NCBI GenBank assembly: GCA_039621445.1
Contig: CP154954.1
Span: forward strand, 4,392,714-4,456,713
DNA from: Euglena gracilis
Taxonomy: Eukaryota
Length of the DNA: 64,000 nucleotides
Reading direction: 5' to 3'
The notes below the pieces were generated by a model that saw only the letters and a program-made list of their open reading frames with translations, searched no databases and had not been told where the DNA came from. Positions 1 to 64,000 of this stretch are shown here, in pieces; positions within the stretch are counted from its first letter, which is position 1, and each line of letters opens with the position of its first letter. Position numbers and translations under genes: made by a program.

Positions 1-6394
<6,394 letters not shown>

Positions 6395-6465
6395 GGGGAT
6401 GGGGAGCGGCAACGGGCACGGGGCTCAGGGCATGGCTGGGGAGAACGGGGGCAGCGACCCCTGTT

Positions 6466-6670
6466 CAGGGGTTTTTTTTAAGACCGGGGGAGGTCCCCCC
6501 CCCCCCCCACCCCCCCGGGGGGGGGGGGGGTCCCGGGGGACCCACAAAAAAAATGGCCGAAAAAATCGCGAAAAGTGCTAAAATATATCACACCCCCGTC
6601 CGGGGGACCCCCAGGGGGGGGGGATCGGCCGGGCCCACCCCCCCTACCCCCCCCTCCCCCCCCCCGGGGT
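6466..6670. mobile_element. Partial MITE ('family B', CAGGGGTTTTTTTAAGACCGGGG end)
   Basis: Same end and internal sequence at 35877-36020 and 62209-62350, and in inverted orientation at 26690-26840 and 37162-37395. Confidence 0.75.
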
Positions 6671-7306
6671 CCACAACTAAAAACAAACAAATTGACACAG
6701 TCCAGAGTGGTCGCGGCCAACTTCATGGGGCAGGTTGAAGATCCACCACGGGTGGGGAAGTGTGGAAATTATCACCCGACCGGTCCACTTCCTGGCTTGA
6801 TTGGCATGCGATCGCTGTCGCCCCTGCTCCGGGGCTTGCAGCCCAATGCCATGCAATTCATCCACACCACGCCTTTGATTAAGGCCCCGGGGGGTCCACT
6901 GGCTAAAATTTTGGACGAGCTGGGAAAAAATGGACCAGCTAGAACCCCCCTTCCAAGGGGGGGGTCCGGGGGTCCCTCCGACTGAAGAAAAAAAATTCCC
7001 TCTGGTGCTGTGCGCCGAGGTAGAAGTGAGGTTTTTAATGGGGTTTTGGCAGACTTTGTCCAAAAAATGGCCAAATGTGGGCATTTGGCCAGTTTTGGGG
7101 GGTCCCAGAAATCTTTTCGGCACTTCGCGCCAGCAACTGGAACAAAAACTTTCACTGGCTAGCCCTGCCAGCGGATCCCCCCACCTCCCGGGGGGGTCCA
7201 CTTAAAATCCCTCCTCGAACGTCGTTCGAGGTCGTTCGAGGAGGTTCGAGACCCTCCTCGAATGTCGTTCGAGGTCGTTCGAGGAGGGTCCTCAAACGTT
7301 TTTAAG

Positions 7307-8814
7307 CAGGGGCAGGGAGATATTCCGGTCGGCCGAAAATTTTATTCCGGTGTTTTATTCCGGTTTATTCCGGGTTATTCCGGTTTATTCCGTAATTTAT
7401 TCCGGTTTATTCCGGTCAATTCCTGTCTGAATGGACTTCGGATTTTTTCGAAGTACAATTGGGCCGAGGCGCTCACCCGGGCTACACGAATGGGGTTGCC
7501 CCACCCCGCCAAGTGGTCACTTCGCACTTGGTGATGCGGATCATCACATCACATCACAGCCCCGGCCTTTTTGGGAAAAACAAGCCGATGAAAATTGGTT
7601 CTTGGGGTTTTCTCTTGAGGCGGGTCCCTGGCACCGCTGTCTTTTTTTCCTTCCCAAAATTGTCCTGCCAAGTGTCTTAGGCGACCTAACTCGCACTTAG
7701 CTTTGAAACCATGTCTGGGGGCTCCGGCTTCACACCCGAACCGGTGTCTGTGACGCCGGTTCGGGCTTGAAGCTGGCGTGTGGAGGACCCAAAATCAAAA
7801 CTGCCCAAAAGTGCCCAAAATGGTTTGTAGTCATGTGGTAAGCACATCTGGGCAGTTTTTTGGGGGTCTTCTGCCAGAAATTGGGTTTTTTTGTATAACA
7901 ATTTCCATTCGGCCAATTTTGGGGAAATAGAATACCATGCAGCATGGCAGAAATCTAAGGCCATCTGCTGAAAGCCCTTGAGAAGAGCTTTCAATCGATG
8001 GGCAACATGGGAGCTGAAAAAAGGAATTTCGAATTTCCAAACAGGGTCGGAAAATGCGACCGCCGATTTTCAGAGAGCTGTGCAATGTGGCTGAGTTCTG
8101 TCGGTACCAAGCGAAAGGTCTTGGGGCAGGCAAACCTTCAATGGACAGATCGCAGAGCCTAAACCCCCCGGAGTTTTGAACCCTTTCAAAATAGAGCACA
8201 GGCTTAAAAACACCAAAAGGGCCTGTTTCCTGGGTCCCAACAACCGCAAACGATACACGTGCTACCGTGGAAGGTCCCCGCGGAACCAGAGGGCCAAAAG
8301 GGTGGGTTTCACCGCTGGGCTTCAAAAAGAATGCAACGTTGCGCTTAAACGCAATGCAAAAATCAAAACCTGAAGTGCGAGTTAGGTCGCCTGAGAGTGT
8401 TATTACCCCCTCGCTTTGTCCAATGGGATCCCTGCCCCCAAAGATCACAGCGTAGATATTGTTCTAGTTCATGTCCCTTTGGAAAGAACTCAGGGACAAA
8501 CATTCACTAAGTGCAGCCCCACAAGTGGGGATAAAATCCAAACAAAAAATGCATTCAATCAGGGGAAGAAACAGGCAAAGTGAAGGTGTGCTCCTGATAT
8601 CAAATGCCGATTGTGCTATGCTTGCGCTCTTTTGTTGCTCTTGTGGCTTTGAAACCTGAAAGTATCACCTTCATTGCCTTTGTGTCTTGCAGAATTTTCA
8701 AGCTATTGGCTGGCACTTTTATTCCGGTTATTCCGGTTTATTCCGGTTTATTCCGGTTTTCGCTATTCCGGTTTATTCCGGTTTATTCCGGACCGGAATA
8801 TCTCCCTGCCCCTG
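7307..8814. mobile_element. CAG..CTG TIR element with subterminal (TTATTCCGGT)n arrays, inserted into a TTCGAG-repeat hairpin element (~7200-8905)
   Basis: Perfect 24-bp TIR CAGGGGCAGGGAGATATTCCGGTC; flanks share TTTTAAG (7 bp; an 8th position is ambiguous in a T run); arrays at 7341-7417 and 8719-8790. Confidence 0.88.
7676..8395. mobile_element. Nested TIR element with 5-bp TSD
   Basis: TIR CT(T/C)AGGCGACCTAACTCGCACTT (22/23 match); AGTGT at 7671-7675 and 8396-8400. Confidence 0.8.
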
Positions 8815-10461
8815 TTTTAAGTCCCCCCCCTTCCCCCCCTTGAAGGGGGGGCTTAAAAACGTTCGAGGAGGTTCGAGCTCGAACGTTCGAGATCGAACCT
8901 CCTCCTACGGTAAGCCCCCCCGGGAGGGGGCCAGGACTAACTTTTTCAGCTCAATTCGAGGTCCCGTTTCTCGGCGTCTCGCACGGAACAGGAGGTGAAC
9001 CCCTTCCCAGAGGTACCCTCTGAATGCAATGCCGAAAAATGTTTTGGATCCAAATTTGACCACCCAACAGCAGTTAGCTGTCTTCAGACACTCCCATGGG
9101 GGGGGTGGGGCTGAGGGTGGGGGGGGTGAGTGGGTGCTCGCCCTCGTCTTTAAGGAACCTCTGATCGGGCGGGAAAGGGACTGCAAGTGGTCCAAAATTG
9201 ATCATCATTGACCAATCCTGCAGTGCAACCTCCCTCACGTTGGGGGGGGGGTTGCTGCATTTATTCCCGGGAGAGTGTCGCCCCCGAGGAACTGTCAGGA
9301 TCCAGGTGACTGCCCACCTGTCGGTGTTGGAAGATGCCGGTGTCCCTAGTAAGCCTAAGAAAGAACTTGAGATATAGTTTGGTGGTCAATAATATCACCA
9401 AAAAACAACGGTTGCTAGACTGAACCAAAAATAAAACACATTATCCGCCGCCGAGAGGAAAATCAAAGAAGAATGGCAAAGGCAGTTGGTGGTGCTCAAA
9501 AAAAATTGGAAGCTGGGTACAGTTTTGAAACCCCCCATTTTCTTCACATAACAAAAAAAACACAACAAAGAAAGAATACATGTGTAGTACTTCAAGGCTC
9601 AGGTAAAAATACAAAATTTCGATAACACACTTGCTGTGAAAAAAAAAAATACAACAAATCTGCAATTGTAACACTGACCCAGGGTGAAGAATCAGCGAAC
9701 TGTGAATGATTATTGACTGATATCATTTATCTGCACACCCATATACCCATAAAACAAATAAACAGAGCTGACAAATCAGCATGATGATCCTTGATCTTTC
9801 GCTCACAAGCACAAACACAAACAAAAACTCAGGAAAGTCGTCAACTAATGTACAACAATATTGGTGGGTATCGGAACGTCCGCCCTCCCTAATTCCAGGG
9901 GAGGAGTGAAAGCTCCTGCACGTCCAACAAAGCTTGCATTCAGAGCCGGAGCGCATTGATTTGGCTGCCCTTGTTGTGATGCACTCTTCGTTTTTGTTGA
10001 TTTTGTTAAAATGGCACTTCTCTGGAGCATCTTATGGAACAAGGTATTAACCAGTGAGGTAAAAAATTGGTTCAAATGGGGCCTTCATATCATAATTGCA
10101 GAATGACATTTGTGAAATATTTTACGTTGAAGTCTTTTCCCATACGAAGTTAAATATTCCAGTTAAAAAAGTCTTTGCAAACCTGTTTCTGTGCAACAGG
10201 AAGTTCCCCCCCTACGGCTTCACAAAGCTCCTCAAGGTGGGGAAAAATGCTTTTGCAGATCAAAGCGAAGAGGGATGAAGCCAAAACAAGAGCCAGATAA
10301 CTGGGAAATGATTGAGGGACGTTCTCTCAGCGGTATAATATGCGCAGTGGAACTCTCCGTGGTCGACTGCAAAGCAAGGGGACAGAGAAGATAGGGGAAA
10401 TTTAAATGTTTATGCTTATATGTCAATTTAAGATTACATGTATACACACATATAATATATA

Positions 10462-10715
10462 TGGCAGCCATATTCTAAATGCCCCCCGGGGGGGCATTTA
10501 GAGTGTCCAGGGGGAAGTTAACTCTTTTTTGCGTTAATGATGGAATAGGGTTAGGTGCGCAACTTAGGGTTAGGGTTAGGCCTAACTTGTACACCTAACA
10601 CCCTAAGTCACGCACCTAACCCTATTCCATCATTAAAACAAAAAGACTATTTTGACCCCCTGCAAACTCTAAATGCCCCCCCTCGGAAGGGGCATTTAGA
10701 ATATATGGATGCTTA
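10462..10715. mobile_element. Foldback MITE with TGGCAGC end and internal TTAGGG/CCCTAA, in TA-rich context
   Basis: Largely self-complementary; homologous to 46439-46724, with a more diverged relative at ~3165-3652. Confidence 0.8.
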
Positions 10716-13700
10716 TATATTGTGGCCAAAGACAAGGACCTTAAGGGGTATCAGGACAGCTCACACCTACACCGGAGGCAGAAAAAAAATTGCATAAACT
10801 TTGAAAGCGGGTGCATTTTGGCATTTTTTTTGGAATGGGCTTTCATTTCTTCTTTGCAGCATAAATGTACATGCATATTCTCCGAGAAAAGCAACAGCAA
10901 AAATTAATGCAAACAAAAAAAAAACCCAGAAACTTCGAGAAAATGTCACAAAAACATCTTTTCAAAAAAGTGGGGACGTATTGTCCACACTTACGTCTCA
11001 GTAACAAGCAACAAATTTCAAGTAAATTAATCCCATCAACACCAGCTGAGAAATCAAACAGTCTTGCCCACCCACTGAAAAAGTCCAGGAATTTTTCCTG
11101 AGGATGGATGGCCATGTGAAAACATGACAAAACAAAACATGATGCACCAGACAAAAATAGCCACCCCCTGGCGAGGGATTGGCCAGAGTCCAGTAGCGGA
11201 CCTGGGGACAGGGGTTTCTTACCCCTACCCCACACCCGGGGGGGGGGGGATAGGCTGTACGAGAAGGCCGGGTCCCACCCACTGCAGAACCTGGACAAGG
11301 AAAAATTCCCTCGGGACGAAAAGAAATCTGTGGGGATGCCCACCAATTAGTGCAATGTGTGGGCACTGCGTGGCATTACATGGCAGTGCGCGGCACTGCA
11401 GGCCGTTAAACAAACATATAAACAACTTGTTTTTGCCTCATTGGCTGTTTCGGGCCATCAAGGGCAACTCTGGTCGTTTTGTGCGACTTTTTGCCTCCTT
11501 GGGCCAATTTGACCACTTCTGGCTGGAAGTATCGAGCAGTGACCAAAAAAATGCGGTAAATCATTCAAGGTGTTTGCATGCGGATAAAACGGGCTGAAGT
11601 TCCATGCAGTTCCAGCACTGCGGGGTGGGCATCCCCTTTAACATTTTGAAATTGTCGGAAGGTGGAAATCCGCCTTTCTGAAACATGCGGAAAGCGTGGT
11701 TCTGCCTAGTGGGGGGGGGTCGACCTCCCCACCAGCCATTGGGTTTCAGAGAGCAAGGGTCTGTTGATACAAAGCAAGGGTGACTTTAGCCCAGTCTGGC
11801 GGAGCGAAGTGCCAAACGCCAGGCGCTTGGCCCGCCTGCTCATTGCATACAAACTTAGCCCCCCAGCTTTTGACCTTGCCCCCCCCCCCCTCTAGGCTTT
11901 AGGAATTTAGCCTCGCAATTATTAACATGCAAACTTGGCAGTTGGCCCGCCGACTTGTCCCAGTTGGCAGCCCGGGCGAGGCCTGGCTGGCGCCAAAAAG
12001 AGCCCGAATCCAGGTGGATTGGGTTTCTTATCCAAAAACATTTTGAGGCGGAAACGTGCACAACCTTCACTAACATACATTGCTTGACCGTCTGCGACCA
12101 CATTTTGGGGGTACAATCCACAGGAACACTCCCGGGGTCGTTGAGTAAACCCCTGACTGGCGCTGCTTTCGCGCGACCAATGCTGTGATGGCAGGGGATG
12201 GCGGCATGCCCATATGAACGTTAGCACGTGGAAGATTTTAGGCAACATTTGCATAAGTTGAAGAAGAGGGGCTCTTGATGCCAAAACAAATTACCACAAA
12301 AATGCAAAAAAATTCAAAAATGCAAATCGGAAATAAATTCTTTGTACATCCCCTGGGATGTACACTTCTCTGCCAGACGTCAAATGTGCAATGAGTGCTT
12401 TAGGAAAAATGTATTCATTGCACACTATTTCTCATTGCTTCCTTTGCTCGATCAATATTATACTGTACATGCAAATACTTTTCATCCAAAAAAACACTGT
12501 ACCACATTGTACAATACCCCCTTCTTTGAAATTAAAAATTAAGCCCGCCCGCCCTCAAATTGAATTTGGTTTCAAATTGATGGAAGTGCTCCAGGATGAC
12601 CTAGAAACTCTCAAAAAACGTCCCATATTTAAAAAATAATTGAAAAATGGCAAAACCAGCGGTGCACCGTGACCCAGACCCAAACTCAAATGAAATTAGT
12701 CGGCCAACCCTCCTGGTGGGGGGGGGGGGGGCAGTCGCCCTCCCTCGCACAGCCCGCCATCAATAACAAAATCCCTACGTGTGTGTAAGGCAAGGATTCC
12801 ATGGGTAAACACTGTTGTGAACTGTGTTGGGCGAACTCTGTTGATGGGTGCCGTCACATGCAAACAAAAATGCAGAATGTGAAAAGCATACAAAGTAAAA
12901 ATCATAAAATAAAGATGGTTGCTGTTGTAGCAGACGGGCATGCCCGAAAATGCGACAACCCGCTGGTCCACACAGCAGTCGGAGGTGTTCTAGGCATCCG
13001 GGAAGGCTTTCCTGAGGTGCCTAACCAATGATGAAAAGTTGACGAAAGAGCCTCCAGAACACAAATTGCCGCGGTTCCCCTTGAAAGACATTACACGCTT
13101 CAATAAAATCAATAAAAATAATCAATAAAAATAAAATCAGTTTATTTTATTTTTTATTTTATAAATTTTCATTTCCCTCATCGCCGTTGGCAACTACGTG
13201 ACCAGGCTTGGGCAGACACTCCCCCCTCCTGGTTTCAGGAAAGCGTTCGTCCGGGAGTGGCTGCCTATGGCAGCCAAAGGGTCAGTGGTGGTCCGCCAGA
13301 GGGCCGGCGCTGCCGAAGGGAGTGGACGTGGCTGAACGGGAGCCAGCCAATAGGACCGCTTGGATTGAACGAAATTGAACAAATGTCCCGCGTCTGTTGG
13401 GGGGAGAGAGCACCTGGGGTGGGTCCAGACCCAACCACTGGGGTCCCCTGGGGGGGGGGGGGGAGGGGGGAGTTGGTGGACCCACTTTTGGGGGGGGGGG
13501 GGCAATTTTGGGGTCCAAATTTTTCTTCAGCGGTTCACGCTGAAATAGAAGAAAATCCTGCCTCTGGGGATACCCACTCGGGCCGACCCGGGGACCCGCC
13601 CACCCCCCAGGTCACGACAACTAGAAAAAATTCTGGGTTGGTGTGGTAACACAAGAGCATCACCCTTTTTTACATTAACGCAGAGGTGGAGAAAAAAATA

Positions 13701-15897
13701 TAAAAAAATTACCTGAAGACCAGATAAAATAAAATAAAAACTACCTAAATCCTGATTTGTAGGAGACCATCCAGACGACAAATCACATAAAACATTTAAT
13801 CACGTCCATAAAAAGCAAATTGGGGACAGGAGTCGGAGTAAGAAATTTCTTGTTCTTGGGAGCCCCAACACAAAAAAATAAATACAAATTCATTTTAAGA
13901 CCGGAGTTGGTCAAAGAAAACAATAAAAATTAAGCCCTTGGTGGTTTCTAGCAAAAATATATTGAAAAAACAGTGAATTGGAGGTTGGATGTTCGAATCT
14001 TATGCCCTTTTGATGGACCCAAATTTTCGAACCCAGCAGAATTGACCAAAAACCCAAATTCTTTTTTAACTTCTTCATTTGCAGGTGTAAAATAAAAACA
14101 CCAGACAATTGCCGCCAATCCCAGAAATATTTTTTACAACCTAATTCCAACACCCCCCTGTCTGAGAACCGGAAATGACGGGCAAGAACCAGGGGAGGCG
14201 TGCCGAGATATTTTTTTCTGTAAGAAAAAACCGGTGCTTCGCACCAAAAAAGTAAAATTCCCTTAATTTGGCTCACTGTTGCATTTGCAGGCATTTGGAT
14301 ACAAAAACCAATTGTTAACAATATCTTCCAAATCAGGCTTCAGAAAATTTTAAAAATTCGAAAATTTCGAGGAATTTCTCTCAAAAAGGCACACAAAATA
14401 AACCTCCCCAAGAAGATGAACTTTAAAACGCTGGGGAAGAAAAAGGGGGTGCTTAGTCAGGGGAGGGGAGGTAGCACAGGCCCAGGGGTGGAGGGCCGAG
14501 AAGGTTCGCACGCCAAACGGGCATGCCTCTTTGGAGATCCGGGGTGGCCGCTCCGCCTCCTCCCAAGAGGAGGGCGTCAAGCAGACAGTGTGGTCGTGTG
14601 GTAGCTGCGGGCTGTGTGACACGGACCCCAGGCCATGGGTACCTTGTTTGCCTTGTCCTGTATTCCCAACATTTGGATGGTTTCTTTCACAAGGCTTGGA
14701 AGACAACCATTCAGAAAGTGGAAGCCAGATAATTGGGGCGGATTCCGGAAGATGGCCCAGAAACGCCTGAATATGTTGACCGCCATATTCTGTCGGAACC
14801 AGTTTGATACACACCCGATTCCTCGCCCTATGCTGTGGGTGTGGGTCAGGCCTTGTTCTTTGTTCAGCCGTTTGATTGTGATTTATTTTCTGGTCGGAGC
14901 AACTACGATTTTGACTGGCTGTGGCTGGTGAGGCACCCACCCGCCCACTCTTGGCTCCTTGGCCGGACGGACCATTTTTGCTCCAACAGGCCGAGGGCCA
15001 ACTTTGGGAGATGGCCAAATTGGGGGGCACGAGGTGGGGGCATTGAGCCGGGGTAGTTGGCGAAAAACTGCTGAATACCTTCCCGCAGAACAACCCTGTT
15101 TTCCTCACACATTTTTCTTCGGGAAAAATGTGTGGTGTTCTTGTGTATGTTGGTAGTGGTAAATTGTGCATATTCCTTTCTCTTCCAACTCCACATGTGG
15201 TGAAAATTTTCACCGCATTTTATCATAACCAAAAACACCACCTCCATATGTCATTCTCATCTGACCCAGAACCAGAATAACACCATGGCACAGCAGCATA
15301 CTGCCGGGACAGTCAAGGCTGCACTTGGCTGGTATACATATACGAGGCCAGCAGAAGTGGCCTCACCACACCAGTGCTTGCCTATGGGGGGGCAAACAAC
15401 AAAAGATATATATTTTGGTGCTCACAGGAGGCACTTAATGAATTAATATGCAACGTCAACTCTGGCATTATTAAGGGCGATATTTTTGAGAAGACCACAG
15501 AGGGGTTGTAAAATGCGCAGCTATTTTTCAATGCATGGGACGGTTTTCGGGGGAATCCAGTATTGTTCCATGGTCCCCAACCACAGCAGTCCACGAAAAT
15601 CACCCACCAGAGATTCATTCAGAAACACCCCCGGAAAGGTCCTTTCCCAACCTAAACCCACCGTCCCATTTTCCTGGAGAACTCACCCACACGATCCCAA
15701 AGAGTGAACACACACATCGAACCACCCAACCCCAACCACTGTGTGTTTGGGTATGTGTGCATGACAGGTGGAATTATTTGGACCCCCCTCCCCCCTGGAG
15801 GAGCTATCTGGAATTCCCGGGAGGGTGTCCATATGGTTCCTGGTTGCCATATCTATTCTTCAACGGCAGCACTCGCCTGTGTATATACCAGTGGCAT

Positions 15898-15898
<1 letters not shown>

Positions 15899-15985
<87 letters not shown>
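15899..15985. repeat. (CA)n microsatellite
   Basis: Direct inspection. Confidence 0.97.
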
Positions 15986-15987
<2 letters not shown>

Positions 15988-18289
15988 TCGGGGACAGTCG
16001 GAGTTTATTTACTGGGTTAGGGTTTGGGTCCCGGCCCAATTGCCGTGGGGGTCTCATTGTTGGGAATTTAGGGAGAGGTTAGGCCGCATTCCGGACCATT
16101 TTTGGGAGAATTTAGGCCAAATTCCAGCAATTCTTTGGGCAAAACGGGTTAAATCTTCCCAACCGGCCACCTAACTTCCGGTCTTCATAATCGGGGGCAG
16201 TTTTCGGCCCGTCAATCCCAGCCTAACCCCATTCCTATAAGTATGCACATATCCTCCCAAATCAGACAAAAAAACGTGCAATTTCGCCACGCTTCCCAGG
16301 CGAAATGGAACGAAAAGTTTGGACCAGATGGGAACTGTCAGGACCCCCCCCCCTGGAACTATGTGTGCCCCCTGGAGGGGTCCATACAATTGCTAGTATT
16401 AGTATATATGTATATGTATACATGTATATATACACACATTATATGTATACTGTATTTATACATATACATATATACTATATATTACTTTGCATGCATTGCA
16501 TGTTGTATGTATACATTACTCTCTATATTATACATAACATCCATGTATTTATTAAAACAATATGTTTAACATACGTGTGAACGCTACTGGTATAATATAC
16601 GTCCCGCAGGAAGGTCCTGTCGTCAAAGGAGGGGAAAAAGCAAATCAGCTCTTTTCCCCCTCCGGGAACGTCAACAAGCAGCGGAATGGGCCCGACGTAC
16701 GGCACCAAGTGAGGGTTAAAACAGGGGACGGGTCAATGGATGGGGCCAAGAGGGGGAGACGGGTGGGGCGGGCAGACAGACACATCACGAAAGAAAAATA
16801 GAGCAAATAAAAGCAAATTGGAGGCTGCAGCCTCGCTTTGGAACAGGGGCCAACACAACAATTAGCTGTAGGGACTGACAGCAACGGTGGGGACTGACTT
16901 GTTGGATTTCATAGGGCAACTAGGTTCATTGATCTTTCGGTATTGTGTCAGAACAATTTGTGAATACACGTTTTCCAATAAGAAGGTAACCGCTTTCAGG
17001 TGGATGTAAAAAGCCTATCTCATATATTTGTTTTCTATTGATTTTCCAACCTAGAAAACATTGCAATGAGCGTCCATCTCATTATTCAGGCGTTCATTTG
17101 CATGACTCAATACTCAAACTCAACGCTCAAAACTAACATTTTTTTTTATTTTTATATCCTTTCTGATTTCCTTTTTGCTGGTTTGCTGTTTGCTGAATGT
17201 TATACCCGTTTTCCTGATTTGCTGTTTGCTGATTGCTATACTGCAGCTGCATCGCCGGTGGAAGGGATGACAATGTGGCATTTCAGACGAGGCTGGCAGA
17301 TGCCAACGGGGGATTCGTCACAGGGGAGCCAACACCGCGGTCCACGGGACGGGGAACAACTCACAATTCCGAAGGCCGAACGTTAATACTGCGTGCTTTG
17401 TCTGGAGCACGCAGCAGTTGATCCACCACCTTTGATCGGGATTGAAATAAAAAAGGAAAGCAAAAATGCACTCGCATGGTTAAGCTGATTCATTGGTGAA
17501 ACAACGAGCAATATATTATTAAAATTGAATATGGTCAAAAAAGGCAAGGAACATTGGATGAATCATGCAATCCCAGGTTTATACTCAATGAATCAAATTA
17601 ATAATTCTCAGGCAAGCAGTGATGAACTACGAAATTATGGACTCCATTCATAATTTGGCCGTGCACAAAAAAAGACCCATAACAATACAAAATTTACATG
17701 TGCCTTCAAAATGAATACTCACATTGAGAGTTTGATTGAAATCAAAGCAAAGTGTGTTGGGAAAATACACTGGGGAAACACAACGCATCTTGCACGTAAT
17801 TCACACAGGACGAAGTCCACCAGCCCCCACTTCCTGCTTTTGGGTGAAACTAACTCACTGGATCCCTTGCCCATAAGACTACGGTATTGACGCACTCCGC
17901 AGATGGCTGCCACCGCCCCCAACTTCAGCCAAGATGGCTAGTTAAAAAAGGAGACATCCTCCCCACCGAAGCACTTGGGGTGGTGGGCATGTGTCAATTG
18001 GTCAGGAAGGGGTGGATTAAATCAAAATTAGCAGGCTATTTGAGGGGTCGGTTGGGCGCCTGGGCCCGATATGCACCCCCCTCAATATATTTGATAGTTT
18101 TGACCGGAATATATATGTTATCAACTCAGCTGCGTGGCCATCATCCCTTTCTGGAACACTACGTACGGGAAGAAGAACCGCATTCCCTTCCGCACTGCGA
18201 GGGGGCAATAGCCGACTGGCAGGGGGCGCCGCCAGCTTCTGCTTCTTCAGAGCTCCAGAGCTTCGGTACGCAAACATGCATACACGCAT

Positions 18290-18695
18290 ACATGCCCACA
18301 CACATACACACACACACATACATACATACATACATACATACATACATACATACATACATACATACATACATACATACATACATACATACATACATACATA
18401 CATACATACATACATACATACATACATACATACATACATACATACATACATACATACATACATACATACATACACACATACACACATACACACATACACA
18501 CATACACACATACATACATACATACATACACACATACACACATACACACATACACACATACATACATACATACATACATACATACATACATACATACATA
18601 CATACATACATACATACAGACATACATACATACATACATACATACATACATACATACATACATACATACATACATACATACATACATACATACAT

Positions 18696-18726
<31 letters not shown>

Positions 18727-18804
18727 TACATACATACATACATACATACATACATGCATACATACATACATACATACATACATACATACATGCATGCATG
18801 CATG

Positions 18805-18836
<32 letters not shown>

Positions 18837-18991
18837 CATACATACATACATACATACATACATACATACATACATACATACATACATACATACATACATA
18901 CATACATACATACATACATACATACATACATACATACATACATACATACATACATACATACATACATACATACATACATACATACATACAT

Positions 18992-19022
<31 letters not shown>

Positions 19023-19025
19023 TGC

Positions 19026-19094
<69 letters not shown>

Positions 19095-19120
19095 TCCATC
19101 CATACATACATACATACATA
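18290..19120. repeat. Compound (CATA)n/(CAGA)n microsatellite
   Basis: Direct inspection; source of the HTYI/MYVC pseudo-ORFs. Confidence 0.98.
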
Positions 19121-19289
19121 CGACGTGTGTGTCTATGTAATGTATTGTATATGACGTGTGTATTGTATGACGTGTGTATGTATGTAGTGTGTTCGGACAC
19201 CATTCACTCATTAAATCGTAGCACATTTCTGATGCTGTTGTGTTGGACTGCAGTACACGCACGCTTCTTCCCAAAAATGATGAGTACAC

Positions 19290-22200
19290 TTGAAAGAAGC
19301 GGTGCCAGCACCGCGGCACAGCCTGAGCAGCTCGCACTTCCGCCGGCATGCGGTCATGCCCAAGCTTTTGCTTAAGGGGGTCCAGTGGCCAACACCACTT
19401 ACTATCCACTAGAACTCCCCAGCCTTACCCCCCCCCCACCCGCCACTGGCCTGGACTGGGTGGTCCGGGGGTCCCTCCCACTGGAAAAAAATTCCTCAAG
19501 GGCTACCCCCCGGAGATGGAAATAAGACTTTTAATGAGCTTTCTTTGCCTCATTTTGTTCCACAGAATCCCAAAAAAAAAATGCCAGAAATGTGCATTAA
19601 TGGTGGGGTTTGAGGTTCCAAAAATTTCTGGTCAGTGGGTCCCGGTTTTCCGGTTGTTAGCGGGACCCTCGCCAGGGGGGGAGGGGGCGTCTCATTTCCA
19701 ACAGTCAAATTGGGACTAGCCCCAATTAATTAATCAATTTGGGACTTGCCAGCATCGCCTCCGGGGGGGACTGTCAACCGTTAAGCAGATGCCTGGTCGT
19801 GCCGCTTCGACCGGCGGCGCTCCGTCTTCTCCTGTGCCGACAGCAAGCACTTCCAGGCACTTGTCATTTTGGTGGTGTTGACAGGATTTGCCGGGATTTG
19901 TCGGGATTTGTCGGGTTTGAACACTGGAGGTGGGGTCCCGGCCACAATATTGGAAGAATTTGTTCTGAGACAAAGATGACTTTTGGCCACTTTTGTGCAC
20001 TTTTGTCAACTTTTGCCACACATTTAGCCATTTTTGCCCACCACTGTCCAACAACATGGCCACCCTTAGCCACTTTTTGGCACTCCTTTTGGCCGTTTTT
20101 GGGCACTTTTGCCCACACTTTGGCCTTTTTTGGCAGCTTTTGGGCCTACCTTCCCAAAACAAATAATACCCCCCCTTGGGGTCCGACTTCGGCCACCGAA
20201 TTAATACCCCCAAAATCTCGGGCCGACGACCCGGATTTTGACCTGAAATTTTGGGTAAAAATGTCTCTCTGACAATCTCTGACAACAAATTACGAAAAAC
20301 ATCGATTTTTCTGGATCACCTGGCCTCCAAAAATGCTACATTTTATGAGAAAGGACAAAAAATGACCCCAAAGGGGGGGCTTTGTATGCTATTTTGGGTC
20401 TTACAGGACTTCGAAAAATTTCGAAAATTTTGGGGTGCTATTACCCCCCCCCAAATAATACCCCCCTTCGGGCCAGGACTTCGGGCAAAAAAATAATTCC
20501 CCGGGGGGGTATTATTTGGGGGGGGGGGTTAGCTGGAGGCACTTGGCCTCCAGGAAGCAGTGCGCCTCGTGCTGCGTGCGGAAGCCGGACGTGGCCACCC
20601 GCACCTGCGCCTGCATGACCTTGCCCAGCAGCCTGCAACACAGAGGAGTGGGCGACCTTGGACAGTTATTCGCAGAAAGACCCACACAAAAAATACATAA
20701 TCTTTCGAAATATTTCTATCGAAATGTCAATGAAATGCACGGTTCTGTGAGCCGTGGGATGAAGCCAGTGATTCACTTGGGGGGGGGGGGACCGGGCCCA
20801 AAGCCACCCACCCACTATTATTGAAAACCCAAGCAACCATAAAACCCGCGCGGGGGTCAACCTACCCACCCACCCATCCAAACAGCACCTCAAACAAGCC
20901 GAAACCCCTGGTGTGGCTTTTGGCTCGGCTCGGCTTCATTGTCCCATAGCGCTCCCCACCCTCCGCGGTGGCAGGAGGGGTGGGGGGTCCAGCGACCCGA
21001 CTCACCCACCCACACTCAAAAACCCACCAAACCCCATAAATAAAATCGATGAATGAGCAAAGTGTCGACGGTGACACGCTGGGTTTTCCGTCCCCCGAAA
21101 TAAACGACCGGCAACACCCATGCGCCCACTTGCCCCGGGCCGACGTCACACACCGGGGGCCCGTCCGGCTCTGCTCCAGCACGCCGAAGTACAGCCGGCC
21201 GCTGGCCCCGGCCCACCACGCCGGGCACACGAAGCGGCAGATGATGAGGTCCACCGCGTCCAGGGGGGTTTGTTGGAACACCCCCACGCACCCAGCCCCG
21301 CAAGGAGAAGTGTGGTGGTGTGGGCAGGACCCCCGACGGCTCCCCTGCTGGGGGTGGGTCCATCAAGGGGGGGGGGGGCTCTGCAGGTTGTCAGGCCGGA
21401 GTCGGCGGGGAAATGAAATACTGTGTAAAAAAAAAACGTGATGTGCATGGTTTGCAAATTTTAACCAGTTTTTTTTTTTGCAAGCGAGCCCCTAAAGGCT
21501 CAATGGTGGCGGTTTTTGAAATGCAAATGTGGCCCCCAATTCCCACAAATAAATTAAACTCCCAGAATTTTGGTTTCAAACCAGCTTAGCTGGGGCAATT
21601 TGATTACCGCAGACATGAAAGCTGTGGATGGATAAAAAAAAAATAGCAGGTGGGTGATGGTTGCTGGGGCCTTCGGGCCTCAGAAACCTCCTGACCGCGT
21701 CACAGAACGCAAAGATGGCATCCAGCACGTCGGTCCCGCAGCGCTCCAGGGGGCTCAGCCGGCCCGTTGCCGGCTCTGAGGGACAGGACGCGGGGAGGCT
21801 GCACGGAGTTGCAGTGCAGTGCCGGCCCCCCTGGAGGGTAAGGGGTTGGCAGTGTGGGTCAGTGGCGCAGACCTGCCCGATGACGGCAGGGCAGTAAGAA
21901 AAGAAAAAAGACAAAAAATACTGTTGGAGCACATTCAATGAAAAATCCACAGGGAAAAAATGGCGCAAAACGGCCTTATTTTGGGTTAAAAAAACGGGTG
22001 GATTTCAGGGATATCCGCACCTTCACCACCATCGGAACGGACGACTGAAAAAAATATTACCTGTTGGATATCAGCCTTTTTCCCCTAAAGACTGCCCTTG
22101 GGCCAAGGGATGGCCAAAGGCTGATCCGTGGGTCGACAGGGTCAAAAATTAAAAAGTCGAAAACACATTTTTCTGACGTTTTGGCACCGGTTTATGATTA

Positions 22201-24193
22201 CGGATAATAATAATAATAATAATAATAATAATTTTGCAGTTGACAGTTTGGGCGTCTGTTGGCCCTTGGCCCTGTGGCCCTGGTTGAACTGCCCCAAAGG
22301 AAATCACATGGAACCACTCGAAGCGTTAAAAAAAAAAAAAAGAGACAAAACAAGGTCAATTGAAGACAACGGTTAACTTGCCCCGCGGTGAACAGCACGA
22401 GAGAACTCGCACCGGCGCACCTTTCAGGGCAACGACCAGGTCACGGTAGGGGAGGCGGGTGTTGATGGGGCCCGTACAAGGCGGCTCCTCCTCGTCCTCC
22501 GCCAGGATGCGGTCCTTCGGCGGCAGGGCGTTGCGAAACGACCTGCCGGGGGGTGCAACGCATACCATTGCTTACCCCCCCGGGGGAGGGGGGTATTCTT
22601 CCAATTTCAAAAAACCAGTCAGCCACTGTTCAAAAACCAGTCACCCAGTTCCTGCCCTCTCCCCCCCCCGGGGGGGATCAGTCACTTTGGTCACTCGGCC
22701 ATAAATGACCAAATACAAAGGATTTTGGTCAATAAATATTCGCCCCAGGTATCCTGGCCGACACACCCCGGGGACGGGGGGGTCCGGAGCCTAAAAGCAG
22801 TCAGTCACTCCGAAAAAACCAGTCAGTCACCCGTTCGGGTCGGATGCATCTTGAGCAACGGAATGGTCCAGCTCACAGGCGGTATTTTTTCGAATTCCTT
22901 TTTAAAAACTGAACTTTTTATTTTTGAAATTTTGAATTTTTTGATAAGAGTTGGGCTTTCTTTGAGGGTGCTGGCAGACTGGGCAGCCGAGCAGTGAGTC
23001 GAGGGGGAGAGCGGGGTCCGGGAACAGGCTGCTGGGTGGCTGCCCCCCCAGAGGGTGGGGTCCCTCCAAATGAGGAGACGCCCTGTCCTGGGGCGTCTCC
23101 TGCTCGTGGACGTAGAGGCTCAGCTTGGTACAGCACACGCACTGCAGGGTGGGGTCGAGGGGAGGAGGGTGGGACCGTCCTGTGGCCAGGTTGCATTAGG
23201 GAGGGACGGCGGAAAAACAGCCGAAAGCCGCACTGCGACATTTCAGGCCATGTACAAATAAAAACACACTACATTACCACACCTTTAGGCATTTATACCT
23301 TTATTTACACTTACATACTACATTTACATGCTGCATTTCATGTCCAAATAAAAGCACACCACATTTACATACATTTTTTCCATTTATACGTTGGTTTACA
23401 TTTAAATACCACATTTACATGCCAAATTTCATGCCTAAATAAAACATACTACACTTACAAACATTTATCCATTTATACATAGGTTTACATTTACGTACCA
23501 CATTTACGCGCTACATTTCATGGCAAAATAAAAACATGCTGCAGGAGCGGGCCGACCTGAAGAGGATTCAGTGTTGCTGGGAAGATACAACAAAAGTTGC
23601 GGAGGGTACCCAAAGCATACACACGCCTTTCCCCTCGGGCCACACCTGCACAATCAGAAAATTGTTGATAAAAAACCCATGCAGGTGCGCAAATGTATAG
23701 CCCCTAACGGGGCCCTTGGTTTGATTACAAAATGCAGGGCTCTCCCATTTCTTGGACAGCACACACATGTTTCAAAAAGCAAAAGGCGTCGAAGCAAAGT
23801 GCTCCAAAAATTTGAAATATGCTTCAAGATGGTCAAAGATGAGAAAGATGAGAAAGCTGAGAAACGTTCAGGCAAAGGAAAATGGTGACCTTTAGGTCGA
23901 TGAATTTTCTGACAAAATAGAAAATTCAAAAAAAAATGAACATGAAAAATGTATAACCGCCCCATGCGGATCTTGAAATTCTGCCCATATTTGGCATTGG
24001 GGAGGAATGGCATTGTGCAATGTGGAATATATGCAACGTGGTTGATTGGTCTGCCACGACACAAGATTGTCGGCCACGGCACGGGTGGAGGTGTTGGCAC
24101 GGCGGGTGGTGTGGGTGGTGCCGCGGGGACGATGTCTTCTGCCGCTCTTTCTTCCGGCACCACTTCCGCTGCCGCGACTGTTTCGAGAACCCA
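19290..24193 (-). CDS. Multi-exon F-box protein (core region; true ends uncertain)
   Basis: Inferred exons: 24193-~24070, 22542-22421, 21775-21697, 21255-21154, 20632-~20540, ~19848-19799 and 19355-~19290. The joined peptide LSPLERCGTDVLDAIFAFCDAVDLIICRFVCPAWW fits the F-box pattern. Possible further exons at ~26.1-25.95k, 25.3k, 23.0-23.1k, 15.3k and 14.5k. Confidence 0.72.
19356..19798 (-). other. Nonconventional intron consisting of a family-A MITE (19361-19795) plus one TSD copy
   Basis: CAC|GAC-CAGGCATCTGCTTAA ... TTAAGCAAAAGCTTG-GGCAT|GAC; flanks GGCACGAC / GGCATGAC (7/8). Confidence 0.75.
19853..20536 (-). other. Nonconventional intron core (CCAG..CTGG) flanked by an 8-bp near-duplication
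   Basis: Flanks AAGTGCCT (20544-20537) / AAGTGCTT (19852-19845); removing the core and one copy gives the in-frame peptide EAKCLLSAQEK. Confidence 0.65.
21256..21696 (-). other. Nonconventional intron splitting the F-box motif, with perfect 8-bp flanking duplication
   Basis: GACGC|GGT-CAGG ... CCTG-GACGC|GGT; GACGCGGT at 21701-21694 and 21260-21253; no AG at the 3' end. Confidence 0.85.
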
Positions 24194-27100
24194 CTGGGAA
24201 CACCGCCGGGGGATGTGCACGACCGGGGGGGGGGGACAAGGCACTTCAAATGTGCAAAAAAATAAAATAAAATTTTCGAGATTTTTAGATGTGCACAAAA
24301 TGCACATCATGTGAATTAACATGCTCCCCGACTGTCAACTTGGCCATGGCCCATCCATCCCGACATCAAAGGCAAAATCAGGCCTCGATTTCACCATAGT
24401 GGGGTAGTGTATCGGACTGCTCTGTGCATATAGAAGGCCTAAGAAACACAAATATAAATCGCTCTCATTGCAGAAAAGTCTGAAATTTGAAATTGATAAG
24501 AGTTTTGAAATAACCTTTGGCTGCGAGTCTGCGCCCGTTTGCTGGGGTCTCTGGAAAAAAAAAGCTGTTGCCCTGGAATGCAAATGTGGTTTCATTATGT
24601 CCATCAAAAAAGGCGAAGACTCATGCACACGGCAAATCTGTTGTGACAAACCCCGTTCACCGCTCTCATCATCTGACATTGAGTTACAGGGAAAGAAAGG
24701 AGAAACTGCAAAGACAAGGTCGACTCTCACAAACTATGTGATCAACAAGGGGACCAAGCAGGGGGATAGAAGAAAAACTGTTAACAACAAACAAGCAGAA
24801 TTTGCTTGCCATCATACGAAACATAAAATAAATTATTCACATTTCTTGGAGAGTTTTATGTGACAATTTTTCGAGATTACACATTCAAATAAACTGCCGA
24901 AAACACAACGCTGGGAAAAATTTCAAATACTTGGTATTTAACTCAACTGCCGTAAACCATACATCTTGCAAAAATAAAGTACACCTTGTTTTTAATAGTC
25001 GAACCCTAAAAAAGACTTTGCTTCATAATATGATCTTACTCATCCGCATTGTTCACAGTGCTCCAGGGCTCTTCAAACACCACTCTTTCTGATTCAGCAG
25101 CAACACATAACAACGCCATTGAAAGCTACTGGAAGCACTTTTGGCCTCCAAAAAAAAACACACAATTGAACAGACATATTTTTTTCATGCGCACACGAAT
25201 GTAGCCGCCTCCCCTCCCCCCTAACGTTGCAAGCCAGAAGCTCAAAAATATTAGTGGATTGTCCGGGTGTCCTGGCCAGTACAACGTACAATGGCGCAAG
25301 AAGAAGGGATCGCCGATGATGAGGGCAGGCCAGCTCCTGGAAGGATTAAAGATGTGGGTATTATTGCAGCCTGGTGCGTGGAGTGGTTCAAGCGGACGGA
25401 GTGATGGAGAACCCACAATTTTGAATGGGAGGAAATCACGTGCCCAAATTCTGAAGGCCCGAAGAAAATGTGCCCAAATAAAATTAGCACCGCAAAAAAA
25501 AATTCAAGATGCTTTGCTTCATCATTGTACTGATTTACAAACGTTCAATGATCGTTCGTTTCAAAGATTGCCCAAATATGTGGGTGTCGGGTGTAGCCAC
25601 CAAAAAGATAACGGAAACTTGCAGAGGGGAAGGAGGCATCAACCACAGATGAAGACCGAAGCGGGGAATCAGCAAGGTGCGGGCGAACGGAGTGCAAAAG
25701 GTACACTGGAGCGGATTGTTTTTGACGCCCCAACTACGGACTGCACCGTTGGTCTCATCTGCACTTGACCAGCATACTTGCTGCACACACTTTCTAATGA
25801 AATATATTGGTGAATCCAGAGACGCAGCAGGCGCCTCTCTTCTTGGCTTATGACCACTGATTTGTGGTAAACGACCAGGGGGTGGTCGGACAGGGGGGGG
25901 GGGGCACAAGTAATTGCACCCCTTGAAACGGCCAGGGAATTGGACCCGCGAAGCTTTCCGACAGGCAGCGGGCGAAAGGAGGGGCCTCGCTGCTCCTCTA
26001 GGCCCGCGGCTGCGGTCGCTGCGCCGCGGCCCAAGGGTTAGAGCGGAACGATTGCGGGGCTGCGATGGGGGGTAATGGGTCCGTCCTGGCGAAGGGTGCC
26101 ATCGGGGGGGCATAATGCTGCGAGAGCAGAAGGCATCCCTGATCGTCTGGGCCCAACCACGCCGTTGGGGGACCAAGGCTGGAAAAAGGTGAGCTCCAGC
26201 TGAAGCGACAAATGGCAAATTTTTTTTGGATTTTGACTTTTTTGAAACAATTCTGGTGTCTCACCAGCCAGGGGTAGGGAGGAACAGACCTTGCAGCTGT
26301 GGTGACCAATGATCCCCCAAACAATTAAGCAAATACAGAAAAAAAAGTTAATGGTATAAACAGACAGGTCAGCAGGCAGTTCGGCTGGAACCCACTCACT
26401 CACCTCTGAACGAAGTCAAAAACTCACATCCCACACCAAGAAAAGGAAATGCAACAGTTACGGAACGACAGCCAAACCTCTTTTAAAGTCCCCCAAGGGA
26501 CCCCGGGGGGGCCCGTAAAAATTGGGCCATTATTAAAAACATTTCTCACAAAAAAGTTAAAAACCTACACCCAGGCCTCCGTCCTGGGACCTCCCCCCGG
26601 GAGGTCCCCTGGGGGGGGGTCCGGCTGAGCCCCCCCCCCCCCTGGGGGGCCCCCTGGAGGGGAGTGAGGATACTTTTTGAATTTTTGACAAAGGTGCTAT
26701 TTTTGGCATTTTTGGCATTTTTCGCAATTTTGGCCATTTTCGAGGGAAAATGGGTGGATCACCCGGGACCCCTCCCCGGGGGCGGCCCCCCCCCCCAGAG
26801 GGTAGGTGGGTGGGGGGGGGGGGGCCTTAAAAAACCCCTGCCCCAGAGGTGGGGTAGGCCCGAAAATGAAAACTGGCTGGGCGAAGGCGCCGGAAATTTT
26901 TGGGAATTTTTTGAGACTTTTTGGCAAATGTTCATAATGAAGGAATAAGCAAACTCGAGGACATTTGTGTGACCATTCTTGTGATAGAATTATGCCTCCT
27001 TTTTCTCAATTTGGGCCACACATGAGAACATACCTTTAATGTCATTGTGTCACCATGGTGCCTTGCCAACATAAACAAATTCAAGAGTGGCCTCCCCTGA

Positions 27101-27343
27101 CTGACTGACTGGTTCTTAGGAAAAAGTGACTGACTGGTTTTTTCAGAGTGGAAAATGACCCCCCCCCCCCCTGGCCCGAGACCAACCCACACACCCAACC
27201 CCCCTCGTGGGGGGGAGTCTTCTGAATTATAATGAAATCTGCCGGCAGCCACTCGAGTGCGCGTGCCGCACAAGTCCCGGCGCCCACACTCCGCGGTCTC
27301 GACCCCAGCCAGCCGGTGTGGCGGCGGCGGAGCCCCGCGGCCG

Positions 27344-33241
<5,898 letters not shown>

Positions 33242-33328
33242 CGAGAAGGGGAGGGCAGGGGACTGCGGGAGGGAAGGGCGGCTCTGACCGCCGCATCCCG
33301 GGTGCCCACCCCCCCTCGCCGTCGAGGT

Positions 33329-33352
33329 CTGCAGCGAAAACGAAACGAAAGT
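33329..33352 (-). promoter_or_regulatory. Putative spliced-leader trans-splice acceptor upstream of the PH gene
   Basis: Pyrimidine tract plus AG (TTTCGTTTCGTTTTCGCTGCAG) about 90 nt before the ATG. Confidence 0.4.
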
Positions 33353-34182
33353 GCGTGGGATTATCAAAGCGATTTTGCCGTTCGGAAGTGGTACCACCGC
33401 CTCAAATGAGGCCCAATGTTGCAGAGAGGACGCAGAAAGGCTTATGAGATGCTTTCCCATGTGCACCGAGCCAGAGAGGATTTTTCGAAAATTATGGTGG
33501 AAATGCTTGTTTTATGGACTCAATCATTGTCGTTTCATCTGCAGAAAGGGGGTGAACACTGCATGCATTTCAAAAGAGCGCCGCAACACACATATTTTTA
33601 ATTTTTTATTATTATTTATTTATTTTTTATTTTTTAATTTTAATATTATTTATTATTTATTATGATATTATATGTTCACCCCGGGACTCACAGATCGCAC
33701 ACACGCCAAGCGAATGAAATTGGCTGACAGAAACAAAATGGGACAGAGTATCAAGACTCCTGTGGGGGAGGGGGCGGTTTGACTCTGATCTTGGTTCAAT
33801 CACGCAGCCAGCTCGATGTTTAATGCGTGAGAGCCCGTTTGATCAGAGCTGTATAATTGTGAAGCTTTATCAATATTGGGGGGGGGGCATAATCTGTGTT
33901 GCGCTATTTTGTGGTGCTTGTGTGTGTGAGTGTATTGTTGTTGTTGTTGTTGTTTGTATATGTGTGTATGTACCTGTGCCTGTGCGTGTGTGTGTGTGTG
34001 TGTGTTGCTTGTGTATGCGTGCATGTACCTGTGTGTGGATGTGTGTTGTTTGTAATGTGTATGTGAATGTGTGTGTGTGTGTGTGTTTGTTGTTGGTGGA
34101 TGTGTGTGTATGTGTCTGTGTGTGTATGTATGTGTACCTGTGTGCCTGTGAGCATGTGTATGTGTGTGTGTGTGTGTGTGTA

Positions 34183-34490
34183 CCTACCCCCCCCCCCCCC
34201 GGGAAACTGTCACCTGACAGGTTGACCAGTACCGGGGACCCTGACAACTTCCTATGCTGATAGGTTGGCCGGTACCGGGGACCCTGACAGTTTCCCGGGC
34301 GGGACCTGACAGTTTCCCAGGTAGGGCATTTCAAGGGAAAGTCAATGAAAAATGACCCTGACAGGTTGGCCGGTACCGGGGACCCTGACAACTTCCTATA
34401 CTGACAGGTTAGCCGGTACCGGGGACCCTGACAGTTTCTCGGGCGGGACCCTGCCAGGTTCTCGGGCATGACAGTTTCCCGGGGGGTAGG
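34183..34490. mobile_element. TA-flanked MITE with internal GACCCTGACA repeats
   Basis: TA|CCTACCCC..GGGAAACTGTCA ... TGACAGTTTCCCGGGGGGTAGG|TA; second copy at ~59349-59607. Confidence 0.82.
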
Positions 34491-35276
34491 TATGCGGTGC
34501 GCGTTGGATTATGTTTGTCGGAGTGGATCAGGTCATTGCTTGAGGACTCGGGGGGGGGGGGAGTTGGTCCACTGGCTGCCCATTTTGCTTGACACTGGAA
34601 AAAAATGGACTTGCTAGACCCATTGGGCGGTACACGGGTCCGCCCAACTCAAATTTCTTTTCTCCGGCATTGCGCGCCAAGGTGGAAATGAGTTTTAATA
34701 CTTTTTCCGGCTGATTTTGTTCCAAAAAAAGCCAAAAATGGCCAAAAATGGGCACTTTGGCCATTTTTGGCGGTCCAAAAAATTTTTGGTGCTTTGTGAC
34801 GGTCACTTTTCTAACTTGCTGCCCCTTAAAGGACCCACGGCGGGCCCACTGGGATTAGGATTTCCACTGGCCAAATTTGGACCAGCTGCAGTCCAGCCCC
34901 CTCCCAGTACCCCTTAAGCTGCGGGAGGCAAAGCTGTGGGGGGGGGGTAGGTTGGTTGGTGGGTGGGTGGGTGTGGGTGTGGGGGGGGGGGGGGGTGTGG
35001 TGTGGGGGGGTGGGTGTGTGTGTGGGTGGGTGGGTGGGTGGGTGGGGGTGGTGGGGGTGGGGGTGGGGGGTGGGTGTCAGCATGTGACAGTTTGAGAGGT
35101 GGGATTGCAGGTGAACGCAACAAACAGGTTTGCATCTGTGCAAAAGGTGTCAAGAAATGCAAACACAGTAACAAAAAAGAACAGATTGCCACAGAGGAGG
35201 CGGTCCGTAACTGGCGCCACAGCCAGCAAGCCAACAATATGGCTACAGGAGGGTGGGGGCGCAAGGTTCACAGGCG

Positions 35277-38200
35277 CTACACGCCCTTGATGCCCCACAC
35301 GGAACGGGGGAGGAACGGGAGGTCCAGAATCGTCTTGCGGCCGCTGTCGATCACCTCCTGGGCTTCATCTGGGCTGTCGAACCGCAGCTGCGCGAGACGG
35401 AAAGTTGGTACCGTCATTTGCAAACCCCTCCCCGCGTGGTCAGAGAGCCTGCGGAACACCTGACACAATTGGTTTGCACAATCAACCACAGCGGCATCTG
35501 CACAAATTAACATTTGCAATGTTGCAAATACTCAACACAAAACGTTTGCATATATAATGTCCTAACATTCTAATACTGCAAATTATTTTTATTTTGTATT
35601 AGTTATTGCCAACAGCAACAAATACTCCTGTACTACAGACCAATCTGAGGTAGGTACTCCAGGTTCGTTCACCGTGCCGCCGAACCCGTGCCGTGACGGA
35701 CAAATGGGGCACATACCCGGACGGCCTCCGGCGTCAGCTCCACCACGGACACCGCGGAGGGCCACGCGGACTTCAGGGCGTGGAGCAGGATTTTGTTGCC
35801 GAGGTGGACCACCGCGTGCTCACTCGTGCGGGCGGCGAGCGACTTGCATGTCACCGTCCGCGGCGGACCCCGGCACCAGGTTTTTTTAAAAGACCGGGGG
35901 GGAGAGGGGTCTCCCCACCCACCCCCCAGGGGGGTTCCCGGGGAACCCACAAAAAAATATGGCCGAAAAATTGCGAAAAAATGCTAAAAATAGCGCCTTT
36001 CAAAAAATTTCGGCGTCGAAAAGTGTATCCCACCCGACAAAAATAACCTGTCCTTGAAACGCACAAAGTTGTGGTTGACACGGGGATGGGGGGTTGTCAT
36101 GGACCAGCCGTGTCAAGAACAAGGGGGGGAAGATATGCCAGAGAGGGGGGGGGGGGGCGTCCCAACCCCCCACCATACAATTTTTTACTGACCCCCCCAC
36201 AAGATCACTCCACTTTTCGAAAAACCACTCAGTCACTTTTTTGGGGGGAAACCAGTCAGTTACTACCCCCCCCCCGGGGGGGGTCTGGCCACTCTGGAAT
36301 CCAAAGGAAATTTGACCAAACACATGAAAAAAAGGGCCCCCCCAAAAAAACCCGGCCTTCGGCGCCGGGTCACTTTAGTGGGGTTTTTTTTTGCCGACCC
36401 TGCCCCAGGGGGGGGAGGGGGTCCGGGCCAAAAAACCACCCCCTGGTGGGGGGTACAATGTGCGGCATTCAATGCCTTCAGCAGCGGCCCGGCCTGACTG
36501 AAAATGGTCTGTGGCTCTTTGGCGCACGCCGCCTGGTGCTGTTGAGCGGTCTTGAACGTGACGTTCACGAGGTTGATGCGGTGGGTTGGCTTGGCCTCCA
36601 CCACCCCGTCGTACAGCTGTGGGCGAGAGGGGGGGGGGGAGTTGGAGCCGGTGTGCCTTGAGAATAGGCCCAGGGCTGATATTGTTCCGTTGACCGACGT
36701 GGCAAAAATGGCAGGTGGCCAGACCAGCAGAGAGGGATTTTGTAAAAATCTCTTATTTCCAAAGAGGGCAGAAAAATCTTCCAGAATAACCCAGAAATTC
36801 TGAAAGCATGAAATACGAATCAAGGTCAAGCATTTGGGAATATGAAGCGTCCAAAACTACCACCAGGCCAGTCACTTTTCAATTTTCCTACCCCACCCCC
36901 CTGGGGAGGCCTTGGCCAGAAAACCAGTCAGTCACTCTAAAAAAGCCAGTTAGTCACCCCCCCCCCCCTGTGGGTGGGGTGGGACAGGTGTTAAACAATG
37001 GTATGGCAGGGACACTTTGGTACCCGCCCTCAAGGATGACTGCGGCCAAACCACAAGTCAGCCACTTTGAACTCTGGGGGGGGGGGGGACAGTGACCAAG
37101 CGACTGTCCACACGGCACCAGCACACCTGCTTCACAATGGCCTGGGCCAGTTTGATGAGGTCCGGCTTCTTCTTAAGCTAGAAGACCACCCTGGGGGGAA
37201 GGGGGTGGGTGGGTGAGTGGTATGGGGCCAGAAGCCCCCCCCCCCGGGTTCCGGGCTGGAGGCCCGGGTATGGGTTTCGGCGCCGAAAACTTTTTGGGAA
37301 ATGCCCTCAGATTATGCGGGGGGGGGGGTTCCCTGTGCCGGGCTGGGTCGGTTGGTGATCCTCCCTCCCCCCGGGGGTCTTAAAAAAGCAGCCGGGACGC
37401 GGTCGCCCACCACACAGACGTCCCGGAACTCGGTGGTCAGCCGGGCCCGCTTGCTCTCCGGCAGGCGGTCCACGTCCACCAGCGCCTCCGCCTTGCGCTT
37501 CTTGGACGGCCGCACCGCCCGGCGGGGTCCACCGTGGCGGCTTCCGTGACTGAGTCCCCCCCCCCGCTTGAGGTCCAAAGCCTCGCACCTCATGAAAACC
37601 CCCGTGGTTGGGTTTCATTGGGTGGGTCGGCCCAAAGGGTGAGTTTAAAACCGGGGGGGGGGGGGTTGGTGACAATCTGATCCCGCCATTTTGAGGTCCC
37701 CTCGAATGGCTTTGAATCCTTGACTCTTGATGTTCCGGAGCATCATTTGTTGATCTTCACCAGGAGGAGATTACCGGGGGGGGGGGGGGGTTGGCTCTGA
37801 ACAAAATTGGATAGAAAAAAATTGAACGGCGGAAAATTGGAATCGAGCAAACCGGCAAAAAGGTTTGGTGGGATTATCCCTCACCAATGTTTTCCACGCC
37901 ACTTTTGATCATTGCAAATGGGAACGGAAAAACTGGTGCACATCTCCACCCCAAAAGCTTCCAAATATAGCAGGGCACATACAAAAAAAAATGCATATGT
38001 GAACATTTTTGTGGATTGACAACCAACTTCTGCGTGGTAGTGAAGACTGGCTAAATGTGTCGGACGTGTGCTTCTGCCTTTGTCAGAGGCACCGTATTGT
38101 TGAAACCCCTGTGTCAACGACACATTTCCGCGGCATGTCTGCCCCCCCCCCCCGCTAGAAGTGTGACGTTGACACACCGTCGTTGACATGCCCCGTGGTT

Positions 38201-38449
38201 CTTAAAAAAAAACACACGATTGCAGTCTGTCAAAAAAAAACCGTTGGCCCCGTGCCCATCTTGCGGCAGCGGGACGGTGGCTGCGGCGGCCTTCGACGGG
38301 TCGACGCGCTGCTTCTTCTTCTTGATGAACGGGTCCGCCGCCTCCCCCCCGGCGGGGCTCTGGGCGACCTTGACCTTGTACTTCTTGGGGGCCGGCCGCT
38401 TGGCCGCCTTCGCCTTGTCCTCCTTGAACGACACCTTCTTCGGTCCCAT
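35277..38449 (-). CDS. Multi-exon Lys-rich hypothetical protein, possible degenerate RRM
   Basis: Inferred exons: 38449-~38280 (MGPKKVSFKEDKAKAAKRPAPKKYKVK..), ~37525-37399, 37156-37127, 36616-~36500, ~35871-35717 and 35459-35277 (..LAQLRFDSPDEAQEVI..GIKGV*). High GC3; GT-AG introns 37126-36617 and 35716-35460 keep the frame. Confidence 0.75.
37157..37398 (-). other. Nonconventional or intermediate intron consisting of a family-B MITE (37162-37395) plus one TSD copy
   Basis: CGC|GTC-CCGGCTGCTTTTTTAAG ... CTTAAGAAGAAGCCGG-ACCTC|ATC; flanks ACCGCGTC / ACCTCATC (6/8). Confidence 0.7.
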
Positions 38450-41400
38450 CAGTTTGCTGCCAGTGAACGAGTGAACGGAAGGGGGGTGGGCGGAGTCAAG
38501 AATGTTGCTGATGAATTTGTGCATTCCTCCAACCCGCATTGAAAAACAACCACAATTTTGTTTGTCCCAAGCGTTCATTTTTTTTTTCACACAAATATAG
38601 CTCCCTCCAACTACAAACACCCCGAGGGTCTTGAAATGTTTGAAATATAAACCGTGGGAGTTGACGTACATGGCGTGAGAATGTTCCTGATTCTAGACAC
38701 CCCCTTCACCCTGGTGCCCACCTACTGGCCTCATTCATTCCTTTCCCTCCCCCCTTGTTCAAGACACACCGTGTTGTTTTTCACACTCCTCGTGTCAACG
38801 GCATTTTGCCGGAACACCAGGCGAGTTTTGTCCTCGAACCACACCGGGTCGTTGGCACCCCCCTCTGTGTCAACGGCACAATGCTTTGAACACTGGTGTA
38901 TCTATGTCGCCTGCACCCCAGTTTGTCCGGCCGCCGTCCGGGTCTCCCGGCCGCTGTGGTGCCCAGCATCACAGCGGCCAGAGTGCGCACGCGCCACAGT
39001 GGTGCCGGTGGGGGGTCCACACCATGTTCAGGTGTGTCTGAACCCACCCACGGGGGTGACTGACTGGGTTTTTATTGGAATGACTGACTTGTTTTTGGCT
39101 CCAGACCCCCACGGGGGGGGGGGGGTCGGCCAGAATGGCTGAAAGTTGCCACCCCGCGCCGAAAGCACTGGACTTCTTTGGGAGGTTTTTGGTCATTGAT
39201 TTTGAGATTTATTGGCTGAATGGCCAAAGTGACCGACTGCTGCGAACTGGGACCGATTTTTTTTTAAAAAAATGACTGACTGGTTTTTTTGAAAGTGGAA
39301 ACTGACCTTCTCCCGGGGGGCATGGTCCCCACACCCTTCCTGCACCCCCGTGGCCCCAGTCCGTGAGTGCAGCCGCACGCAAGGCCCGGGTCGCCACCAT
39401 TGCAGCGCCACTCCAAGCCAGGGAAACTGGCCCACCCCTCCTTGCCACCTTGGTCCCCATTCCGAGGTGCATTTGGGCTGTGTTAGATTTCAGAGAACTC
39501 CACAACAAACCAAATGCCTTCAATTGCCCCGTGGTTATCTTTGGGGGTTGAAGTTTCACACACGAACATCCAGTCATTCTGCTAAGCTGGGCAACTTTTT
39601 TCTTTCGGGTTCACAGATTGTGTTTTACACAGAAAACCACCCTCCCCCAGACCCCAAAAGCAAAACTCGACGGTTCGGGCAGCGAGGTAGCTCTGAACAT
39701 TAAAGGGGGACAAATGGGCAGAGCCGGTTGGAGGGCAAGGTTTCTGCTGGGGTGGGGGGGAGAGGCGGGGTAGTCACAGTGCTCTGAAAATCCTTCCTGC
39801 GCACTGCCAATGTGATCACACAGTGCAATTTATCTATTACAGTACTGTGCTCTCAGTAGTGGAGCCGTCAGCCAGTGGCCTACGTGGTCTCTTGCTTGAC
39901 TCCAACCAGTGGGTGGGAATGGGTGGAAGAAAAACATTTCGGCCACTATACTACGGGGCCAGCCGCAAACCTATCAGAAACCCTGATTAACCGACACGGT
40001 TTACGAACTGCCTTGTGTGTGAGAAATCCGGACTTGGTAGGAAAGAAAAATGCAGCCAAACAATTCCCACCCAATTTTGATTTGCCATTAGAATAAAGTA
40101 AATAATCTTTCGTCCCATTTGTCTTTGATATGTGGCGGGGGAAACCAATAATAAAACCAAAATTTATGTACCCAAATGCTTGGTTGCTGGGGGAGGCTTC
40201 GGAGACAAGCGGCACAGTGTGTCAAAGTCGCAGCACTTCAAGGGGAGGAAAAACCACAAAAATGTCCCAGGAATGTGTCGTTGACAACAGCGGGAGTGTC
40301 AACGACACGCTGTGCCTCAGAGAAAGAGAAAGGGGGGGGGCAGACGTCCGACACATACAGTGCCCGAAATAGCAAAAAACTAAACATTCTCCAACCTAAA
40401 TTTTCGGCGTCCTGGAAACAAGGGACGATGAAGAGTATTGAGTCACCATCCACCACGTTCCCATTCTAGCACTCGGTGTCTTCAGAACCACCCGGTCAAC
40501 AACACAAAGAATCTGGGATGGCGATGGGAACGATGATGAAAGGCAATAAGGAGGGTGGAAGGAGGTTATTGCGAATTTTGAAATGAGGCTGCACCGCGTG
40601 GATGGGGGAGAGATGGGACCATTCCAAGCAGAATCTGAAATCATTTTGAGTCTTTCAAAATCCATTTGGCCATTTTTTACCGATTTTTAGAAAAAAATTC
40701 GCCTTGCGTCGATTTCTTCGGTGCAGTCTGCCTGGCAAAATATTTCTTTGGCGCCGCGGCCGCATCCCAGCTGAAGTTGTGTGGGGCAGCAAACAAGGCA
40801 GGAAAGGCAAGAAAAAGGTGCTGGCTGGATGGACCCATATCCCCAGGCGAACGGTCCCCTTTGACTTAAGAAATTGACCAGACCAGCCATTTTCACACAC
40901 CAGGTCACACACATTTTTGATGGTGTGACGTAATGTTCCATTTGTGCAGGGTTTTGTGCTGGGTTCGAGTCAATGAATGTGGGCAAAGAATAAACCAGTT
41001 CTGTGTGTGTTTGCATGCTCACGTGTTTGTGAGGGGTTTTGGGGGTGCAATTAGGAGGAACACACAACAGTGAATCCGCCTCTGCTCCGCCCAACCACCG
41101 CCTGGGGGGGGGGGGTGGCCCAGCCTCGGAAGAGGTCAGACGGTCGTAAAGGAGTGGACAGAAAAGACAGAAGAACGGCAGACAAGGGGATGGGCAGACA
41201 TTGTGCTCTCCTGGAGGCATATGCCTAATTCAACGGTTCCCGACGGAACCACCTTTTCCAATTCAGGGCAAATTAATGGTCCAATTGTTGGTCCAATCCA
41301 AAAAAAATTGTCAACCATAGGAGGAGTTCCTGAAGGACCAGCCCACTGGGTGCGAAAAGGTGCAGGCCCTAAAAAAAAAAAAAACGGGTGCTGTGTGGCC

Positions 41401-41656
41401 CTCCCGCCATTCAGGATGAGGGGGGTCCAGGGCTGCTATGCAGAGCTGGTCCCCAAAAACTGAGCAAAATGGCAAAACTGGAAATTTGCTGATAAAAACT
41501 GAAAGTGCAGCACGCCTCAAAAGCAACCTTTCATTTTATATTTTTCTAAACTTATCATTCATTTGTATTTCATGCATTGGATTCCTACAACCGCCGACCA
41601 GGGGGGGGTCATAAGCATCCCCTGACCTGCAACCCCCAACGGGGGGGGGGGGGGGG

Positions 41657-42035
41657 CAGGGTTCGATATAAGGACAGGTGGGGGGGTGGTCCGGACCCCC
41701 CCCCCTGCGGGCCAGGAGGGGGGGGTGGAGGGACACCCCCCCTACCTAAACAGTGGCGGTCTGGGTGACCGAATTTCGCGCCGGGCCGAAAATTTTTGAC
41801 CCCCCAAAAAGACCAAAAGTGCCATTTTGGGCACTTTTTGGGCAAAAATGTGCCAAAAATGCAAAAAAAAAATTGACCCTTTTTGGGGGGGTCCCGGATA
41901 CCCCCCAGGGTCGGTCCGGACCCCCCTGGCAGGTGGGGGGGGGGTGGTCCGGACCCCCCTTGCAGGTGGGGGGGGGGGGGGGGGGGGGGGCCCCCCCCAC
42001 CTAAACCATGTACGCCCTCCTTATATCAAACCCTG
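41657..42035. mobile_element. CAG..CTG MITE inserted in a poly-G tract
   Basis: TIR CAGGGTT(C/T)GATATAAGG (16/17); both flanks are G runs of 8 or more. Confidence 0.8.
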
Positions 42036-42757
42036 GGGGGGGGGTCCTACGACCAGGTGCCAAAAAAACCTACGTTGTAAACCTATGTGTAAAAAAACCC
42101 ATGCTTTTCCTATGTCACCAAAGACAGCCAACCAGGGAGGGGCGACATTCTTTGGTTGTCGGTGTTACATATGATTTTCATATTCATCCTTTTGTGGAAA
42201 AGGGGAACGTTGATTAACGTGGGCAACTTGAATAGAAAATGGAACGGAATGAAAAAAGATTGGAAATATTGCGAATAATGTTGCCATTTTCTTGCTTTGA
42301 AGCAAACCAGACAACTCCCAGGAGAGGAAGAGGTGTTTACTTCAAACTTTGAAAAAGACCTCCAGACAGAGAATAGTTCACACCAACCACTCGGGTCAAA
42401 ACTGCTGGGTATCATCTCAATGAACTCTGACGGAGCTGTTAGGCTGTTAGGCTGTTAGGAGCGAAAAATTTGTCATGTTCAGGTGGAAACACCACCAAGC
42501 AACATGGCATCGTCTCGTGTATCTGTGGGGGGAGGGGTTGGTACATTTTTCGGTAACAATGAAACCCGGTCATGTTTCGCCGAGGATTCTAAATGATCGG
42601 TGTTTGGTGAGAAGCGGCATGGTCAAGGAACATCCCTTATGGCACGGACAGGCAGGAGGGAGAGTGGCAGTTCGAGAATGCAGTTGGGAAAGGAATGGCG
42701 ATGAACCGTCTGTCAAAGATGGGGCTGAGGATGGGCAAGGAATTTGAAATTCTGTGT

Positions 42758-42798
<41 letters not shown>

Positions 42799-43093
42799 CG
42801 TGGCGTGTGTGCTTGTGTGTGTTGGTGCATGTTATGTGATCCCCCCACTCCATGCTTTTCGTGCTGGTCTTTGCCTCTGCTTCTGCTGGTTGCATTTTTT
42901 ATTCCTTCCTTTCTTCTTTTTGACAGCATGCTGAGAAACTCCTTGCCAGTGATGGGCACGAAACGAAAGGGACCTAACCCTAACCATAGTTGACCCCCAG
43001 ATTTTTTGCCATTGTCGGCCATTTTCGGACATTTTCGGCCATTTTGGGCCATTTTCGGCCATTTTTTCCCATAGGTGGGGCAAAATTACCTTA

Positions 43094-43506
43094 CCCCCCC
43101 CCCTATGTCCAATGACCGGTAACCTCTGTCCTCTGACCGGGGGGGGGTGGTCGTTGGACATAGGGTAGTGACCAAAAAGGTGTCCTCCGACTGGGGGGGG
43201 TGGTCGTTGGACATGGGGTCAAAAGAAAGTTGGTGAGCACCCGGGTCCCTACCCACCCAAAAATGCCCAAATTTTCCCTTCCGGCGCTTTGCGCCGAAAA
43301 TTTTGGGCAATTTGGACAAATTTTTTGTCCAAAAAGTGTCAAAAATGGCATTTTGGCCAAATTTTTGGCCAATTTTTGGGCAAAATTTTTCGTCCCGGCG
43401 CTTTGCGCCGGGACCAAAAATTTGGTCAAACCTCCAAAAAGGTGTCCTCTGACCGGGGTGGTGGTCATTGAACATAGGGGGGTTGTTGGACATAGGGGGG
43501 GGGGGG
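43094..43506. mobile_element. TA-flanked MITE with poly-C/poly-G ends
   Basis: TA|C10-TATGTCCAA ... TTGGACATA-Gn|TA; internal GGTCGTTGGACATA repeats; related sequence at 58474-58680. Confidence 0.75.
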
Positions 43507-44234
43507 TAGTTGTGAGCAACAAATCAAGCAAACGGATCCAAGGAGATCCGTTTGGAATGGGTGCTCGGGGATTAAAGAGTGTTTTGCTCCAATATGTGCT
43601 CACTCAGTTGAAAGCAGATTGGCCATTGTGACATTTGAGGTCAGCAATCCACCCATGCAAACGGGTAACTATCTTGTTTCCCAAATCGCAACCACTTTCA
43701 TAACAGTTTTTGATCCCGCTCTTGGATGTGAAAGATTTTTGTCAAATTTGAGACGTTTGCATTTGGCTTACCACCATATCTGTGAACCTGTAAAATTAAG
43801 AAAAAAGTTGTATCCATTGAGACTGAATAGAAAGGGGGCATCGGTTGAAAGTACTTTTGATGATATACCACTTCATCAAAATAAGAAAACGACCTTGTGT
43901 CGTTCCCTCGGAGTCTCTTCAAACCTGGAAATTAAAATTAAAATCGATTTGAAAAAAAAATACAAATAATACAGTGTCCAGCAAATCGCTGATGGTGTGG
44001 CATTGACGACCTTCCGGAATGCCAACTGTAGGCTGAACGATTGAAATTTTGTGGGATCATCCCCTTCTGACATCAATTTGGGTATCTAGAGAACCTGAAT
44101 TCAAAATGGACCTAAAACCCAATTATTGTGTCGCGCATACCTCAACGGTTACAATGAAACCATTGGTGGGGCGGGAGTCATCTGTCTCATCCATGACAAT
44201 AGCCACATAAAAATGTCCATCAACAAGGCACATA

Positions 44235-44983
44235 TGGCATAAAGTCAGGCCCCCTTACCCAGGTAAGGGGTGGGTAAGGGGTGGGTAAGGGGTGGGTAAG
44301 GGGTGGGTAAGGGGTGGGTAAGGGGTGGGTAAGGGGTGGGTAAGGGGTGGGTAAGGGGTGGGTAAGGGGGGGGGAAGGGGTGGGTAAGGGGTGGGTAAGG
44401 GGTGGGTAAGGGGTGGGTAAGGGGGGGGGGTAGGGGGGGGTAGGGGGGGGGGTAAGGGGTGGGTAAGGGGGGGGTAAGGGGTGGGTGTTGGGGGTTGAGA
44501 ATGAAGTGTATGGGGATGTTGTTTATTATGTTTGTTGACAAAATCCGCTCTTTGCCCTCAAAATCTGCCAAAGACGAGGATGAGGTTTATTTTTTTGCCG
44601 GGGGGGGTCCGGGGGGGGGGGGGGGGGGGCGGGAGCCCCCCCCCCGGGCAGTGCAGCAGTTCAATGGGTCCCGCTACTTGCCATCAAAATGATGCATCCG
44701 AAAATTTTTTTGTCCCACATGACTTGGGGTAAGGGGTGGGTAAGGGGTGGGTAAGGGGTGGGTAAGGGGGGGGGTAAGGGGTGGGTAAGGGGGGGGGGGT
44801 AAGGGGTGGGGAAGGGGTGGGTAAGGGGTGGGTAAGGGGTGGGTAAGGGGTGGGTAAGGGGTGGGTAAGGGGTGGGTAAGGGGTGGGTAAGGGGGGGGTA
44901 AGGGGTGGGTAAGGGGTGGGTAAGGGGTGGGTAAGGGGTGGGTAAGGGGTAAGGGGGTGGTAAGGGGGCTTCACTTTGTGCCA
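44235..44983. mobile_element. TGGCA..TGCCA TIR element carrying two (GGGGTGGGTAA)n arrays
   Basis: TIR of about 25 bp, TGGCA(T/C)AAAGT(C/G)A(G/A)GCCCCCTTACC; arrays at 44261-44487 and 44706-44968 in the same orientation. Confidence 0.8.
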
Positions 44984-45114
44984 TGACTCATATATATATA
45001 CACACACAAATATATATGTGTATACATATATATATACATATATACATACATATATACAGTACATATATACATACAGAAATACATGTATATGCATATATAC
45101 ATATACATTATGTA

Positions 45115-45850
45115 CAGTGTGGCAAGTAAATTTTCAGACCCAAATGCCAAATAAATTTTCAGACCCTGAAAAAAAATCAAAAAAAATGATGGCACCCCAC
45201 ACTCCACAGTATCATCCAGAATTGAGAGCACTGGTGGAGTGGTGCTTTGGCAGGCGATTGTGACTGCTAAGTGCCCAATGGCGACACCGTGGTATTGCAG
45301 AACAACAAAAATACAATTTGGCACCGAGTGTTATGGATGTAAAATTTGCTGTTGCACAGACTTGCACAAACAAAACGGGGACAATGAAATGGACCGCCTT
45401 TGGCGAATTTCAATGGACTTCTCACGCACAAAACTTTGGTGAAACTGGTATGCCCATCCACTGTGAACGTCCAACAAAACGCAATTTGCGAGCCCAGACG
45501 GAAAAAATGACTGGGGAGCCCATTTCCAGCTGTCAACCCCTCTCACCCCACCCAGACAGGCAATTGTGCACGGAGCAAGCCTGCTTCTATCTAGACTGCA
45601 GTGAATGCGGTTTGCAAAATCCGTCCTTTTCCAAAATGATGTGTCCAAACGGTCTTCGGTGGTGCTATCGGGCACAGCAGTCACAATCGCCTGTCAAAGC
45701 ACCACTCCACCAGTGCTCTCAACTCTGGGAGGCGTCTGGGAGGCGATTGGGGATGGCACTGTGGAGTGTGGGGTGCCATCATTTTTTTTATTTTTTCAGG
45801 GTTTGAAAATTTACTTGGCACTTGGGTCTGAAAATTTACTTGCCACACTG
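45115..45850. mobile_element. Tc1/mariner-type non-autonomous element with long TIRs
   Basis: TA|CAGTGTGGCAAGTAAATTTTCAGACCCAA ... TTGGGTCTGAAAATTTACTTGCCACACTG|TA; arms of about 180 bp. Confidence 0.9.
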
Positions 45851-46093
45851 TATATATATATATATATATACGTATATAAACACATATATACATATACATA
45901 TATATACACATATACATATGTACACATATGTACACATATGTACGCAGTAGGCATGGGGGGGTACCTCCCAAGAAAAAATGTGAAGGATCCACTGGAGGTC
46001 CGTACAACGTGCGTGTTGCCATGTTGCCTGTCCCATTTGGTGGCATCGTAACGTAAAATGTGCTCCTGCATGTCCGCAGAGCATTTCTGCACA

Positions 46094-46339
46094 ATGCCAC
46101 CCAAGCGATCCAGCCCTGTGCATGATGCTCAGCGGGCCCGGATTTGGGCTTCCTTTTGTGGTGGCTCCAGCTATGGGGCCATCGCCACTGCCGAGCGCCT
46201 CGGCCGCAGCACCGTGCAGTCCATTTTCAAGCAGATTCGGGATTCGGGACAAGTCGCTGCACGGACTGGTGGTGGGCATCCCCGTGCGTATCACAGAGGT
46301 GTGCTTTCCCATCTTTTTGATAGGCGAATGCTTGCTCAG
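46094..46339 (+). pseudogene. IS630/Tc1/mariner-type transposase N-terminal HTH fragment
   Basis: MPPKRSSPVHDAQRARIWASFCGGSSYGAIATAERLGRSTVQSIFKQIRDSGQVAARTGGGHPR fits the HTH plus GRPR-like linker pattern. No DDE domain was found downstream. Confidence 0.7.
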
Positions 46340-46438
46340 GTACAAAAACACACCTCACCAACAAACATCATATACATATACATATACACACACACACATA
46401 TATATATACACACATACATACATACATATGTATATATA

Positions 46439-46724
46439 TGGCAGCTCCCAACTATATGGCCCCCCAGGGGGGGGGCATATAGTTGGGAGAGGGGGGGGGA
46501 TGGAGTTTGTTGCGTTAATGATGGAGTGGGGTTAGGTGCGCGACTTAGGCTTAGGGTTAGGCCTAACTTGTACACCGAACACCCGTCTAAAAGTTAGGCC
46601 TAACCCTAACCCTAAATTGCGCACCTAGCCCTATTCCGTCATTAACACAAAAAAAATCATCTTGACCCCCCCTCCCAACTATATGCACCCCCCCTGGGGG
46701 GGGCCATATAGTTGGGAGCTGCCA
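46439..46724. mobile_element. Foldback MITE with TTAGGG-like arms
   Basis: TA|TGGCAGCTCCCAACTATATGGCCCCCC ... GGGGGGCCATATAGTTGGGAGCTGCCA|TA. Confidence 0.88.
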
Positions 46725-46824
46725 TATATACATACATACATATACATATATAATATATATATATATATATGTATATCTTTGTATATATCTATATCTATAT
46801 ATATATATCTATATATATAGATAT

Positions 46825-46861
<37 letters not shown>

Positions 46862-46879
46862 TATATATATATATATATA

Positions 46880-47485
46880 CAGTGTGGCAAATAAATTTTC
46901 AGAGACTCCACGGAACCCATCCCAAATGCCTCCCAGAGCTGAGAGCACTAGTGGAGCGGTGTTTTGACAGGTGATAGTGACTGCCCAGTGCCTGGTGGCA
47001 CCACTGCAGTGTTGCAGGACAGCAGAAATACAATTTGGCTCCGAGCGATATAGATGTAAAATTTGCTGTTGCACAGACTTGCACAAACAGAACGGGGACA
47101 ATGAAATGGATCGCCTTTGGTGAATTTCAATGGACCTCTCTCACATGATGTTCTGGTGAAACTGTTGACACTATCCACTGGAACATCCCAGAAGGGAAAA
47201 AATGACTGGGGAGCCCATTTCAAGCTGTCAACCCCTGTCACCCCGTCCGGACAGGGAATTGTACACGGAATGTTCTTGATACGCTGGAGCAATCCTGATT
47301 GCAGTGAATGCGGTATTGCAAAAGCCGTCCTTTTCCAAAATGATGTTGCCAAAAGGTCTTTGGTGGCGCCACCAGGCACTGGGCAGTCACTATCACCTGT
47401 CAAAACACCACTCCACCAGTGCTCTCAGATCTGGGAGGCAATTGGGATGGGTTCTGGGGAGGATGGGGTGCCATCTTTTTTTTTA
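46880..47485. mobile_element. Second, diverged and right-truncated copy of the Tc1-type element
   Basis: TA|CAGTGTGGCAAATAAATTTTCAGA, with internal homology to 45115-45850. Confidence 0.85.
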
Positions 47486-50400
47486 AATTGGGGGGGGCTG
47501 TTATTTTGGGGGTCCTGTGGAGTCCTGGGGGGAAGGGTCCTGGGGCGGTAGATTTTGGGGGAGGGGGAAACAGGCCTCACCCGAAAAACCCGAAAAGAAA
47601 ACTTTTTTCCATTGAAGGGTGGAGTGGGTGAAAAAAAATACACACATATTGTGGGGGTGTCGGGGTACAAACAAAAAACTGTGGGATTTGTGGGAGGGCT
47701 GGGGGAGTGGGGGGGAAAATACTTTTTATGACTTTGATGACGGGTTTCGGGGGGGGGGGGGACAATCTCTCTTTTTTTGCGGGTGGAAGTGTGGGGGATG
47801 TGGGGGGAAAAACCCCAAAAAATGAGGGTCCTGGGGGGGGGGGTCGGGGGGCATAACTCAACACAAAAACCCCAAAATCTCAAAAACTTCCGCGTGTAGT
47901 GATGTTATTTTTAAGACCAGTGTTGGGGGTAACCCCTCCAGCAGCGGGCACCGAAGACGTCCGGAACTGCATGGCGAGTGCGTCCTGGGGGATAATGAAA
48001 TTTGAGAAAAGGCTTTCCTAACCTTTGGTCCTTTGGTTTCAGCAGCACCACATTTAGGAACAGCGACAACCCAATGACCACCAGCGCATAGCTCAAATCA
48101 CTTGGGAGAGGGATGGCCATCGCGTTGGAAGATGTCCTGTGAAAAGGTGGAGCGGAATTTTCCATTTCAAAAAGAAACCGGTTCTGATGCATGACCTTCA
48201 TCAAGGCCATTTTACCGCACGTGTCCTTGATCCAGGCCACTTTGATTCAAGAGTCTTTTTGCCATTTTGCCCCAACCATCCTCGTTCAAGGCCACTTTGA
48301 CCAACAATAGGCTGAACCCCCTCCCCCATCCGTCACAGCAACTGGAGGCCAAAGTTTTGACCACGACAGGGTAGGCCTTCAAAAAGACTTTGATATGACT
48401 GACGGGACCAGTCAAAATTTGCTAATCCCGTGCGGGGTGGTGACTTCCAGGACCGCTCATTCTGCCCGTAAAATGTCGAATGCCAATGCTCCGCGCCATT
48501 TTTTCCGACGTGTAAATCTTTCAATGAGATTCTTTTGAGACACATCCCAGAAAAATGACTTAGCGAAAATTGGGTGTGAAAACAGCCTCTCGATTTGCTT
48601 GGGGGCTACGTAGCGATGGAATTAGGAAAATGGGCAGATCGGTATTTGTTCGGCAAACCACCCCACAGCCACAATGAAGCAGGAGGAACTATTTAGAGCC
48701 TCGGAAATACTGGCGACAACGCACCAGACTTGACCAATTGTGACCGTCCTCAATGAATGGGTTTCACACCCATCATACTGAACCACCACCCAAGTTGTTT
48801 TTCATGACAATGAAAACTTCCTCCATTGACTGAGGGGGTGAAGAAATTGGAAATGGGATGATGGTTGTGAGGGCAGGGAAGCCAAGTGGGTTGTGAATGG
48901 CCAGCACAGCATGTGGGAAATCGAAGGGCAAAATCCCAAGCACGGATTTCCATGTCATAAACCAGGTGCGACTGTGTCGGAATGTTGCCAAAAATGTTGT
49001 CACACAAGAAAGACACGCAGAGCAGACAATTGGACGGCAGTTCGGTGTTGAATCGGGGCGTTGCTTGACGACAGCCATGGGAGGGGGGTCCAGCTCAGAG
49101 GCTGGAAAATTTGGGCTGGTTGGGAAAAAAGTCTGCAGCTTGACTCCCTTTTTCTCTCTGCCATAAGGTCACCCTGGCTAAACCGGTGCCCGGCTGGGGA
49201 ACTAACCATGCAAAAATACCAAATGTGCAGAAATTGGCCCAAAGCCTACAATTATTTCCCATTTTTGGCCCATTTTTGAACCTAGAAAAGCAAAAAAAAG
49301 CTGTCACGCCTGAAAAAGCCGCCACACCTGAAGGGCTGAAAAATTGAAGGCTGGATAATAAAATAAAAAGAACTCATGGGAGGGGGAGGAGGGAAGGGAG
49401 TCCCAGGCTGGAATCAAGCTGCTGGCTGGCTGACCCCCCCCATGGGGGGACGGGTGCCCTCCGGCTTAAGGGACGCCCTGTCTGAATGGAAAGTTCATGC
49501 AACAAAGGGCTAGTGAGAGGTTTCATGGAGAGAAAGACGGCACAGGACTCACAGCGATTCAGGGACATGATTCCCAGGCAGGATTTGGAGGAGGGGCCAA
49601 TGTATCACCAAAAATAGCGGGGTTTTTTTTGCCTACCCTGGCATCCCCAAATCCTCGGCATCCTCAACTAGTGGGGTCTCATTATCTGGTCCAAATTGTA
49701 TCCCATCTGTGAACGCCTTGAACGGGAATGGCTCGGTGCATCAGGGTTTTATTTTGTTCCGCCCACAAGAGTGTTAGCAAGAAGACCCGATGAAAAACAG
49801 AAACACTTTTAACAAAATACTTTTTTGTCCAAAAATAGGCAGCAACAAATTGAGCAAAAAAACATGCAAGGGAAATGCAAAGTCAACAAAAAGGTCAACT
49901 TGTGAGAAAACTTCTTAAATTACAAACCACTGAAGAAAAAAAAAGCCGACACAAAAAGTTTGGGGAATATCATATCAAAGCTTTTTTTTTCTTCTTATCA
50001 GAAGAAGAGTCATGGCCAGTTTTCCCCCCAAAACCCCCCAGGACTCCACCCCCCCAGGACCCCCCAGGACCCCCCCAGCACCCCCCCAGGACCCCCCCAG
50101 GACCCCCCAGGACCCCCCCAAGACCCACTGGGGGGCGGTACCCAGATGACCCACTGACCGTGGAGTTTTGGGCGCCTTCGGCGCCCGCTACCGGGGGGGG
50201 GGGGCGCCCGCCCCGCCCCCCCCCCCCGGACCCCCGCGGGCTTCAAAATAACCTCATCTTGTGCTGCAAAAAATTTTGCCAAAAAGTTGCGGGACCCCCC
50301 CCCCAGGACCCCCCCAGGACACCCCCAGGACAGAGTCCTGGGGGGGGGGGCAAACTGGCCATAAGTGCAGAAGAAGTCCTGATCACGGTCAGGTTGGTGA

Positions 50401-50893
50401 TAAGAGCAGGTTAACGGAAGGAGATTGGCAGCCTGGACTCACTGCGCAAAATTACATGTAGCCACAACAAGGTGAGCACAGCCCCGAAGTCCTGTAAAGG
50501 AACCTTCGATGATGGAATGTGGTGATCGGACATACAGGTGTGGATAATGGTAATGTTTATTCAGCCATATTTCATATGCAATTTTGAAATAAGCATGGTA
50601 ATGATATACTTGTTAGCGCTGATGGCACAAAACTTCTCCCAAGAAACCGTCTGAACATGAACAATGTGCCTTAAAAAATAATAATAACTTGCTACAAACC
50701 CTTGCCCTCAGGCAATTTGAGCACTTTTCGGGGGGGGGGGTACCTCATTCGATAAAAAAACCTTAGAAAATAGCCTGAGTTCTCTGGGCAAGTCCGAACC
50801 ATGATGGACCATGGTGATAGCATATACAAACCACGAAGAGGAGGGAAACCATTGGCCGAGCAGTGCAGCAGGGAGAAGAAGCATGGGACGGAG

Positions 50894-62181
<11,288 letters not shown>

Positions 62182-64000
62182 GTTGATGCACTGGCCAACA
62201 CCGAAAACCAGGGGATTCTTTTTAAGACCGGGGGGGAGGGGTGGGGTACACCCCACCCACCCACCCCCCGGTCCCCCCCCCTGGGATGGGGGTCCCGGGG
62301 GACCACAAAAAAATGCCAAAAATCGCGAAAAGTGCTAAAAATAGCACTTTTTCGGACGACTTCTTGACTTTTGGAATCCGTGTCTTTGGAGCATTTGGGG
62401 CCCAACACCATGCATATTCGAAAGAACTCTCGAGGTGTAATTGATTGATTCTCATTTCAAAAAAAAAAACTCTCAAAAAAACAGGGGCAGATTCTCCAGC
62501 ACAAAAGGAGGCGACAATCACCTGGGACACAGAGAAAAAAAAAGAATGAATGAGAGCACATCCTATAGCTATCCCCCTCAGGGCGTAGCCCGCAAAGCCC
62601 CCCTTCCGGGACCAAACTCCAAACCTATGCTGATTGGACTGCAAAACCTGAACCCTAAACTGAACTGAACTGAGCTGAACCCAAGCCCAAAACAAAAAGG
62701 CATTTCCAGCCAGTCAGCCGCTGCCAGATGTGTTGCTGGCGCTGGAGATCAATCTTCCTCTGAAACGATTTGCTGACGCAAACCCGAAAACCTAAACCCA
62801 AGCCCAGAGTGGTGTCCTGAGCCCGAACCCATGAACGAAAACCCGACACTGCATTTCCAAATCAACGCCATCCGCGCCCTTGGTACCACAAATGTCCAAC
62901 TCCAGTCGGTTACGTCAAACAACCACAACCCGAACATGCGACGTTCACTCGGAGCCCAGGGCGCAATGGTTTCCGACTCCGCGCAGACACCTCGGCACTG
63001 CTTTGCCAGCCGGAGCGGGTGTCAATGAGCCTAAATGGATGCTCAAATACTCGGTGGTGAAATGTGACAGTGTCAGGCACATTAAGGGAAATCCTGGGGG
63101 GAAGTCGGATCCCCCAACCAGGCTTGTGCTTACCGACAGGGGGGGTAGGTGCTATATGGTGCCTGCCCCTAGCTTGCACACCCTCCCGGGGGGGGGGGTC
63201 CCCGGAGACCCAGAAAATTTTCCTTGAGAATGGCCTTTTCCGGGCCCCCGGGGCCTTTGGCACCGGGGTCGGAGGGGGTGACTGCTATGGGCAGGCACCC
63301 CCAGGAGGGGGGCGCCTGCTACGGGCAGGCACCCCCAACTACCCCCCAGGGGGGGGGGGGGTCGGACGGGGTGCTATAGGGTGTCTGCCCCTAGCAGCCC
63401 CCCTCCGTGGGGTAGCCACCCGACTAAGCACAAGCCTGCCCCCAACACAGAGTAGGGGGAGATCCCTTTCTCAACACCGACGAGGGCACACAAAACAGTT
63501 CGGTTCAGAAGGCGGCCGAGGGTAAAAATGCCTGCACAAATTGGACGAAATGTCCATGAAAAGTATTTTGACACAACCAGAAAATTTCAAAAAAATGTAA
63601 CCACTCACCAGGTAACTGTCCTCATAAATACAGTGCTGAGAGAGAGCAGTTCCCAAATGGATCCGAACCATGGAGAAAAATATGTTGTTTATGGACTCCG
63701 ATACAAAAAAAACCGAAAAAAAATATTTTTTATGACACCAGACACTGATTTTCAACCTGGGGAATGCATTTTCTTAGCAAAAAGTGCGATTTTTTTTTGA
63801 AAAATTGGTGTCAGGAGTCAGCATGCAAGGGGGATCGGATCCGGTGGGATCAAAGGTTCTCCTGGCCGACAGGTTATTGAAAAGAACCCCCAGAAGGAGG
63901 GCCTTTCAGGCGACGGGCATGACCCGTCACATGGGTCGCTGACAGCTTCACGAACCACACACCCTCAACACAAGGACACGGCCACCATCACCCGCCCCGG

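What the first reader, a model, noticed from the sequence alone, without database searches (positions are those of the whole stretch)
19353..19803. An entire intron is a copy of the same MITE family found as an ordinary insertion at 1973-2362
The ends of 19361-19795 (CAAGCTTTTGCTTAAG / CAGGCATCTGCTTAAC) and its interior (GGTCCGGGGGTCCC..CTGGAAAAAAATT..CTTTTAAT) match the element at 1973-2362, which has a perfect TIR and TSD. Here it interrupts a coding exon with a 7/8 TSD and N3/N5 spacing. This directly links a mobile family to an intron.
Basis: partly seen in the sequence, partly recalled or inferred. Interest (0 to 1): 0.9.

Follow-up and report, generated by a model that had tools for sequence, protein, structure and literature searches.

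The report
MITE copy spliced as nonconventional intron
A 435-base mobile element with inverted ends sits inside a protein-coding exon and is missing from the messenger RNA together with exactly one copy of its 8-base target duplication, which gives a concrete example of how the odd 'nonconventional' introns of Euglena-like organisms can arise from jumping DNA.

Summary
19361-19795 is a diverged copy of the MITE family seen at 1973-2362 (17-nt TIR, shared core, 8-bp TSD). RNA-seq reads from three runs of two studies define a minus-strand gene whose mRNA lacks 443 nt, the 435-nt element plus one TSD copy. RNA depth inside the element is zero, while a DNA contig from another run carries the element. 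The RNA-defined exons have one open frame with GC3 of 0.90. Retaining the element would shift the frame and meet a stop. No boundary allowed by the TSD gives GY-AG. The ends fit the published Euglena nonconventional-intron code, N3-CAG...(C/T)TG-N5|R. The spacers add up to 3+5 = 8, the TSD length, so removal restores the sequence as it was before insertion. Four other non-GT-AG introns of the same gene fit the code, with flanking 8-mers matching 8/8, 6/8, 5/8 and 1/8. A MITE origin of these introns has been proposed since 2013, and a 2025 paper still called the origin unclear. This is family-level evidence for it. Still open: the exact cut within the TSD, the organism's name, and a genome-wide census.

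The parts
19361..19795 (-). Family-A MITE copy (435 nt) that makes up the body of the intron. Its TIRs are 19361-19377 and 19779-19795. On the gene (minus) strand it starts CAGGCATC and ends AAGCTTG.
   Evidence: family membership. (no RNA depth inside it). (the ends pair in both the MFE and the centroid RNA fold).
19796..19803 (-). Upstream TSD copy on the gene strand (plus strand GTCGTGCC). Under the N3/N5 rule its last 3 nt on the gene strand (19798-19796) are the 5' spacer of the intron.
19353..19360 (-). Downstream TSD copy on the gene strand (plus strand GTCATGCC). Under N3/N5 its first 5 nt on the gene strand (19360-19356) are the 3' spacer, and the next exon starts with G at 19355.
19356..19798 (-). 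The intron as predicted by the N3/N5 rule (443 nt). The equivalent leftmost representation reported by the reads is 19361-19803.
   Evidence: loose ends at 19360 and 19795, zero depth in between. (allowed slides). The cut position within the TSD is inferred, not shown.
19804..19835 (-). Upstream half of the split exon (32 nt in the leftmost representation).
   Evidence: depth, and the loose end at 20546 whose letters end at 19835 (11 X21 and 10 X22 reads). (frame).
19328..19360 (-). Downstream half of the split exon (33 nt). It is joined onward to the exon that ends at 18212.
   Evidence: loose end at 19328 in 18, 13 and 6 reads (X21, X22, X24); those letters lie at 18183-18212.
1973..2362 (+). 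Young family-A copy with a perfect 17-nt TIR and a perfect 8-bp TSD (1965-1972 and 2363-2370). Its flanks show no coding signature.
21261..21693 (-). Second MITE-like nonconventional intron body in the same gene (433 nt, CAGG...CCTG). It is flanked by a perfect 8-bp direct repeat (21253-21260 and 21694-21701). The RNA skips 441 nt, which is 433+8.
   Evidence: loose end at 21260 in 6 and 5 reads; zero depth in 21333-21608. (those letters found at 21702)..
19844..20545 (-). Third nonconventional intron body (702 nt, CAAG...CTTG). It fits N3/N5 after an allowed 3-nt slide, its flanking 8-mers match 6/8, and it contains very high-copy repeats.
   Evidence: joint 19835->20546 by loose ends; DNA-run depth up to 168,411 against about 55..
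63119..63438 (.). 320-nt element with a family-A-like TIR (CAGGCTTGTGCTTA, arms 14/14) and a perfect 8-bp TSD, CCCCCAAC. Its interior is not alignable to family A at E 1e-3, and its flanks are non-coding-like.

Best explanation
19361-19795 is a non-autonomous DNA transposon (a MITE with 17-nt TIRs and an 8-bp target-site duplication, which is hAT-like by TSD length and CAG terminus). It inserted into a 65-nt coding exon of a minus-strand gene. The pre-mRNA is processed by the nonconventional (non-GT-AG) intron pathway described for Euglena. The TIRs pair and bring the two ends together. The RNA is then cut 3 nt upstream of the 5' CAG and 5 nt downstream of the 3' (C/T)TG, and the exons are joined. 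The two spacers lie in the two TSD copies and add up to 3+5 = 8, the TSD length. What is removed is therefore exactly element plus one TSD, and the mRNA returns to its pre-insertion sequence and frame. Shown here: family membership, the TSD, absence of exactly 443 nt from the mRNA, presence of the element in DNA, the coding frame, and end pairing. Inferred: the exact cut offsets inside the TSD, the machinery that does the cutting, the euglenid identity of the organism, and the superfamily.
For: Family and TSD. RNA (X21 and X22 from one study, X24 from another; about 5-6 in 100 of each run read): depth is 0 in 19401-19676 in 3 of 3 RNA runs and above 0 in the bins with the exon halves. Five X21 reads run from 19360 into the letters of 19804-19819. 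Four X22 reads run from 19795 back into the letters of 19328-19351. At 19328, 18, 13 and 6 reads cross to the exon ending at 18212. DNA contig record 1 of run X1 (807 nt, depth 57.6, which is single-copy level) spans 19125-19911 with 0 differences, so the element is present in that DNA. Strand: two introns of the gene are CT..AC on the plus strand, i.e. GT-AG on minus (15, 22 and 2 reads; 16, 14 and 3 reads). Coding: the seven RNA-defined exons (515 nt) have one frame with 0 stops and GC by codon position 0.70/0.49/0.90, while the other two frames have 3 stops each. 443 is not a multiple of 3, and read-through meets TAA after 4 codons. No GY-AG at any offset within the TSD, worked out by hand from the sequences printed; the script tested offsets 0-4 and found none. 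End pairing: the MFE and the centroid both pair the TIRs, including CAG with UUG through a G-U pair. Context: 5 of 6 non-GT-AG introns of this gene fit N3-CA(G/A)...(C/T)TG-N5/6|G after allowed slides, this one counted by hand at slide 5. Flank 8-mers match 8/8, 7/8, 6/8, 5/8 and 1/8. Published rule N3-CDG...CH'G-N5-6|R, tested by knock-in: PMC12501133 sections 8, 9 and 11.
Against: The joint 19360->19804 is not in the joint table as shown (15 rows hidden). It rests on 9 loose-end reads plus the depth pattern. The 3' motif is TTG, whereas the published code needs C at that place and single substitutions in CTG abolished splicing of the tested intron. The polymorphic TSD base that would place the cut could not be read. 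The loose-end positions 19360 (X21) and 19795 (X22) would, if taken literally, point to different bases. The RNA runs carry variants absent from DNA run X1 (21768 T>C in 4/16, 7/15 and 2/4 reads; 19810 A>C in 3/13 X21 reads). RNA and DNA therefore come from non-identical genomes, and no pre-mRNA read shows the element in the RNA strain. Only one intronic family-A copy was seen. The whole-intron fold is not more stable than shuffles (z -1.39).
Confidence: 0.85

Rival explanations
1. There is no RNA processing at this site. The RNA runs come from a strain, allele or paralogue that never received the insertion (an empty site), so the reads simply show the uninterrupted exon.
For: The mRNA is identical to an empty site by construction. 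The RNA runs carry variants absent from DNA run X1 (21768 T>C, 19810 A>C). One loose-end consensus differs from the window at 19339, with agreement 0.89 among 4 reads. No unspliced read shows the element in the RNA strain.
Against: Most RNA reads carry the window's own letters at 21768 (12/16, 8/15 and 2/4 reads are T), so the window-type copy is expressed, yet no read enters the element. The same would have to hold independently for the 433-nt element at 21261-21693 and for the other TSD-flanked introns of the gene. X1 assembles straight through the insertion at single-copy depth, and no empty-site contig appears among the rows shown. Introns of this build are shown to be removed from RNA in Euglena knock-ins (PMC12501133).
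Confidence: 0.05
2. The element is removed by the ordinary U2 spliceosome using non-canonical sites, with the TIR hairpin only helping, rather than by a separate nonconventional pathway.
For: The machinery for nonconventional introns is unknown. A diplonemid study proposes that an adaptable spliceosome might do it (PMC12621601, passages). Conventional GT-AG introns are spliced in the same gene.
Against: None of the offsets within the TSD gives GY at the 5' end together with AG at the 3' end (worked out by hand; offsets 0-4 also tested). Published mutagenesis ties removal to the CAG/CTG motif and to fixed 3- and 5-nt spacers. Reviews report circular rather than lariat products (seen only as cited there).
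Confidence: 0.07
3. The skip is a reverse-transcription artefact: template switching between the two 8-nt direct repeats across the TIR hairpin during library preparation.
For: Direct repeats flanking a hairpin are the classic setting for RT template switching. The boundaries are non-canonical.
Against: If the element were retained in the RNA, some reads should lie inside its 435 nt. Exon depth predicts roughly 9 per run, and 0 were seen in 3 runs from 2 studies. The result restores a GC3-rich open frame. The same pattern is seen at introns whose flanks are no longer repeats, at 5/8 and 1/8.
Confidence: 0.02
4. The resemblance to 1973-2362 is convergent. Any nonconventional intron needs CAG...CTG pairing ends, so this is an old intron and not a family member.
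For: CAGG termini are shared by unrelated elements in the window.
Against: The similarity extends through 17 nt of both TIRs and through internal blocks (121 nt at 76%, E 6e-11; five-copy alignment). The lengths are similar (435 against 390 nt). A 7/8 8-bp TSD is present.
Confidence: 0.02

Closest known systems
Nonconventional (NC) introns of euglenids. Published code: 5'-N3-CDG ... CH'G-N5-6 | R-exon (PMC12501133: passages and sections 5, 8, 9 and 11 read; PMC3935182, PMC4770533, PMC6221363, PMC11170887: passages read).
   Same: The borders are non-GT-AG. CAG lies at +4..+6. The ends are paired. The spacers are 3 nt and 5 nt if the cut follows the rule. The downstream exon starts with a purine (G). 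The intron shares its gene with GT-AG introns, and direct repeats lie at the junctions. An 8-nt direct repeat was already noted in one recently gained E. agilis gapC intron (PMC4770533).
   Different: Here the intron can be assigned to a repeat family that also has a non-exonic copy with perfect TIR and TSD. The papers I read only hypothesise this ('MITE-like', 'origins remain unclear'). The 3' motif is TTG (a G-U pair), not CTG. None of the passages I saw states that 3+5 equals the TSD length.
Introners: MITE-like elements that create spliceosomal introns (Micromonas, Aureococcus, Polarella). Seen only as described in the review PMC11282704 (passages); the primary papers are recalled, not read.
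   Same: A DNA transposon family with TIR and TSD whose insertions in exons are removed from the RNA. The TSD is used so that removal is exact.
   Different: Introners carry or co-opt GT/AG sites and use the spliceosome. Here no GY-AG pair is available, and recognition appears to be through the TIR stem with fixed spacers.
Introner elements among the non-canonical introns of Amoebophrya (PMC7789003, passages read).
   Same: Non-canonical borders, 8-20-nt inverted repeats that form a hairpin, direct repeats overlapping the junctions, and repeated families.
   Different: The direct repeats there are 3-5 nt and the splice position relative to the hairpin is variable. Here the repeat is 8 nt, with a fixed CAG/(C/T)TG frame. 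The organism also differs: the DNA runs here hold 1.2-2.3 Gb of contigs, which suits a Euglena-sized genome (1.4-1.5 Gb for E. agilis).
hAT-superfamily MITEs, and maize Ds spliced as a de novo intron (recalled; Giroux et al. 1994 seen only in the reference list of PMC3935182).
   Same: An 8-bp TSD, TIRs that begin with CAG, a small non-coding element, and removal of an exonic insertion at the RNA level.
   Different: No transposase partner was found here. Ds removal uses cryptic spliceosomal sites and is imprecise, whereas here the removal is exact.

Membership tests
Euglenid nonconventional intron | Removed from the mature mRNA | tested here: met
   0 depth in 19401-19676 in 3 of 3 RNA runs. 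Nine loose-end reads join 19360 to 19804.
Euglenid nonconventional intron | No GT/GC-AG borders at any compatible position | tested here: met
   None of the offsets 0-8 within the TSD gives GY...AG. Offsets 0-8 were worked out by hand from the sequences. The script covered offsets 0-4.
Euglenid nonconventional intron | CDG at +4..+6 and CH'G at -8..-6, with 3-nt and 5-6-nt spacers | tested here: inconclusive
   The 5' side, GAC+CAG, fits. The 3' side is TTG+GGCAT, so the first letter is T, not C, though it still pairs as G-U. The spacer lengths are assumed, because the cut was not resolved.
Euglenid nonconventional intron | Intron ends base-pair and bring the exons together | tested here: met
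   the MFE and the centroid both pair CCAGGC with GCUUGG and UGCUUAA with UUAAGCA.
Euglenid nonconventional intron | Purine at the first base of the downstream exon | tested here: met
   G at 19355 under N3/N5. This depends on the assumed cut.
Euglenid nonconventional intron | Host is a euglenid; spliceosome-independent removal; circular product | not testable with these tools
   The organism is coded ('organism A').
MITE (non-autonomous TIR transposon) | Terminal inverted repeats | tested here: met
   The 17-nt TIR is perfect in the 1973 copy. In this copy the arms match each other 12/16.
MITE (non-autonomous TIR transposon) | Target-site duplication of fixed length | tested here: met
   8 bp: 8/8 at 1973, 63119 and 21261, and 7/8 here. 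There are 19 such structures in the window against 0-5 in each of 20 shuffles.
MITE (non-autonomous TIR transposon) | Several copies at unrelated sites with different TSDs | tested here: met
   Copies or fragments lie at 1973, 6868, 19361, 29543, about 32861 and 34530. In the DNA run, depth over the family core is 1447 against about 57 for the flanks.
MITE (non-autonomous TIR transposon) | Presence/absence polymorphism or an empty site (proof of mobility) | not tested
   Only one DNA run was laid, and only over 19125-23240.
hAT superfamily | 8-bp TSD and a YARNG-type terminus (recalled definition) | tested here: inconclusive
   The 8-bp TSD is met. The terminus is CAGGC, so 4 of the 5 recalled consensus letters fit.
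hAT superfamily | An autonomous partner with a hAT transposase and the same TIRs | not tested
   Ten of the longest ORFs of the window gave 0 Pfam families. No genome is available to search.
Introner (family of near-identical introns in many genes) | Many intronic copies of one family in unrelated genes | not testable with these tools
   Only one intronic family-A copy lies in the 4.1 kb for which RNA was laid.

The most novel reading that the evidence does not exclude
The nonconventional splicing system of euglenids acts as an RNA-level excision system matched to transposons with an 8-bp TSD. It measures 3 nt and 5 nt outward from the TIR stem, so it cuts at the same offset in both TSD copies. 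Any new insertion, in either orientation (the CAG...CTG ends are symmetrical), then becomes an exact intron at once. On this reading most of the roughly 70% nonconventional introns reported for Euglena are decayed insertions of such MITEs. The decay would run through pair-preserving steps at the terminal motif, from CAG/CTG to CAG/TTG to CAA/TTG. The last two states are both seen in this one gene.
Probability: 0.5. Interest if true: 0.85.

Novelty: new variant of a known kind. Interest (0 to 1): 0.72.

Why it matters
The origin of euglenid nonconventional introns has been an open question since the 1990s. The 2013 paper that proposed the MITE idea noted that no euglenid transposon was yet known (PMC3935182). 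A 2025 genome-scale study still wrote that the origins 'remain unclear' (PMC12501133). The case found here has three parts: an intron that belongs to a recognisable TIR/TSD family, a second copy outside coding sequence with perfect TIR and TSD, and RNA reads showing exact removal. It also gives a simple reason for the experimentally determined 3-nt and 5-nt spacers, which add up to the 8-bp TSD. That turns the hypothesis into a genome-wide count anyone with the assembly and RNA-seq can make. It also suggests that removal tolerant of insertions let these genomes fill with introns. In seven literature searches I found no paper showing a family with both intronic and non-intronic copies or stating the 3+5 = 8 relation.

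Tried and rejected
Whole genome: none is held for this window, so no family census was possible. Earlier findings of this scan: nothing by place, sequence or words. Sequencing-run index: no RNA holder listed. The RNA evidence comes from raw-read runs added by species label. Metagenome scan with the TIR: 117 stretches, and each of the 80 listed has a single TIR hit. blastn of both elements against the 117 fetched loci gave one 31-nt hit at E 2.6e-4 and nothing else, so these are chance matches and not relatives. Rfam on the window: 0 matches. Pfam: 0 families for 10 long ORFs and for two exon translations of the gene. The F-box-like look of the exon peptide DAVDLIICRFVCPAWW and its upstream neighbour is therefore my reading only. 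The inverted-repeat finder over the whole window was swamped by an AT-rich microsatellite. Dinoflagellate introners were my first guess and were dropped once the CAG/N3-N5 pattern and the 8-nt repeats appeared. The whole-intron fold z-scores are unremarkable (-1.39 and -0.54), and for 21261-21701 the MFE does not pair the very ends.
Full report
**Observation.** 1973-2362 (390 nt) has a perfect 17-nt TIR, CAGGCATTTGCTTAAGG, and a perfect 8-bp TSD, TCTTGGGT. 19361-19795 (435 nt) has TIRs with two mismatches each to that sequence and is flanked by GTCATGCC and GTCGTGCC, which match 7/8. The TIR pattern with up to 3 mismatches occurs 7 times in the window against 0.27 expected, and 0 of 100 shuffles reach 7. 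The interiors are homologous: blastn gives 121 nt at 76% identity, E 6e-11. A five-copy alignment (1973, 6868, 19361, 29543, 34530) shows conserved TIRs and internal blocks. The family is therefore real, and this copy is one of its more diverged members.

**Is it an intron?** No genome is held for the window, but sequencing runs with the same species label exist. I laid three RNA runs of raw reads (X21 and X22 from one study, X24 from another, about 5-6 in 100 of each run read) and one DNA run (X1, contigs) on 19125-23240.
- Two joints are CT..AC on the plus strand: 20631->21153 with 15, 22 and 2 reads, and 21775->22421 with 16, 14 and 3 reads. The gene is therefore on the minus strand with GT-AG introns there.
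- RNA depth is above 0 in the bins that hold 19328-19360 and 19796-19835, and exactly 0 in 19401-19676, in all three RNA runs.
- Five X21 reads that end at 19360 continue with the letters of 19804-19819.
- Four X22 reads that begin at 19795 are preceded by the letters of 19328-19351 (one mismatch, agreement 0.89) and then by the letters of the next exon.
- At 19328, 18, 13 and 6 reads continue into letters that lie at 18183-18212.
- The X1 DNA contig (807 nt, depth 57.6, similar to the 50-57 of unique neighbours) runs through 19125-19911 with no difference.

The DNA therefore carries the element, and the mRNA lacks 443 nt, which is 435 plus 8. The joint itself was not among the 15 joint rows shown (15 more were hidden), so this rests on loose ends and depth.

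**Is the exon coding?** Joining the RNA-defined exons gives one frame without stops. Over the seven internal exons (515 nt), that frame has GC of 0.70, 0.49 and 0.90 at codon positions 1, 2 and 3, and the other two frames have 3 stops each. An open frame alone is weak evidence, since 159 of 2000 shuffles have one, but the GC3 periodicity is strong. 443 is not a multiple of 3, and reading into the element meets TAA after four codons. Pfam found nothing in single-exon pieces, so an F-box-like motif is only my reading.

**What kind of intron?** None of the nine boundary offsets that fall within the TSD gives GY...AG. I worked all nine out by hand from the sequences, and the script tested offsets 0-4. 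On the gene strand the element starts with CAG and ends with TTG. With 3 nt before and 5 nt after, the intron is 19798-19356 and the next exon begins with G. This is the pattern determined by knock-in mutagenesis in Euglena, N3-CDG...CH'G-N5-6|R (PMC12501133, sections 8, 9 and 11). The one exception is that the first letter of the 3' motif is T. In RNA this still pairs, because G pairs with U, and both the MFE and the centroid fold pair the TIRs.

The same gene has five more non-GT-AG introns. After slides that leave the mRNA unchanged, four of them fit N3-CA(G/A)...(C/T)TG-N5/6 followed by G:
- 21261-21701: flank 8-mers match 8/8 (433-nt element plus 8).
- 19836-20545: flank 8-mers match 6/8, with CAA...TTG ends, a pair-preserving double change.
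- 22518-23087: flank 8-mers match 5/8.
- 18213-19327: flank 8-mers match 1/8, with spacers N3/N6.

The fifth, 23173-24088, has a 6-nt direct repeat and pairing ends but does not fit the pattern. Random 8-mers match about 2/8.

**Mechanism.** The two spacers lie inside the two TSD copies. Cutting 3 nt before the stem and 5 nt after it means cutting after position 5 of each copy. One complete 8-mer is then left behind, and the mRNA equals the sequence before insertion. This explains why an insertion into a 65-nt exon is tolerated, and it gives a reason for the published spacer lengths. The cut offsets themselves are inferred. The single base that differs between the TSD copies would decide the question, but it lies within 4-5 nt of the read-alignment ends and one search does not report it. 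The loose-end positions (19360 in X21, 19795 in X22) cannot be interpreted safely.

**Mobility.** A scan for CAR...YTG ends with TIR of at least 9/16 and 8-nt flanking repeats of at least 7/8 finds 19 structures, against 0-5 (mean about 2) in 20 shuffles. Those at 1973, 21261 and 63119 have perfect repeats of exactly 8 nt, read directly. DNA-run depth over the family core is 1447 against about 57 for the flanks, so further copies share exact words with this one. The flanks of the 1973 and 63119 copies have no coding signal (GC3 0.52-0.67). The flanks of the three RNA-confirmed intronic elements have GC3 0.8-0.95 at short range. The 8-bp TSD and the CAG terminus suggest a hAT-like origin. That definition is recalled, and no transposase was found.

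**Rivals.** An empty-site strain or paralogue as the RNA source is the main rival. The RNA runs do carry variants absent from X1: 21768 T>C in 4/16, 7/15 and 2/4 reads, and 19810 A>C in 3/13 X21 reads. However, most reads carry the window's letters, none enters the element, and the same coincidence would be needed at the other TSD-flanked introns. An RT template-switch artefact would leave reads inside the element; about 9 per run were expected and 0 were seen. Spliceosomal removal at odd sites cannot be excluded, since the machinery is unknown.

**Known or new?** The MITE idea dates from 2013 (PMC3935182, passages). An 8-nt direct repeat was noted in one young E. agilis intron and attributed to break repair (PMC4770533, passages). 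Reviews mention TSD-like repeats (PMC11282704, passages). In 2025 the origin was still 'unclear' (PMC12501133). Seven searches found no paper showing a family with intronic and non-intronic copies or the 3+5 = 8 relation. Supplements and subscription journals were not visible to me. The mix of intron types, the code and the 1.2-2.3 Gb of contigs per DNA run fit a Euglena species, for example the 1.4-1.5 Gb of E. agilis.

**Verdict.** This is a transposon-made intron removed by the nonconventional route, and it is good evidence for a long-standing hypothesis. It still needs a genome-wide count.

Noticed in passing
window 18213-19327 (microsatellite at 18274-19121): The next intron downstream (1115 nt, non-GT-AG, spacers N3/N6, 12 of 16 terminal positions pair) consists largely of an (ACAT)x212 microsatellite and is still removed (18, 13 and 6 junction reads).
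   Followed up: partly
window 19815-20642 and 22575-22850: Parts of two nonconventional introns are extremely high-copy in the DNA run: summed contig depth reaches 168,411 and 135,511, against about 55 for unique sequence. Other repeat families therefore nest in or make up these introns.
   Followed up: no
window 19844-20545 and 19361-19795: The terminal motif pairs are CAA/TTG in one intron and CAG/TTG in the neighbouring one, against CAG/CTG in the young copies. This looks like a pair-preserving path through a G-U intermediate. Both deviate from the published CDG/CH'G code, yet both are spliced.
   Followed up: partly
window 32861-32975 (minus) and 34515-34625 (plus): Two family-A-like left ends, together with about 10 nt of flank (gtcggagtgg), occur as an inverted pair 1.5 kb apart. 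This suggests an inverted duplication rather than two insertions.
   Followed up: no
window 32654-32857 minus strand: An exon-like open frame of 68 codons ends at a GT. The Atlas feature search gives PH-domain clusters at scores of 0.90-0.91, which is a lead only. A family-A fragment lies just upstream of it.
   Followed up: partly
window 58276-58776: A 501-nt CAG...CTG element with a perfect 8-nt direct repeat, CCCGCCCA, has flanks with GC3 of 0.93-0.95 on the minus strand. It is a candidate further nonconventional intron in another gene, but no RNA was laid there.
   Followed up: no
window 41657-42035: A 379-nt element with a 15/16 TIR (CAGGGTTCGATATAAG) sits inside G-runs, so its 8/8 'TSD' is uninformative.
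   Followed up: no
window 21768 and 19810: RNA reads show T>C at 21768 (4/16, 7/15 and 2/4 reads) and A>C at 19810 (3/13 reads in X21 only). Neither is in DNA run X1. The cause could be a second allele or paralogue, a strain difference, or editing; this was not resolved.
   Followed up: no
window 54081-55953: An AT-rich block (GC 0.25) is made of (TGTATA)x227 and AT/AGAGAT repeats. It dominated the inverted-repeat search.
   Followed up: no
window 7207-7296: The family-A copy at 6868 appears to have a roughly 90-nt palindromic insert (TCCTCGAACGTCGTTCGAGG repeats) in place of its right TIR.
   Followed up: no
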